Source: a bacterium
GTDB taxonomy: Bacteria > DRYD01
Reading direction: 5' to 3'
Length of the DNA: 64,000 nt
Assembly: GCA_039630415.1 (NCBI GenBank)
Contig: JBCNVB010000026.1
Location: 15,341-79,340 of the forward strand
A program made the translations under genes and the position numbers. Below, piece by piece: positions 1 to 64,000 of this stretch. The notes below the pieces were generated by a model. That model was not told where the DNA came from, did no database searches, and saw nothing but the letters and a program-made list of their open reading frames with translations. The number at the start of each line of letters is the position of its first letter. Position 1 is the stretch's first letter.

Positions 1-1158
1 GGCAACCAAAATATTCTATACTCTCAAACACCTCCAAATTTTGATGAGGAGAGAAATTTTACCGTAAATAAGAACATGCCTAATGAAGCACAAGTTATAG
101 CTAAATGCCGTTACATAAGTAGTAATCCTGATTTTGCTATATGGGTAGATCTGCAAGATTTTAACTTGGGCTATGTTAATCAAACTATGATAAACTCTTT
201 GGGTGCAAGATTTATTAACGACTATCAGACTTTAGTAAACAGGCTTGGTTATACACCTCCTTTTTATGTGGATATTTTAATAACTCGTAAGGTTGATGAT
301 CAACCAAACCCCAGAATTATAGGATATTTTTATGCTGCAGAAGATATCGAAAGAATTAATGTGCATCCAGCAACATTCTACATGGTTTATCAGGGACAGA
401 ATGGGCAATATAATGAGGCTCATGTAACTACAGTTCATGAGTTTGTTCATTTGTTGTCCTACCATGCAAGTTCTGTAGGAAACAAAGAAGTTTGGATAGA
501 AGAAGGATTATCCACTTACGGTGAAGAAATATGTGGGTACCTTAGTGGTGTAAGAAATAGAAGCATAATACAATTTCTTTCTTCACCTCATCAAACTCCT
601 CTTGTTGTTGATCATCAAACAATAGAGGTTAGAAACTATGGAAAAAGTTATCTATTTGTCAAAAATCTGGAGCAAAGATTTAATAATGCATGGAGAAATA
701 TGATGAGATCATCAGTAGATGGAATAAATATGATAGAAAACATAAATGGAAATGAAGATTTTATGACAACTGTAGAAGTATTTAACACTGCAGTAATCCT
801 GGATATACAAAATCACCCTCATTTTGGTTTTGATGGTATAGATCTAAATTCAATCGATAGGAACCAGGATGGAATCGGAAATGATAAGGGTGTTTTTAAG
901 TTTGATGAAGTTGACAATAATGGTTTTAAGGACAGAACACTAAGACAAATGCAAAACTTCGATATAATAGAACGTTATACTTCATTTTATATATATCGAA
1001 CTTCTGCACCATTCTCTGGAATGGTAACTCTCGATGTTTTTGCTAATATTTCTCTAACGAATCTAAACACAAATTTTTCACCATTTAATACGCTGGCTAA
1101 CTATACTTTTACAAGAATAGATAGTCCACCTGCTGTCATTACGGTGGTATACAGATAA
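1..1158 (+). CDS. Zinc metallopeptidase (HExxH, M30/MA-clan-like), 5'-truncated by window edge
   Basis: HEFVH motif followed by WIEEGLS (third-ligand Glu). Frame is open from base 1, so the true start is probably upstream of the window. Confidence 0.7.
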   Translation, partial: GNQNILYSQTPPNFDEERNFTVNKNMPNEAQVIAKCRYISSNPDFAIWVDLQDFNLGYVNQTMINSLGARFINDYQTLVNRLGYTPPFYVDILITRKVDDQPNPRIIGYFYAAEDIERINVHPATFYMVYQGQNGQYNEAHVTTVHEFVHLLSYHASSVGNKEVWIEEGLSTYGEEICGYLSGVRNRSIIQFLSSPHQTPLVVDHQTIEVRNYGKSYLFVKNLEQRFNNAWRNMMRSSVDGINMIENINGNEDFMTTVEVFNTAVILDIQNHPHFGFDGIDLNSIDRNQDGIGNDKGVFKFDEVDNNGFKDRTLRQMQNFDIIERYTSFYIYRTSAPFSGMVTLDVFANISLTNLNTNFSPFNTLANYTFTRIDSPPAVITVVYR

Positions 1159-2885
1159 TGCTTAACATAAAAAGAAAACTAATAGGTGAAGCACTAATAG
1201 AAAAGGGGCTTATAACAAGAGAAATTCTCAACAAAGCCCTGGATTATCAAAAAAATGAACAACCCAACAAGAGGATAGGGGAAATTTTAATAGAGCAAGG
1301 CTACATATGCGAAAAAGATCTAGCCCTTGCTTTGGCAGAATCACTAAATATTCAGTTTGTAGATCTACTAGCAACGGACATTGATGAGGAACTAATCAAA
1401 AACATACCTATTAGAATTTTAAAAGATTATAAATTCATCCCGATATCTAAAGATTCATATGGTGTGATATTAATAGGCATGGTAGATCCATTAGACACAG
1501 AAGCAATAAACATAGCTAGGGAATATCTAAACACAATAAATGTTGATATAGCTATAGTCACTCCAAATGCTTTTGAAAAAACTATTTTGGATATAGAGCA
1601 TAAGATAATTGTAAATACAGCACTTAGCGAAATAACTCTGGAAGTTACTAAGGAAGCAGAAGAATTGATAAGCTCAATAAACTTAGATGAAGCTGAAGCT
1701 CAACCAGGAATAATCAGACTTGTTGAGGGTATTTTTAAACAAGCAATAACCTACAGAGCTACTGATATACATATAGAACCAACAAACAACATTGTTAAAG
1801 TGAGATATAGAATAGATGGAGTTTTGTACAGAGGGTTTGAATATCCACTTGAAAAACATCCCGAAGTGGTAAGTAGAATAAAAATAATAGCTCTATTGGA
1901 TATAACTGAGCATAGGTTACCTCAAGAGGGCAGTATAACCGTAACTACTAGAAACTCGGAGTACGATCTGAGAGTATCAACTTTACCCTCAAGATATGGA
2001 GAAAAGGTTGTAGTAAGAATTTTAGATAAAAGGCAAACTATAATGGATATACACAATTTAGGTTTTAGTAGGGAGAATATAAATAAGATAGATCTAATTA
2101 TAAGCAGGCCTTACGGTTTTGTAGTTGTGTCTGGGCCAACTGGAGCAGGTAAAACTACTACCTTGTTCTCTATGCTAAAAAAAATGGATTTAAGTTTAAA
2201 AAATGTAGTAACAATAGAAGATCCCATAGAGTATCAATTAGAGGGGATAACTCAAACTCAAGTTAATGAAAGGGTTGGTTTTACGTTCGATAATGCACTA
2301 AAATATATCCTCAGGCAAGACCCAGATGTTATCCTCGTTGGAGAAATAAGAGATGAAGAAACTCTAAGAATATCTATACAAGCTTCCTTAACAGGACACA
2401 TGGTATTATCTACTATACACGCTAATGATGCAATATCAACTATTATCAGAATGAAAGAAATGAACGTAAATCAAGAATATCTTTTTTCATCATTAATAGG
2501 TGTTATAAATCAAAGGCTGGTTAGAGTATTATGTAATTATTGTAAAAAACCTGAGAAAATTTCATCAAAAAAAATTGTAGATACTTTAACTAGATTTAAT
2601 GAAAAAGATAGCGAATTGATACAGGATTTGGATTCTGAAATTACAGTATATTTTCCAACTGGGTGTCCAATTTGTAACTGGTCTGGTTACTTTGGAAGAA
2701 CTAGCATTACTGAAATCATTATATTCGATGATTTTGTCAAAAATTTGATTCTCGAAAACAATCCACACCACAAAATCAAACATATTCTTAGAAAAGAAAA
2801 GAAACAAAACTTCTTAATAAATGATGCTGTCTCAAAGATTCTTAATGGAATAACGAGTATACAAGAGATTGTAAGGGTAGTATAG
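1158..2885 (+). CDS. pilB: Type IV pilus assembly / T2SS ATPase (PilB/GspE family)
   Basis: N-terminal MshEN-like repeats (KLIGEALIEKGLI, KRIGEILIEQGYI), TDIHIEP, Walker A GPTGAGKTTT, LRQDPDVILVGEIRD, HMVLSTIH, CNYC/CPIC zinc motif. Confidence 0.9.
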   Translation: MLNIKRKLIGEALIEKGLITREILNKALDYQKNEQPNKRIGEILIEQGYICEKDLALALAESLNIQFVDLLATDIDEELIKNIPIRILKDYKFIPISKDSYGVILIGMVDPLDTEAINIAREYLNTINVDIAIVTPNAFEKTILDIEHKIIVNTALSEITLEVTKEAEELISSINLDEAEAQPGIIRLVEGIFKQAITYRATDIHIEPTNNIVKVRYRIDGVLYRGFEYPLEKHPEVVSRIKIIALLDITEHRLPQEGSITVTTRNSEYDLRVSTLPSRYGEKVVVRILDKRQTIMDIHNLGFSRENINKIDLIISRPYGFVVVSGPTGAGKTTTLFSMLKKMDLSLKNVVTIEDPIEYQLEGITQTQVNERVGFTFDNALKYILRQDPDVILVGEIRDEETLRISIQASLTGHMVLSTIHANDAISTIIRMKEMNVNQEYLFSSLIGVINQRLVRVLCNYCKKPEKISSKKIVDTLTRFNEKDSELIQDLDSEITVYFPTGCPICNWSGYFGRTSITEIIIFDDFVKNLILENNPHHKIKHILRKEKKQNFLINDAVSKILNGITSIQEIVRVV

Positions 2886-2894
2886 GTAAAAAAC

Positions 2895-4451
2895 ATGCTG
2901 ATACTAAAGAATGCTTACATATTAACTGGAGAAAAGGGCTCTGAAATTAGAAAAGGATCAATAGTAATTGAAAAGGACATTATAAAGGATGTTATTTATC
3001 ATGATTTAGAAAACCCTGATCCAAGTTATCAGGTGATAGATCTAGATGGGTTGTATCTTGGTCCAGGTTTTATAGATGTTCACAGTCATAGTGATTTGAC
3101 AATTTTTTGTCATCCCGAATCTGAAAGTGCTTTATCTCAAGGAGTAACTACAATAATATCTGGTAATTGTGGTTTTTCTGTTTGCCCTGCTAATAAAACA
3201 AAAAAGGAAATTCTAAAAGAAGCAAGTGCTTATGGCATAACGAACATACCTTGGAAAACTATAAACGAGTACTTCAAACATTTGGAGAATACACAGATAG
3301 GTATTAACTTTGGTTATCTAGTTGGTCATGGGCAAATAAGGGCGGAAGTAGTGGGATACTCAAACATCAAAATTACGGAAGACCATCTAAAGCAGATGAG
3401 TTATGAATTGGAAAAAGCGTTAGATGATGGTGCGGTTGGACTTTCACTTGGACTAATATATATCCCAGGAAGATTTGCCAGTATGGATGAACTAGTGCAA
3501 CTCGCCAAAATAGTTAAATCCAAAAATAAGATAGTTACAAACCATATGAGGTCAGAAAGTAGTCATTTAATTGAGGCTATAGAGGAAAGTATAGAGATAT
3601 CCCAAAGGACGGGGGTAAATTTTCAGATATCTCATTTAAAAGCTGCTGGAGTTGGAAAAGGTAAAGCTCAATCTGCTTGCCATTTAATAGAAAAAGCTAT
3701 AGAAAAAGGTATAAATGTAGCAGCTGATCAATATCCCTACAATGCCTCAAACACTGGGCTTTCTCAAGTTTTACCACCACACTATCTCGAAGGTTCTATT
3801 GATCAAATAATAAAGAAAGTAACTCAAAATCCTGAAAATATTGCCCAAGAAATAGAAAAATATCCTCATACACCCTGGGATCAAATTATAATATCGGAGG
3901 CTTATAATCCAAAGCTAACAAAATACCTGGGTATGTCAATAAAACAGATTGCACAGGATATGCGTTTACCAGAAGCTATGACTGTTTTGAAACTACTTGA
4001 AATAGAAAATTACGATTTGGGAGCCATATATTTTCTAATGGATCAGCAAGAGGTAGATTATATAGCTTGTCAAAATTTTGTAATGGTGGCTAGTGACAGT
4101 GCAGTTAGAAACACAAACTCTCCTTCTTTCCCTCATCCCAGAACCTTTGGAACTTATACCAAATTTATCTCCTACTACGTAAAAGAAAGGGAATTGTTAA
4201 CTCTATCCGAAGCTATTCATAAAATGACTCTTATGCCTGCTACAAAGTTTAACATACCAAAAAGAGGAAAAATACAAAAAGGTTATTTCGCAGATATAGT
4301 GGTGTTTAATCTGGAGAAAGTTAAAGATAATGCTACCTATACAAGTCCTAAAAATTTATCTGACGGTGTGGAAATGGTTTTTGTTAACGGTGTTTTGTCT
4401 TACAAAGATAAACGAGTTATCAATAAAAGCGGAAAAGTTTTGAGATTATAG
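2895..4451 (+). CDS. N-acyl-D-amino-acid deacylase (amidohydrolase)
   Basis: PGFIDVHSHSD, GNCG, HMRSE, SHLK, ASDS, HPRTFGTY, GYFADIVVF motifs. Confidence 0.88.
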   Translation: MLILKNAYILTGEKGSEIRKGSIVIEKDIIKDVIYHDLENPDPSYQVIDLDGLYLGPGFIDVHSHSDLTIFCHPESESALSQGVTTIISGNCGFSVCPANKTKKEILKEASAYGITNIPWKTINEYFKHLENTQIGINFGYLVGHGQIRAEVVGYSNIKITEDHLKQMSYELEKALDDGAVGLSLGLIYIPGRFASMDELVQLAKIVKSKNKIVTNHMRSESSHLIEAIEESIEISQRTGVNFQISHLKAAGVGKGKAQSACHLIEKAIEKGINVAADQYPYNASNTGLSQVLPPHYLEGSIDQIIKKVTQNPENIAQEIEKYPHTPWDQIIISEAYNPKLTKYLGMSIKQIAQDMRLPEAMTVLKLLEIENYDLGAIYFLMDQQEVDYIACQNFVMVASDSAVRNTNSPSFPHPRTFGTYTKFISYYVKERELLTLSEAIHKMTLMPATKFNIPKRGKIQKGYFADIVVFNLEKVKDNATYTSPKNLSDGVEMVFVNGVLSYKDKRVINKSGKVLRL

Positions 4452-4475
4452 GGTTTAGGGGGAGGAGTTTTTAGG

Positions 4476-5663
4476 ATGATAAAAACTCAAAAATACGATT
4501 TATTTACACCAAGTGAAGAACATCATATTTTAAGGCAGATGGTAAGAGATTTTGTAAAGAGAGAGGTAGAACCACAAGCTTTAGAACATGATATAAAGGA
4601 GATATTTAATGTTAAGTTGTTTAGGAGTTTAGGAGAGTTGGGTTTGTTGGGGTTAACAGTACCTCAAGAATATGGTGGAGCTGGAATGGATGCAGTAGCT
4701 TCTGTTATAGCTCATGAAGAATTGGCATATTCTGATCCTGGATTTTGTCTTGCTTACCTTGCACACTCTATACTTTTCGTTAACAACTTCTTCCAAAACT
4801 CGAATGATTATCAAAGAAAAAAGTATCTGGGTAAAGTAATTTCGGGTGAATGGATAGGTGCTATGTGTATGACTGAGCCTGATGCAGGAACTGATGTTTT
4901 TGGAATGAAAACTCGTGCAGTCAAAAAAGGTGATTACTATTACATAACGGGTAGAAAAACATACATAACAAATGGAGCTATAGACAAAGATACACCTGCT
5001 GATATATTTCTTGTTTATGCTAAAACTGGTGATAGGGAAATAAGCACTTTTGTTGTTGAAAAAACTTTTGAAGGTTTTTCTCTTGGACAGGTATTAAAAA
5101 ATAAGACTGGTATGAGATCTTCCATAACTGCAGAATTGGTATTTGATAGCTGTAAGGTACCCCAAGAAAATTTACTCGGTAAAGAAGGAGAAAGTACCAT
5201 TCATATGATGAAAAATCTCGAGATAGAAAGGTTAACATTGGCAGCTATATCCACTGGAATAGCTTCTAGGTGTTTAGAAATAATGATAGAATATGCAAAC
5301 AATAGATATGCTTTTGGAAAGCCTATAAAGGAATTTGGTCAGATTCAAAGATATATAGCTGATTCTTATGCTAAGTATATGGCTGCAAGGAGTTATCTTT
5401 ACTATGTAGCTTCAAAAATAGATATGAGTAAGCCAGGGTTTAGAATTGATACTGATGGTGTAAAATTATTTGCTTCAACAGCTGCTAAGGAAATAGCAGA
5501 TAATGCTATGCAAGTATTAGGAGGATACGGTTATTTTGCTGAAGCGGTAGTGGATAGAATGTGGAGGTCTGCTAAACTTATAGAAATAGGAGGTGGAACA
5601 CTGGAAGCTCACCAAAAAAACATTACAAAAGACTTAACTAAATACTCTCACAGTATACGATAG
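4476..5663 (+). CDS. Acyl-CoA dehydrogenase, isovaleryl-CoA dehydrogenase-like
   Basis: MTEPDAGTD, KTYITNG, GMRSS, AFGKPIKEFGQIQ, GGYGY, EIGGGT; GGAGGAG RBS upstream. Confidence 0.9.
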   Translation: MIKTQKYDLFTPSEEHHILRQMVRDFVKREVEPQALEHDIKEIFNVKLFRSLGELGLLGLTVPQEYGGAGMDAVASVIAHEELAYSDPGFCLAYLAHSILFVNNFFQNSNDYQRKKYLGKVISGEWIGAMCMTEPDAGTDVFGMKTRAVKKGDYYYITGRKTYITNGAIDKDTPADIFLVYAKTGDREISTFVVEKTFEGFSLGQVLKNKTGMRSSITAELVFDSCKVPQENLLGKEGESTIHMMKNLEIERLTLAAISTGIASRCLEIMIEYANNRYAFGKPIKEFGQIQRYIADSYAKYMAARSYLYYVASKIDMSKPGFRIDTDGVKLFASTAAKEIADNAMQVLGGYGYFAEAVVDRMWRSAKLIEIGGGTLEAHQKNITKDLTKYSHSIR

Positions 5664-5697
5664 AATATCAACAAAAAACAAAAGAGGAGTGTATTGT

Positions 5698-6453
5698 ATG
5701 GATGAATTAATTATATCCGATAAAGAGAGTGTAAGGTATATAACTATCAATAGGCCTAAAAGTAGAAATGCATTGAACTATGAGCTTATGAAAAAGCTAG
5801 CTAGTTCAATAAGACAGGCTAATGAAGATGATAAGATTAAAGTAATAGTTATAAATTCTTCTTCTGACAAGGCTTTTTGTTCTGGTTTAGATCTGAAAGA
5901 ATTAAAGACGTTTATCGATAATAACAAGGTAAGGGAATATTTTAATGCTTATTCTCAAATTATTCTTGCTTTAGAGGATAGTATAAAGCCGACAGTATCG
6001 ATAGTTAATGGATATGCGATAGCTGGAGGCTGTGGTTTGGCAGTCGCTTGTGATATAACAATAGCTTCAGAAGAAGCCAAATTTGGTGTACCTGAGATAA
6101 ATTTGGGTATGTGGCCTATGATCATAAGTTATCCTCTTCTTAAATTTGCAAATACCAAAAAAGTACTAGAGCTATTCTTAACGGGTAGAATAATAGATGC
6201 TCAAGAAGCGAAAGAAATAGGTTTTGTTTCTTTTGTAGTAGAAAGCTCCAATCTTCAAAGTTTTTCGGAGCAAATAATTTCTAAACTTTCTGAAAGAAGT
6301 TTAGTTGCTCTAAAAATGGGTAAAGAGGCTTTTGGTTTCGTAGTACAAAATGGATACAGTGAAAAAATAAAGTATCTCAGGGAAATGAGTGCTATTCTTG
6401 CAGCTAACTCCAAAAACAACATAGAGCAATTCCTTCTTAAATCTCAAAAATAA
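5698..6453 (+). CDS. Enoyl-CoA hydratase/isomerase family protein
   Basis: INRPKSRNAL, AFCSGLDL, GYAIAGGCGL, FGVPEINLG. Start taken at ATG 5698 after AGAGGAG. Confidence 0.88.
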   Translation: MDELIISDKESVRYITINRPKSRNALNYELMKKLASSIRQANEDDKIKVIVINSSSDKAFCSGLDLKELKTFIDNNKVREYFNAYSQIILALEDSIKPTVSIVNGYAIAGGCGLAVACDITIASEEAKFGVPEINLGMWPMIISYPLLKFANTKKVLELFLTGRIIDAQEAKEIGFVSFVVESSNLQSFSEQIISKLSERSLVALKMGKEAFGFVVQNGYSEKIKYLREMSAILAANSKNNIEQFLLKSQK

Positions 6454-6470
6454 CAAGGGTAATATTTTAA

Positions 6471-7700
6471 ATGGGTATAGTAAGAATTAAAAAAGCTATA
6501 TTTTACTTACTTGTTTGCTTATTTGCTTGTTTTTGTTTTTCTTATGCTGGTCACATTAGTATTTCTTCTTCTTGTACGGGTAAACCAATATCTTATGAGA
6601 ATTACCTAATTATACCCGAACATTCTTCTTTAAGGGTAATAGATGAGTCTTTTAATACTGTTAAAAATATTACTTGCTCTCCTATAAGGTACTTAAAAGT
6701 TAATCAGAATAGTGTTGATATTTATAGTTTACATAATGATAGTAGGGTTGAGTTAATTAATCTGGATAATAATCTCAATGAGAATAGAACAAATTTTGCA
6801 GTAATACCGCATATTGAAGTAAGCAAATTCACTTTTTTCATAGACTACAACATTATTTTCAATGACTTTAAGGTTATTAGGTTAAATGATTCAAGAATAA
6901 TTAGTTTACCTTTTGATAAGATGAGATTTATAAATGCTGATGATAGATTTGTTTATTTGGTTGATGTCTATGATAAGTTGAATGTTTTTAATATAGAAGG
7001 GCAGTTAGTAGGTAAGTATAATTTGGGTTCAAGTGTTAGTGGGATAGTAATGTTGGATCAGGATCATTTTTCAATTGCTTCAATAAAAGGTTTATACGTT
7101 ATTAGCAAAGGTGACTTTATTGTTAGAAGAAAGCATGATTTTCCAAAAACACCCATGGGGCTCTATTACTATCCACCTTTCGTTATTATACCTACCGTCG
7201 AAAAACTCCATATATACAATTATTCTAATGATACGTTTGTTTCTATACCGTATTCCAAGATCACATCCGATGATATTGCTTACGAATACAGCTATGAAGT
7301 ATACTGGTATAATGGTAAAAGAATTTACCTAGATCCATTGGATTGTTACACTTATGAATATGATCCCAAACTGGTATATGTTGATGTTTCTATGTATGAT
7401 GAAAAAATATATGCTATTGTCTATAGAAGGAGAGAATTTGGAATAAGATACTACTATTACAAGGAGGGAACTAAAAAAAGAGATTATATTGAAAAAAGAG
7501 TTTACTTGAATGTAGGGGAGATTATTAGAGTCAATACTAATGGATGGTCCTACTCTAACACTGTTATTGATAGCTACAGAAGTAGACATGATAATATATT
7601 TTTCAGAGAACCAAATTTCAGACCTTACATCGTAAAAATAGGAACAAAAATTTATCTTGTAAAGACTTATAGGGAATCGATCAGTTTTGAACCATTCTGA
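6471..7700 (+). CDS. Hypothetical exported protein, probably beta-rich (propeller-like)
   Basis: 409-aa ORF with basic/hydrophobic signal-peptide-like N-terminus and repeated short beta-strand patterns. Confidence 0.5.
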   Translation: MGIVRIKKAIFYLLVCLFACFCFSYAGHISISSSCTGKPISYENYLIIPEHSSLRVIDESFNTVKNITCSPIRYLKVNQNSVDIYSLHNDSRVELINLDNNLNENRTNFAVIPHIEVSKFTFFIDYNIIFNDFKVIRLNDSRIISLPFDKMRFINADDRFVYLVDVYDKLNVFNIEGQLVGKYNLGSSVSGIVMLDQDHFSIASIKGLYVISKGDFIVRRKHDFPKTPMGLYYYPPFVIIPTVEKLHIYNYSNDTFVSIPYSKITSDDIAYEYSYEVYWYNGKRIYLDPLDCYTYEYDPKLVYVDVSMYDEKIYAIVYRRREFGIRYYYYKEGTKKRDYIEKRVYLNVGEIIRVNTNGWSYSNTVIDSYRSRHDNIFFREPNFRPYIVKIGTKIYLVKTYRESISFEPF

Positions 7701-8320
7701 ATACAGTATAAACTTAGCTCTTTGCTGAGAGTTACAACTGTTACTTGATATTTACTACTGTTTTTCGCGTAATCTTGGACTACTGTTGGGTTTTGGGTAA
7801 AGATGAAGAAAGTTATTTTATTTGACGTTTCTTGAATTATTCTTAGCATTGTTAAATAGGATGAGTAATCTAGGCCGAGAAATGGTTCATCTATGAGTAA
7901 GACGTCTGGTTGTACGATTATACCTCTTGAAATATGAACTTTTTGTCTGTAGCCATATGACAAACTACTAACAGGCTTTTTCAAATAATTTTTTAGGTCC
8001 CAATATTTCAAAATAGAGTTCAATTGATCTTCAAATTTCAATCTTTTTTTAACGTTCAGGTTGAAATATATTTTTAAGTTTTCGAGAACTGTAAGATTTT
8101 CATACAAATTTTGGAATTCCCATACAAATTGCACGTCATCTGTTTTAAAATACTTATTTTTGTTAAAGAAAAGTATTTTCATGAGTGTGGTTTTGCCGCT
8201 ACCGTTTGGACCTATGATAAAGTTAACCGTTGAGGAGTATATTGTTAAGTTTAGATTGTTAAAGATGGGATGATCTTTGTAGCTAAAAGAAAGGTTTTGG
8301 ATATTTAATATTTCATTCAT
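7667..8320 (-). CDS. ABC transporter ATP-binding protein (CcmA-like size)
   Basis: Walker A GPNGSGKTT, signature LSYGYRQK, Walker B LLIDEP. Confidence 0.8.
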   Translation of the reverse strand: MNEILNIQNLSFSYKDHPIFNNLNLTIYSSTVNFIIGPNGSGKTTLMKILFFNKNKYFKTDDVQFVWEFQNLYENLTVLENLKIYFNLNVKKRLKFEDQLNSILKYWDLKNYLKKPVSSLSYGYRQKVHISRGIIVQPDVLLIDEPFLGLDYSSYLTMLRIIQETSNKITFFIFTQNPTVVQDYAKNSSKYQVTVVTLSKELSLYCIQNGSKLIDSL

Positions 8321-9072
8321 TTTATTTTTTTGCAGAAGGTGAGGAACATTGAGTGTGATTGTAATTCATGTTCTGGGCGGCTATAATTTTCTCTAACTAT
8401 CCACTTTCTTAGCCATATCTCAACTGTTCTAAAGTATATAAATCCGCTTTTTGCAAAAACTTTTCTAGCTTCTTTTACTTGTTCTATGTTTGGTACTGCA
8501 AAAACTAAATCTCCTCCCGGCTTTAAAGCAAAATTACATAACTCGCAATATACTTGAGGCTCAGCTATGTCTATTATAACGCAGTCAAAAGTATTATTTT
8601 TGAAAATCAAATGCTTTTCATTTGATAATGTAATAACCACATTTTCTTGTTTTGCGAACTTATGTATATTTTGTTTAGCATTAGATATGTTGTAGAAATT
8701 ATTGTCAATTGATACTACTTTCTTTACGAAGTTCGATAAAAAAATACTTCCGGCTCCACTTCCTACTCCTATTTCTAAAACCACTGAATCTTTTGTAAGT
8801 GATGTAAAACCTAAGATTAGTGATAAATCTTTTACCGTAAAGGTGTTTGTTGTCCTGTTTAATTTTACATTAATATCCTGATGCGTAGGTATTAGTACGT
8901 AGTATTTTTTATTTGTTGAGGAGATTATAGTTGCCCCATATTCCAGAGGGTAGTTTAGTTCTATTTTCCCTTTATGCGTTGATATATGTTTGATATTAGT
9001 TCTTGTAGAAATGAGTATTGAGGATTCATCTGAATTCCAAAGCAAATAATTTTTTGATAAACGATTACTCAT
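8317..9072 (-). CDS. trmI: tRNA (adenine-58-N1)-methyltransferase, TrmI/GCD14 family
   Basis: LNRTTN...KD, VLEIGVGSG SAM motif, DCVIIDIAEP, VPNIEQV, RPEH..SHSMFL. Confidence 0.8.
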   Translation of the reverse strand: MSNRLSKNYLLWNSDESSILISTRTNIKHISTHKGKIELNYPLEYGATIISSTNKKYYVLIPTHQDINVKLNRTTNTFTVKDLSLILGFTSLTKDSVVLEIGVGSGAGSIFLSNFVKKVVSIDNNFYNISNAKQNIHKFAKQENVVITLSNEKHLIFKNNTFDCVIIDIAEPQVYCELCNFALKPGGDLVFAVPNIEQVKEARKVFAKSGFIYFRTVEIWLRKWIVRENYSRPEHELQSHSMFLTFCKKIK

Positions 9073-9081
9073 AGAAGATTT

Positions 9082-9993
9082 TCAAGAAGTTTTGATCAAT
9101 ATAAAGTCGTGATTTTTTACTATGTATGATTTGCCAAAGGATTTAAATGGTAGTGTTTTTATATCCTGAATTTCATCTACGTTGAATACTTCAGCTTGGA
9201 TGAATTTTTGAGCTATTTCTGTATGTATTTTTTCACTAGCCTTATGTACATTCGTATTTGTAGGTATAAGATATTGTCTGGCTTCTCTATTGTTAGCAGT
9301 GTAAAATATGGTCCAATAATTCAAGACAGTCTCTTTTATCAGGTTCACTAATAGTTCTACTTTTTGCATTATATTGCCATCAACATCGTACAATTTTAGG
9401 AAATCGTCTAATTCTTGCTGAGGAATATCAAGTAACTCACTGTATAGCGATAAAGGATATTTTACAATAGTTTTGGATATATCTTCTATTTCTTCATCAA
9501 TTATAATGAGATGACTTTTGATTGATAAAAGACTTAGCTGGGTTATTACTTCTTTGTATTGATAGTTTATTCGTGCTAGTTGATGGGTATCTAAGTTAGG
9601 ATAATTGTCAATATGTAATTGTAGTTCACTAAGGATACTTCTTAGAGAAGGATTTTTATTTATCGATTTAGAGTTCAAGTAGTCTTCTATTATTTCTTTA
9701 TCTCTGGTTTTTATTTTTTGTATTTCGGAATTCATTTCTTGCTCAGAGTTAAAGATTAAGATATTAAAATCGCTTGATACCATTTCCCTTATTGGTTCAT
9801 TCAGCTTTGTATAGAAGGTAATTGTTTCATAGGTAACTTTTTGTGGTTTAAAGATTTCTAGGACTTTTTGAAATTGTTTGGTTTCAAGGTTTATTGTTAT
9901 GGTGGATGTATTTGGTTTATAAGGTTTTTTGAGATAGAACGATATTAGTTTATAAAAGTGGTGTTTGTGGGTATGGACAAAGATTTTGAGCAT
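9082..9993 (-). CDS. Degenerate YchF/Obg-like protein with C-terminal TGS domain, lacking a P-loop
   Basis: C-terminus FYTANNREARQY...KIHTEIAQKFIQAEV...GKSYIVKNHDFI matches the YchF TGS domain. IFKPQKVTYETITF matches the YchF G-domain segment. Confidence 0.7.
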   Translation of the reverse strand: MLKIFVHTHKHHFYKLISFYLKKPYKPNTSTITINLETKQFQKVLEIFKPQKVTYETITFYTKLNEPIREMVSSDFNILIFNSEQEMNSEIQKIKTRDKEIIEDYLNSKSINKNPSLRSILSELQLHIDNYPNLDTHQLARINYQYKEVITQLSLLSIKSHLIIIDEEIEDISKTIVKYPLSLYSELLDIPQQELDDFLKLYDVDGNIMQKVELLVNLIKETVLNYWTIFYTANNREARQYLIPTNTNVHKASEKIHTEIAQKFIQAEVFNVDEIQDIKTLPFKSFGKSYIVKNHDFILIKTS

Positions 9994-9995
9994 AG

Positions 9996-11981
9996 TTATC
10001 CAAAGATCATGATTGCGAATGCTTTAGTCCAGTAATTGAGTGCCTTTGCGAAGTCTTTATTTTGGAAGTATACTACTGCTATATTGAAGTATGAGGGCCA
10101 AAAATAGGGGTTAAGTTCTATAACTCTTTCCCATTCCATTAGGGCCAGTTTGTATTTTCCTTGTACGTAGTATGCTTCTCCTAGATTATGATGTGCTTGC
10201 CAGTGTTTCCTGTTTAAGGTTGTTACCTTTTGCCAACTTTTTATTGCTGTTTCTACGTCCCCCAACTCGAAATAGCTAACGTTTCCGATGTTCCAGTGAG
10301 CTTGCCAAAAATCAGGGTTATATAAAACTGTCCTTTTCCAATTCTCTAAAGCTTGCTCTATATTGCCTTGAATATAGTATACATTTGCCATGTTAAAGTA
10401 GGCTTTCCAGAAAGAAGGTTTTAAACTTACACATTTGTTCCAATATTCTAGTGCTGTATAAAAATCAGAATTGTTGAAATATATATTCCCCACATAGAAA
10501 TATGCTTCAGCAAAGTTGGGATTTATTTGTATACACTTATCTAGGTATTCAATTGCTTTTTCTATATCGTTTATCTCTAAGTAGTACATACCTAAACTGT
10601 AGTAAGCCATTACGAAATTTGGGTCTAGTTCTATTACTTTTTGCCAGTAATGGATAGCTTCATCTACTCTATCTTGGGAGAAATAGGCATTAGCGAGGTT
10701 GTACATAGCTTCGATTAGGTTAGGATTTATAACTAATGCTTTTTGCCAGTTTTCTATTGCTTCTTCGGTAAATCCTCTTTTGTACAGAGCATTAGCTAAG
10801 TTATGGTATCCCGCTGCGAATTTGGGATTTAACATTACTACTTTTCTATAGTGAATTATTGATTTATCTATTTCTCCTACTCTGTATAGTGCTGATGCTA
10901 GGTTGTAGTGAGCTACGAAGTTAGCTGGGCTTAATTCTACTGCTTTCGTATACTCTTTGAGAGCTTCATCTATTTTGTGTAACCCATCGTATGCTGTTCC
11001 TAAGTTGTTATGTATAAGTGGGTTGTATGGATCATATTCAGTTGCTTTCTGCCATTCGAGAATAGCTAACTCTAGATTACCTTGTTTAAAGTAGTTTGTT
11101 CCCAAAGTGTTGTGCATTACTGCTTTACTTGGTGAAGTGGTGTATTTTTTTGACTCTTTTTTTATTGAGTAGAGATTGTCAATAATTTCTCTAAAACTTT
11201 CGGGTCTATTTTCTGGTTCTTTGGATAGGCATTTATCGATTATGGAGGATAGCAGTGGATTTATTGAAGGGATAATTTTTATAAGGCTTTTGTGTTGTTC
11301 TTTAACAATAGCTTCTAGGGTTTGGGTAACACTTTCTTTTTGGAAGGGATTTTGTCCGGTTAGAAAGTGGTAAAAGACAAGTGCCCAAGAGAAGATATCA
11401 GCTTTTTTTGATACATTGTCAGGGGATTTTATCTGTTCAGGAGCCCAAAATATTGATTTATCTGAAAATTGCTTACTTTGAAATAAAAAACTACTATCCA
11501 AATATCCAAATGCTATGTTTAAAATTTTTATATTTTCTGTGTTATCTCCAAGTAGTACTATATTTTTGGGTTTAAGGTCTTTATGAACTATGTTGTATTC
11601 GTGGATGTACTGTAGTATTTCTGCTATTTTTGTGAATAGGTCAATAAGTTTGTTTATATCTGCTTCAGAAGGGTTAAGGTTGGGTTTAAATATATCTTCG
11701 GCTTTAATTCCTTCAGCTTTTTCCAATGATACAAAATATATTCCTTCTTGCTCTTGAATTTCGAATATTTGGGCTACATTTTTATGCTTTATTTTGGTTG
11801 ATAGTTGTATTTCTTTAAATAGTGTATCTCTTTTTTGGTCATTTTCTAGTAAGAATGGACTTAGTATTCTTAGGTATACTTCTCTGTCTATGATAGGGTC
11901 AAATGCTAAATATATTTGTCCTAATGGTGTAGAATCTATTTCTTCTTTTAGTTGGTATCTTCCTATTGTGGAAAAAGCCAT
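9996..11981 (-). CDS. Hanks-type kinase-like domain (probable pseudokinase) fused to 11 TPR repeats
   Basis: HKDLKPKNI, WAPEQ, KADIFS, FLTGQNPF, KCLSKEPENRP, then 11 countable TPR units of about 34 aa. Confidence 0.85.
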   Translation of the reverse strand: MAFSTIGRYQLKEEIDSTPLGQIYLAFDPIIDREVYLRILSPFLLENDQKRDTLFKEIQLSTKIKHKNVAQIFEIQEQEGIYFVSLEKAEGIKAEDIFKPNLNPSEADINKLIDLFTKIAEILQYIHEYNIVHKDLKPKNIVLLGDNTENIKILNIAFGYLDSSFLFQSKQFSDKSIFWAPEQIKSPDNVSKKADIFSWALVFYHFLTGQNPFQKESVTQTLEAIVKEQHKSLIKIIPSINPLLSSIIDKCLSKEPENRPESFREIIDNLYSIKKESKKYTTSPSKAVMHNTLGTNYFKQGNLELAILEWQKATEYDPYNPLIHNNLGTAYDGLHKIDEALKEYTKAVELSPANFVAHYNLASALYRVGEIDKSIIHYRKVVMLNPKFAAGYHNLANALYKRGFTEEAIENWQKALVINPNLIEAMYNLANAYFSQDRVDEAIHYWQKVIELDPNFVMAYYSLGMYYLEINDIEKAIEYLDKCIQINPNFAEAYFYVGNIYFNNSDFYTALEYWNKCVSLKPSFWKAYFNMANVYYIQGNIEQALENWKRTVLYNPDFWQAHWNIGNVSYFELGDVETAIKSWQKVTTLNRKHWQAHHNLGEAYYVQGKYKLALMEWERVIELNPYFWPSYFNIAVVYFQNKDFAKALNYWTKAFAIMIFG

Positions 11982-11985
11982 GGTT

Positions 11986-12861
11986 TTATGTAGGTATTAC
12001 TTGTAGTTCATTTACTACTTTTCGTATTTTTTCCATTTCATAATCATTTGCTTTTCTTAGTGGTGGGCGTAGGTTATTTACATCAAAACCTATTAATGAT
12101 AAGGCATACTTTACAGGTATTGGATTTGTAGTTATAAATAATACTCTGAATAATTCATGTAGTTTGTAGTGGATTTGTTTGCTTTGAGTTGGATTAGTTG
12201 GGAAAGTGGTTATCATTTGTTTAATCATATCGCCTACTAGGTGTGAAGCTACAGATACTACTCCCTTGGCTCCCAAAGCTAAAGCTGGTAAAGTCATTAT
12301 ATCATCACCAGAGTATATAGTAAAGTTTGGATTCATAGATAAAATATCTGAAATTTTGGTTATATCCGGATGGGATTGCTTTAGACCAATTATGTTTTTT
12401 ATCTTTGAAATTTCAACTATTGTTTTTGGTTCTAAGTCTATTCCTGTTCTTGAGGGAATGTTGTATATGATTATGGGTTTGTTAGTTTGACTGGCTAAAA
12501 ATGAGAAGTAGTTAATCAAAGCATCTTGAGGGGGTTTATTGTAATACGGAGTTGTTATTAAATATCCATCTAAATCTATTTTTTCTAGTTGTTCTAACTG
12601 TTCTAGTGCTTGGGAAGTATTATTGGATGATATGTTTGCTATTACTGGCATTTTGGTTGTAGTTTTAACAAACTTAGCTATTTCTATTTTTTCTGATAGT
12701 GTTAGAGTTGGTGATTCTCCTGTAGTACCAAATACTAGTAAGCTATCACTATTTTTTTCGAGATGTATTAATAATTTTTCTAATTCTTTGAAGTTGATTT
12801 TTAAGTTACTGTCAAATGGGGTTATACAAGCGGTTATTACGTTTCCAAATTTGTTTTCCAT
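11986..12861 (-). CDS. dapA: 4-hydroxy-tetrahydrodipicolinate synthase
   Basis: ITPF, GTTGESPTL, TPYYNKP, IYNIPSRTG, GLKQ, YSGDD, TNPIPVK. Confidence 0.95.
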   Translation of the reverse strand: MENKFGNVITACITPFDSNLKINFKELEKLLIHLEKNSDSLLVFGTTGESPTLTLSEKIEIAKFVKTTTKMPVIANISSNNTSQALEQLEQLEKIDLDGYLITTPYYNKPPQDALINYFSFLASQTNKPIIIYNIPSRTGIDLEPKTIVEISKIKNIIGLKQSHPDITKISDILSMNPNFTIYSGDDIMTLPALALGAKGVVSVASHLVGDMIKQMITTFPTNPTQSKQIHYKLHELFRVLFITTNPIPVKYALSLIGFDVNNLRPPLRKANDYEMEKIRKVVNELQVIPT

Positions 12862-12875
12862 TTTGCCCTCCTGGA

Positions 12876-13976
12876 TTATCCTAGAATATAGTTAAGTATG
12901 TTTGTTGCAAACCCACCTCTTGTTAAAAAGAATTCTATAGTTAATTTGTAATAACCTTCAAATATTTCATCTTTTTCAAAATTGTAATGTTTTATGTCTG
13001 GTAGTATAAATAGATTTCTTTTTTGGTAATCTTGTATTTGGTGTTGAATGTTTATTTCTTCTTCTGGATAGATTAATTCGAGTGTAGGATTGAAGTTGGT
13101 TAAAAAGTTTTGGATAACTTCCTGTGGGATAGTAATTTCATATTGTTTTACGATGTAATTATCGGTAGTGTTTTTTATAAGTTTAGATAGTTCAGTGTTG
13201 AATTTGTATGAAAAGTAGGCTTGTTTAAAGAGAGAGGAGAATTTGTGGGGGAATTCTTTCCAAGCTTTTTTGTAGTTCCTTTTTTTAGATAGTATTTTTA
13301 GGAATATTTTTTCGAGATCCATGTATTGGGGTAATTTCAATTCTAGAGCTTGATCTATATTGAAGTTTTGACCTTCAAAGAGATCTCTTAATTTTTGCCT
13401 AGCTTTTTTTACCTTTCGATTTTCATTCTTACTTGATGAGCAGAGTAGTAAGTAGGTGGCTTCAAAGTATTTATTGTTGAGCAGATAGTAACCTATTACA
13501 TGATTTATGTATCTTTTCCCGAATCGTTGAATATCATAGTAGTTAGGGATTTTTATTTGTCTGCTTATTATTTTTTGTATTCTTTGATTTACGATATCTA
13601 GTTCTTTTATTTTTCTAGCTGTTATTTTAAAGTAATTTCCTATCATTATTTCTGGTGATATGTTATGGGTATCGAAAAGGTATAGTAATTCAAATCCGTT
13701 TGAAGAGATTTCGGAGGGTATGATGTTGAGTTTTGGAGTATAGATTATTTGTTTAGTTTGAGCGTATTTATCTTTTTCGCCGAAAAAATTTATTTTTGCT
13801 ATTGGTATTTTGAGAATTTTAGATATTCTCATTAAGCAATTAAACATTGATGTATTTTGTTTTGATAGTAGGAATAAGGAGAAGTTAGATCCTTTGTTAA
13901 ATTGAGGTATAATTTTTTCGATAACGATGAAGTCTTGGTAGTGGTACTTTATTATCCCCTTTGGGTGGGATATCAT
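12876..13976 (-). CDS. truD: tRNA pseudouridine(13) synthase
   Basis: DFIVIE, GEKDKYAQTKQ (catalytic Asp), GNYFKI, PNYYDIQRFG, FFLTRGGFAT. Confidence 0.85.
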   Translation of the reverse strand: MISHPKGIIKYHYQDFIVIEKIIPQFNKGSNFSLFLLSKQNTSMFNCLMRISKILKIPIAKINFFGEKDKYAQTKQIIYTPKLNIIPSEISSNGFELLYLFDTHNISPEIMIGNYFKITARKIKELDIVNQRIQKIISRQIKIPNYYDIQRFGKRYINHVIGYYLLNNKYFEATYLLLCSSSKNENRKVKKARQKLRDLFEGQNFNIDQALELKLPQYMDLEKIFLKILSKKRNYKKAWKEFPHKFSSLFKQAYFSYKFNTELSKLIKNTTDNYIVKQYEITIPQEVIQNFLTNFNPTLELIYPEEEINIQHQIQDYQKRNLFILPDIKHYNFEKDEIFEGYYKLTIEFFLTRGGFATNILNYILG

Positions 13977-13979
13977 AGT

Positions 13980-14399
13980 TTAGTAGGAGAATAGTTCATG
14001 ATCTTGGAAAAAGATTTTGATTTCTCTTTCAGCATCTTGAGGAGATTCACTTGCGTGGACTAGATTATTTTGGATGGAAGTTCCAAAGTCGAATCTAATA
14101 GTTCCTACATCGGCTTTTCTACAATCTGTAGCTCCAACCATTTTTCTTACTTGTTCTACTACATCTGGCCCTTCCAGAGCCATTACTACTACGGGGCATG
14201 AGGTTATAAATTCTACTAGAGATTCGAAGAATGGTTTAGAAATATGTGCCTCATAATGTTTTTCTGCCAATTTTCTATCTATCCATACCATCTTCATTCC
14301 AACTATCTTATACCCTTTATCCTCAAACCTTTGAATTATTCTACCTATTAGTTTCCTTTGTACAGTATCCGGTTTAAGAATTATTAGAGTTCTTTCCAT
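13980..14399 (-). CDS. ndk: Nucleoside-diphosphate kinase
   Basis: MERTLIILKPD, KPFF, GTIRFDFG, NLVHASES. Confidence 0.97.
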   Translation of the reverse strand: MERTLIILKPDTVQRKLIGRIIQRFEDKGYKIVGMKMVWIDRKLAEKHYEAHISKPFFESLVEFITSCPVVVMALEGPDVVEQVRKMVGATDCRKADVGTIRFDFGTSIQNNLVHASESPQDAEREIKIFFQDHELFSY

Positions 14400-15228
14400 G
14401 TTTTCTTACCTCCTTGTATGTAACGATTATTCTGTAAACCAACATTAGTTTTATTAAAAGAAGACAGATGAATGGGAAATATAGGTATAGGGATTCTTTG
14501 TTGAGGAGTATAAGTATTCCAAGTATGAATAGTTGAGTGGTTAAACCCATATTTACTGTCAGATTTAGGTAGTTTTTATTCCAGAAGACATGTGTATATT
14601 TGTTTGTCTTATCTATTTTTTTAAAGATATTTTCTTCTAGCCAGTATATTGACTTGTCTTGATACCCTAGCAGAAATTCATATAGTTTTGATAAAAGTTT
14701 GCATAAGTTGTTGTGTTCATTGTTATTGAACTGTAAGGTATCACTTTTTTTGTTTTTTTCTTTATACAGTCTTTCTAGGTTATAGTCATATGAGAGTACT
14801 ATGGTTAGTGTATAGAAGCTAATTAGGCTAAGAGGAAGTAGGTTATGTTTAATCCCAATTACGGTGAAAAGGAATAGGTTTCCCAGGTAATCCATAAGCG
14901 TGTCTAGGTATCTACCTAGGGTGGATTGTTGATTTTTGTATCTTGCTAATTGCCCATCTAGGTTGTCGAGTATAGTTTTTAGTTGTAATTTTAAAAAAGC
15001 TATCAGATCTAAAATGAGACTTTGTGAGTAAAAAATTAGAACTGATGCGGATAAAACAAGAAATGTATGAGTTATAACTATTGTTTCTGGTTTTATTTTT
15101 GTATCTTTTATAGCTATTAGTAAAATATGGGCAAGTGGTCTAAAGATCTGAATATTTAGTATTTCTTCTACGGGTCTAGGTTTTACTGAATTTTTGAATA
15201 TTGGATCATTCTTAAAAATCCATAGCAT
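14374..15228 (-). CDS. CDP-alcohol phosphatidyltransferase family membrane protein
   Basis: DNLDGQLAR...GRYLD..MD signature and several hydrophobic segments. Confidence 0.85.
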   Translation of the reverse strand: MLWIFKNDPIFKNSVKPRPVEEILNIQIFRPLAHILLIAIKDTKIKPETIVITHTFLVLSASVLIFYSQSLILDLIAFLKLQLKTILDNLDGQLARYKNQQSTLGRYLDTLMDYLGNLFLFTVIGIKHNLLPLSLISFYTLTIVLSYDYNLERLYKEKNKKSDTLQFNNNEHNNLCKLLSKLYEFLLGYQDKSIYWLEENIFKKIDKTNKYTHVFWNKNYLNLTVNMGLTTQLFILGILILLNKESLYLYFPFICLLLIKLMLVYRIIVTYKEVRKHGKNSNNS

Positions 15229-15229
15229 G

Positions 15230-15721
15230 CTAAATTAGTCCTTTTATAAGAGCTAAACATATAGCGCTAAGTGTTTTTGAATCTTCGATCTGATTTGTCG
15301 TTAATAAGTCTATTAGTTCTTCTTTAGTAAGTAATTTTATTTCAGTTATTTCTTGGTTATCCATAGGTTTTAGGTCTGTAGGTGTTATGTCGAGATGGGT
15401 ATAGTAAAGGTAGATAACTTCGTTGCAAAAGCCTGGTGTAGTGTATATTTTCCCGAGGAAGATAAGATCTTGTTGATTTACTTCTAATCCTACTTCTTCC
15501 TTTACTTCTCTGACGATACTATGGATAGGGTTTAAGTCGTTTTTATCTATTTTTCCGGCTGGTATTTCGAGAGTGAATTTATTTAGGGCTTTTCTGTATT
15601 GTTTAACAAGGATGAATTTATCTTTGATTTTGATAAGGCAGGCAGCTGCTCCGGGATGTTCTACCAATTCGTACCCCCCCTCCAAACGCAACTTTATCAC
15701 CTTACCTTCGAAATAGTACAA
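15230..15721 (-). CDS. NUDIX hydrolase (ADP-ribose pyrophosphatase-like)
   Basis: VKQYR, LEIPAGKID...REVKEEVG Nudix box, TPGFCNE; TTG start after AGGAGG. Confidence 0.88.
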   Translation of the reverse strand: MYYFEGKVIKLRLEGGYELVEHPGAAACLIKIKDKFILVKQYRKALNKFTLEIPAGKIDKNDLNPIHSIVREVKEEVGLEVNQQDLIFLGKIYTTPGFCNEVIYLYYTHLDITPTDLKPMDNQEITEIKLLTKEELIDLLTTNQIEDSKTLSAICLALIKGLI

Positions 15722-15860
15722 CTTTATTACACCTCCTATGTATTGTTATTCTATAACCAACCGATAAATACTTCGTAAATTAACATATTTTTAACCCCAT
15801 AAGCTAAGGTTTACTCATCTTGAGTGCAAAATTATAATTAGGAAAAGCCTGTATTTATGA

Positions 15861-17690
15861 TTGAAAAAAAGTGAGGTTAATTGGACTATGAATAAGATAA
15901 ATAGTGAATTAATATTTAACTTGTATATAAAATCAATAAACAAAAACTACAATATTCCAATTGAACAAGCTCTGCAAATAAAAGATACCGTAAATGTTGT
16001 AAATACAATTGATCCATTTGATACGTCTCAGTATCAGATACTTACGAGTTTATTAGGATCAAGGTTGGTTCCTGATTTTGAATATTTATTTGTAACAGGT
16101 TTGTATTTTTCGCTAATGTCTACGATAGGTGGTGTAGCATATATACCTAAAGATTATATTCAACAGATAGCAAGTTTAATGTCATCAACTAAGGATCCGT
16201 TAAAAAAATTTCTTTTTGATGAAAAGAATAAATTCTTCATAGAGAAGCCTTTAAGTGTATTTTCTACAACTACTCCTAGTAAGGTGTTTGAATTTTTAGG
16301 TAATAATTTTGTAGGTCAAGCACCATTCGTTGTTAAACCAGATCAACTACCAGATAGTGAAAAATTACTTGAATTATTAACTCGATCTCAACAAATAAAT
16401 TTAGCTTTAAGTAAAACTCCTTTCCTAACTGAAATCTTAAAAAAAGAGATAATTAGTTTTCTTAACGAATTTTCTGGTTACTTCAGTAAGTCAGGTTATC
16501 TAAAGAGATTGATAGAAATCACGGAAAATAACTATATGACTAGAAATAATATAAACATTTGGAAAAAGCTGATAGAAAGCGCAATAAGTGTACTATCTTT
16601 TGTTAGTGAATTTACTAAACCTATTCAAATTAAGTCAGAAAAGGAATTAAAGGATTATTTTGGTTATTTAAATCTTCTGAATTGGGTTCAAAAGAATCCA
16701 CATCAATTCTATCAAATTCAGCAGAATATAAAAGACGAACGATTTGCAAAACTTATTAGCAATTTCGTATCTAATGGTTACAACTTGTATTCCAATCGTG
16801 AAGAGCTAATAAAAACTGCTTGTAATAGTCTTTACTCTATAATAGTTGGCATAGTAGCTAGTCACTTTAAGAAAGCTATAAAGTCTGGGGATTTGAAAAA
16901 TGGTGATGGATTTTATTTTCTACAACTTTACACTCTTTCCTCAGCTTTGATAGATATGATAAACAATGGAAAAACCAATACCACACAGTTTTATAACATA
17001 AAATATAATCTAAAAAGTATGATGATTTCTAAAAGTTATCTTTTCCCGCTTGTACAGATATTGGATAGTAATGATAACTCGGTAGTAATTTCTGCTTTAG
17101 AGGTAATAAGGAGAATAGGTCAGAAAGTAGCTCCGTGGGTGATACAAAAAAGTCCAAATATGCCAAAAGATAAATCGTTCTGGCTCAGATTGAATCTATG
17201 GACTAAAATCTACCAATCTCTTGATAAAAATGATCCTAACTATCAACAATACAGAAACTACATGATTAAAAAATTAAGAAGTATTCTAAACTCTTACTCT
17301 GATGCTGTGAAGTTAAATTCATTCCTTAACAACTTTATCATCAATCAGGAAAGCTTTGATATAGTTGTAAAGAATTTAGACAGCATGCTAAATACAATAG
17401 GTGGATATCCAATCGCAAGTACATACGAAAATCCAGATTATCTCTTCTCACAAGTGGTAAGACTTAATTTCTTGACTAATCAAAATGCAAATCAAAGCAA
17501 TATAAAATACAAAAAGGATATGATACATAATGAATTCATAAATAAGATAATGCATAGGGAACCTATTTTAAGTAAATTAGTCACAGACTATAATGAATAT
17601 AATTTGAACTTGCGAAATAATCCTAATTTGAAAGATAATCTATACAAAGTTATACAAAACTACTATCAAGCAAGTATGCATTACCTGTAA
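15861..17690 (+). CDS. Hypothetical protein (Asn/Lys-rich, probably helical)
   Basis: 609-aa ORF with no recognisable motif; alternative start ATG 15888. Confidence 0.55.
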   Translation: MKKSEVNWTMNKINSELIFNLYIKSINKNYNIPIEQALQIKDTVNVVNTIDPFDTSQYQILTSLLGSRLVPDFEYLFVTGLYFSLMSTIGGVAYIPKDYIQQIASLMSSTKDPLKKFLFDEKNKFFIEKPLSVFSTTTPSKVFEFLGNNFVGQAPFVVKPDQLPDSEKLLELLTRSQQINLALSKTPFLTEILKKEIISFLNEFSGYFSKSGYLKRLIEITENNYMTRNNINIWKKLIESAISVLSFVSEFTKPIQIKSEKELKDYFGYLNLLNWVQKNPHQFYQIQQNIKDERFAKLISNFVSNGYNLYSNREELIKTACNSLYSIIVGIVASHFKKAIKSGDLKNGDGFYFLQLYTLSSALIDMINNGKTNTTQFYNIKYNLKSMMISKSYLFPLVQILDSNDNSVVISALEVIRRIGQKVAPWVIQKSPNMPKDKSFWLRLNLWTKIYQSLDKNDPNYQQYRNYMIKKLRSILNSYSDAVKLNSFLNNFIINQESFDIVVKNLDSMLNTIGGYPIASTYENPDYLFSQVVRLNFLTNQNANQSNIKYKKDMIHNEFINKIMHREPILSKLVTDYNEYNLNLRNNPNLKDNLYKVIQNYYQASMHYL

Positions 17691-17771
17691 AGGCTTTTTT
17701 GAAAAGGGATTATACATTTTCTGAAGAAAGTATTTGATAGAGAATGCTACAGTCAGAAAGGAGATTTTTAA

Positions 17772-19145
17772 ATGAAAAATGAAGTTTTTAGGTTTATCAA
17801 TTTTACAATAAAAATCCTTGTCTTTTACTTTATAGTTTCTTTTGCTCTAGTAATTTTGTTACTACCGATATACATTTTGTTGGATAAAGTCGGTATTATT
17901 TCAATGTTTAACTCAATTGTAGGTGTAAATGGTGGTATTTGGAAAAATTTTGGTACAATAGGTTATTTTATAGGCTTGTCGGTTGTTGCTTCGTTGATAA
18001 TTTTAACTGTTTTAATGTTGAGTGTAATAATAGATGTTTGGATAGAGCGGAAGTTATCAGCAAAGATACAGGGTCGTATGGGACCTACTTTGGTAAACTT
18101 GCCATTCTTACTAAAGCCAGGATACAAAAACATATGGCTTGGAGGAATAATACAACCAATAGCTGATGTGGTCAAGCTTCTTCAAAAGGAAATAATGATT
18201 CCACAAGGATCTTATCCATTTCTATATGTTTTATCACCAATACTAGCTTTTTGTACTGTAGTAATAGCTTTTGGGATGTTCCCGTTTTCAAATAATTACA
18301 TAATACTGGGTGGTTTAGATATTGGATTATTGTTTATTTTTGCTGTGTCAAGCTATATGGTTTTGTCCTTAGTAATAGCTGCTTGGGCTTCTAATAACAA
18401 ATACTCACTCTTAGGAGGACTTAGAACTGTAGCACAAATGTTAAGTTATGAAATACCTCTACTGTTATCTTTCTTATCTGTTATGATTTTTACGGGAAGC
18501 TTTAAAATAGTGGATATAGTTAATTTTCAGAATCAATATTTTTGGTTAATTTTGTATCAACCACTGATGTTTATAATATTCCTTTGGTCGATGGTAGCTG
18601 AGAATAATAGAGCTCCATTTGATTTACCCGAAGCTGAGTCGGAGCTTGTAGCAGGATTCGTCACTGAATACAGTAGTATGGTGTTTGCTCTATTTTATTT
18701 AGCAGAGTATGGATATCTATTTTTTAATAGTGCAATAATAGCAACCATATTTTTAGGGGGATACTCTCTTATTCCACATTCAATTCTGAATCTTTTTGCA
18801 CCCATACTTACAAAGCTAGGTATATACCAATATATTTTGGCTGTTAATGATAACTTTATATGGATAATCTTAAAAACATTCTTAATCGTTGGGTTGATTA
18901 TGTTCTTTAGATGGACTTATCCGAGGATAAGAATAGATCACTTAATGGACCTAGCTTGGAAAGGATTTATACCAATAACCCTGTTTCATATAATTGTAGC
19001 ATCTGTTGATGTACTACTATTTAAATCCAATAGCTGGTTTATACCTGTACTTTGTTGGATAACATTTATCGTAGTTCTCTATTTAGCTTCAATTAAAAAT
19101 CTCAGATTGTCAAGTAAATATAAAAATATACCCAAGTATGCATAG
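17772..19145 (+). CDS. nuoH: NADH-quinone oxidoreductase subunit H, with terminal extensions
   Basis: WIERKLSAKIQGRMGP, GIIQPIADVVKLLQKE, WASNNKYSLLGGLR, AQMLSYE, ENNRAPFDLPEAESELVAGFVTEYS, RWTYPRIRIDHL. Confidence 0.95.
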   Translation: MKNEVFRFINFTIKILVFYFIVSFALVILLLPIYILLDKVGIISMFNSIVGVNGGIWKNFGTIGYFIGLSVVASLIILTVLMLSVIIDVWIERKLSAKIQGRMGPTLVNLPFLLKPGYKNIWLGGIIQPIADVVKLLQKEIMIPQGSYPFLYVLSPILAFCTVVIAFGMFPFSNNYIILGGLDIGLLFIFAVSSYMVLSLVIAAWASNNKYSLLGGLRTVAQMLSYEIPLLLSFLSVMIFTGSFKIVDIVNFQNQYFWLILYQPLMFIIFLWSMVAENNRAPFDLPEAESELVAGFVTEYSSMVFALFYLAEYGYLFFNSAIIATIFLGGYSLIPHSILNLFAPILTKLGIYQYILAVNDNFIWIILKTFLIVGLIMFFRWTYPRIRIDHLMDLAWKGFIPITLFHIIVASVDVLLFKSNSWFIPVLCWITFIVVLYLASIKNLRLSSKYKNIPKYA

Positions 19146-19177
19146 AATGTATGTTTATTGTGGGGGAAGGATGATAA

Positions 19178-20842
19178 TTGATGATAGGAACTTTGAATTT
19201 CCTAGCTGATTCTCTTCGAAGGCTCATAGAAGGGCTTAATATAACCTATAAGTACTTTCTAAAGGAACCGATATATACTGTAAACTATCCCATAACTATA
19301 AAAGAGCCTTTTGCAAGATGGAGGGGGAAGGTAAGAGTAAGAGCATTTAATACCAAAGAAACTATATACAAAAGAACCAATTTCTTAAATTATTCATTCA
19401 ATTTACCCCCATGTGTTAGAGGATGTCCTGCTAATGTGGATGCAAGAGGATATGTTATGTTAGCTGGTGAAAAGAATTTTCTAAAATCCCTCAATGAAGA
19501 AGTAGTAAATAACCCAATAGCTTTCTGCTTTGGGAATTTGTGTACAGCTCCATGTGAAACAACATGTAGTAGGGGAGTACAAGACCATAAACCCATAGCT
19601 ATAAGATTAATAAAGAAAGCCATAAGTGAGTATAACATATTAAGTCAGTATAAACAAGATAAGACAGTAAAATATACGGTTGTTTGTGAACCTAGTAATA
19701 AAAGGATTGCTGTAATAGGTGCAGGACCTGCTGGAATAGCAGCAGCGCACAGACTCCTAAGATATGGCCACAACGTTGATGTTTTCGAAAAATATAACTT
19801 CTGTGGAGGTTATCTATACTCTGGAGTAGCATTTTTCAGATTAGATAAAGACCTTATGAATAAAGAATATGAAAATCTGGTAACCTTTACACCAAACGGA
19901 AGAATATTTTACAATGTTACTGTAATCTCTGAAGAGGAAAAAGAAAAGTATTCTAGGGTAATTACGGTTGATGATATAAAAGAAGCGAAAGAACAAATTA
20001 ATCACTTAGAACCATGTGCTATTAGTTTCAGTGATTTGGAAAATAACTATGACGTTGTCATAATAGCAGCTGGAGCAACTAAACCTAGAAAACTCAACCT
20101 AAAAAATGCTGAAAAAGTAAACCTAATTCAAGCAGAATGGTTCTTGGAAGATTGGAATATGGGAATAAGAAGCTATAAAGTAGGAAAAGAAGTGGTAGTA
20201 ATAGGAGGAGGAGGAACGGGAATAGACGCAGCTAGAACATGTAAAAAAGTATTTGCGGATAAGGTAAAAATAGTAGATATACTTGCTAGAGAGGATATAC
20301 CAGTAAGTGAAGAAGAAAAAGTAGAAGCTGAGGAAGATGATGATATAGAATTCATATGCCAGGTTATGCCTTTTGAAGTAGTGGTTGATGAAAATAATCA
20401 AATAAAGGGTTTAAAAGTTGCTAAATGTGTCTATGGACCAACTCTACCAAATGGAAGAAAAAAGATCATTAGAACTAACGAAGAATTTGTAATACCATGT
20501 GATACAATAATCCTAGCAGTTTCCAGAGATATAGAAATACCTTTTGCTCCAAAAGATATAGTAGGGCCAAGAGGAGAGATAGTAGTTGATGGATTTGATA
20601 CTATGGTAAATGGATTTGTTTATAGATTCGGTCAAACAAAAAGAGAGAAAGTATTTGCTGCTGGGGAAGCATGTTATGGTCCTCAACCTGCTATAGTAGC
20701 TGTTGCTAGTGGTAATAGAACAGCTGAAAGAGTCCATTATTACTTAACTAATTCTTTTCCACCTATACTAAGTAATGATTTTGTAAATATTTTGGGTCCT
20801 TTGAATGTACATAAGGTATATCAAAAGGCTGTTTCGTTTTAA
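19178..20842 (+). CDS. NuoI N-terminal segment fused to GltD/DsrL-like FAD-dependent Fe-S oxidoreductase
   Basis: NuoI-like GLNITYKYFLK...TVNYP...RWRG, then PPCVRGCP, CTAPCETTC, FAD motif VIGAGPAG, second nucleotide motif VIGGGGTGIDAAR, and VFAAGE. Confidence 0.8.
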   Translation: MMIGTLNFLADSLRRLIEGLNITYKYFLKEPIYTVNYPITIKEPFARWRGKVRVRAFNTKETIYKRTNFLNYSFNLPPCVRGCPANVDARGYVMLAGEKNFLKSLNEEVVNNPIAFCFGNLCTAPCETTCSRGVQDHKPIAIRLIKKAISEYNILSQYKQDKTVKYTVVCEPSNKRIAVIGAGPAGIAAAHRLLRYGHNVDVFEKYNFCGGYLYSGVAFFRLDKDLMNKEYENLVTFTPNGRIFYNVTVISEEEKEKYSRVITVDDIKEAKEQINHLEPCAISFSDLENNYDVVIIAAGATKPRKLNLKNAEKVNLIQAEWFLEDWNMGIRSYKVGKEVVVIGGGGTGIDAARTCKKVFADKVKIVDILAREDIPVSEEEKVEAEEDDDIEFICQVMPFEVVVDENNQIKGLKVAKCVYGPTLPNGRKKIIRTNEEFVIPCDTIILAVSRDIEIPFAPKDIVGPRGEIVVDGFDTMVNGFVYRFGQTKREKVFAAGEACYGPQPAIVAVASGNRTAERVHYYLTNSFPPILSNDFVNILGPLNVHKVYQKAVSF

Positions 20843-20867
20843 ATGTGGCTGGGAGTAGGAGGAAAAT

Positions 20868-21254
20868 ATGGCTAAAATACCAGAGTATGTAAGGCAGGCA
20901 GTGGATATAAATGAATATAGCATAGAAGAGGGTATAAGGTGTTTGAGTTGTGAGAGCGGAGTTTGTATAGCTTGTGGATACTGTGCACAAATATGTCCAG
21001 TAAAAGCAATAAGAATGGAGGTATTACAGGACGATCTTGGAAGAACAATAGTGGAAAAATTTGAAATAAACGTAAGTGCATGTATATTTTGTGGGCTATG
21101 TGAACAAATATGTCCCACCAAAGTTATAGAAATGGAAAATACCTATGAATTTGCTGTTTATAACCAACAGGATGTTGTAAGAATGGATGAATACTTTGAA
21201 TACGATGAAAAAAAATCCTTCGATAAAAGAATAATTGTTAAAAACAAGAAATAA
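20868..21254 (+). CDS. nuoI: 2x[4Fe-4S] protein corresponding to the NuoI ferredoxin/C-terminal part
   Basis: CIACGYCAQICP, FEINVSACIFCGLCEQICP..IEMENTYEFAVY (NuoI-type tail); own AGGAGG RBS. Confidence 0.7.
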   Translation: MAKIPEYVRQAVDINEYSIEEGIRCLSCESGVCIACGYCAQICPVKAIRMEVLQDDLGRTIVEKFEINVSACIFCGLCEQICPTKVIEMENTYEFAVYNQQDVVRMDEYFEYDEKKSFDKRIIVKNKK

Positions 21255-21258
21255 TAGA

Positions 21259-21981
21259 ATGCCAAGAAAAAAAGTAACCAAGAATATTAGAAGAATCACC
21301 GAAAAAAGCGTTGACAAAGAAATAGGAGAGGGAATTTTCTCAGCTAATCAATTGGAACAGCAAAAAGATGAAGAATTAGTAGAACTTGCAAAACAAGGAA
21401 ATTTAGAGGCTAAAAAGATTCTAATACAAAGATATTCAAAATTCCTGTTTTCCAAAGTGATACCTTTTTACATACCTGGTGGAGAGAGAGAGGATATAAT
21501 ACAGGAAGCATACATTGGCTTTTTGAAAGCTATAGAAGATTTTGATAAAAATAAAGGTAGTTTTTTCAACTTTGTAAATATATGTGTACAAAGACAGATA
21601 ACTACTGCAATAAAATCATCAAATAGAAATAAATCAAAAGTATTAAGGAATCCTATATCTCTTGAATCTAGCATTTTTGATGAGGATTCTGGAGAGAAGA
21701 GTCTTTATGATTATATTATGCCGTCAAAAATTATTCAAGGATCTTATCAGGAAATCTCTATTGAGGATGCCATTATAGATTTCATAGAAAAAAATCAAAT
21801 AAAAGAAACTCTATTATCAAGGCTAACTCCAAAAGAAAAAGAAATTTTGAAGTTAAGGTCTCAGGGATTAACATACCAGGAAATAGCAAACAAAATGAAT
21901 ATTTCCTCTAAATCAGTTGATAATGCTTTACAAAGAATAAGAAAGAAAATAAAAAACTTAATAGATAACATGGAGGTATAG
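21259..21981 (+). CDS. sigH: RNA polymerase sigma factor, SigH (Spo0H)-like
   Basis: GGEREDIIQEAYIGFLKAIEDF, CVQRQITTAIKSSNRNK, KSVDNALQRIRKK, close to the Bacillota SigH pattern. Start taken at ATG 21259. Confidence 0.8.
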   Translation: MPRKKVTKNIRRITEKSVDKEIGEGIFSANQLEQQKDEELVELAKQGNLEAKKILIQRYSKFLFSKVIPFYIPGGEREDIIQEAYIGFLKAIEDFDKNKGSFFNFVNICVQRQITTAIKSSNRNKSKVLRNPISLESSIFDEDSGEKSLYDYIMPSKIIQGSYQEISIEDAIIDFIEKNQIKETLLSRLTPKEKEILKLRSQGLTYQEIANKMNISSKSVDNALQRIRKKIKNLIDNMEV

Positions 21982-21982
21982 T

Positions 21983-23191
21983 ATGCAGGTATTTCCTTAT
22001 ACAGAGGAATCTATACAAAAGGCTAAAGAGTATTTCAAGGATTTAATTATCGAACAATTCAAGAGGATAGAAAAAATAAAGGAGAATAGAGAAATAACTG
22101 ACTTTACTACTTTAAGGCCTATAAAGATAGGCTTTATTGGTGGAGATGGTATTGGCCCCTATATTGTAAAAGAGGCTAGAAGAATTTTAGAAATACTTCT
22201 AAAGGATGAATTAGAAAGAAAAGAAATAATTTTTGAAGATATTGAAGGGTTAACTATTGAAAGAAGAATAGAGGTTGGAAAACCAGTACCTGATGATGTG
22301 ATGCAGAAGATACTTGAATGTAACGCACTTTTGAAGGGACCAACGACAACTCCAAAGGCTGGTGAGGGTGTTCCTAACATAGAAAGTGCTAACGTATACC
22401 TGAGAAAAGTGCTTGATTTATTCGCAAATGTAAGACCAATAAGTATACCTAATGAAAATATAAACTGGGTCTTTTTTAGGGAAAACACTGAAGATATATA
22501 TACCTTGGGATCTAAGGGTATAGAGTTCGAGAACTACCTCGGTATTGATTTCAGGATAACTAGTTATATTGGAAGCTATAGGATAATAAAAATGGCTTTT
22601 GAATATGCAAGAAAAAACGGATATAACAGAGTAACAGCGGTAAATAAGGCGAATGTCATAAAGACTACCGATGGAATATTTCTTAAAGTTTTTTATGATG
22701 TTGCAAAAGAATATCCAGATATACAAGCAGATGATTGGTTTATAGACATTATGACAGCTAAATTAATTGATAAAAAGAGAAGATCAGAATTTCAAATATT
22801 TGTTTTACCTAATTTATTTGGGGATATACTTACTGATGAGGCTGCTGAAATTCAGGGTGGGGTTGGAACTGCCGGATCAGCTAACATCGGGGCAAATTAT
22901 GCTATGTTTGAAGCTATTCATGGTAGTGCACCCAGAATGGTGCAGGAAAATAGGCAACACTATGCAGATCCATCTAGTATAATTAAAGCTTCTTCTATGC
23001 TTTTAGAATACATAGGTTATAAAACTATTGCTACTAAAATAGATATAGCTCTCAATGTTGCTAGTATTGAAAGGAAGGTAGTTATAACAGGAAGAAATGA
23101 TGGGGCTACTACCAGACAATACGCTGACTACTTACTTTCTCTTATAACTGATCCTTACCTTGAAGAAAAGTACTTTAAATATCTCAAGTAA
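21983..23191 (+). CDS. icd: Isocitrate/isopropylmalate dehydrogenase family; probably isocitrate dehydrogenase
   Basis: GDGIGP, LKGPTTTP, ESANV.LRK.LDLFANVRP, RENTE, KANVIK, PNLFGDILTDEAA, FEAIHGSAP; adjacent to mdh and citrate synthase. Confidence 0.8.
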   Translation: MQVFPYTEESIQKAKEYFKDLIIEQFKRIEKIKENREITDFTTLRPIKIGFIGGDGIGPYIVKEARRILEILLKDELERKEIIFEDIEGLTIERRIEVGKPVPDDVMQKILECNALLKGPTTTPKAGEGVPNIESANVYLRKVLDLFANVRPISIPNENINWVFFRENTEDIYTLGSKGIEFENYLGIDFRITSYIGSYRIIKMAFEYARKNGYNRVTAVNKANVIKTTDGIFLKVFYDVAKEYPDIQADDWFIDIMTAKLIDKKRRSEFQIFVLPNLFGDILTDEAAEIQGGVGTAGSANIGANYAMFEAIHGSAPRMVQENRQHYADPSSIIKASSMLLEYIGYKTIATKIDIALNVASIERKVVITGRNDGATTRQYADYLLSLITDPYLEEKYFKYLK

Positions 23192-23228
23192 TACTGGCAA
23201 AATATTTTTAACATAAGGGGGGAAGAAG

Positions 23229-24185
23229 ATGATGGCTTTTAAAATCTCTATAGTTGGGGCGGGTAATGTAGGAGCTACTTTAGCTTTAATGTTAGCACAA
23301 CATGAAATGTGTAATACTGTTGTAATGATAGATGTAATTCAAGACATGCCCAAAGGAAAAGCTCTTGATATGATGCAAATGTTATCACTATATGGATCGG
23401 ATGTAAAAGTAATAGGCTCAAATTCGTATGATGCTCTTGAAAATAGTGATATGGTCATTGTCACGGCGGGAGTAGCTAGAAAACCTTCAATGTCAAGAGA
23501 GGATTTATTAACCACAAATGCTTCTATCGTTAAGGAAGTTTCTGAAAACATTTCAAGATATTGTTCTCCTGAAACTATAGTCATAGTAGTTTCCAATCCG
23601 TTAGATGTTATGACTTACTTAACTTACAAGATACTATCTTCTAGAGGATGGGCCAGAGAAAAAATTATGGGAATGGCAGGCGTTCTAGATACAGCAAGAT
23701 TTAAATATTTCATATCCCAAAAAATAAATGTTTCTAATGAAAATATAGAGGCATTGGTTTTAGGTAGTCATGGTGATACTATGGTTCCCATAATAAGTCA
23801 CACTACTGTAGGTGGTATACCTTTAAGAAGATTGCTTAAGCAGGAAGAAATAGATTATTTAGTTGAGAAAACGAGAAATGGTGGAGCTGAAATAGTTTCT
23901 TTATTAAAAACTGGTTCTGCATACTATGCGCCCGCTGCCTCCACTCTCACTATGATAAAATCCATCTTATTCGATAAAAAACAAATCTTACCAGTATCTG
24001 TTTACTGTAAAGGTGAATACGGATATAATGATCTCGTAATAGGTCTTCCAGTAGTATTATCCAGGAATGGAATAGATAAGATAGTTGAAATACAACTTGA
24101 TGATAATGAAAAGCAACAATTAGATAAATCTGCTCAAAAAATAGAAGCTCTTTGTAAGGAACTCTATACACTAAATTTGGTTTGA
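23229..24185 (+). CDS. mdh: Malate dehydrogenase (LDH-like)
   Basis: GAGNVG, TAGVARKPSMSREDL, SNPLD, GMAGVLDTARF, HGDTMVP, GSAYYAPA. Confidence 0.95.
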   Translation: MMAFKISIVGAGNVGATLALMLAQHEMCNTVVMIDVIQDMPKGKALDMMQMLSLYGSDVKVIGSNSYDALENSDMVIVTAGVARKPSMSREDLLTTNASIVKEVSENISRYCSPETIVIVVSNPLDVMTYLTYKILSSRGWAREKIMGMAGVLDTARFKYFISQKINVSNENIEALVLGSHGDTMVPIISHTTVGGIPLRRLLKQEEIDYLVEKTRNGGAEIVSLLKTGSAYYAPAASTLTMIKSILFDKKQILPVSVYCKGEYGYNDLVIGLPVVLSRNGIDKIVEIQLDDNEKQQLDKSAQKIEALCKELYTLNLV

Positions 24186-24234
24186 ATAATTTAAATATCA
24201 TGAACTTAACTTAGGTAGGTTGGGAGGAGTATAT

Positions 24235-25557
24235 ATGAAAGTAAAGGTTACTTTGTTTGAAAAAATGGAAGACATAGTTGAAAGCTGGAGAAAGGAGTAC
24301 AAAGAAATACAGAGTACTTATGGTAGTGAGGTGATTGCAGATGTAAAAGTTTCCCAAGTTCTAGGTGGAATGAGAGATATACCTTCTTTGGTATGTGAAA
24401 CCTCTTTCGTTGATCCATATGAAGGTATAAAATTCAGGGGTTACAGTATTCCAGAGGTTATGAAATTGCTCCCTAAAGTATCGGACTTCCCTTACGTTTT
24501 GGGAATTTGGTACTTATTACTAACAGGTCAAATCCCAACCAAAGATGAAGTGGAGGAATTAGAGAGTTACATAAAAATAAGGGAGAAACTTCCACAATAT
24601 GTGGTGGAAATTCTGAGGAGTATTCCCTCAAACACCCATCCCATGACGCAGTTTGCGATGGCGATTCTTTCAATGCAGAGAGAATCAGTATTTGCTAAAA
24701 GATACTATGAAGGGATGTCTAAGAAGGATTTATGGAAGCCAATGTTAGAAGATAGTATAAATCTAATAGCTAGGGCTCCCGTAATAGCAGCATATATTTA
24801 TCGTAGAACTTACAGGGATGATGTTTTTGTTATGCCTGATCAGAGTTTGGATTACGGTGCGAATTTTGCTAAGATGCTACATGTAAATAACGACTTTTCG
24901 TTAGATAAGGACTTTGCTGATTTGGTAAGATTGTATTTGATTCTACATAGTGATCATGAAGGGGGAAATGTAAGTGCGCATGCTTGTTTTAATATAAGTT
25001 CTGCACTAGCTGATATATACTACTCTGTTTCTGGTGGAATGTGTGGATTAGCTGGTCCATTGCATGGTAATGCAAGTAGTGAATCTCTTAGATGGATACT
25101 TGATATTCTAAGATTCTTTAACGGTTTACCTTCAAAAGAAAAGCTTCACGAATACGTATCTTCGTATTTAGCTTCTGGTAAGGTCATACCGGGATTTGGA
25201 CATGCAGTACTTAGGGTAGTTGATCCAAGATATACAGCTTTTGCAGAATTTGTCAAAGCTAAGAATTTAGATTCTGATGTTCTTAGGTTAGTTAGGATGC
25301 TGTATGAAGTGGTTCCAGAAATTTTGAAAGCTACGGGTAAAGTTAAAGATCCATATCCAAATGTAGATGGTCATTCAGGAGCTACTCTTTATCACTATAA
25401 TTTAAAGGAACATGAATTTTACACTGTTATGTTTGGGGTATCCAGGATAATGGGAATGACTGCACAAGTTATATGGGCTAGAGCTGTGGGATACCCCATT
25501 GAAAGACCTAAATCTCTTACCCTAAATCATATTAAACAATTGGCAACTAAGACTTAG
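24235..25557 (+). CDS. gltA: Citrate (Si)-synthase, eukaryotic-like type
   Basis: LGGMR, ETS, GIKFRGYSIPE, HSDHEGGNVSAH, GLAGPLHG, PGFGHAVLR..DPRY, PNVDGHSG, IERPKS. Start at ATG 24235 after GGAGG. Confidence 0.92.
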   Translation: MKVKVTLFEKMEDIVESWRKEYKEIQSTYGSEVIADVKVSQVLGGMRDIPSLVCETSFVDPYEGIKFRGYSIPEVMKLLPKVSDFPYVLGIWYLLLTGQIPTKDEVEELESYIKIREKLPQYVVEILRSIPSNTHPMTQFAMAILSMQRESVFAKRYYEGMSKKDLWKPMLEDSINLIARAPVIAAYIYRRTYRDDVFVMPDQSLDYGANFAKMLHVNNDFSLDKDFADLVRLYLILHSDHEGGNVSAHACFNISSALADIYYSVSGGMCGLAGPLHGNASSESLRWILDILRFFNGLPSKEKLHEYVSSYLASGKVIPGFGHAVLRVVDPRYTAFAEFVKAKNLDSDVLRLVRMLYEVVPEILKATGKVKDPYPNVDGHSGATLYHYNLKEHEFYTVMFGVSRIMGMTAQVIWARAVGYPIERPKSLTLNHIKQLATKT

Positions 25558-25629
25558 CAAAAATACAAGGTAATAAAATTTATTACGTAGAATTCTATTA
25601 ATAAATCCCATTGAAATGGAGGTATCGTT

Positions 25630-25956
25630 ATGGCTGAGCAAACTACTAATAAGAAACAAAAAAGAAAACTTAAAAAAAGAAAAATACTCAGAAAGGTAGC
25701 TAAAAGAACTCTCAGAAATAAGCAAATTATGAAGAAAATAAAAGTAATGTCTAAGAACATAAAGAAAACAATAGCTAGTTTGGTTGGTTCAAATTCACTA
25801 TCTAATTCAGAATTGCAACAAATACAGAATATGATAGGTAATTTCTATAAAGAAGTAGACAGGGCAGTATCAAAGGGAGTAATGCACAAAAACGAAGCCG
25901 CTAGAAGAAAATCAAGAATAACCAAGTATTTTAATAATGTTCTTAGCAAAAAGTAA
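25630..25956 (+). CDS. rpsT: 30S ribosomal protein S20
   Basis: KRTLRNK, VDRAVSKGVMHKNEAARRKSRI; GGAGG RBS. Confidence 0.9.
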   Translation: MAEQTTNKKQKRKLKKRKILRKVAKRTLRNKQIMKKIKVMSKNIKKTIASLVGSNSLSNSELQQIQNMIGNFYKEVDRAVSKGVMHKNEAARRKSRITKYFNNVLSKK

Positions 25957-25974
25957 AAACAAGGAGAGATAGGT

Positions 25975-26331
25975 ATGAGAATAAAAAGAGGAGTTATAAA
26001 AAAGAAAGCTCATAAAAAAGTACTCAAACTTGCAAGAGGTTATAGAGGAGCAAGGAGTAGAAGATTTAAAGTAGCTAATGAAGCTCTTTTACATGCTGGA
26101 AAATATGCTCACAGAGATAGAAGACAAAAAAAGAGAGAATTCAGAAAACTATGGATAGAAAGAATTAATGCAGCGTGTAGAATGTTCAACTTAAGCTATA
26201 GTAAGTTCATTAATCTTCTGAAGAAAAATAATATAAAAATAGATCGAAAAAATTTGCAACTTCTAGCTGTTGAAAACTTTGATCAATTCAAGGAATTAGT
26301 AAGTTCACTAGCTAATAATCCTGTATCCTAG
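25975..26331 (+). CDS. rplT: 50S ribosomal protein L20
   Basis: [40 protein letters not shown]. Confidence 0.97.
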
Positions 26332-26367
26332 GCGAATGGGTTTGTATTCCAGGTAAAGATTATAACT

Positions 26368-27240
26368 TTATTCAACTAAGGATCTGTAGTAGTGCATTTT
26401 TTTCAGTAAGGAAAAGAAAAAATTTCTCAGAAACCTGTTATTTATACGTGTAAGATTCTGTATTAAAAAACTATACAGGAAGGACTTGGAGAGCAGGTAG
26501 TAGAAATTTTTAGCTGGGAAGTAATAGCCGGTAGCGAGTTTTACTCTCATAGTACGATATAAATTGTAATAGATCTTAGCGCTAATAGCTCTTTTGGTTT
26601 CTGTTTCAAGAATTTTGGGGATATTATCGATAGATGGAGCAGGTTTATAATGATAGCCTATAGCTTTGTTGTTTATAATAAGTTTAAGTCCAAGTTTTCT
26701 TAGCTTGTATCCCATTTCAATATCTTCCCAGCCATATTTTTCGAATTTTTCATAAAACATACCAGCTTTGATAAGATACTTTCTTCTTACTGAAACGTTA
26801 CTGGTCCAGAAAAAAGAGGTTGAAAAATCTGCTAGTTTAAATTTAGGTTTTTCAGGAATTTGTAGTTCAGTTACATGATTAACCCAGCCTCTTACGACCA
26901 CTTTTTCTTTTTGTCTGTGTACCTTGTAGTGTTCCAGAATCAAGTTTTTATCAGCTAGAACGTCATCATCTATGAACAAAATTACTTCGCATTCTGTATT
27001 TTTTATTCCATTATTTCTGGCTATGGGTAGACCTAGGTTGGGTTGATTTATAAGTTTGAGATTGTATGAAACTTTATTTGATAGTTCCTTTACTAGTTTT
27101 TCTGTTTGATCCGTACTTCCGTCGTTAATTACAATTACTTCATACAGATCTTTTGTAATGGTTTGGTTTTCCAGGGAAAGAAGAACTTTTTCAAGTATAT
27201 TTGCTCTATTAAAGGTGCTGATTTGTACAGATATTTTCAT
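26368..27240 (-). CDS. Glycosyltransferase family 2
   Basis: STFNR, INDGSTD, ARNNG, FIDDD, YGWEDIEMGY. Confidence 0.88.
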   Translation of the reverse strand: MKISVQISTFNRANILEKVLLSLENQTITKDLYEVIVINDGSTDQTEKLVKELSNKVSYNLKLINQPNLGLPIARNNGIKNTECEVILFIDDDVLADKNLILEHYKVHRQKEKVVVRGWVNHVTELQIPEKPKFKLADFSTSFFWTSNVSVRRKYLIKAGMFYEKFEKYGWEDIEMGYKLRKLGLKLIINNKAIGYHYKPAPSIDNIPKILETETKRAISAKIYYNLYRTMRVKLATGYYFPAKNFYYLLSKSFLYSFLIQNLTRINNRFLRNFFFSLLKKMHYYRSLVE

Positions 27241-27242
27241 GT

Positions 27243-28469
27243 TTACCAGTTAGAATAGATGTAGTTTAGTATTTGTTCTTCTATTACTTTCGCTTGGTAA
27301 GTATAGGGTCCATTGTATATTATGCTAAAGGAGTACCATTTATTTTTTTTAGTTTTGACGTATCCTGCAAGTGAAGACACATCATTAAGTGTTCCTGTTT
27401 TTGCTTTTATTGTTCTTGGTAGGTTTCTTTTTTGGAGTGTTCCTTCGTTGTAACCTGGTAGAGTGTAGATTAGGTAGGGTAGTAAATAGTAATCATCCAT
27501 TAAGGATAGAAGCATGGCTAGTGAGTAGCAGTTTATTCTGTTTTTTCTAGATAATCCGCATCCATCATCCATAACTATGCCTAACCCGGAGTATTCTTGA
27601 TTTATATCGAATTTTTTTTCAAATTTGAGTTTATAGTATAGTTTTTGTGAAATAAAATTATCACTCCAGAAGTTTTGTTGCTTGAGTGCCTGAATGAGAA
27701 AGCAAGTAGGAAAGGATCCAATATTATCGTAGTGATTATAATCTACAGTTGTTTTTAATGTTACGTTGACATTGTATCCCAAATCTATGAAAAGTTTTCT
27801 TATTATTTTTTTGATATACTCTTCTGGTGAGGGGTATACATACCAGTAAGCTCCATCTATGTATGTTAGGTTGGATATTAAGTTTGATAGTATGTTTTGA
27901 TCTTGTAGTTCTGGAAAAGCCGATGGGTATATAGTTAATTTGTCTTGAATTCTTTGTATTTTTATCATGTTTTGGTTAAAGGAAAAGGTTGATATGTAGG
28001 GTGCAAAAGGTTCTCCTTCGTATATTTTCCATGATTCGGGATAGTAAGATGGTAAGCTATTATCTATTTCTACGGTTTGTATGTTTTCTATTTGATTTGC
28101 TTCTAAGATATTTCTTATTCCTTCCTTTAGAAAATTGTATGGATCTGGGATTATTTCTTCTATTAAGGAGGGATTATAGTTTGAGCTAATCAGAATCCTA
28201 TTATCTCTTTTGTATATTTGAACTTCAAAGACGTAGTATGGACTTAGTACTGATAGTGCGTTTATTGTGGTTATTAATTTAGCTACTGAAGCGGGTATTA
28301 GTTGTTCTTTTGCATTCCTTTGATATACGAGTTCATTTGTGTATAAGTCAAAAACTGCTATAGAGTTTTTGAGTTGGATTAAGTTTTCTGGTATTGTTCT
28401 TGAATAAATTGGATATAGGAGTATTATAGTTATGATTACCAGTAATTTTAAGAAGTGAGTAGGGAGCAT
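27243..28469 (-). CDS. dacB: D-alanyl-D-alanine carboxypeptidase/endopeptidase (peptidase S13, PBP4)
   Basis: PASVAK (SxxK), SDN, DGCGLSR, AKTGTL; N-terminal hydrophobic segment. Confidence 0.85.
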   Translation of the reverse strand: MLPTHFLKLLVIITIILLYPIYSRTIPENLIQLKNSIAVFDLYTNELVYQRNAKEQLIPASVAKLITTINALSVLSPYYVFEVQIYKRDNRILISSNYNPSLIEEIIPDPYNFLKEGIRNILEANQIENIQTVEIDNSLPSYYPESWKIYEGEPFAPYISTFSFNQNMIKIQRIQDKLTIYPSAFPELQDQNILSNLISNLTYIDGAYWYVYPSPEEYIKKIIRKLFIDLGYNVNVTLKTTVDYNHYDNIGSFPTCFLIQALKQQNFWSDNFISQKLYYKLKFEKKFDINQEYSGLGIVMDDGCGLSRKNRINCYSLAMLLSLMDDYYLLPYLIYTLPGYNEGTLQKRNLPRTIKAKTGTLNDVSSLAGYVKTKKNKWYSFSIIYNGPYTYQAKVIEEQILNYIYSNW

Positions 28470-29029
28470 TAAGCTCTGCTTACGTATTCTCCGGTTTCTG
28501 TGTTTACTATGATACTATCTCCTATATCAACGAAGATAGGTACGTTAATGGTTATTCCGGTTTCTAGTTTTGCTGGTTTCATAACAGTTGATACTCTATC
28601 TCCTTTGACAGCTTTTTCTGTATATTCTACTTTTAATGTTACTGTTGGTGGCAGATTTATGCCTATTGGGTTATTTTCGTACATTATTACGTTTAGTACG
28701 TCTCCTTCTTTTATGAAGCCGATTTCTTTTTCGATTAGGTTTAGGGGGATTGAGTATTGTTCAAAAGTTTCGTTATCCATTAGGTATAGGTTATCTGAGT
28801 CTTTGTATAGTGCTTGCATTGGTTTGGTTTCTATTATAGCTCTTTTGAATTTTTCTTCGCTATCGAATTTTTTTTCGAGCACTTGTCCAGTTTTTAGATT
28901 TTTTATTTTGGTGGAGACGAAAGCTCTTGCTTGTGCTATTTTGGTATGTTGGTATTCTATTACTTGCCATAGGTTACCTTCATATTCTATTACTATTCCT
29001 TTGTGAAAGTCGTTAGGAGTTATTAGCAT
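28469..29029 (-). CDS. efp: Translation elongation factor P
   Basis: NDFHKG, KNLKTG, MDNETFEQ, KPAKLETG..VPIFV..GD...VNTETGEYVSRA. Confidence 0.93.
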   Translation of the reverse strand: MLITPNDFHKGIVIEYEGNLWQVIEYQHTKIAQARAFVSTKIKNLKTGQVLEKKFDSEEKFKRAIIETKPMQALYKDSDNLYLMDNETFEQYSIPLNLIEKEIGFIKEGDVLNVIMYENNPIGINLPPTVTLKVEYTEKAVKGDRVSTVMKPAKLETGITINVPIFVDIGDSIIVNTETGEYVSRA

Positions 29030-29066
29030 TTGTTACCACCTCGTTTATTATTAATGTTTGTGGTTT

Positions 29067-29321
29067 TTATTTAGTTTTTAGTAGTTTTTGTTGGTATTTT
29101 TGAACTAATTTTTTGACACTTTCGGTTGGTTGTGCACCTTTATTTATCCAGTATTTAAATCTTTCTAAGTTTATTTCGAGGACTTTAGGTTGCATTCTTG
29201 GGTTGTAGTAGCCTATTTTTTCTACATATTTGCCATCTCTTTTTGTTTTTGCATCTGCGACTACTATTCTATACCATGGGTTATGTTTATGTCCATATCT
29301 AGATAGCCTTATCTTAAGCAT
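29067..29321 (-). CDS. rpsP: 30S ribosomal protein S16
   Basis: [40 protein letters not shown]. Confidence 0.97.
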
Positions 29322-29338
29322 ATTGCACCTCCGTATGA

Positions 29339-30715
29339 TTATTTTTTAAACATGCTAAAAATATCTTTAATATTTTGGTTTGGTAGAGGTAGATTTAATT
29401 CTGGTATATTTTCTTTTTTAACTATTCCTCCCATTTTTTTGAGTACTTTTCTCATTTCTCTGAAGTGTTTGATAAGATTGTTGACTTCTTTTATTGAGGT
29501 TCCACTTCCTCTGGCTATTCTAGCTTTTCTGCTACTGTTTATTATGTCTGGTTTTTTTCTTTCTTCTTTAGTCATTGAGTTTATGATTGCTTCTATTCTG
29601 TCGATTGCTTTTGGATCTACTTCTACTTCTCTTAGTGCTACTGGGTCTATTCCGAACATTTTTAGGGGTAGCATGGATAGAAGTGATTTAAAATCTCCCA
29701 TTCTTTTTATCATTCTAAGATAAGATAGGTAGTCTTCGAAGGTGAATTCTCCTTCTAGGTATTTTTCTACTTTTTCCAGTTCTTTTTCTTCTATTTGTTT
29801 TTCTATTTTTTCTATGAAGGTTAGTATATCTCCCATTCCTAGTATTCTAGAAACTATTCTGTCTGGGTGGAATACTTCGAGATCGGTTATTTTTTCGCCT
29901 GTTCCGATGAAGTAGAGTGGTTTTTGTGTTACGTATCTAATGGATAGAGCTATTCCTCCTTTTGTATCGCCATCCATTTTTGTTATTATGAAGCCTGAAA
30001 GGTTGACATGTTGATCGAAGGTTTGTGCTACATTTACTCCTTCTTGCCCTATCATTGAGTCTATTACCATTATAGTGTGTTCGACATTGAATTTTTGTTT
30101 TATTTTTGATATTTCATTTAGTAGGTCTTGGTCTAGGTGTATTCTTCCTGCGGTATCTACTATTATTGGATTGTAATTTGTTTTTTGTGTTTCTTCAATA
30201 GCTTTTTGAATTATTCTTATGCTATCTGAATTTTTGTCGTGGATAATTGGGATTGAGTTGGAGTTGCATAGATAGACTAATTGGTCTATAGCAGCTGGTC
30301 TATTAAAGTCGGCTGCTACTACTAGTGGATTGTAGCCTTGTTCTTTGAAATAGTGGGCTAACTTTGCGGTAGTGGTTGTCTTACCTGATCCTTGTAATCC
30401 TACCATTAGGATTATTGAAGGGGTATTGTTTATTTCTAATTTTACTGCTTCTTTACCAAGGATTTCTAGAATCTTATCTCTAGTGGCTCTTATGATCAGT
30501 TGGGAAGGAGTAAAGAGTTGGTTGGATTCGAGATTTTCAACTTCTTCCCTTATTTTGTGTGTTAGATCACGTACTACATTTAAGTGTACATCTGCTTCTA
30601 GGAGAGCTATTCTAATTTCTCTTATAGTTTGATCTATTTCTTCTTTTGATATTTTGCCTTTGCCTGATAGGGTTTTTACTATTTTACTGAAACTGTCAAC
30701 TAGTTTTTCAAACAT
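29339..30715 (-). CDS. ffh: Signal recognition particle protein
   Basis: [52 protein letters not shown]. Confidence 0.97.
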
Positions 30716-32079
30716 TATGTTCTCACCTCTTGGTTTATTATATTTTGGACTTGTATTATTTTTTGTTGATCTTGGGATTCTATGAGTATTCTTACAACTT
30801 CTTCAGTACCTGATGGTCTAACGAATATTCGTACGTCGGGAAAATTTTGTGATATTTTTCTAAATAGGTCATTATTTTGATTTATGAACTTTTTCTTATC
30901 TGTTACGGGTATGTTTATTAGTTTTTGTTGGTATTTTTGGAGGTTTTGGATGATGGGGTAGGGATCTATTTTTTTGAGTGAGGTTAGTAGGAAGAGTGAG
31001 GATAGGATGCCGTCTCCGGTGTAAAGGAAAGGAGGGATTATTATATGTCCTGATTGTTCTGCACCCATATCTACACCATTTTCTAGGATTTGTTTTGTTA
31101 GATATTTATCTCCTACATCAGTTCTTATTACTTTAATTCCTTCTTCTTGGAAAGCTTTTTCGATTCCCAGGCTGCTCATGTGGGTTAGGGCTACACTTTT
31201 TATAGACATCTTGAGTTCATTTTTCAAGTACTTTGATATTATTAGCAGGATGGTGTCACCGTCTAATGTGATTATTTGTCCGTTATGTTTATAAATTGCT
31301 ATTACTCTATCTCCGTCTCCATCAAATGATAAACCTATGGGGTTGTTGTAGTTCTTGGATAGTTTGATGAATTGCTTTTTGAAGCTTTCGATATTAGTGG
31401 AGCCACAATTTTGGTTTATATTAAAACCGTCTGGTTTATTGTTTAAAGTTATTACCTTAGCTCCTAATTTTCTATATATAACTGGTGCATACTTACTTAG
31501 AGCTCCATTTGATAGATCAAGTATTATGGTGTACTTTTTTAAGTTATCCAGGTAGTTTTTAATGTAGACCAGGATTTTGTCGATGTATATTTTGAGTAAA
31601 TCGGATATTTTAAAGTTGTTATTTGAATTTGTAGGTTTTTGGAAAAGATTAAGGTAGTTTGAGAAATCTTCATGGATTGAATCTAGGTAGGAGTTGAGTG
31701 TTAGTTCTATTTCTTTTTCTAATTTTTCGTCTATTTTTAGTCCTTTGAAGAGTATTTTAATACCGTTGTAGTTGTAGGGGTTATGGGAAGCTGTTATTTG
31801 GAACCCATAGCAGTTATAGTATTTGGTTATGAATGCCAGAGCTGGGGTTGAGATATAATCACGGGATAATTCTACTTTAAATCCTTCTGATACTAAAGCT
31901 GAGGCTATTGCCAAAGCCATTGAATAACTGTTAAATCTCGTATCATAACCTATTACGACTTTATTTTTTTTGTTTATTGCTTTGCAAAAGCTTTTACCTA
32001 CTAGATAGGCTATTATTTCGTTTAGGAAGGGATGTTTTTCCCTTATTCCATCTGTTCCAAAAGTGTATATCAGCTTCAT
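30715..32079 (-). CDS. glmM: Phosphoglucosamine mutase (alpha-D-phosphohexomutase)
   Basis: FGTDGIR, TASHNP, NCGST, DGDGDR, VGDKY, EQSGH, RPSGTE. Confidence 0.85.
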   Translation of the reverse strand: MKLIYTFGTDGIREKHPFLNEIIAYLVGKSFCKAINKKNKVVIGYDTRFNSYSMALAIASALVSEGFKVELSRDYISTPALAFITKYYNCYGFQITASHNPYNYNGIKILFKGLKIDEKLEKEIELTLNSYLDSIHEDFSNYLNLFQKPTNSNNNFKISDLLKIYIDKILVYIKNYLDNLKKYTIILDLSNGALSKYAPVIYRKLGAKVITLNNKPDGFNINQNCGSTNIESFKKQFIKLSKNYNNPIGLSFDGDGDRVIAIYKHNGQIITLDGDTILLIISKYLKNELKMSIKSVALTHMSSLGIEKAFQEEGIKVIRTDVGDKYLTKQILENGVDMGAEQSGHIIIPPFLYTGDGILSSLFLLTSLKKIDPYPIIQNLQKYQQKLINIPVTDKKKFINQNNDLFRKISQNFPDVRIFVRPSGTEEVVRILIESQDQQKIIQVQNIINQEVRT

Positions 32080-32191
32080 GCTTCTATACTTATTCTACTC
32101 ATAGTTTTGTTATTCCTTTTGTTATGCTTGTTGTTGCTTTATGGAAGGTTTTTGGGTTTTTTGGCTAGAAATAACTATTTGAGGTGATAGC

Positions 32192-33922
32192 ATGTTTAAG
32201 CAGCTATTTGAAGAAATTCTTGGTGATATAATGATAGATTTAGGTATTTCAAAACCTCGTAGACCTGATAAGCTTTCATGTCCTAACTGTGAATATACCA
32301 TGAAAGTTATTTCTATAAAGTTTAAAGGTAAATCAGACATTGATATACTTAAAATAGATTTTTGTGATAGTTGTGAGGGGATATGGTTTGATCGTGGTGA
32401 GCTTGTAAAAGCTCTTGAGATCAACATTAAAGATATTTCTAAGTTTTTCCCTTCCAGCACCAAAAGAAGTGAGAAGGGTAGTGGAAGGAGAGTTTGTCCT
32501 ATATGTTCCAAGTATTTAAGCTTGATAAATTATTCTAAGGATAGTGATATATGGGTAGATGTTTGTACTAATGGATGTGGAATATTCCTGGATGCAGGTG
32601 AGCTTGAATTGTTAAAACTATACTCTATTGATCCTAACTACTTGAAAACGACAACTACACAGGTGTTGGTTCCTGTTGAAAAACCTACCATGGCTAATTT
32701 ACAAAAATTAAACGAACTGCAATCTAGATTAAATAATCTAAAAGATACTATCCTTAATAAATTGAAAGAAGCAGAGGATTCCATAAAAAATCAAGATATA
32801 TCAAAATTAAAACAACTAATTGACAATGGAGTATTCAGACAAGAGCTCCAGGAACTTAATTCTATTAGTTCTGAAGTTAAACAACTGTATTCTATGCACT
32901 CAACTGATAATCAAGTTGTGGAGCTTCAAAACTCTTTGGAAAAAATCAAAAAGTTTATAGATATAAAGCTAGATTCAATAAACCAAAGACTTTCTTCATA
33001 TGTAAAACAACCTTCTGTAGTACAAGAAAAAGTGGATCAAAAACAAGTAGACCAAAAAGTAATTGAAAAGCTTCCAGAAAAGCATGAAAAGGTCGGTAAA
33101 CAAGAAAAATTTGAGAAAATTGAAAAGATTAAATTAAGTGGATATGAAAACCTTCATTCCTATCTGATAATCAATAATAACCTTTACATTTTCTCAGAAA
33201 ACAAGATATACAAAAAAGTTCAAAATAGTTTTGAAGAGATTAAACTCAAGGAAATCAACTTTAGAATTAAAAGGGTTAAAGTGGTAGATGGTAAGATTTA
33301 TCTGATGGGTTCTTCTGGTAATATAGCTGAACTAAATGACTTATCGCAAGTTAGTAAGATTTACAGAATTGGTTACAGTGATATCAATGATTTGGCTAAG
33401 GTAAATAATAAATTTTATGTTTTATCAAGTGGGAGAGTATTTATTCTTGACAACGAATTCAAGATTTTACAAGAAAAAACTCTGAATGCTTCTTTTGTTG
33501 AAGTTATAGATGATAAAATCTTAATGGGTTATAGTAGTTTGTTTTATGTTGATGAAAACTTGAATAAAGTTCATGAATACCAGGTGGGTACATATAAACA
33601 ATTCAAAAAAATGAAACAGATTATTTCAAATCAGTATGGTTCTGAGTTTTATGTTTGGGGTAGTGGGATATTGTCAAAATTCACGGGTAAGGAGATTCAG
33701 ATGCTTAATCTACCCAAAAGTTATGTTGAGATAAATGATGTTCAATTTATGAGGGATGAGTATTATGTTTGTTGTAATAGTGGTGGGTTATATGCTACAA
33801 AGGACTTTAGTAACTATCAAGAGATAAAGCTAAATACTTTTGATAATTTATACTCGATTTTTGAATTTGAGGGTATGATTTATGTTATTTGTTCTGGATC
33901 GAATGTTATGATTTTAAGTTAG
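32192..33922 (+). CDS. Tandem zf-TFIIB zinc-ribbon protein with coiled coil and C-terminal beta-propeller-like region
   Basis: CPNC...CDSCEGIWFDRGEL and CPIC...CTNGCGIFLDAGEL, an L/Q/K/E-rich helical middle, and a beta-repeat tail. Confidence 0.7.
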   Translation: MFKQLFEEILGDIMIDLGISKPRRPDKLSCPNCEYTMKVISIKFKGKSDIDILKIDFCDSCEGIWFDRGELVKALEINIKDISKFFPSSTKRSEKGSGRRVCPICSKYLSLINYSKDSDIWVDVCTNGCGIFLDAGELELLKLYSIDPNYLKTTTTQVLVPVEKPTMANLQKLNELQSRLNNLKDTILNKLKEAEDSIKNQDISKLKQLIDNGVFRQELQELNSISSEVKQLYSMHSTDNQVVELQNSLEKIKKFIDIKLDSINQRLSSYVKQPSVVQEKVDQKQVDQKVIEKLPEKHEKVGKQEKFEKIEKIKLSGYENLHSYLIINNNLYIFSENKIYKKVQNSFEEIKLKEINFRIKRVKVVDGKIYLMGSSGNIAELNDLSQVSKIYRIGYSDINDLAKVNNKFYVLSSGRVFILDNEFKILQEKTLNASFVEVIDDKILMGYSSLFYVDENLNKVHEYQVGTYKQFKKMKQIISNQYGSEFYVWGSGILSKFTGKEIQMLNLPKSYVEINDVQFMRDEYYVCCNSGGLYATKDFSNYQEIKLNTFDNLYSIFEFEGMIYVICSGSNVMILS

Positions 33923-33957
33923 AAATTTATGAAAGGGTATTGAGGGGGGATGATTAA

Positions 33958-35043
33958 ATGCAAGAAAATCCTGTAGATATACTATTGAAGATGATGGTTG
34001 AGAAAAATGCTAGTGATTTGCATATAAAAGCTGGTTCTCCACCGATGTTGAGAGTAGATGGAGATTTGCAACCTGCTATAGATCAGGTGCTCTCTGCAAA
34101 TGCTGTAAGAAAAATAATCGAGAGTATGTTAACTGAGCAGCAAAAGGCAAGGTTGGTAGCTGAAAGAGAATTAGACTTTTCTTACTCTATCCCAAACGTG
34201 GCCAGATTCAGGTGTAATGCATACTTTGAAAGGAATGGTTGGGCTTTGGCTGTAAGAATTATTCCTTCGAAACCATATACGATAGATGAGCTTGGGTTGC
34301 CTTCTATTTTCAAGCATTTGGCAATGAGACCGAGAGGATTAGTACTTGTTACAGGTCCTACTGGATCAGGTAAGTCTACCACTTTGGCTGCTATGATAGA
34401 CTATATAAACTCTAATAGAAGATGTCACATAATAACGATAGAGGATCCAATAGAGTTCATACACAAAGATAAACAAGCAATGATATCACAAAGGGAGCTG
34501 GGGACTGATACCCATAGTTTTGCCAATGCTTTAAGAGCTGCATTAAGACAAGATCCTGATGTTATACTAGTTGGAGAGCTCAGAGATTTCGAAACAACAC
34601 AAACCGCAATAACTGCTGCTGAAACGGGACACTTAGTTCTGGGGACTTTACACACTACTGGTTGTGCTAATGCAGTAGATAGAATTATAGATATTTTTCC
34701 TCCTCATCAGCAACATCAGGTAAGAATTCAGTTATCGATGGTTCTTGAAGGTGTAGTATTCCAAAATCTGATTCCCAAAGCTACTGGAGTTGGAAGAGTA
34801 CTAGCTTTGGAGATAATGGTTGGAACACCCGCTGTAAGACATCTAATAAGAGAAGGTAAAACTCATATGCTTCCTAATTTGATTCAATCGGGTGCAGAAG
34901 ATGGAATGATATCTTTTGATCAAAGTCTCAGGGATCTGTATTTACAAGGATTAATATCCTACGATTATGCTATGCTAGCTGCCTTTAATCCAGAAGAACT
35001 GGATAGGCTAATACAGTCATCTCCTACATATCGAAAAAGATAG
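33958..35043 (+). CDS. pilT: Type IV pilus retraction ATPase
   Basis: ASDLHI, GPTGSGKSTT, TIEDPIEF, LRQDPDVILVGELRD, AAETGHLV.GTLHT, AVRHLIRE. Confidence 0.95.
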   Translation: MQENPVDILLKMMVEKNASDLHIKAGSPPMLRVDGDLQPAIDQVLSANAVRKIIESMLTEQQKARLVAERELDFSYSIPNVARFRCNAYFERNGWALAVRIIPSKPYTIDELGLPSIFKHLAMRPRGLVLVTGPTGSGKSTTLAAMIDYINSNRRCHIITIEDPIEFIHKDKQAMISQRELGTDTHSFANALRAALRQDPDVILVGELRDFETTQTAITAAETGHLVLGTLHTTGCANAVDRIIDIFPPHQQHQVRIQLSMVLEGVVFQNLIPKATGVGRVLALEIMVGTPAVRHLIREGKTHMLPNLIQSGAEDGMISFDQSLRDLYLQGLISYDYAMLAAFNPEELDRLIQSSPTYRKR

Positions 35044-37031
35044 TGTGGGATAAAATATTTGTTAAACAAATACTAACGAGTAGAAACTTTACTCCTAACG
35101 AAATAAACAAATATATTGATCAAGATCAAAACTTATCAATCTCAATTCCTTCCTTTGATAAACTCTTAGGTATACTAGAAAGAAGTAATTCTATACTCAT
35201 TGTAGGGGACTATGATGTTGATGGTATAATATCTTCGTGTCTTTTATACTATACCTTGGAAAGACTTTACAAAAATAAGAGGCAAATCAAAGTTTTTATT
35301 CCTAACAGGTTTGTTCATGGTTATGGAATGAATGCAAAGACTTTAAACTTTATTTTGTCTAATTTTGCAGGTAAGATAGATACTGTTATAACTGTGGATA
35401 ATGGTATTTCGTCTGTTGAGGAGATAAGGGTGTTAAAGGAAAATGGTTTAAGAGTAATTATCATTGATCATCATAAATTTGATAAAACTTTACCCAATGC
35501 TGATTTGATTATTCACCCTGGTTTTGGTGATTTAGGGTATAGTTATTTATGTGCTTCTGGTGTTGCTTTGAAAGTTTGTTTATATTTGGCAAATTGGATT
35601 GAAGGTAATCAAGATTTAGAGAAGTTATTTATGTTTCTTGCTGGTATGGCTACTATAGCTGATGTAGTGCCTTTATTGGAAGACAATAGGGTTATTGTAA
35701 AAAGATTATTTAAAATGACAAGAGAGGGATTTGTACCTTATGTAATACACAAACTATTTTCAAAGGCTTATGGTAAGGATATTTTGCCATATGATATTTT
35801 TCATTTTTCGTACATAATCATACCGCGTTTGAATTCACCAGGCAGGATAGATAACCCTTATCTTTCTTTCAAATTGATCTACAAATCTTTAAGTAACCAA
35901 TGCGTAATGGTTGAAAAGGATATAGAAGCTATAGAAGCCATAAACAGAAAGAGGCAAAAAATACAAGGGGATGTTTTTGATTTGGTTATAGATGACATAG
36001 AGAAGAACAAATCTTATCAAGACAATATAATTATACCTAAGTACATAGAGGAAAAAACGGGTTTGGAATTAGGTGTTATAGGGATAGTTGCTGGAAAAGT
36101 TTGTCAAATATATAAAAAGCCAACTTTTATATTCGTAAGAACCAATGGTAATCTTCTTAAGGGTTCTGTTAGAAATCCAATAGAAGAAGTTGATATAACC
36201 GAGATAATATCTAACTACAAGGATATAGTTCTTAAGTTTGGTGGTCATAGGAAAGCGGCTGGAGTAGAGATAAAACTTGAGGATTTCCAAAAATTCAGGC
36301 AAATGTTATCTAGTACTCCTCTTAAAAAATATCGTTATAATGTGGATTTAAGTTTAACTCCATTTTTCTGGAATAAGTTTGTAAAATACATAGATGATAT
36401 AGTGAAATTAATGGAGCCGTTTGGAGAGAAAAATGAAAAACCAATAATAAGGCTTTCCAATTTAGATTTGCAACAAATAGAATATTTATCTAAGCTATCA
36501 AAAGATGTATTTGTTAATGGTTTACCTTTGATACAGACTCTGCAAGAAAATTATTCTGATACTATCTATCTGAAATTTACGAGAAATACCTCCAAAGGAA
36601 TACATTTTGAGAGTTTGAGTTTTAGGGAATCTGATAGTAGAGATTATCATTATCGTGCTATAGGTGAAGCATATCTAGATTTTTTTACTAGGGGTGTTCA
36701 TTTTGTAACTGCAAGTATGAAAAGTCTTTCTTCGTTAGAATTACTGTTAAACTCTTATCGTGATTATGTTTTAGTTGCGAATTATGAAAGGTATTGTAAA
36801 ATAAAACAACTAGTTAAGGTTAAGCATTTTGCACTCCATATCCCTGATTTGAAACTACTAGCTGAATACGTACTAAATGCAAAAGAAGATTATTTTATAA
36901 CCAACTCTAACTTTTTCAGAGGAGTTTTGGTGTTTTGTTTTGATTTTTATAGCTATTTTAACGGTCAAGTTTACGATGATAATTTACAGAGAAAAGGGAT
37001 AATTTTTGTCAAAATTGAAGATTTATTATAG
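35043..37031 (+). CDS. recJ: Single-stranded-DNA exonuclease RecJ (DHH family)
   Basis: GDYDVDG, PNRF.HGYG, TVDNG, IDHH, TIADVVPL..DNR, PRLNSPGR, GSVR, GGHRKAAG, EPFGEKN. Confidence 0.9.
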   Translation: MWDKIFVKQILTSRNFTPNEINKYIDQDQNLSISIPSFDKLLGILERSNSILIVGDYDVDGIISSCLLYYTLERLYKNKRQIKVFIPNRFVHGYGMNAKTLNFILSNFAGKIDTVITVDNGISSVEEIRVLKENGLRVIIIDHHKFDKTLPNADLIIHPGFGDLGYSYLCASGVALKVCLYLANWIEGNQDLEKLFMFLAGMATIADVVPLLEDNRVIVKRLFKMTREGFVPYVIHKLFSKAYGKDILPYDIFHFSYIIIPRLNSPGRIDNPYLSFKLIYKSLSNQCVMVEKDIEAIEAINRKRQKIQGDVFDLVIDDIEKNKSYQDNIIIPKYIEEKTGLELGVIGIVAGKVCQIYKKPTFIFVRTNGNLLKGSVRNPIEEVDITEIISNYKDIVLKFGGHRKAAGVEIKLEDFQKFRQMLSSTPLKKYRYNVDLSLTPFFWNKFVKYIDDIVKLMEPFGEKNEKPIIRLSNLDLQQIEYLSKLSKDVFVNGLPLIQTLQENYSDTIYLKFTRNTSKGIHFESLSFRESDSRDYHYRAIGEAYLDFFTRGVHFVTASMKSLSSLELLLNSYRDYVLVANYERYCKIKQLVKVKHFALHIPDLKLLAEYVLNAKEDYFITNSNFFRGVLVFCFDFYSYFNGQVYDDNLQRKGIIFVKIEDLL

Positions 37032-37778
37032 ATGAATAGGATAAGGGTTTTGATTAGTGCTCTTGGGTTTTCTATAGGTTTTGGTTTTATGTTTTTAGCT
37101 ATTTCTGTTCCATTTTTGGGATTATCTATGGTACAGGGTATAAAGAAGGTTTTACCTGTGGTGGGTGGGTTGATTCTTATATTGGTAGGATTATTTTTGC
37201 TAGGTTTTTTTAGGATACCTGCACTTGCAAAATACTATAGAATTTTCAATTACGGTTTCAAGTTTGGAAATAGTCTGTGGTCTGTGTTTACAGGTTCTTT
37301 GTTAGTAGGGTTGAGTTTTGCCAGTGGATGGGCACCATGTGTAGGGCCTGTTATGCTTGGTATTTTATCATTAATATCTAATCAGCAAGAGTTTTTTATG
37401 GGGATTATTATGCTCTTATTCACTACTTTAGGTCTTATTAGCTCATTTATGTTGGTTTCTGTAGGGATTATAATGTTTGGTAACATTGTCAGTAAGATAC
37501 ATAAGTTTTCCATAGTCATTGAAAAATTTTTAGGCTTGGTTTTTATTGTCATTGGATTAGGTTTATTATTTTCTGGTGTTGATTGGGTTTTTGTTTTACC
37601 GATTGGTGTTGATTGGTTACAAGGTTTGACTTATCAGCTTAGTACGTTTTCCATTTTTAGCTTGTTAGTTTCTTATATTGCTGGTATATTTTTGTTTATT
37701 TCTCCATGTACATTGCCGGTGGTTATTCCTTATTTGTTTTTTTTGACGGGAGTAGGTATTGAAGGGCATGATAGATAA
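37032..37778 (+). CDS. ccdA: Cytochrome c biogenesis / disulfide-transfer membrane protein CcdA (permuted motif order)
   Basis: Both redox Pro-Cys motifs present (FASGWAPCVGP and FISPCTLP); highly hydrophobic. Confidence 0.85.
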   Translation: MNRIRVLISALGFSIGFGFMFLAISVPFLGLSMVQGIKKVLPVVGGLILILVGLFLLGFFRIPALAKYYRIFNYGFKFGNSLWSVFTGSLLVGLSFASGWAPCVGPVMLGILSLISNQQEFFMGIIMLLFTTLGLISSFMLVSVGIIMFGNIVSKIHKFSIVIEKFLGLVFIVIGLGLLFSGVDWVFVLPIGVDWLQGLTYQLSTFSIFSLLVSYIAGIFLFISPCTLPVVIPYLFFLTGVGIEGHDR

Positions 37779-39543
37779 GATAAGAAATTTTTCGATAATA
37801 GCGCATATAGATCATGGTAAATCAACTTTAGCTGATAGATTTTTGGAAATAACTGGAACGGTTAACAAAGATAAGCTTCAAGAGCAATTTTTAGATCAGA
37901 TGGATTTAGAGAGGGAGAAAGGAATAACGATAAAGTCGCATCCTGTTAGGATGAATTATAATGGGTATATTTTGAACTTGATAGATACGCCTGGGCATGT
38001 AGATTTTTCATATGAGGTTTCGAGGGCTTTGAGATCTTGTGAAGGAGTAATACTGCTTATAGATGTTACGCAGGGAGTACAAGCTCAGACGTTAGCTAAC
38101 TATCTACAGGCTATTAACTTGGGATTAAAAGTAATACCTGTTTTTAACAAAGTTGATTTACAAGGTTATAACGTTGAAATACTCAAAAAGCAAGTAGAAG
38201 ATATTTTGCTTATTCCTTTTGAAGATTTTCATATGGTTAGTGCTAAAACGGGCTATAATGTTCAAAGTTTATTAGATAGGATTATATTGGATATTCCTTG
38301 TCCAGTTGGTAGTATTGATAAACCTTTAAAAGCTATAATCTTTGATGCTGTGTATAATTCATATAAAGGAGTTATTGTTTATGTTAGAGTTTTTGATGGG
38401 AAGATAAGGAAGGGTGATAAGATAAGGTTTTATTCTACTGGTAAGATTTTTGAGGTAGAGGAGGTAGGGGTTTTTGCACCTTTCTACACGCCTAAGGAAT
38501 GCTTGTTTGCTGGTGAGGTAGGTTACTTGTGTGCAGGTATAAAGAATTTAGAGGATACGAAAGTAGGGGACACGGTGTGTTATTCTGATTCGAACATAGA
38601 ACCTGTTGGTGGATTTAGGGAACCAAAGCCAATGGTATTTTGTGGGCTTTATCCTGCGGATGGGGATGATTACTCTCGATTGGAAGATGCTATAATGAAA
38701 CTGAAGCTAAATGATTCTGCCCTTTTTTTTGAAAGAGAAACTTCAGTAGCTTTGGGGTACGGATTTAGGTGTGGGTTTCTAGGATTACTTCATATGCAAA
38801 TAGTTCAGGAAAGGCTTGAAAGACATTTTGGAATAAACGTAATATCCACTACTCCTAATGTAAAGTATAAAGTAGAGTACAGTGGTATTCAGAAGGAGAT
38901 AGAATCACCTGCCTTATGGCCAGAGAATGTTAAAATCGACAGAGTTCTTGAACCATATATAAAGGGTAAAATAATAACTCCTCATGAATATTTATCGGAT
39001 GTATTAAAATTGGTTCAGGATAAGAGAGGGCAAGTAGTACATATGGAAAAGGCTGGTAATTTGTTGATTGTCGATGTCGAAGCTCCATTGTCAGAAATAA
39101 TAGTTGATTTTTTTGATAAACTAAAATCATACACTAAAGGATTTGCTAGTTTTGATTATGAGTTTTTGGATTATAGGGAGTCAGATTTAGTTAAGGTGGA
39201 TATTTTGGTGCATGGGATTAAGGTAGATGCGCTATCATTTATAACACATAGACATAAGGCTTATTATTCTTCTAGAAAGATAGTGCAGAAATTAAGGGAA
39301 AGTATAGGTAGGCAGTTGTTTGAGTTTAAGATTCAGGCTTCTATTGGGGGAAGAGTTATAGCAAGTGAGTCGGTTAAACCTATCAGAAAAGATGTACTTG
39401 CTAAGTGTTATGGAGGAGATGTAACTAGGAAAAAAAAGTTGCTTGAGAAGCAGAAGGAAGGTAAAAAAAGGATGAAAACGATAGGGAAGGTTACTATTCC
39501 TCAAGAAGCTTTCTGGCAAATACTCAGTATTAATGAAGAATGA
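37768..39543 (+). CDS. lepA: Translation elongation factor 4
   Basis: IRNFSIIAHIDHGKSTLADR, DTPGHVDF, GFRCGFLGLLH, KDVLAKCYGGDVTRKKKLLEKQKEGKKRMK. Confidence 0.98.
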   Translation: MIDKIRNFSIIAHIDHGKSTLADRFLEITGTVNKDKLQEQFLDQMDLEREKGITIKSHPVRMNYNGYILNLIDTPGHVDFSYEVSRALRSCEGVILLIDVTQGVQAQTLANYLQAINLGLKVIPVFNKVDLQGYNVEILKKQVEDILLIPFEDFHMVSAKTGYNVQSLLDRIILDIPCPVGSIDKPLKAIIFDAVYNSYKGVIVYVRVFDGKIRKGDKIRFYSTGKIFEVEEVGVFAPFYTPKECLFAGEVGYLCAGIKNLEDTKVGDTVCYSDSNIEPVGGFREPKPMVFCGLYPADGDDYSRLEDAIMKLKLNDSALFFERETSVALGYGFRCGFLGLLHMQIVQERLERHFGINVISTTPNVKYKVEYSGIQKEIESPALWPENVKIDRVLEPYIKGKIITPHEYLSDVLKLVQDKRGQVVHMEKAGNLLIVDVEAPLSEIIVDFFDKLKSYTKGFASFDYEFLDYRESDLVKVDILVHGIKVDALSFITHRHKAYYSSRKIVQKLRESIGRQLFEFKIQASIGGRVIASESVKPIRKDVLAKCYGGDVTRKKKLLEKQKEGKKRMKTIGKVTIPQEAFWQILSINEE

Positions 39544-40229
39544 TGATATATAAAGTTTTTGCTTTTTGTTGTTTAATAATTAGTTTTATGATTTCGATTG
39601 TTTTGTGGAACTTAAATTACTTAGGTTTGAAGTCGCAGTATGAGCAGGATATGAAATTTTATGATATTTTGGTTACTAGCCTGGGTAATGTAAGATACAC
39701 ATTAGCTGCGTATTTATGGATAAGAACTGAGTTTTACATTCATTACTCAGGTCATATAGCTATAAATCAGCTTCCGGAGATAGTTTACTACACTAGGTTT
39801 ATAACAATATTAGATCCCAATTTTGTTGAAGCTTACGATTTTGGGACTTATCAGCTAGCTTTTTTCCTTGACAAACCACGAGAAGGATTAGATTTCTTAA
39901 AAGAGGGAATAAAAAATAATCCTGACTATTGGAAATTGTATTATACCGCAGGTTTGATATACTCTCAAAAGTTTAGAGATTATAAGAAAGCTATGGATAA
40001 TTTTCTAAAGGCGGAGGAACTGATCTTTTCTCCTATTACTCAGAAAAAATACTCAGATTACAAGATAGATCCGATGGAGTATGGACGTTTATATAGATTT
40101 ATATCGAAGTGTTTTTATGAGCAAAGGGAATACAGTAAAGCTCTTGAATATTATAATAAAAGCCTAAACTACATTAATGTAAAAAGCAATCTTTACTATG
40201 AAATATTACGACAGCTATATGGGAGGTAA
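39540..40229 (+). CDS. Membrane-anchored TPR-like protein
   Basis: N-terminal hydrophobic helix; ITILDPNFVEAY, FLKEGIKNNPDYWKLY..AG, and ALEYYNKSL TPR-like helices. Confidence 0.65.
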   Translation: MMIYKVFAFCCLIISFMISIVLWNLNYLGLKSQYEQDMKFYDILVTSLGNVRYTLAAYLWIRTEFYIHYSGHIAINQLPEIVYYTRFITILDPNFVEAYDFGTYQLAFFLDKPREGLDFLKEGIKNNPDYWKLYYTAGLIYSQKFRDYKKAMDNFLKAEELIFSPITQKKYSDYKIDPMEYGRLYRFISKCFYEQREYSKALEYYNKSLNYINVKSNLYYEILRQLYGR

Positions 40230-40231
40230 AA

Positions 40232-40951
40232 ATGGATTTATTTGTTAAGTTTTTCAAGGATTTGCTAAATTACCTTAATGGGTACACGAATGACTATGGG
40301 TGGGCGTTGATATTATTGGGTGTTGTAACAAAAATTATAATACTACCATTGTATGTAAAGCAAACTAAAATTATGTATGAAATGCAGGTTAAGATGAAGG
40401 CTATCCAGCCGTATTTATTAAATTTGCAAAAGAAGTATGAAAAGGATCCCAAGACGTTAGTTGAAAAACAAATGCAGTTATATAGAACATTGGGGTTCAA
40501 TCCTTTTCATGGATGTTTTACTTCGCTTTTGTTGAGTTTTATTCAGATTCCAATTCTTTTTGCAGTTTTTTTTGCTGTAAAGGATGAGATTCAAATATTA
40601 CAGAATACATCATTTTTATGGATAAAGTCGTTGGCAAAACCTGATTTTTTGCTTTTTGGATTATATGTTTTGTCGATGTATTTAAGTTTTAAAATTACGC
40701 CATCTAGTTATAGTAATCCTGAGGAGAAAAAAAGTGCAGAAACTATGCAACTTATAATGTTATCCCTTTTTGCTATTATTTTTTATGGTTTTCCATCTGC
40801 TTTTATCCTGTATTGGTTTTCTTTTAACGTAGTGGGTATTATATCTGGGTGGTTAATATATAGGCTAATTAAGGTAGAAGAGGTAGATAAGCAAAAACTG
40901 AAGGAATTTGAGGAAGAATCTTCAGAAAAACAGTTGGAGAAGGTCACTTAA
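40232..40951 (+). CDS. yidC: Membrane protein insertase YidC/Oxa1 (short form)
   Basis: YGWALI, ILPL, MKAIQP, NPFHGC, IQIPILFA, SFLWI.SLAKPD, PSAFILYW. Confidence 0.9.
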   Translation: MDLFVKFFKDLLNYLNGYTNDYGWALILLGVVTKIIILPLYVKQTKIMYEMQVKMKAIQPYLLNLQKKYEKDPKTLVEKQMQLYRTLGFNPFHGCFTSLLLSFIQIPILFAVFFAVKDEIQILQNTSFLWIKSLAKPDFLLFGLYVLSMYLSFKITPSSYSNPEEKKSAETMQLIMLSLFAIIFYGFPSAFILYWFSFNVVGIISGWLIYRLIKVEEVDKQKLKEFEEESSEKQLEKVT

Positions 40952-41003
40952 TAAGCCCTAATTAAAAGACCATTATAGCTACTAATATTTGGGGAGGTAA
41001 GTT

Positions 41004-41747
41004 ATGCAGGAATTTGGTGGAAAAACGTATGAAGAAGCTATTAAAAAGGCAGTGGATTACTTTAAACTTCCTGAAAGTGAATTAATCATAGAAAAAATAT
41101 CGGATAATCCCAAAAGTGTACTTGATATATTGAGGGAGAAACAGACGGGTCAGGTATATATAAGGGTGAGGCCAAAGGAATTAGGCGAGCATGAAAAACA
41201 TGAAATAGAGTATTTTGAATCATACAAGTCTGAAGTGAAGTCTGAGCCTGATAAGGAAACGTTGGTTCCTGATTATGTTCAGAAGTCTTTAGAAGTTATT
41301 CGTAAAATTGCTGAGCTTTTGGAAGCTGAAGTTCAAATTACCTTTGAAAATAGATCTGGTGAGTATATAATTCGTATAGATGGTAAGGATAAGGGCATGT
41401 TAATAGGAAAGCATGGGAATACTCTTAACTCTATACAAAATTACATAAATTTTATCATAAACAGGAATCTTTCAAAGGATCAGAGGAGATATGTAATAGT
41501 GGATAGTGATAATTATAGAGAAAGAAGAAGGAAACATTTAATTGATCTGGCTTTAAAGACGGCTAAAATTGTTCAACAGAAGAAAGAGCCTGTCACTTTA
41601 CCTCCTATGTTAGCTTTTGAAAGGAAGATAATTCATTTAGCTTTAAAGGATAATCAGTATGTTACCACGTATTCTGTTGGGGAGAATCCTTATAAGTCAG
41701 TTGTCATTGCTCCATTATTAGATAGTTCAGAGAATACTTTTGCATAG
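41004..41747 (+). CDS. jag: RNA-binding protein Jag/EloR/KhpB (Jag_N, KH, R3H)
   Basis: GKTYEEAI, LIGKHGNTLNSIQ, DSDNYRERR, ERKIIHLAL, TYSVGENPY. Confidence 0.92.
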   Translation: MQEFGGKTYEEAIKKAVDYFKLPESELIIEKISDNPKSVLDILREKQTGQVYIRVRPKELGEHEKHEIEYFESYKSEVKSEPDKETLVPDYVQKSLEVIRKIAELLEAEVQITFENRSGEYIIRIDGKDKGMLIGKHGNTLNSIQNYINFIINRNLSKDQRRYVIVDSDNYRERRRKHLIDLALKTAKIVQQKKEPVTLPPMLAFERKIIHLALKDNQYVTTYSVGENPYKSVVIAPLLDSSENTFA

Positions 41748-41772
41748 TGTGCATAGAAATTACTTATAGTGT

Positions 41773-43137
41773 ATGAAAAAAAAATCGACTGAGTATATAT
41801 GTGTGGAGTGTGGTTATATTTCAAGAACATGGTTAGGAAGATGTCCCAATTGTCAGAATTGGGATAGTTTTGTTCTTAATTATCCGCAAAATCAATCTGG
41901 ATTGAATGATAAAATAGATCTTGATTTAAAAGATCTTAAACCATTGAAAATAAGTGACATAAGTGGTTCATCATTACAATTGATAAACACTGGTTTTAAT
42001 GAGTTGAATAGGTGTTTAGGTGGTGGGATTTATTCAAATACGATAGTTTTGTTAGCTGGTAATCCGGGTATTGGTAAGTCAACGCTTTGTTTGCAAGTGG
42101 CTCGTAATATTTCTTTGTCTAATAGGGTTTTGTATGTTTGTGCGGAGGAAAACTATGCTAATATAAAAGCTAGATTTGATAGAATATTTAGTAGTTATCC
42201 GGAGAATTTATTTTTATTTGATTCAAGTAATATTTCGTACATTTTGCAAGTAGCTAAAGATTTTGATGTTATTTTTATTGATTCTATTCAAGCTATAAGA
42301 TCTATGGATTTGGGGAGTCCAGTGGGTTCAATATCTCAGGTTAAAAATTGCATAGATAAGATAATTGAATTTTGTAAAGAATACAGGAAAACATTTATTA
42401 TTCTTGCACATGTAACTAAGACGGGATATGTTGCAGGTCCTAAATTTTTAGAACATATGGTTGATGTAGTTTTACTTTTTGATAGTCGGGATGAATATAG
42501 GGTTATAAGGGTTTTGAAAAACAGGTATGGTAGTACTGACGAAGTTGGGGTTTTTACGATGACTGAACAGGGTATAAAAGAAGGGGAGTATTTTCATTTT
42601 GAGAATATCGGCAAAAAACCGGGGTCTATTCTATGTTTTCTCCCTGAAGGAAGTAGATTTATTCCAGTAGAGATACAGACTTTGGTTAATCGCTCATATT
42701 CTGATAAACCTCGCAGGATCATTTGGGGAATTGATAATATCAAGGTAATGGTTATAACATCAATTATTGAGAAGTTTCTAAGGTTTAATTTGTACAAGTA
42801 TGATATTATCATGTCGATAATTGGAGCTTTGAGAGTATTTTCAAATGCTTTGGATTTTTCTATTGCTGTATCTATTATCTCTTCATATTTAGCTTATCCG
42901 GTTGATAAATCTATTTTTATTGGTAACCTTAGTTTATATTCGGATATACATCCAATTTCTAGGGGTAGATTTAGGGTTTGTTTGCTAGAAGCTGCTAAAT
43001 TTGGAATTAATAAAGTTTATTCAAGCTATACTGCTGAAAATGTTCACAAGGATAATCCAGATTTGGAAGATTTTTTAAGAGAGATTGAATTTATTAAGGT
43101 TGATAGTTTAGAAGATTTGGTTAGGATGTGGGGTTAG
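41773..43137 (+). CDS. radA: DNA repair protein RadA/Sms
   Basis: CVECG..WLGRCPNC, GNPGIGKSTL, IDSIQ, HVTK.G.VAGPK.LEHMVD, KNRYG. Confidence 0.93.
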   Translation: MKKKSTEYICVECGYISRTWLGRCPNCQNWDSFVLNYPQNQSGLNDKIDLDLKDLKPLKISDISGSSLQLINTGFNELNRCLGGGIYSNTIVLLAGNPGIGKSTLCLQVARNISLSNRVLYVCAEENYANIKARFDRIFSSYPENLFLFDSSNISYILQVAKDFDVIFIDSIQAIRSMDLGSPVGSISQVKNCIDKIIEFCKEYRKTFIILAHVTKTGYVAGPKFLEHMVDVVLLFDSRDEYRVIRVLKNRYGSTDEVGVFTMTEQGIKEGEYFHFENIGKKPGSILCFLPEGSRFIPVEIQTLVNRSYSDKPRRIIWGIDNIKVMVITSIIEKFLRFNLYKYDIIMSIIGALRVFSNALDFSIAVSIISSYLAYPVDKSIFIGNLSLYSDIHPISRGRFRVCLLEAAKFGINKVYSSYTAENVHKDNPDLEDFLREIEFIKVDSLEDLVRMWG

Positions 43138-43169
43138 AATGAGTTTTTATGAATGTGAGGTGATGAGGG

Positions 43170-44069
43170 ATGAAGTTTCTCAGGGATTTATATAGTCCTG
43201 TTGATTCGAGAATGATAAATGAGAGAGTTGAGGTTTTATCAAAGAGGAGTATAAAAAGAGAGAGTAAGATTTGGGTTTTGAAGTTTATAATTTCTTGTTT
43301 GGACTTAACCACGTTAGAGGGTAAAGATACTAGTGGTAAGTTGAGAGATTTGATAGCGAAAGCTATTAATCCTATGGAGGGTGTTCCGAGTGTAGCTGCT
43401 ATATGTGTTTACCCTAGTTTAGTTAGAGAGGCTAAAGAGATAATTAGTAGGTTTGGGGGGAATGTGAAGGTTGCTACCGTTTCTACGTATTTTCCAAGTG
43501 GGCAAGTTGATTGGCAGGTAAAGCAGGAGGATTTATTGATAGGTCTTAGGGAGGGTGCAGATGAGGTAGATATTGTTATAAATCGTAAGGCTTTTCTAGA
43601 AGGTAAGTATCATGTTGTATATGATGAAATTGCTAGGGCAAAGGAGTTATGTTCAAAATATAATGCCTGTTTGAAGGTTATTCTTGAAACTGGTGAGTTG
43701 CCTACTTATGAGCATATAAGATTAGCTAGCTTACTAGCTATGTTTGCTGGTGCCGATTTTATAAAAACTTCTACTGGAAAAATATCACCTGCTGCAACTC
43801 CACAGGCTTTTCTTGTTATGCTATATGCAATCAGAGATTTTTACTATCTTACGGGTAAGAAAGTTGGAATAAAGCCTGCTGGAGGGATAAGATATTCTAA
43901 AAATGCTATAACCTACACTGTTATTCTCAATGAGACTTTAGGTGATTTATTCCTATCTCCTGAATACTATAGAATAGGAGCAAGCACGTTAATAAATGAT
44001 TTACTAATGCAGTACAAGAAAGAGATTGAAGGTTACTATCAAGCAGATGAGTATTTCTCGCTATCTTAA
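43170..44069 (+). CDS. deoC: Deoxyribose-phosphate aldolase
   Basis: DLTTL, AAICVYP, FPSG, GADEVDIV, LKVILETGEL, ADFIKTSTGK, GIKPAGGIR, RIGAS. Confidence 0.93.
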   Translation: MKFLRDLYSPVDSRMINERVEVLSKRSIKRESKIWVLKFIISCLDLTTLEGKDTSGKLRDLIAKAINPMEGVPSVAAICVYPSLVREAKEIISRFGGNVKVATVSTYFPSGQVDWQVKQEDLLIGLREGADEVDIVINRKAFLEGKYHVVYDEIARAKELCSKYNACLKVILETGELPTYEHIRLASLLAMFAGADFIKTSTGKISPAATPQAFLVMLYAIRDFYYLTGKKVGIKPAGGIRYSKNAITYTVILNETLGDLFLSPEYYRIGASTLINDLLMQYKKEIEGYYQADEYFSLS

Positions 44070-44757
44070 TGGATTAAAAGTAAACTTATGGGACTTATAT
44101 TTCAAAGTTTATAACTTTTTTCTCTTTGATAGTATTTGTAGCTTTTGCAAATCGTTTTGTTTGAATGGAATATGCAATGATTGTTTGAAAATTTTCATAG
44201 ATAGGGCTAGAGTAACGAAGTTACCTTCTCTAGTTTTTGAGAAAACTCTCGGAAAGGTTTATTTTGATAATTTAATCTTTATTTTTAATTATGAAGATTT
44301 TAGAGATTTTATGATTCTTTACAAGTTTGGTGGTAGAATTGATTTTGTAAAGTATTTAAGTTTGTTTTTAAGTTACGACGTTTTTGAAGGATACGATTTG
44401 TATACTTTTGTACCAAATCATGAAGGTTATAGTAATTTTATTTGTGTTCATTATCTTTCAGCAAAATATGGTATTAGATTTGTTAGTTTTTTGGATATAA
44501 ATCCTAAAAATAAAAAGAAGCAACATTTAGTAGAAGATAGGAAAGAGAGGATTTCAAACGTAAGAGATAAATTTTTTGTAAAAGGGGGTATGGATAAACT
44601 GTTGGTTAAGCTCGTAAATGGAAAGGTATTAATTTTTGATGATATTTGCACTACTGGTAGTACAATTAATGAGGTATCTAGGGTTTTGAAGAGGATCAAT
44701 AAGGATTTAAGGATTGATTGTTTAGTTATATGCAAAGCTATGACTAAATTGGGGTAG
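44047..44757 (+). CDS. comF: ComF family protein (zinc ribbon plus PRTase-like domain)
   Basis: CSFC...ICNDC, YKFGG, Q...ERISNV, LIFDDICTTGST. Confidence 0.8.
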   Translation: MSISRYLNGLKVNLWDLYFKVYNFFLFDSICSFCKSFCLNGICNDCLKIFIDRARVTKLPSLVFEKTLGKVYFDNLIFIFNYEDFRDFMILYKFGGRIDFVKYLSLFLSYDVFEGYDLYTFVPNHEGYSNFICVHYLSAKYGIRFVSFLDINPKNKKKQHLVEDRKERISNVRDKFFVKGGMDKLLVKLVNGKVLIFDDICTTGSTINEVSRVLKRINKDLRIDCLVICKAMTKLG

Positions 44758-44763
44758 TAGGGG

Positions 44764-46842
44764 GTGTCGAAGATGTTTGAATTATCTAAGTGGGCTAAAG
44801 AAATTTTGAGATTTGTTTCGATAAAATCGCAGTTTGTATTGGAGGGTAATGTTTATGATATTTATCCTATAGAGGTTTCTCTAGTGGTTTCTAGTGTTGG
44901 TGATAGTCAGGTAGCTAGTTCCACATTGTCTACTGATCAAGGGAATCAGACACATAGTGGGCAAATGCAGTCGGGACAACCGGTATCAGGACATATGGTG
45001 TCAGGGCAGATGCCAAGCGGTCAAATGTCAGGAGTACAAATGTCGGGTATGCAGGGGCAAGTAGCTGTTGTACCACAGGTTAGTTCTTTACAAAACCCTC
45101 AAAAACAAGTCATAATAGTTAAGTTAGTAGATTTTATTGCTTCTCTACTTACAGAGTATGAAAAATATGATTTAATAGTTTCTTTTGAACCTATTTTTGG
45201 TTTTAAATTAGTCAAAGGAAAGGAAGAGGATTTCAAAAAGTTTGTAAAGGAGAATCCAAATAAGGATGGATATGTACCTGCTATTTTGTCTAGAGCTTAT
45301 GAGTGCATAGAAGGAATGGTAAAAACTAATGAAATGCACGTTGCAATAATTTTGAATTTTGCTAGTAGATTGAGGGAGATTGCTGAGAAAGATATCAATG
45401 AATTTTTATACAAGATGTTCAGATTATCTATAAATTCTACTCCTAAGATAGCATCAACAAATACTACTAGACAGCCTAAATACAACGTTGTATTTTTGCT
45501 AGTGGATAAAGAAACTGATTTACCTGCTTGGTATTGTGTGGATAATCATAAGGTTAAGGTGATATCTATTCCTAGACCTGATAATATTGTAAGAAGAACG
45601 ATAATAGAATCGGTACTACCGAGATTGGATGGTTATGAAAGAATAAAGGATGATCATAATAAGAAGGAAGAGATTATTGATTTGTTTATAGATAATACGC
45701 ATAAGATGTTTGGTTCAGAGATAGTTGGTATAGCTTCTTTGGCTAAGAAGGAAGGTATAGATGTAAATGATATAGCTGAGGCGGTGAGAAGATATAGGGT
45801 AGGTGTAAAAGATAATCCATGGAATAAGTTGAATTGGAATGATATAATAAATGCTGAGGAGATACTAAAGAGAAGAGTAAAAGGCCAGGATAAGGCTATA
45901 AGGAAAGCTTGTGAAATCATAAGAAGGTCTTTTTTTGATATATCTGGTTCTCAGTTTGGTATAGGTTCATCTAGGCCTAAGGGAGTTATGTTTTTTGCTG
46001 GTCCTACGGGTGTGGGTAAAACAGAGCTTGCTAAAGCTATTACGGAGTTAGTTTTCGGTAATCAAAGTAGCTATATAAGGTTTGACATGTCGGAGTATTC
46101 TAAAGAGCATACTGATCAGAGGTTAATAGGTGCTCCACCGGGGTATGTTGGTTATGATGCGGGTGGTCAGCTTACTAATGCTATAAAGCAGAACCCATTT
46201 TCTATCGTTTTGTTTGATGAGATAGAAAAGGCGCATCCTAGGATATTGGATATTTTCCTGCAGATCTTGGATGAAGGTAGACTTACATCGGGTAGGGGAG
46301 AAACTGTATACTTTACTGAGTGTATCATTATCTTTACTTCAAATCTAGGAATTTATGATATGGATGCTAGTGGTAATAAAATTATTCGTGTGTCACCTGA
46401 AATGCCGTATGAGCAAGTGGAGCATGAGATAAGGAATTTCATTCAGGATTACTTTAAGTTTAGGATAAATAGACCAGAGATACTTAATAGGATAGGGGAG
46501 AACATAATAGTTTTTGATTTTATTCGTCCTGAATCTGCAAAACTGATTTTTGAGAAGATGATAAATAACGTGAAACATAGGCTTTATGATACGAGAAAGT
46601 TGAGGATAGAAATTTCGCCTGAGGTTTATGAATTTGTTCAAAATTATTGTACTAAGGATTTGACTATGGGTGGTAGGGGTATTGGAAATAAGATTGAAGA
46701 GATTCTTGTTAATCCTCTGTCTACTCTTCTTTTTAAGCTTAATCCAAGAGAAGGACAGGTTGTTGAAGTATATAATATCTATCAAACCAAGTTAGGGTGG
46801 GAACTTGAGGGTAAAATAAAGGATGTTGTTGCAACTATATAG
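44764..46842 (+). CDS. ClpA/B-like AAA+ ATPase with a single intact (D2-type) module
   Basis: VKGQDKA, FAGPTGVGKTELAK, RFDMSEY, RLIGAPPGYVGY, LFDEIEKAHP, FTSNLG, RPEILNRI. Confidence 0.85.
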   Translation: MSKMFELSKWAKEILRFVSIKSQFVLEGNVYDIYPIEVSLVVSSVGDSQVASSTLSTDQGNQTHSGQMQSGQPVSGHMVSGQMPSGQMSGVQMSGMQGQVAVVPQVSSLQNPQKQVIIVKLVDFIASLLTEYEKYDLIVSFEPIFGFKLVKGKEEDFKKFVKENPNKDGYVPAILSRAYECIEGMVKTNEMHVAIILNFASRLREIAEKDINEFLYKMFRLSINSTPKIASTNTTRQPKYNVVFLLVDKETDLPAWYCVDNHKVKVISIPRPDNIVRRTIIESVLPRLDGYERIKDDHNKKEEIIDLFIDNTHKMFGSEIVGIASLAKKEGIDVNDIAEAVRRYRVGVKDNPWNKLNWNDIINAEEILKRRVKGQDKAIRKACEIIRRSFFDISGSQFGIGSSRPKGVMFFAGPTGVGKTELAKAITELVFGNQSSYIRFDMSEYSKEHTDQRLIGAPPGYVGYDAGGQLTNAIKQNPFSIVLFDEIEKAHPRILDIFLQILDEGRLTSGRGETVYFTECIIIFTSNLGIYDMDASGNKIIRVSPEMPYEQVEHEIRNFIQDYFKFRINRPEILNRIGENIIVFDFIRPESAKLIFEKMINNVKHRLYDTRKLRIEISPEVYEFVQNYCTKDLTMGGRGIGNKIEEILVNPLSTLLFKLNPREGQVVEVYNIYQTKLGWELEGKIKDVVATI
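44956..45060 (+). repeat. Degenerate SGQM-type pentapeptide repeat inside the AAA ATPase
   Basis: Encodes SGQMQ-SGQPV-SGHMV-SGQMP-SGQM-SGVQM-SGMQGQ with varied synonymous codons. Confidence 0.8.
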
Positions 46843-47617
46843 ATTGGTGGTTTTATTGCTTTTTTTAGTATTTATAAATTTATTATGTTTAGCAAATGAT
46901 AGTAGAATAGAGGGTTCTTTTTATTATAATCAGTTTAATCCTTCTAGTGTATATGGTAATAATAAAGTTTATAGTTTGAAGTATTATAAAAGGATCAATG
47001 AATATCAAACTAATTTTTTGGAATATTACCATAATGATGGCTATAATGAAAGGACATCTTCTTTATTAGTCTGGGGAATGTATAAGGATTGGAATGAGAA
47101 TTTATATACTTACTCTACAATTTCAGCTGGTACAAAAAGTGATATTATACCTAAATTTAGAATTCATAATGAATTTAACTATAAGTTAGGGAAAAACAAA
47201 AACTTTGTGCTTACGCTTGGTTTGTCCTACACGAAATACCACAATAATTATGAGGACTTTAGTTTTATATATGGGTTTTCTTTCTATTTTAGTGGTGGTG
47301 TTTTTACCTATAAGAGATTTAGCAGTAATATTAATCCTGGAAGTACAAATCCGAGTACAAATCTTCTAAGTTTAGGATTAGGTAATGAGAAAAAGATGTG
47401 GTTGTATTTGGATTATAGCTTTGGTAATCAATCATATTTGATTAGTAATGTGTATTCATTACCCTTTATATTTGATGAGGATTTTCGTTTCTATAAAATA
47501 AGTTACAGAACTTGGATGCGTAATAATCTTGGATTAATTCTTGAGTATGATTATTTAGATCTAAAAAATTCATATATCAAGAATGGTATTATGATAGGTT
47601 TGTTCTATGAGTTATGA
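46823..47617 (+). CDS. YaiO-family outer-membrane beta-barrel protein
   Basis: Signal peptide, alternating aromatic beta-strands, YKDWNENLYTYS.ISAG...IPK pattern, amphipathic C-terminal strand. Confidence 0.65.
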   Translation: MLLQLYRLVVLLLFLVFINLLCLANDSRIEGSFYYNQFNPSSVYGNNKVYSLKYYKRINEYQTNFLEYYHNDGYNERTSSLLVWGMYKDWNENLYTYSTISAGTKSDIIPKFRIHNEFNYKLGKNKNFVLTLGLSYTKYHNNYEDFSFIYGFSFYFSGGVFTYKRFSSNINPGSTNPSTNLLSLGLGNEKKMWLYLDYSFGNQSYLISNVYSLPFIFDEDFRFYKISYRTWMRNNLGLILEYDYLDLKNSYIKNGIMIGLFYEL

Positions 47618-48419
47618 TAAAGAATTTGAAAAAATGAAAAATGATTTAATAAGGTATATTCAATTTCACAGATTTGGTAGAAAAATACATTTAAATTGGT
47701 TTTACTGTTTATTTAGTTTTATTCTAGTTTTACTTGTGGATATTTTGCTATTCATTAATTACTATGAGAAAATTAATGAATTTTTTATTGATTTTTTTTC
47801 TAGATACTTTGATGAATTTAAGATTGAGCACTATTGTTTGAATATGATGGTGTATGAGATTGATTTCAATTATTTAGTTATTTTTTCAAGATACCCTAAC
47901 AATTATGATATTCTTTGGGCTGTTTTATTATGGGGTGGTGTTGGAATATTATTATTTTTATATAGAAAAAAAATATTACCATTCCTGTTATGGTATCTTA
48001 TGTTTTTTATTCCTCTGATTTTTTCTATCATTTATTTTACTTTTTTTAGCTCCTATTTCCCTTACACCACTTCTGATTTTTCAATTTTGTATTTTTTACT
48101 TCATTATGGAATAGTATTTTTTATGTTGTTACTTGTTAACTTTCTTATTTCATTGTTTACGATAGTTGGGTGGCAAGTAGTATTCAACTTATTTTTCTCA
48201 ATCTTTCTAATTTGGTATTCTGTTGTTTTTAGTTATTTGAGATACTTAATTTTTCTGCTAATTTTGAATAAATTTTCCTACTTGTATATGGCAAGTTTAT
48301 TTTTTACATTTGGTCCACTTTTGGATTTTGTCTATGTGGTGTCGTTTTATTCTGTATACTTATCTTATATTATGAAAATTATTTTTAAGGACAATACTTT
48401 ATGGAGGTTTTTACTGTAG
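47607..48419 (+). CDS. Polytopic membrane protein of unknown function
   Basis: About six hydrophobic segments; overlaps both neighbours in the cluster. Confidence 0.65.
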   Translation: MSYDKEFEKMKNDLIRYIQFHRFGRKIHLNWFYCLFSFILVLLVDILLFINYYEKINEFFIDFFSRYFDEFKIEHYCLNMMVYEIDFNYLVIFSRYPNNYDILWAVLLWGGVGILLFLYRKKILPFLLWYLMFFIPLIFSIIYFTFFSSYFPYTTSDFSILYFLLHYGIVFFMLLLVNFLISLFTIVGWQVVFNLFFSIFLIWYSVVFSYLRYLIFLLILNKFSYLYMASLFFTFGPLLDFVYVVSFYSVYLSYIMKIIFKDNTLWRFLL

Positions 48420-49666
48420 AGGGTGTTAAAATTGCTATAAAAGGTTACTTAGTATTTTTAATGATTGTATTGAGTATATATTCTCTAAGACACATTATAT
48501 TCACTTTAAATAGGGTTTTTTCTAGTCAAAGGTTATACTATCAGGATATAATCGATAGCGATTTACCTATGGTAAGTGTACTAATACCTATGCACAATGA
48601 AGAAAAAGTTGTGCATAATATAGTCAGATCATTAATAAATTCTGACTATCCTGCAGATAGGCTAGAAATAATACTAATCAATGATCATTCTGATGATAGT
48701 ACAGGTCAGATATTGGATGAATATGCTAAAAAGTATAGTTTTGTTAAGCCATATCATAGGTATAGTGGTAATAGAGGAAAGCAGAATGCTCTTAATGACG
48801 CAGTTGAGCTGGCAAAGGGGGATATAATAGTAGTCTATGATGCTGACTATATAGTTCCACGTTCACAGATAAAAGATATGGTAAAGTTTTTTATGGATCC
48901 GGAAGTAGGAGCTGTTATGGGTAGAGTAGTACCAATTAACTACGGAACTAATTTTTTAACGATGATGCTTGATTTGGAAAGATCAGCTGGTTATCAGGTA
49001 GATCAGCAAGCAAGGTATAATTTAAATTTAATTCCTCAATATGGTGGTACTGTGGGGGCTTTTAGAAAAGATGTATTTATTAAACTAGGTAAATTTGATC
49101 CTAATATTTTGGCTGAGGATACAGAGTTAACAATCAAGATGTATTTAAATGGTTATAAAGTAGCATATGCAAATAGATTAGAATGTTACGAAGAATCTCC
49201 TGAAAACTGGTATGTTCGTGCAAAGCAAATAAGAAGATGGTCAAGGGGGCATAATCAAGTGTTATTTAAGTATTTATTTAAGGTTATAACTTCTAAAAAA
49301 CTAAACTTTATTCAGAAATTTGATGGAGTCTTATTGCTATGCGTATATGTTATTCCTTTTTTAACTTTTTTGGGTTTTGTTGGATCTTTGTTACTATTCT
49401 TTTTGGGGGATATGGTTTTATTTGCTTCTTCACTATTTTTGTTGATGATTTTTGCTTATAATTCGTACGGTAATTTTGCACCTTTTTTCCAGATTGCTAC
49501 TGCAGCATTTTTGGATAACAGAATTTACTCGGTTAGGATTCTCCCTCTTTTTTACTTCATCTTTGTCTTCAACATTTTCTATGCTACCCTAGGATTTATT
49601 GATTCTATTTTTGATTTGATATCAAAAAGAAAGGTTTACTGGGATAAAACAGAAAGATTTAGGTAA
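48401..49666 (+). CDS. Processive GT2 glycosyltransferase (cellulose/PNAG synthase-like)
   Basis: PMHNEE, NDHSDD, GKQNALN, YDAD, AEDTE, QIRRW, C-terminal TM helices and WDKTER tail. Confidence 0.9.
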   Translation: MEVFTVEGVKIAIKGYLVFLMIVLSIYSLRHIIFTLNRVFSSQRLYYQDIIDSDLPMVSVLIPMHNEEKVVHNIVRSLINSDYPADRLEIILINDHSDDSTGQILDEYAKKYSFVKPYHRYSGNRGKQNALNDAVELAKGDIIVVYDADYIVPRSQIKDMVKFFMDPEVGAVMGRVVPINYGTNFLTMMLDLERSAGYQVDQQARYNLNLIPQYGGTVGAFRKDVFIKLGKFDPNILAEDTELTIKMYLNGYKVAYANRLECYEESPENWYVRAKQIRRWSRGHNQVLFKYLFKVITSKKLNFIQKFDGVLLLCVYVIPFLTFLGFVGSLLLFFLGDMVLFASSLFLLMIFAYNSYGNFAPFFQIATAAFLDNRIYSVRILPLFYFIFVFNIFYATLGFIDSIFDLISKRKVYWDKTERFR

Positions 49667-50695
49667 ATGGAATATAATATTATGTATTTGTTTGGTGGTA
49701 ATGTATTTTACAAATTAAGTTTAGAGGTGATGATTCTTTTGTTTTTTGTGCTTTTGATAGCTCCAATTTTTTTCCCTATCTATGAGTTGTTTAGGAAGAG
49801 GGACAAAAATTTAGATGTTGATATTTTACATACAAGGGATCCGGCTTTTTTAGGGAATAGTTACATAAAAGTCATAAGTTGTACTATATCTAAGTATTTC
49901 AATAATATAACCTCCATAGATGATTTTAAAAAACTAGATAGTGAACTGTTTTTTGAGATGGATTTTTGCTTTGATAAAGGTAAAGATAAGGTTTTAATAA
50001 CTAAAGATTTCAATCATTCGGGTTATAGGAAAGATTCTAGGATAGATTTTGTTGTTATAAATACAATGGATTTGGAATTGAGGGAGCAATTTTTCTTCAA
50101 AAAAGAATTAATAGTTGTTGGAAATTTGATAATAAATGAGAAATGTTTCTTTAATAATCTAATTGTCTTAGGTGATGTATTCATTAATTTTCCCGTAGAT
50201 ATATTAAATTTTTTACATGTTAATGGAGAAATAGAAGTAAGCTCTAGATTAAATGTTGGTCGGAGTATTTACTGTTCAAAAAGGATGGTTGTAAATTCTA
50301 CTGTTTCCTCTATGAAAATATTTTGTCCGGAATTAATATGCAAGAAGAATTTTCATGTTGAGGAGAAATATCAGCATGTAGATGTAGATGAAAATAAAAT
50401 AATACAAATTTCCGGTAATATAAAGAAAAACGACAATTTTATTATTGATTCAAAAGGAAAATATGTTATAATACATGGTAGTGTGGTATGTGAAAAGGAT
50501 ATAACTTTAGTAGGTAATGTTTGGGTTAAAGATAATTTATTTTCTCAAGGTAATATAAGTATTTCAGATGGTGTTGTAGTTGGTACAGGAGGTAAAATAA
50601 AGTCTGTTGTTGCAAGAAAGTTTATAAATATATCTGGTATCTGTAAGTTTTATGGTTATATACATTCTGAAAGGAAAGTATTTATTAATCCTTAA
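49667..50695 (+). CDS. Membrane-anchored hypothetical protein with beta-helix-like repeats
   Basis: N-terminal TM helix; repeated motifs IVVGNLII, IVLGDVFI, HVNGEIEV, IIHGSVV, FSQGNISI. Confidence 0.55.
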   Translation: MEYNIMYLFGGNVFYKLSLEVMILLFFVLLIAPIFFPIYELFRKRDKNLDVDILHTRDPAFLGNSYIKVISCTISKYFNNITSIDDFKKLDSELFFEMDFCFDKGKDKVLITKDFNHSGYRKDSRIDFVVINTMDLELREQFFFKKELIVVGNLIINEKCFFNNLIVLGDVFINFPVDILNFLHVNGEIEVSSRLNVGRSIYCSKRMVVNSTVSSMKIFCPELICKKNFHVEEKYQHVDVDENKIIQISGNIKKNDNFIIDSKGKYVIIHGSVVCEKDITLVGNVWVKDNLFSQGNISISDGVVVGTGGKIKSVVARKFINISGICKFYGYIHSERKVFINP

Positions 50696-50705
50696 GATTA
50701 AGATA

Positions 50706-52511
50706 ATGATTATCTTTCTATTTTTAATGCTTTTTTGTTTGGATTGGGTTTTTTGTAGTAGTGTATATAGGCCTATAGTTGTTATATATAATCCTGATTT
50801 ATATGATAGATATAAAACTAGATTATTTGCTTTTAAACAAGCTTTAAAGGAAGAAGGAGTAAACTTCGAGGTATTGAGTATATACAAAATTTTAAGTGAT
50901 AATTCGTTATTGCTTAAAAATAAATCTCTCAAAGGCTTAATCTTTCCGGATGGTATTAATCAATATGTACCTGATGAAATGTATTTTATTGTTAAGAGAT
51001 TATTGAATGGGGGTGTAAATATTTTTATATCTTATGATGCTGGAGTAAAAACGAAAAACAATAGATATTTAAGGAAGTCTGTTTTTTCAGATCTTCTAAA
51101 GATTAATTATATTACGTATGAAGATTATGGGGAGGGATGTTACTTAATTGATCAGATTGAAATTCTTGATCCGAAATTTTTGGGTTTTCCTGAGTATAAG
51201 CTAGATAGAGGGTTAATAGTCGGATACAAATATCCTATAAAGAAGTATTATGCTTCTAGAGCTAACATAGAGGAAAATAGTTTTACTGTTTTAGCAAGAA
51301 CTAAAGAGCACAAAATACCTTTTATCGTGATTAAAAATTTCGGTAAAGGTAATATATACTATGTTAATACTCCGTTAGGATATCTAAAAGCAAATTCTGA
51401 TGATCTTATTTTAAGAATTAACTTGAGAGCTTTTTTGTATCGTGTATGCAAGGTTAATCATATTTTGAATTTATACAATGGTATTCCTACGATTATTATT
51501 AATTATCACGTAGATGCAAATTCTGATTGGAAAGCCATAGAATTTCTTTATTCGAATAATTATTTAAGAAGATCAATAAGGAGTTCTTTTCACATCACAG
51601 CAGGTGATTTCAGGGACAAAGAAGGTGATAAATTAGGTTTTGATGCTTGTGGTAAGGGGAGAAATTATGTTAAACTATTGTCTAAGTTTGGTGAAATAGG
51701 TTCACATGGTGGTTGGGCTCATAATTATTTTTCATATACTATTCTTTATCATCCAGAAAAGGTAAATTTGAGTCAATTTATTACGGAGAATATCAAAAAG
51801 AATAATCGGTGTTTGGAGAGTATAGTTGGTTATAGGATCGTAGAATACTCTGCTCCTAATGGTATATATCCACAACCTATAAATACTAAAGTTTTAGAGA
51901 TGTTAGGTATGATTTGTTACTATTATGTAGGTGACTTATGGAGTCAGCCTAATCTAACTTTCTTTGATAACCAAATGGTTTCTGACAAAGTCCTTGCTTT
52001 TCCAGTTATTTCTTATAAAACTATTGTATCTTTAGGTGAAATGAGTAAAAGAAAAGTAAGTAATTCTGAAGTTAGACGATTTTTAAGATATATCCTGGAT
52101 TATGTTACTGATTATGATACGGTTAGGTTGTATTATACACACCCTTATGATATTTTGGTTTACCCTAGGGAATATTACTATTTCATAGATTATCTTGATA
52201 AATTAGTTTCAAATAGGGTTATACAAATTCAGACTATGAAAGAGTATACAGAATTTTTCTTTAGGTTTCTTAAAACACGTTATGATATTATTGATTACGA
52301 TAATTATACTTTAATTACTTTAGAAAATCCTATTTCTCTTAAGGGTATTACTTTAAGGATATGTGAGGAGCGGGCAGAAATTTTTACTTTTAATCGTAAT
52401 TACTTTTGTAAAAAAGGGATTGAATATAGACATAAAGGTGGAAATTTATACTTAACTGTTACATCTGATAAGAAGTATGTACAGTTTATATTAAGAAAAA
52501 AGCAAAAATAG
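50706..52511 (+). CDS. Exported polysaccharide deacetylase (CE4/NodB-like)
   Basis: Signal-like N-terminus, HVDA, EIGSHGGWAH, YSAPNG, YTHPYD. Longest ORF starts at 50652. Confidence 0.75.
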   Translation: MIIFLFLMLFCLDWVFCSSVYRPIVVIYNPDLYDRYKTRLFAFKQALKEEGVNFEVLSIYKILSDNSLLLKNKSLKGLIFPDGINQYVPDEMYFIVKRLLNGGVNIFISYDAGVKTKNNRYLRKSVFSDLLKINYITYEDYGEGCYLIDQIEILDPKFLGFPEYKLDRGLIVGYKYPIKKYYASRANIEENSFTVLARTKEHKIPFIVIKNFGKGNIYYVNTPLGYLKANSDDLILRINLRAFLYRVCKVNHILNLYNGIPTIIINYHVDANSDWKAIEFLYSNNYLRRSIRSSFHITAGDFRDKEGDKLGFDACGKGRNYVKLLSKFGEIGSHGGWAHNYFSYTILYHPEKVNLSQFITENIKKNNRCLESIVGYRIVEYSAPNGIYPQPINTKVLEMLGMICYYYVGDLWSQPNLTFFDNQMVSDKVLAFPVISYKTIVSLGEMSKRKVSNSEVRRFLRYILDYVTDYDTVRLYYTHPYDILVYPREYYYFIDYLDKLVSNRVIQIQTMKEYTEFFFRFLKTRYDIIDYDNYTLITLENPISLKGITLRICEERAEIFTFNRNYFCKKGIEYRHKGGNLYLTVTSDKKYVQFILRKKQK

Positions 52512-52544
52512 CTACCTATTTTTCAGGTAGGATTTTGTCAAAGA

Positions 52545-53429
52545 ATGAGTAAATTTATTAGTATGAAATACGTCAAACATACTAAATTTCTAATAGCTTT
52601 CTTAGTATGCTTATTTTTCATACTATTATTCTCGAATCGTAATTCTTTATCTAGTGATGAGGAGGTACTTTATTTTAGGTCAGTCATGGAATTAGTAATA
52701 TTAGTTGCTAGGGTTGAGTTTTATTTAAATAACTACATTGCTGAAGATGCTTGGAGAGTGGATTTTGTACATCCAACTACTGGTTTTATTTACAATTCAC
52801 ATATAACAAGATATGATAGAATGAATAATGTCACGGTAAGCTATACAATTTATCATGAGAAGAAGAATTACTATATGAAGAAATATGAAGGAAATGCTTT
52901 ATATAGTTTGTGGGGTAATACAACAAAGGGAAATTATCAGAATAAAAGTGATACTAATCGATCTGAATCAAAATCGTATGAGTATAGGCTAAAAAAATAT
53001 GATAAAGTTTATGTTAGGATAAATGATAAAAGAGTAGATGCTTTGCAACTTGTCGTGCATAAAGTTAGTAATAAGAACAGGGAAGAAGAGGGTATGTATG
53101 TAATACAGATGATAAATTATGGTGATTTAGTTAATGCCATTACGTATAAAGCTATGAGAAGACTGCAAAAATACATAGGTGATTTAAGGATAGATTTTTC
53201 AGCTATTAGTAATGTTCAGGATGACAAATTAGATGATATGGATGATATTTCATTGATTACGAAAAAAGCTGTTTCTATATTACTAAAACAGAGAAAGGAC
53301 TTTGTTTATTCTTTGGGGTATATAACTGGCGGAGCAGGATTTGTTTTTTATTTGATAGATAGGACTGATTTTGTCAGTTATGATCCGGCCTTATTTTCTG
53401 TTCCTAAGGGTTATACATTAGTAAAGTGA
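52545..53429 (+). CDS. Hypothetical exported protein
   Basis: 294-aa ORF with N-terminal hydrophobic segment; no recognised motif. Confidence 0.55.
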   Translation: MSKFISMKYVKHTKFLIAFLVCLFFILLFSNRNSLSSDEEVLYFRSVMELVILVARVEFYLNNYIAEDAWRVDFVHPTTGFIYNSHITRYDRMNNVTVSYTIYHEKKNYYMKKYEGNALYSLWGNTTKGNYQNKSDTNRSESKSYEYRLKKYDKVYVRINDKRVDALQLVVHKVSNKNREEEGMYVIQMINYGDLVNAITYKAMRRLQKYIGDLRIDFSAISNVQDDKLDDMDDISLITKKAVSILLKQRKDFVYSLGYITGGAGFVFYLIDRTDFVSYDPALFSVPKGYTLVK

Positions 53430-53595
53430 TTTTTTGATTAGTTCTTTTGTCTATTAAGTTGAGTTTATGAGTAGAAAAATTTTTAAATTACCTTTATAAA
53501 CTTTTTTTATATAAACTTTTGAACTAAAAACTAAATGTAAAAATGAAGGATTACTTAACGTTAGTGTATAAAAATATAATTAGGAGGTGGTATAA

Positions 53596-55398
53596 ATGCC
53601 AAAAGCAGTGGGTATAGATTTGGGAACTACAAATTCAGTAATAGCTTACAAAGATAGTTCAGGTAATGTTGTAGTTATTCCAAACGCTGAAGGATCAAGA
53701 TTGACTCCTTCTGTAGTGGCTTTCAAGGGTAACGAGTTAATAGTTGGTGAGCATGCTAAAAGACAAGCAATCCTTAATCCTGAAAATACGGTAATATCGA
53801 TAAAGAGGAAAATGGGTTCAGACTATAAGGTTAGAATAGAAAACAAAGAATATACACCTGAACAAATATCTGCATTTATATTGCAAAAACTCAAGAGGGA
53901 TGCGGAAGCTTACTTAGGTGAGCCTATTCAAGATGCAGTTATTACTGTACCTGCTTACTTTAACAATCCCCAAAGAGAGGCTACTAAAAATGCTGGTATT
54001 ATTGCTGGTTTAAATGTTTTGAGGATAATAAATGAACCCACTGCAGCAGCACTGGCTTATGGATTAGATAAACAAGATCAAGTACTAACAGTACTGGTAT
54101 TTGACCTAGGTGGAGGAACTTTTGACGTATCAGTTCTTGAAATTGGTCAAGGTGTATTTCAAGTAAAAGCTACTGCTGGTGATAATCATCTAGGTGGGGA
54201 TGATTGGGATCATAAAATAATTGAATGGATATTGGAAGAGTTTAATAAAGAACATGGAATTGATCTAAGAAAGGAAAAATCCTCTATGCAGAGGATAAGA
54301 GAAGCAGCAGAGAATGCTAAAAAAGAATTATCTATAAAACTGGAAACTGAAATTAATCTACCTTACATATATGCGGATGAACGTGGACCTAAGCATATTC
54401 AACTTAGACTAACGAGATCTAGATTTGAGGAGATGACTAAAGATCTAATGAAGAGATTAGAAGAACCTTGCAGAAGAGTACTAGATGATCTAAAAATTAG
54501 TCCTGACAAAATAGATAAGGTTCTCTTGGTTGGAGGATCTACCAGGATGCCCATGGTGCAGGATTTTGTTAGAAGATTCTTTGGAAAAGAGCCTGCAAAG
54601 GATATAAACCCGGACGAAGCTGTAGCTATAGGGGCTGCTATTCAGGCTTCTATTATAAAGGGAGAAACCAAGGATATTGTTTTGGTTGATATTACTCCTT
54701 TATCTTTGGGTGTGGAAGTTATGGGTGGTATGACTCATGTGTTAATTCCAAGAAATACGCCTATACCTACTCAAAAGTCTGAAGTATTTACAACTGCCGC
54801 AGATTTCCAAACAAGTGTAGAAGTTCATGTTTTACAGGGAGAAAGAACAATGGCAAAAGATAACATATCATTAGGTAAGTTTATTCTTTCTGATATACCT
54901 CCTGCTCCAAGAGGAATACCACAAATAGAAGTTACGTTTGAAATAGATGCAAACGGCATATTAAATGTTACAGCAAAGGATAAATCTACTAATAGATCTC
55001 AAAAGATTACTATTACTGGTGCTACTAAGTTGTCAAAAGAAGATATAGATAGGATGATAAAGGATGCTCAAAAATATGCTGAACAAGACCGAAGAAATAG
55101 AGAATTAGTAGAGGCAAGAAATAGGTTAGACCATATTGTATACTTATCAGAAAAGGCTATAAGAGAATATCCAAATGTTGATCCTTCACTAAAAGCTGAA
55201 CTAGAAAGAGAAGTTGAAGAGTCTAAGAAAGTGATGAATTCTGAAGATATATCTATAATTAATAGGCAGTATGATAAACTTCAAATGGTACTTTCTAGGT
55301 TTACTCAAACAGCTTATGCTGGTGCTACAGCAAGTACTTCCTCTCAGGGGCATAATACTTCTGAAGCTTCTGCACAAAACTACAAAATAGAAGATTAA
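53596..55398 (+). CDS. dnaK: Molecular chaperone DnaK
   Basis: GIDLGTTNS, TVPAYFN, RIINEPTAAALAYG, DLGGGTFDVS, LVGGSTRMP, NPDEAVAIGAA, GIPQIEVTF; AGGAGG RBS. Confidence 0.97.
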   Translation: MPKAVGIDLGTTNSVIAYKDSSGNVVVIPNAEGSRLTPSVVAFKGNELIVGEHAKRQAILNPENTVISIKRKMGSDYKVRIENKEYTPEQISAFILQKLKRDAEAYLGEPIQDAVITVPAYFNNPQREATKNAGIIAGLNVLRIINEPTAAALAYGLDKQDQVLTVLVFDLGGGTFDVSVLEIGQGVFQVKATAGDNHLGGDDWDHKIIEWILEEFNKEHGIDLRKEKSSMQRIREAAENAKKELSIKLETEINLPYIYADERGPKHIQLRLTRSRFEEMTKDLMKRLEEPCRRVLDDLKISPDKIDKVLLVGGSTRMPMVQDFVRRFFGKEPAKDINPDEAVAIGAAIQASIIKGETKDIVLVDITPLSLGVEVMGGMTHVLIPRNTPIPTQKSEVFTTAADFQTSVEVHVLQGERTMAKDNISLGKFILSDIPPAPRGIPQIEVTFEIDANGILNVTAKDKSTNRSQKITITGATKLSKEDIDRMIKDAQKYAEQDRRNRELVEARNRLDHIVYLSEKAIREYPNVDPSLKAELEREVEESKKVMNSEDISIINRQYDKLQMVLSRFTQTAYAGATASTSSQGHNTSEASAQNYKIED

Positions 55399-55405
55399 CA
55401 AAATA

Positions 55406-57316
55406 CTATACATATAAAGAAAGAGTTTGGATTTGATTTTCAATGGGGGGGATTCTTTCCTCCCCATAAAATATTGACCCGGAAAATATCGAGAAAATAA
55501 TGTTAATCGTAAAAACATTAACTGGAGCTGTTAGTAAATATATGCTACTTAAACTCTTTAGATCTACATTGTAACTTATACAGTCATAAATTATTACACT
55601 TGAATTGTTTTCAGGGGATAATAACTTTAGGTAAGCAAATTTATCTTCAAACTCGAATACTATTTTATGTTGTTCAGGTCTATTTTTTAGATATTCGCAA
55701 ATATCGTTATATTTATGCGAGTGTTTTTTTCTAGTTGTGTTTATATACTCTGTTATAAAGGAAAATGTTAGTAGATATTTATCTATTGGTTCTGAGTTTT
55801 TAGTTAAATCTAGATATAATTCAGTTAGGTTTTGTATCTTTGTACCAATAAGGGTTAGGGTATAATTTTCGTATATTGATGTGAAGAAAGAAATTATTTT
55901 GGCAATATCTGATATATTATACATCAATGTTTCTTTATGTTTTGGCAAATTTAGAACTATTAATAATTTTTCGTGTTTTCTACTATTGTTTTGGTAATAG
56001 GTTTTTATTGATTTATTTAGTAGTTGTTTAAGCTTTAATTTATTACAGTTTGAGTTATATAAGGAAAAATCTATATTTGATAATTGGGTGGAGATGAGAC
56101 TTTCTACTTTTGTTAGGTAATTTATAATTGTTATTATTTGCTGTATTTTTGAGTAGTTTATATTGTAATCAATTATGATTGTGCTAAGGTCAATTGCATT
56201 TAGAACAAGGTCTGTTGCAAAATTGTCTATTAATTCTCTAGTTATTGATTTTAGTTGCTCATTTTTTAAATTATTATGGATATTTATTATTTCTTTTTTC
56301 GACAGTGAGAAAATAGGTATGTAGAAATCAAAAATATTTACGAATCTATTTAGTTTTTGTATGTTGGATATGATATCATTTAATCTATTTTCTAAGGCTT
56401 TAAATATTTCAGGGTTATCTATATTGAATTTTTTTACATTTCTTATAAGAGTTTGAATAGGTATGTGGGATATTTTATTTGCTATTGCTTGATCGTTACT
56501 AATTAGATCAGGTAAGTATTCTTGTGGTTTCAATTTTGATAGCTTAGTATCCTGAATTATGGATGAGTAAGTAAGGCAAAGAATATTATCCTTAGGTTTA
56601 GGGTGTAGAATTTTTATTAGATCTTTTAATTTTATGTTTCTGTTTAGGACTTTATGTTTTTTTAGAGTGAGAGGGGAGTATTTCTCGAGAATTTTTTTTA
56701 ATCTTTTTTTTACGAATGCTGGTATTTTTTTTATTGATGGTTTTTGTAAATTATGGATTTGATGTATATTTTGCCAGAATTCCAGAGTTTCTATTATTCT
56801 TCTTGGAGTATTTAAAACTTTTTCGTTTATGATGGAATTTAGTTTATTTCTTAGGAATTCTTTCTGTTTTTCAGTTAAATTTTCTTTTTGGTAAATATAT
56901 ATTAGGTAGGCTATTATTAAGCTTAAAATTGATTTTCTTCCGTAGTATAAGCAGATATTGAATATTTCGATCAATTCTTGAATAGAATTATGTAGTTCTT
57001 GATCTGAATTTGTATGAAGTTTTATTTTATCAATGAAATACTTGATATTAGTATGAATTGATCTATTGAAATTAATTGAAGTAATTAATTTTGCTATCTT
57101 ATAGTAAATATTGACCTTATTTATTTGAATTTGTTTATAATTAGGCTGTATTTTAGTTTGGGTAAGTTTATAAAGATAATAGAAAACTGTGGAACATATT
57201 AATATAATCACAAATAAAGGTTTATACTGTGGTGGTAGGATAAGAAAGCTTACTAACACAATTATTAGTATAACTCTAGTTGTAAGTGGTTTTAGGATAT
57301 TTGGGAAATACAACAT
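55406..57316 (-). CDS. TROVE (Ro60-like) domain protein with N-terminal transmembrane hairpin, divergent
   Basis: TPRRIIETLEFW...KKIPAFVKKRLKKILEKYSPLTLKKH...IKLKDLIKILHPKP and QTLIRNV match bacterial TROVE motifs. Two hydrophobic helices at the N-terminus; AAGGAGG RBS. Confidence 0.7.
   Translation of the reverse strand: MLYFPNILKPLTTRVILIIVLVSFLILPPQYKPLFVIILICSTVFYYLYKLTQTKIQPNYKQIQINKVNIYYKIAKLITSINFNRSIHTNIKYFIDKIKLHTNSDQELHNSIQELIEIFNICLYYGRKSILSLIIAYLIYIYQKENLTEKQKEFLRNKLNSIINEKVLNTPRRIIETLEFWQNIHQIHNLQKPSIKKIPAFVKKRLKKILEKYSPLTLKKHKVLNRNIKLKDLIKILHPKPKDNILCLTYSSIIQDTKLSKLKPQEYLPDLISNDQAIANKISHIPIQTLIRNVKKFNIDNPEIFKALENRLNDIISNIQKLNRFVNIFDFYIPIFSLSKKEIINIHNNLKNEQLKSITRELIDNFATDLVLNAIDLSTIIIDYNINYSKIQQIITIINYLTKVESLISTQLSNIDFSLYNSNCNKLKLKQLLNKSIKTYYQNNSRKHEKLLIVLNLPKHKETLMYNISDIAKIISFFTSIYENYTLTLIGTKIQNLTELYLDLTKNSEPIDKYLLTFSFITEYINTTRKKHSHKYNDICEYLKNRPEQHKIVFEFEDKFAYLKLLSPENNSSVIIYDCISYNVDLKSLSSIYLLTAPVNVFTINIIFSIFSGSIFYGEERIPPIENQIQTLSLYV
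55443..55467. terminator. Possible hairpin downstream of dnaK, inside the 3' end of the convergent gene
   Basis: ATGGGGGGGA-TTCTT-TCCTCCCCAT gives a 10-bp stem with one G:U on the + strand; no clear U-tract. Confidence 0.3.
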
Positions 57317-57415
57317 ATTTTAATCCCTCCTTACGTGTAGTAATTATGTGAATGTTTGAAAATTCTTAGATCTGATGAAATATTTATGACTTGGGAATCA
57401 GGTTGAGAAAATACG

Positions 57416-57495
57416 TAGGGGAATGGAGGAAGGATCAAATTGTTGAAGGTGCAATTCCTGACTTATGTAACCTTCAACTACATTCCTCCCTCCTA
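57416..57495 (-). ncRNA. Candidate Y-RNA (YrlA-like) stem-loop upstream of the TROVE gene
   Basis: Nested complementary blocks: TAGG 57416-19 / CCTA 57492-95; GGAGGAA 57425-31 / TTCCTCC 57483-89; GTTGAAGGT 57442-50 / ACCTTCAAC 57470-78. GC-rich relative to flanks; TAAAAT lies just upstream on the minus strand. Confidence 0.5.
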
Positions 57496-57609
57496 ACTTA
57501 TATTTTATAAATTTCAGTCAAAAATTCCTTGTAGTTGGAGGATTAAAAGTGCTTAATAACGAATTATAGATGTGTTAATCTTAAGCTGATATTTACAAGG
57601 AGTGGTAAC

Positions 57610-57810
57610 ATGATAATGAAAATCACAATCACTGTAAAGGACAAGGGTGGAAATATAGTCCATAAGGAGGATTTTTTCATAAAAGAAAAGTCTCAAATAT
57701 TGCAAATCTCTGAAAAGGTATCAGACAAAATAGTAGAGCTAGAGGGTAGGTATCCTTATCCAGAATATGAAATAGAACAAAATCTATCCTGGGTGGACCA
57801 AGAAGTATAG
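57610..57810 (+). CDS. Small hypothetical protein (66 aa)
   Basis: AAGGAG RBS at proper spacing and normal charged composition. Confidence 0.6.
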   Translation: MIMKITITVKDKGGNIVHKEDFFIKEKSQILQISEKVSDKIVELEGRYPYPEYEIEQNLSWVDQEV

Positions 57811-57884
57811 TATTGTAATCATAATAGACTACAGGGAATATTTTGCGGGGGGTACAATATATAAAAGAGAGGTGATTATTAAAA

Positions 57885-58934
57885 ATGATGGATAAATTGA
57901 ATAAAATAAATATAAGTAATTTCATTAGAAATGTTGAAATTTCCAATAGGTATAGTATCAATAATGACTCCGAAAAGGATATCTTTACTCTTATAGATGA
58001 TGGACTAATAATACGTGATCTTACTCCACAAGAAGAAGAAATTATAAAAGCAGAGATAGATAGATACAAGAATTATACTTTAGTAGATTTAAAAGAAATT
58101 GAGAAATCTCCGGAGGAAAGGAAAAAACTGTATGTTTTTCTGAATGCTGCACTCTACAATAATTTTTATGATATTTCCCAAATACTTATGAATAATAATC
58201 GGTCCAGATTTTCTCTAACTTTAGAGATTGATGATGATAATAAATTAAGTACAAGACTAAGTATAGCTGATGACATTAAATTTACAGCAAATGTTAAGTC
58301 TTTTAAGAGAGCTATAGAGAAAATGAAAAGAAAAAATATAAGTAGTTTTGGACAATTAACTGATATTGTTAGAGGGAGGATAGAATGTAAGAGTTTTGAA
58401 CAGGTTTTAAAAATTGTCGATTTATTAAAACAACAACTTCCTCAACAAAATAAAGAAATAATAGAGATTGATAACATGATATTAAACCCAAGGGATAATT
58501 ACATGGGAGCAGTACATTTGCTAATAAGAGACAAAGAAACTGGTGTAATATTTGAACTTCAATTATCTACCCAGAATATGTTGAATTTCTTCAATAGAAA
58601 GGTTAAGGTAGATTATGGAAAAAGGGAAGTAGTATCTGATAAAAATATTTTCATTGATGATGATCAATTTTGGAGTGATTATCATGATTTAGTGTATAAA
58701 GCTTTGAATAAGCTTAAAAATGACCCTAAGTATAGTCATTTATGGCCTGAATTTAGGGAAATTGAAAAAGAGTATTTAGAGATTCAAAGAGAAATATTTG
58801 AAGCAGAAAAGCAGGGGATTTTTGAACAAAGGAAAGATCAAATCGAGCAAAGACTAAAAAATCTCGATAATCTAATTAATCGAACTTTTTCAAAAATTGA
58901 AAAACAAGAAATAATAAAAAGCATAGAGGGATAG
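57885..58934 (+). CDS. RelA/SpoT-like nucleotidyltransferase-domain protein (small alarmone synthetase-like)
   Basis: VKSFKRAIEK, LTDIVRGRI, NYMGAVHL, FELQLST, YHDLVYK appear in synthetase-domain order; GAGGTG RBS. Confidence 0.65.
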   Translation: MMDKLNKINISNFIRNVEISNRYSINNDSEKDIFTLIDDGLIIRDLTPQEEEIIKAEIDRYKNYTLVDLKEIEKSPEERKKLYVFLNAALYNNFYDISQILMNNNRSRFSLTLEIDDDNKLSTRLSIADDIKFTANVKSFKRAIEKMKRKNISSFGQLTDIVRGRIECKSFEQVLKIVDLLKQQLPQQNKEIIEIDNMILNPRDNYMGAVHLLIRDKETGVIFELQLSTQNMLNFFNRKVKVDYGKREVVSDKNIFIDDDQFWSDYHDLVYKALNKLKNDPKYSHLWPEFREIEKEYLEIQREIFEAEKQGIFEQRKDQIEQRLKNLDNLINRTFSKIEKQEIIKSIEG

Positions 58935-59677
58935 TTTAGTTATAATAATGTATAAAACAGCTTATCGAGGTTATGGCAGATCCATGATATTTTAGCTCTT
59001 TATTCGAGTTTTGAGTGTATTTCTACATTTAGAAGCGTATTAATTTGCTTAAGCTCAGATAACATTATGCTTTTTAAAAACTGATAGTATTTCTTGAATG
59101 AGTTCTTGTGATAGCCCATAATCCGGAAATATCTTGAAATATAAGGTAGTCTCTGATTAGATTTCATGCTAATTTAAATGTATACTCAATTGAATATCCA
59201 ATTCTAACTAGTTACGTAAACTTTAACTGTTTGATATACGTGATTAGACTGTTTTCATCGTGGGCGTTACTGTGGCAACATTATGAAATAATAACAGGCC
59301 TGTTGTAGTTTCCATCTCTATCTAATTATATGAGTACATAAAAGTACTAGTGAATACCATTGCTATCATTATGAAAAAGATTAAGCTATTTTCATTTTTA
59401 CCTTCTTTTTCACTAGATGAGTTGCAAATAATAACTTCTTTATGTATATATTATTGTGCATTGATATCCCTTGCAGTTTGAGTGTCTTCTTTATGGTCTA
59501 GAAGTAGATGTTTTTAGAAGTGATGTTAAAGGAAAAGTCAGATGTAGTGTGGTAGTTGTTCTATTCGATTTGTTTTCTAGAAAAAGTACTTAGTCTAACG
59601 ATTTTCTGACAAAGTGTGCTTTATCAACATATATAGTAAATTGCTGATCTAATTTCTGCTGGATTCTTTTTGTTTCA

Positions 59678-61938
59678 TTACCTAAGCTCTTTCCAGTCTT
59701 TAATTCTTAGTCCTTGTGAAGCGATTTCATATGATACTTCTATTCCTCTTATTTCAACTGTTTTTCTTAGACCAACTATTGTTTGACCTGTTAATGCTGT
59801 AACATTTTCTTTCAGACTACTGTTAGATGTATCAAATACTAGTCTGTATACTATTGATGATCCTCTGGTTCTATTTAGCTGTGTTGTTTGCCAGCTACCT
59901 TGATTTATCCTATACATTACTTTAGTACTATTTGCGGGGAAGAAATCTACCTCTATTGAGAGTGGATTAACTTTTGTATATGAATTGTTTAAAAGATTAG
60001 ATGGTATATTTATGGTACAATATAAGGGAGTATTATTTAATATTCTATTTGCAACCATTACTGATGTTGGTATTTGGTTAAAGGCCCCACTAATTCTTAA
60101 AATGATTTTCTTTACATAAAAAGAAGAATTATTGAAATTAAATGACTCGGTGGAGTTACCAGTTTTTGCTATTAAATCTTTACTTTCTATTATAAAATTA
60201 TCAGCGTTAATGTACATTTGGCTCATTTGTAGAAAAGAAAATAAAACTCGTCTAGTGTTACTATCTGTTACGATAAAATCTACTGAATTTGGTCCACTAA
60301 AATTTACCATTGCAGCATTGACAAAATCTGCGTTTGTACTTTCAGTTACTCCACCATACTGTCCTAGGAAATAGTTTCTATATTTACCGTTTGTTGGATT
60401 TCTAATCATAAGAAATACTCTGCCATTTACTTTTGTAATAACTGCATTATTTTTATCAGTATGTTTTATTGACAAATCAAAAGGAATTTCTTGGTTTCCA
60501 GCTATTTTGAAATGAGTAGGATTAAGAGATACTGTGCTATCTGTTACAATAAATATATCTAATTCATTATCTCTATTAAAATCTGCTAGTACTATACTGT
60601 TTGCTGCCCCTGTATATTCTGGAAACGGAGGAGCATTACCTTCAGCGTTTTTTGTGTATTTGGACCTCTATATTCGCTGGTTTCTACTGCATTGCTTCTT
60701 ATTACTATTTTTTTAGTTTTATTATTATTATTTGTAAGTTCAAAGTCGTACAATATAATATCTGGAGAACTTTGGATGTTAGGATTGTTTCCTCCAAAGT
60801 ATATCTTACCTTGATTATCTTTTTTACCGTAATAAATATATAATCGAGAATTATTAGTAGTTCCAACTAATATATCTACTATACCATCTTTATTTATGTC
60901 TCCTGCGCTTATTACTTGTGCGCCTTGATCACTTATTGATAATCCTGTTGTTACTACTTTGACTGGATTACCAAAAGATATTGTATTGCTAGATGATTGA
61001 TTTGGTATTACATATACTGCACCGTCTGTTGATGCTATTATTATATCTTGTTTACCATCGTTGTTATAATCGAATCTTTCTATTATATATTTTTGAAGAT
61101 TGTTATCATATTTTTGGTATGTTGAAACTATTGAATGTGCAGTCCACTTAATATCTAATTTTATCTCATCTGGATTATTATTCTGATTCCGTGATGAATA
61201 CCATGAATCTGTATTTATCACGATCTTAGAAAAAGTTTCATTATTACCTTGTACAAAAATTGCTGCTTCTATTATTCCTCGTGATATAGTATTGTTATTT
61301 GCTCTGATTACAAACAAATCAGCTCTACCATCATTATTGAAGTCTCCTATTACTGATGATACTGCCATCCTGTTTAGGTTACTTGAGTATTTTTGTTCTG
61401 CTATAAGATTATCACCATCTTTATATATCTTGTATATATCTCCTCTAGGTGTTATTCCCCTGGCTACTGATCCTGATAAGTTGGGATCCCAGCATATATT
61501 TGCAATATAATTTCCTCCGAGATTTAATTCCAGTTCTTGAAAACCTATGTCATTTATAATTCTTGCAAAGGTTAGAATATAGTTGTTATTAGAATCTCTA
61601 TTTATTTCCCAAGCATTAGTCAAAACATTATTATTAATCCTCGCTTCTGCTACTCTTAATAGACTGTTGTTAGAAAGATTGAAAGGATACGTTGTGTTTT
61701 GATTATTAGCTGATGGTAGGTTAATTGTAGCAAATCTAAGGTTATTAACTCCTAAGAATCGCATGTAACTATTCATAATTTGTGGAGGTATTTGATTAGC
61801 AAAATTATTGTATGAAACTTCATCTGCTAAAAAGCTTATTGCATTTTGGGAAACAGATATACCACTCCATACTATGGAAATGTATAAACCAAATAACAAT
61901 AATGAAACTATAACCCATCTAATCAATTTTTTGTTCAC
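59678..61938 (-). pseudogene. Exported FG-GAP/VCBS-repeat protein, split by a frameshift near 60648-60653 (ORF track entries 60592..62025 and 59678..60475)
   Basis: Repeats GDFNNDGRADL, FDYNNDGKQDI and GDINKDGIVDI in the first frame; ADFNRDNELDI in the second frame, which runs into the downstream ORF. Signal-like N-terminus from GTG 61938. Confidence 0.75.
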
Positions 61939-62596
61939 CCCACATATATGTATATAACAAAAAACTATTTTGTCAAGTACACTTAATGTTAACTTTTTGT
62001 AAAAAAAATAACTTAATTTTAACAATTTAAAGATGGGTTGAAATTCTTTATATAATCAATTTACTTAGGATTAAGCAATAAATACTTTACTCTTGATTTT
62101 CTTCTCATATTGTAACCAATGTGGAATATAGATATGGAAGTTTTTTATTAGATTAGTAACAAATATTTGTGATTAAAAAGGCCTAGTATTAATTCCATTA
62201 TTCCAGTTATGTTCTAAAAATAACCCTTTGGAAAGTTATTTTTTGATTCAAAAGTACATAAGAAAACATACAATAGAAAGTTTCGATACTGACTTTTATG
62301 AATATAACAGTAGAATTGACAAATAATAGTGCTATCCTGGAATTAAGTTAGGGTTAACTTCAAAAAATAGTAGAGTATACTATTATCAAGTATGAGGTTG
62401 TTATACTCAAAGAGCTGTTTATGGATTTCTATTACTCAAAAATTTCTTGATAGGACAACTAAAAGATAATGGATTTAATTCTGTTATTTATTTTTTTTGA
62501 AAAGGATTTTTTGAATTGATGTATGAAATACTAATGAAACCATTTTTGTTAACTTCGCTTAGTGTCAAGTATTTATGGTAAGGAGGTGGTGGAAAA

Positions 62597-63172
62597 ATGA
62601 TACAAGGATATGATTATGGAAAAGTACAAACTGCCCCATACACAATAGAAGATTTGGAACTTCTTAAGAAAACTCTTTTATTCACTGAGGAAGATATCAA
62701 GTATCTCAAACTAGCAGGAGAAGTACTAAAAGATCAAATAGATGATATACTAAATCTTTGGTATAGCTATGTTGGTTCAAACCCACATCTATTATATTAC
62801 TTTACTGATAAGAATACCGGAGAACCGATAGGAGAATACTTAGAAAAAGTTAGAAAAAGATTTGGACAATGGATAATAGATTTAACAAATGCAGAATACG
62901 ACCAAAACTGGCTTAACTATCAATATGAAATATCTATAAGACATCACAAAAAAAAGAAAAATCAAACAGACAATGTTAACTCAGTAGAACATGTACCTTT
63001 AAGATATATGATAGCTTTCATATTTCCAATAACATTTACTATAAAACCATTCCTCGCAAAGAAATCACATACTAGTGAGGAAGTGGAAAAAATGTATAAT
63101 GCTTGGTTTAAAGCGGTAGTTCTATCTGTTGTACTGTGGAGCTACCCATACGCTAATAAAGATGAATGGTAA
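62597..63172 (+). CDS. Protoglobin (single-domain globin)
   Basis: IQGYDYG, LELLKKTLLFTEED, WYSYVGSNPHL, VRKRFGQWI, WLNYQYEI.IRHH..KKNQTD, VPLRY, AWFKAV..V.LWSYPY. Confidence 0.9.
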   Translation: MIQGYDYGKVQTAPYTIEDLELLKKTLLFTEEDIKYLKLAGEVLKDQIDDILNLWYSYVGSNPHLLYYFTDKNTGEPIGEYLEKVRKRFGQWIIDLTNAEYDQNWLNYQYEISIRHHKKKKNQTDNVNSVEHVPLRYMIAFIFPITFTIKPFLAKKSHTSEEVEKMYNAWFKAVVLSVVLWSYPYANKDEW

Positions 63173-63190
63173 AATAAAATAAAAAAGTGT

Positions 63191-63217
63191 TACCCCCACC
63201 TTATTAAGGTGGGGGTA
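63191..63217. terminator. Rho-independent, probably bidirectional terminator
   Basis: Perfect inverted repeat TACCCCCACCTTA-T-TAAGGTGGGGGTA between convergent genes; A-tract on the left gives a U-tract for the minus strand. Confidence 0.85.
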
Positions 63218-63228
63218 GATAATCATTA

Positions 63229-64000
63229 TTACTTGATTTCTTGAATTTGGAATTGTTTCACAGATTTTGCAGGTGGATCAACTATTATTCCAACAGTAAA
63301 AATTTTCTCGTAGTGTAGGTATTTGTTGAAATGCCGTTTAGATAGGATTTGCTCAATGGGTTGTCTTTTGTCAACTTTGAATTCAAAAATATAAGCTGTA
63401 TTTCGATGCAAAACTGTCAAATCTATGCTGCCAGTGAAAGAGGTATCTTCTGCAATGACATTAAATCCGGTAGCCACCAAGAAAACATAAAATACTGTAC
63501 AGTAAAAAGCTTCATATTGACTTGTGTGAGTGTACCATTGAAAAGGTACTTGAGCAAACAGTGTATTGAGAAACGTTGGAAGTTGATCGATTTGTGAGTT
63601 ATGGAAAATTATCTTAAGATTTTTGACTAATGTATGTGAATCGTGATAAAAGAAGTTGGCGATGAGAGTATTAAGGGCTATTTTTACTTCCTTGTTTGGA
63701 TAGGATAGCTCGAACTCTGTTATGTCGTCGAATTTTATGACTTGTTTGATAGTTAAGTATCCAGATTGAAAAAGCAAGGCCTCAGGAAGAATAGTTTCAA
63801 TATCAAACAAAGAAAGTAGTTGTTCAGTTGAATAAGTTTTTTCTAGTTTTGGTACGTAGAACTGTTTTTGTTGAAGTACTTTAATTAAGAAAGAAGGGGT
63901 ACCTGTTTCGAACCAGTAGTTTCTAAAGTCTCTTTTTTGAAGATAGAGTAATACATCAAAGGGATTATATACGTTCTCACCAAGCCAATTATACCCATTG
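63229..64000 (-). CDS. AAA-ATPase-like / PD-(D/E)XK nuclease (PDDEXK_9-type) protein, 5'-truncated by window edge
   Basis: Frame open to the window end: NGYNW...VYNPFDVL...NYWFETGTPSF, LLFQSGYLTIK, YPNKEV, GSIDL...YIFEFK. Confidence 0.85.
   Translation of the reverse strand, partial: NGYNWLGENVYNPFDVLLYLQKRDFRNYWFETGTPSFLIKVLQQKQFYVPKLEKTYSTEQLLSLFDIETILPEALLFQSGYLTIKQVIKFDDITEFELSYPNKEVKIALNTLIANFFYHDSHTLVKNLKIIFHNSQIDQLPTFLNTLFAQVPFQWYTHTSQYEAFYCTVFYVFLVATGFNVIAEDTSFTGSIDLTVLHRNTAYIFEFKVDKRQPIEQILSKRHFNKYLHYEKIFTVGIIVDPPAKSVKQFQIQEIK

Follow-up and report, generated by a model that had tools for sequence, protein, structure and literature searches.

A candidate NuoI subunit of complex I carrying a GltD/NfnB-like flavoprotein and encoded by two genes in Calescibacterota

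The stretch of DNA analysed here (the window, 64,000 nucleotides) contains a nuoH gene followed by two open reading frames, ORF2 and ORF3, which carry the two ends of NuoI with a flavoprotein between them. Does this gene pair encode the NuoI subunit of the organism's complex I, and what would a flavoprotein do within it? The host is a hot-spring bacterium from a family of Calescibacterota.

Domain anatomy of the three-gene unit

A sequence-only reading of the window had seen, downstream of nuoH, two ORFs that make up a NuoI split by a GltD/DsrL-like flavoprotein. The ORFs are as it described them, and both the anatomy and the NuoI identity of the two halves agree with its interpretation. The features of the locus are as follows.

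17772..19145, + strand: nuoH (457 aa), first gene of the three-gene unit; Pfam NADHdh, E 1.9e-99
19178..20842, + strand: nuoI' (ORF2), NuoI N-terminal segment and GltD/NfnB-like Fe-S flavoprotein; 554 aa from TTG at 19178
19193..19360, + strand: NuoI N-terminal homology of ORF2, aa 6–61 (LNFLADSLRRLIEGLNITYKYFLKEPIYTVNYP...RWRGKVRV); PDB, family-profile and own-HMM matches
19406..19636, + strand: Fer4_20-type Fe-S domain of ORF2, lacking the first ~29 profile positions; Cys 79, 83, 117, 122, 126 and 130; Pfam
19703..20713, + strand: FAD- and NAD(P)H-binding double Rossmann module of ORF2; Pfam Pyr_redox_2
20189..20296, + strand: second dinucleotide motif of ORF2, GGGGTG...KVKIVDILARED, aa 338–373, with Asp367-Ile-Leu instead of Tyr-Arg-Arg; alignment to StnC
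20843..20867, + strand: ORF2–ORF3 spacer, 25 nt, with RBS AGGAGG at 20857–20862; sequence inspection
20868..21254, + strand: nuoI'' (ORF3), 128 aa, RCLSC motif, NuoI 2x[4Fe-4S] domain and C-terminal tail
20937..20951, + strand: R24-C25-L-S-C28 of ORF3, the cysteine pair that canonical GltD/NfnB proteins have just before PPCxxxCP; alignment
20958..21215, + strand: NuoI ferredoxin core of ORF3, C33/36/39/43-P and C72/75/78/82-P (N6a/N6b cluster motifs) and YEFAVY tail; alignment, own HMM

The nuoH product scores up to 291 bits against NCBIfam NuoH equivalogs, below their cut-offs. Translated from an alternative in-frame ATG at 19181, ORF2 has 553 aa, as does the database copy.

The NuoI signature proposed for the first ~55 aa of ORF2 was recovered in PDB, NCBIfam and HMM searches. 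When aa 1–71 were searched alone against PDB sequences, all 17 matches were NuoI, NDUFS8 or NdhI chains (best E 0.0013), and the best PDB alignment places aa 13–61 on residues 73–120 of 7aqr_I. All four NCBIfam matches of the N-terminus are NuoI equivalogs (E 0.0014–0.07). A profile of 12 family N-termini strengthened the NuoI match in PDB to E 9e-9 to 1e-7; 32 of its 36 PDB matches are NuoI-type and cover profile positions 5–58, and the other four fall on the Fer4_20 part. Mapping of our own NuoI HMM, built from 11 canonical NuoI proteins, gave 34.8 bits for the N-terminus of ORF2 and 80.3 bits for ORF3 (HMM positions 60–143). GltD–ferredoxin proteins without a NuoI N-terminus, taken as a control, scored 34–37 bits on their ferredoxin and had no N-terminal match. 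The predicted structure of ORF2 begins with a helix (aa 3–28), followed by a low-confidence stretch (aa 29–76).

Downstream of this segment ORF2 continues, as had been read, into an Fe-S/FAD/NAD(P)H oxidoreductase. Pfam finds Fer4_20 at aa 77–153 (E 5.1e-10, profile positions 30–108 of 113) and Pyr_redox_2 at aa 176–512 (E 2.5e-23); conservation of the Fer4_20-domain cysteines was compared across the family sequences. The top NCBIfam match of ORF2 is PRK12771 (261 bits, below the family cut-off of 516). The PDB sequences closest to this cassette are 8oh5_C, 9bov_A and 9n5u_A, and Foldseek with the ORF2 model (mean pLDDT 79.7) returned the same top three in the order 9bov_A, 8oh5_C, 9n5u_A, then NfnI, NfnB, GltD and DPD.

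The missing part of NuoI is found on ORF3, which has the RBS, RCxxC motif, both [4Fe-4S] motifs and tail previously ascribed to it; AGGAGG lies 5 nt before the ATG. ORF3 scores 79 bits against TIGR01971 (NuoI; cut-off 113, not reached) over positions 41–116 of 121, and the E-value against E. coli NuoI is 2e-17. The alignment to 7aqr_I covers residues 118–194, immediately after the stretch matched by ORF2.

Conservation of the split and the fused homologues

The order of nuoH, a 553–587 aa ORF and a 126–146 aa ORF is conserved in all ten family genomes, which belong to two genera. Two pieces could also arise through a frameshift or misassembly, or in a pseudogene: ORF3 is in a different reading frame from ORF2, and the sole sequencing run containing the stretch may be that of the source sample. 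The ten layouts, however, come from separate assemblies, with spacers between the two nuoI halves that vary in length (8–53 nt) and frame. A G-rich RBS is present in the spacer of each relative except at one locus, where the longest-ORF call ran upstream; every ORF3 has an RBS and an ATG, both ORFs are intact, and public data hold 11 further 90%-identity clusters of 551–561 aa. Since the two-gene split with its own RBS is kept in ten of ten genomes, it is not a frameshift; an artefact is refuted for practical purposes, and we find this explanation hardly credible. A second, independent two-gene split at the same linker was observed in a Chloroflexota MAG.

A search for fused homologues, suggested by the sequence-only reading, found single-chain proteins of ~620–700 aa in Coriobacteriia, other Actinomycetota and Chloroflexota. 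The NuoI N-terminal motif, RCxxC and the NuoI tail occur on one chain in 35 of the best 120 homologues. The fused gene occupies the nuoI position of a collinear nuo operon (nuoABCDH-I-JKLMN) in 17 of 21 loci examined, and two further loci have nuo genes nearby. None of the 21 loci contains a NuoE, NuoF or NuoG homologue. The top Complex1_51K match in each of five examined fused-gene genomes is not NuoF but RnfC, followed by rnfD, and also by rnfG in the three genomes where this was checked. The fused proteins reach 92 bits against TIGR01971, again below the cut-off. Their position in the nuoI slot of operons devoid of nuoEFG strongly supports a built-in electron-input module.

The RCLSC motif is invariant in all ten ORF3 orthologues and aligns with RCLxC of the fused forms. 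The RCxxC segment of the Chloroflexota split form matches Fer4_20 positions 1–38 (E 3.3e-6). The corresponding match on ORF3 of the window is not significant (E 0.5), so the shared cluster is proposed here from the alignment; it is reasonable to infer that ORF2 and ORF3 would ligate this Fe-S cluster in trans.

Complex I gene inventory and possible partners

Judged by profile scores and gene content, the complex I of this genome (89% complete) is genuine: NuoB (231 bits, cut-off 116) and NuoD (445 bits, cut-off 360) pass the NCBIfam cut-offs, and the genome also has nuoA, nuoC and nuoJ–N. Because the nuo genes are scattered, the single link of ORF2 and ORF3 to complex I here is the adjacent nuoH. 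Neither this genome, where the next-best match is a 127-aa ferredoxin, nor nine of the ten family genomes, which hold only the ORF3-type half-match, yielded a canonical nuoI. The remaining relative (G008, 73% complete) has an extra full-length nuoI in a compact nuoIJKLMN contig. This contig is probably foreign, because its products share 27–38% identity with the Nuo proteins of this genome and its G+C content is higher.

The canonical nuoI of that relative and the incompleteness of our genome are consistent with another explanation, that ORF2 and ORF3 form a soluble PRK12771-type oxidoreductase with relic NuoI-like ends and that a normal nuoI lies in the unassembled 11%. The top NCBIfam match of ORF2 points the same way, as does one fused homologue from Bacillota (L050) with no nuo neighbours within about 9 kb. 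PRK12771-type proteins (~570–620 aa) have the same order of CxxxCP motifs, flavoprotein, linker, RCxxC and 2x[4Fe-4S] ferredoxin, and the PRK12771 profile covers a fused homologue (P0016) in one stretch (positions 44–561 of 566; 466 bits, below cut-off). They differ in having no NuoI N-terminus, which is matched in the present family alone, and a ferredoxin that is weakly NuoI-like (34–37 bits, versus 65–87 bits here). Together with the constant nuoH neighbour, the placement of the fused forms in the nuoI slot and the scarcity of any other nuoI, this makes a soluble enzyme very improbable.

The sequence-only reading had further proposed that the flavoprotein replaces or bypasses NuoEFG. The inventory found no canonical nuoI, in agreement with that reading, and leaves the replacement of NuoEFG unsupported in this genome, where NuoE-like, NuoF-like and HoxU-like short NuoG proteins are encoded elsewhere, at scattered loci. 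The NuoF-like protein (368 bits, cut-off 559) and the NuoE-like protein (55 bits, cut-off 142) fail the NCBIfam thresholds, and the NuoG-like protein of 244 aa resembles HoxU, scoring 244.5 bits against a cut-off of 333. Electrons may thus also enter by a conventional FMN route, and the cassette might have a different role.

These proteins could instead join ORF2 and ORF3 in a two-nucleotide head, an Stn/NfnABC-like module on complex I. The top three PDB matches of the NuoF-like protein, 9bov_B (365 bits), 9n5u_B and 8oh5_B, outscore Thermus Nqo1 (280 bits) and come, as B subunits, from the very Stn/NfnABC transhydrogenases that supply the best large-subunit matches of ORF2. Two of the five best NuoE-like matches are Nfn-Bfu small subunits (9n5u_C, NfnC, second; 9bov_C, fifth), after 7p5h_C, an Fe-hydrogenase gamma subunit, and the match of the HoxU-like protein to 8oh5_C and 9bov_A falls on their N-terminal 2Fe-2S part. 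All three proteins co-occur with ORF2 in the ten family genomes, which are kin, so that the counts are not independent; none of the four was found with these queries in the one genome of the sister family. On the other side, the partner genes are unlinked to each other and to the nuoH unit, and the NuoF-like protein, aligned to residues 34–517 of 584, lacks the C-terminal ferredoxin domain of the Bfu B subunits. With DIL in place of YRR, the nucleotide bound by the cassette may be the one that NuoF uses. It is equally possible that the three proteins make up a plain N-module or are part of another enzyme, and close relatives have further NuoF-like and NuoG-like paralogues. We hold such a head to be a tentative possibility, on balance unlikely.

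Proposed electron path and relation to known systems

We consider it fairly probable that ORF2 and ORF3 are this organism's NuoI with a spliced-in GltD/NfnB-type electron-input cassette, divided between two chains. The cassette, which would contribute an NAD(P)H site, FAD and two putative [4Fe-4S] clusters, would have entered NuoI behind the N-terminal segment and ahead of the first cluster motif. A break of the gene in Calescibacterota, within the linker that follows the cassette, would leave two polypeptides that must reassemble. Electrons could pass from FAD, reduced preferentially by NADH, through the proximal and distal cassette [4Fe-4S] clusters to N6a/N6b of NuoI and onwards, via N2 of NuoB, to quinone. 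Homology to NfnB suggests that Cys25 and Cys28 of ORF3, jointly with cysteines of ORF2, would hold the distal cluster, which would place it at the seam of the two proteins.

The preference for NADH over NADPH is predicted from the replacement of YRR by DIL. VKIVDIL (aa 363–369) aligns where StnC (...TIIYRRT...), NfnB-type proteins and several relatives have YRR, and the DIL-type motif is present in all five Calescibacterota sequences compared. According to the available text of PMC7596348, YRR of NfnB binds the 2'-phosphate, and DsrL enzymes lacking this motif favour or depend on NAD(H). This gives experimental precedent to the earlier hint, and the loss of YRR points to NADH here.

The opposite direction of flow would make the cassette an outlet, where quinol (by reverse flow driven by the proton-motive force) or electrons of a NuoI-docked ferredoxin reduce NAD(P)+. 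A GltD-like subunit of Mbx-like operons was read as an NAD(P)+ reduction site in the part of Degli Esposti 2015 (PMC4758237) available to us; GltD/NfnB modules are reversible, one DsrL is reported to be biased towards NAD+ reduction (PMC7596348, likewise in part), and many carriers of the fused gene are anaerobes that also have Rnf. The direction is not readable from sequence. Genome analyses portray Calescibacterium as a heterotroph with an aerobic metabolism that includes a TCA cycle and haem-copper oxidases (PMC4791363, PMC11696919, as far as their available text goes), and candidates for isocitrate dehydrogenase, malate dehydrogenase and citrate synthase are encoded in the window. Such a lifestyle requires NADH oxidation, and an outlet appears improbable.

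The proposed interrupted NuoI keeps the YP...RWRG segment, both CxxCxxCxxxCP motifs and the C-terminal tail of NuoI/Nqo9/NDUFS8 (TYKY); its gene adjoins nuoH, and the genes of the fused forms are flanked by nuoH and nuoJ. It differs by a ~470-aa cassette after about 60 residues, by its two polypeptides and by scores below the TIGR01971 cut-off. The best matches of the cassette in both sequence and fold are those of StnC (Sporomusa ovata StnABC, 8oh5) and of the Bfu-type NfnABC large subunit (9bov, 9n5u). The StnC cassette, as described in the accessible part of PMC10482914, is likewise an insertion in an Fe-S host domain, and passes electrons from NADPH through FAD and two [4Fe-4S] clusters to a NuoG-type chain. 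There a soluble enzyme hosts the cassette in its NuoG-type domain; the host here is NuoI, part of a membrane complex. The StnC cassette has YRR (NADPH) instead of DIL, and the stn genes are adjacent, unlike the dispersed possible partners here.

NfnB/NfnL, GltD, the N-terminal module of DPD and DsrL share the Fer4_20 and double-Rossmann fold, and the YRR rule for NADP(H) versus NAD(H) was established in NfnB and DsrL (PMC7596348, in its available portion). Canonical NfnB/GltD-type proteins have RCxxC before PxCxxxCP on one chain, whereas here the motifs are permuted and on different polypeptides. The sequence-only reading had likened this to a C-terminal RCxxC in DsrL; the DsrL account at hand places the equivalent ligands in the N-terminal domain, and by motif order the permuted layout is that of the PRK12771-type subfamily, not DsrL.

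We found no description in the literature of such a NuoI–flavoprotein arrangement for complex I, the nearest being a note from 2015 on the Mbx-like operons found in Thermotoga and some proteobacteria. The available part of that note (PMC4758237) describes a GltD-related flavoprotein, assigned as the pyridine-nucleotide site, where a NuoI homologue is expected. It was described as a substitution of NuoI, whereas the present complex I has equivalog-level NuoD and NuoB, and both NuoI halves are kept with the gene split; this distinction is drawn from the published description.

These comparisons suggest an electron entry point built directly into the core of complex I. There the flavoprotein could serve as an additional site or belong to a larger Stn/Nfn-like head. 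If the two-nucleotide head is true, its sites would be FMN (in the NuoF-like protein) and FAD (in the cassette), and complex I would receive electrons from two pools, or mediate a transhydrogenase-like exchange between them, rather than have one simple input.

A NuoI divided between two adjacent genes

Three head-to-tail genes on the forward strand of the window encode NuoH and, in two pieces, NuoI.

Genes for NuoH and the two pieces of NuoI (window positions)
17772-19145, + strand, nuoH; Pfam NADHdh at E 1.9e-99, identity unambiguous
19178-20842, + strand, ORF2 (nuoI'); three-part protein, second of the three genes
20868-21254, + strand, ORF3 (nuoI''); third of the three genes

The first part of ORF2 (aa 6-61) resembles only the N-terminal segment of NuoI/NDUFS8 and contains the NuoI pattern that precedes the ferredoxin fold (T-x2-YP-x-E...R-x-RG). 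When this segment was searched alone, all 17 PDB matches were NuoI-type chains (best E 0.0013; aligned part aa 13-61) and all four NCBIfam matches were NuoI equivalogs. The second part is a Fer4_20 domain (aa 77-153; 39.6 bits, Pfam gathering cut-off 25.8) and the third is a Pyr_redox_2 double-Rossmann module (aa 176-512; 83.4 bits, gathering cut-off 26.1). ORF2 represents only positions 30-108 of the Fer4_20 profile; the complete single-chain domain, with RCxxC directly before PxCxxxCP, is absent, the RCLSC motif being on ORF3. The Fer4_20 match of ORF3 itself is not significant (Pfam E 0.5).

ORF3 begins 25 nt past the stop of ORF2, in a different frame and with an AGGAGG site in front. Its product starts with RCLSC, followed by two CxxCxxCxxxCP motifs (Cys 33/36/39/43 and 72/75/78/82) and the NuoI C-terminal tail. 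It matches E. coli NuoI at E 2e-17 and the NuoI family TIGR01971 at positions 41-116 of 121. The TIGR01971 cut-off of 113.05 is reached neither by ORF3 (79 bits) nor by the single-chain homologue P0016 (92.5 bits), the NuoI match consisting of two stretches about 500 aa apart. Residues 73-120 of Arabidopsis NDUFS8 (7aqr_I) are covered by ORF2 and residues 118-194 by ORF3; therefore the two products are exactly complementary halves of one NuoI.

The NuoI identity of both halves was further assessed with profiles. A profile of 12 N-termini from the family gave 36 PDB matches: 32 were NuoI-type proteins aligned at profile positions 5-58, with E-values down to 9e-9, and the other four were Fer4_20-bearing proteins aligned at positions 67-110. 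An HMM of 168 positions, built from 11 canonical NuoI proteins, scored 34.8 bits on the N-terminus of ORF2 and 80.3 bits on ORF3 (HMM positions 60-143), placing the N-terminal half of NuoI on the former and its ferredoxin half and tail on the latter. Fused relatives scored 34-64 bits in the N-terminal half and 48-87 bits in the C-terminal half (65-87 for all but one of the eight that were scored), whereas the ferredoxins of GltD-ferredoxin proteins without a NuoI N-terminus scored 34-37 bits, with no N-terminal match. ORF3 is thus a NuoI half and not merely a ferredoxin common in GltD-like proteins. The split NuoI proposed in the sequence-only reading is confirmed by domain searches, PDB and NCBIfam matches, and this HMM.

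The same layout, nuoH followed by ORFs of 553-587 aa and 126-146 aa, was found in all ten genomes of the Calescibacterota family, representing two genera. The spacers between the two nuoI ORFs vary in length (8-53 nt) and frame, and each second ORF has a G-rich ribosome-binding site and an ATG start. This conservation with differing spacers and frames excludes a frameshift or an assembly artefact, and the junction is a genuine boundary between two genes. At least 11 further 90%-identity clusters of 551-561 aa occur among public sequences. In the one genome that represents the sister family (73% complete), the only counterpart is a distant GltD-like protein.

Several other features were observed around this locus. 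The FAD domain of ORF2 contains a Lys/Glu-rich insert of about 31 aa (aa ~250-280, window 19925-20020) that is missing from all seven aligned fused homologues; the model nonetheless has high pLDDT around it. A TTG-start gene of the sigma-70 family, with regions 2 and 4 (21235-21981, +), shares 20 nt with the end of ORF3, and an ORF of 230-292 aa lies downstream of ORF3 in nine of nine relatives. Directly 5' of nuoH is a 609-aa ORF (15861-17690, +) with no Pfam family at E <= 0.01. The translation of a 661-aa ORF (9996-11981, -) looks like a protein kinase at the N-terminus and, beyond it, like a long array of TPR-like repeats. A scan of positions 17500-22100 yielded 24 promoter-like sites, compared with 22.2 +/- 5.7 in shuffled sequences, and no terminators. 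Among the sequencing runs listed as containing this stretch there was no RNA run, and the single DNA run may be the source sample itself.

Fused homologues in other phyla

Outside Calescibacterota, homologues are at most 33% identical, 620-715 aa long and collinear with ORF2 plus ORF3. The NuoI N-terminal motif, RCxxC and the NuoI tail were found in one chain in 35 of the best 120 matches, which establishes that fused forms exist. Searching 1.84 billion cluster representatives with a profile returned 39 proteins at E <= 1e-10, the full-length members having 480-696 aa.

Of 80 retrieved loci, the 21 whose match was nearly full-length were examined. At 17 of these, a collinear nuoA-B-C-D-H-[I::GltD]-J-K-L-M-N operon carries the gene in the nuoI slot; the carriers are Anaerosomatales, Coriobacteriia, other Actinomycetota, Candidatus Geothermocultor and Chloroflexota. 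Two loci from Actinomycetes have nuo genes close by in a rearranged order, and one from Bacillota (L050) encodes the fused protein without nuo neighbours. The remaining locus, L093 from Desulfobacteraceae, was rejected as NuoI-type: its gene lies beside those for a CCG-domain Fe-S protein and an MvhD/FlpD-like protein, an Hdr-like setting with no nuo operon. No NuoE, NuoF or NuoG homologue was found in any of the 21 loci. A Complex1_51K homologue is encoded somewhere in 14 of 15 genomes with a fused gene; in all five that were inspected it is RnfC, beside rnfD (and also rnfG in the three whose next gene was checked).

The Chloroflexota locus L072 contains an independent split at the same linker, into ORFs of 480 and 144 aa. 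The Fer4_20 profile matches its second ORF at positions 1-38 and its first ORF at positions 26-108, and one Fe-S domain is thus divided between two polypeptides. The same locus has a 79-aa ORF with a hydrophobic stretch and no Pfam match between nuoH and the split nuoI (L072 positions 9704-9943).

A quick maximum likelihood tree of 54 cassette sequences does not discriminate between one and several origins of the NuoI-borne cassettes (seven label changes; 24 of 51 inner branches open). Calescibacterota form a branch of length 2.49 in this tree and have a skewed composition.

The inserted cassette: clusters and nucleotide preference

By sequence and by predicted fold (model pLDDT 79.7), the best three matches of the cassette are the large subunits 8oh5_C of Sporomusa StnABC and 9bov_A and 9n5u_A of Bfu-type NfnABC, followed by NfnI-L, Xfn, NfnB, GltD and DPD. 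In StnC the GltD-like cassette is inserted in a NuoG-type chain, whereas the host here is NuoI. The StnC cassette is described as moving electrons from NADPH/FAD through two [4Fe-4S] clusters to the host chain (PMC10482914).

In ORF2/ORF3 the motif order looks permuted, CxxxCP coming first and RCxxC only behind the flavoprotein, but PRK12771-type proteins are normally laid out in this way. The PRK12771 profile (NF009410) aligns with ORF2 in its front part, with ORF3 at positions 499-564, and with the fused protein P0016 in one stretch at positions 44-561 of 566; the cut-off of 516 bits is not reached by ORF2 (261), P0016 (466) or the fused P0013 (408). In NfnB, the distal cluster is reported to be ligated by C39, C42, C47 and C100, and the proximal cluster by C51, C90, C96 and E117 (PMC7596348). 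When these ligands are transferred by alignment, the distal cluster of the cassette would be held by C25 and C28 of ORF3 together with C79 and probably C130 of ORF2.

The YRR motif, which in NfnB holds the 2'-phosphate of NADPH, is a marker of nucleotide preference: among DsrL enzymes, those that have YRR are described as accepting NADP(H) exclusively, and the others as favouring or depending on NAD(H) (PMC7596348). At this position four of the five compared Calescibacterota sequences read DIL and one reads DLL. The Actinomycetota-type fused forms mostly read L-E, two of them M-L-E and H-V-E; YRR is kept in L050, L072, L093, the proteins P0051 and P0025, and StnC, as in NfnB. With YRR absent from all five Calescibacterota sequences, the NfnB and DsrL precedent makes NADH the likelier substrate of the cassette here. 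The hint at NADH in the sequence-only reading, drawn from the lost YRR, has an experimental precedent in the DsrL enzymes.

Complex I of the Calescibacterota genome and its possible head

The genome containing the window (G000) has 1.40 Mb on 31 contigs and is 89% complete; the closest homologues of ORF2 are named Candidatus Calescibacterium. All 11 core subunits (A, B, C, D, H, I, J, K, L, M and N) were found, with I in two pieces, and NuoB and NuoD, of the quinone type, exceed their NCBIfam cut-offs. An earlier genome analysis rated complex I of these genomes as "nearly complete" (PMC4791363).

Complex I genes on other contigs of G000
contig 4, nuoA-B
contig 6, nuoD
contig 8, nuoJ-K and nuoL, in two places
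contig 16, nuoM-N
contig 23, nuoC

In this genome nuoI'-nuoI'' follows nuoH, and nuoJK lie on another contig. The complex I genes occupy at least seven sites (nuoAB, nuoC, nuoD, nuoH-I'-I'', nuoJK, nuoL and nuoMN, on contigs 4, 6, 8, 16, 19 and 23), each flanked by unrelated housekeeping genes; such dispersal is unusual for a free-living bacterium.

No second nuoI was found in the 89% complete G000, where the next-best TIGR01971 match is a 127-aa ferredoxin, and no other nuoI was found in nine of the ten family genomes. The exception is G008, whose contig C159 (locus L134, 137-6438) carries a compact canonical nuoI-J-K-L-M-N with products 27-38% identical to the Nuo proteins of G000. Its G+C content is 34.5%, compared with about 30%. 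This contig is probably foreign and represents a binning contaminant or else a second complex I of that MAG.

G000 also encodes a NuoE-like (140 aa), a NuoF-like (488 aa) and a HoxU-like short NuoG protein (244 aa), and all three co-occur with ORF2 in the ten family genomes, which are kin, so that the counts are not independent. The earlier proposal that the flavoprotein replaces or bypasses NuoEFG is therefore not supported in that form for G000, since these proteins are encoded elsewhere in the genome. The best three PDB matches of the NuoF-like protein are 9bov_B, 9n5u_B and 8oh5_B (355-365 bits, compared with 280 for Thermus Nqo1), the partners of the very chains that best match ORF2. It begins with an additional Cys-rich stretch and contains no cysteine after C451; unlike the B subunits, which end in a 2x[4Fe-4S] ferredoxin, it has no C-terminal ferredoxin and aligns only to residues 34-517 of the 584-aa 9bov_B. 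For the NuoE-like protein, the closest matches are HydC and NfnC.

The Bfu-type kinship and the co-occurrence allow these proteins to be read as a dispersed Stn/Nfn-like head. The A, B and C genes of Stn/NfnABC are adjacent, whereas the NuoE-, NuoF- and HoxU-like genes are on other contigs or far apart. We consider it possible, though rather unlikely, that complex I has a chimeric head of five pieces, each with its own gene (NuoE-like, Bfu-type NuoF-like, HoxU-like, NuoI'-GltD and NuoI''), a Stn/NfnABC-type module re-plumbed to the proton pump via the split NuoI, with FMN and FAD sites on one Fe-S chain and one [4Fe-4S] cluster ligated jointly by two polypeptides. If so, the enzyme could take electrons from two nucleotide pools, or link nucleotide exchange with proton pumping, and would illustrate how "headless" complex I acquired different input modules in evolution.

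Close relatives (G003, G004, G005, G006, G007 and others) have a second NuoF-like gene, which is longer (open frames of 624-650 aa), and also a second gene of the NuoG/HydA-like kind (514-585 aa); no such second copies were found in G000. They may belong to a Bfu-type enzyme, a formate dehydrogenase or a hydrogenase.

With moderate confidence, we consider that the split protein most likely serves as a FAD-based entry point for electrons, probably specific for NADH, within a NuoI made in two pieces. This entry point may replace, supplement or act together with the NuoE-, NuoF- and HoxU-like proteins of this organism. Of the claim of a new complex I input module, feeding N6a/N6b in place of or around NuoEFG, the NuoI interrupted by a GltD-like cassette stands, with fused forms in the nuoI slot at 17 of 21 loci, and the replacement of NuoEFG is not supported as stated for G000. 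NuoI, GltD/Stn-type cassettes and alternative input modules of complex I are already known kinds, of which this arrangement is a new variant. No description of a GltD cassette within the NuoI of complex I was found in the searched literature, with subscription journals and supplements outside the search; the nearest relevant paper, by Degli Esposti (2015; PMC4758237), concerns Mbx-like complexes with a GltD-type subunit, among them that of Thermotoga.

A 2024 study reported no common electron donor for the widespread 11-subunit "headless" complex I and called the donor unresolved (PMC11238625). The first cultured Anaerosomatales were described as having nuoNMLKJIHDCBA without NuoEFG, with ferredoxin suggested as the donor (PMC9686372). 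A flavoprotein spliced into NuoI offers a concrete answer to the question of the donor for several lineages with an 11-subunit complex I. It predicts a FAD-based NAD(P)H site about two clusters from N6a/N6b, with a nucleotide preference that can be read at the YRR position, in proteins currently annotated only as "FAD-dependent oxidoreductase". The Calescibacterota version indicates that the design is present in an aerobic hyperthermophile and tolerates division into two polypeptides, with a cluster probably located where they meet; its co-occurrence with Bfu-type NuoE-, NuoF- and HoxU-like proteins is a hint that soluble transhydrogenases and complex I have exchanged modules.
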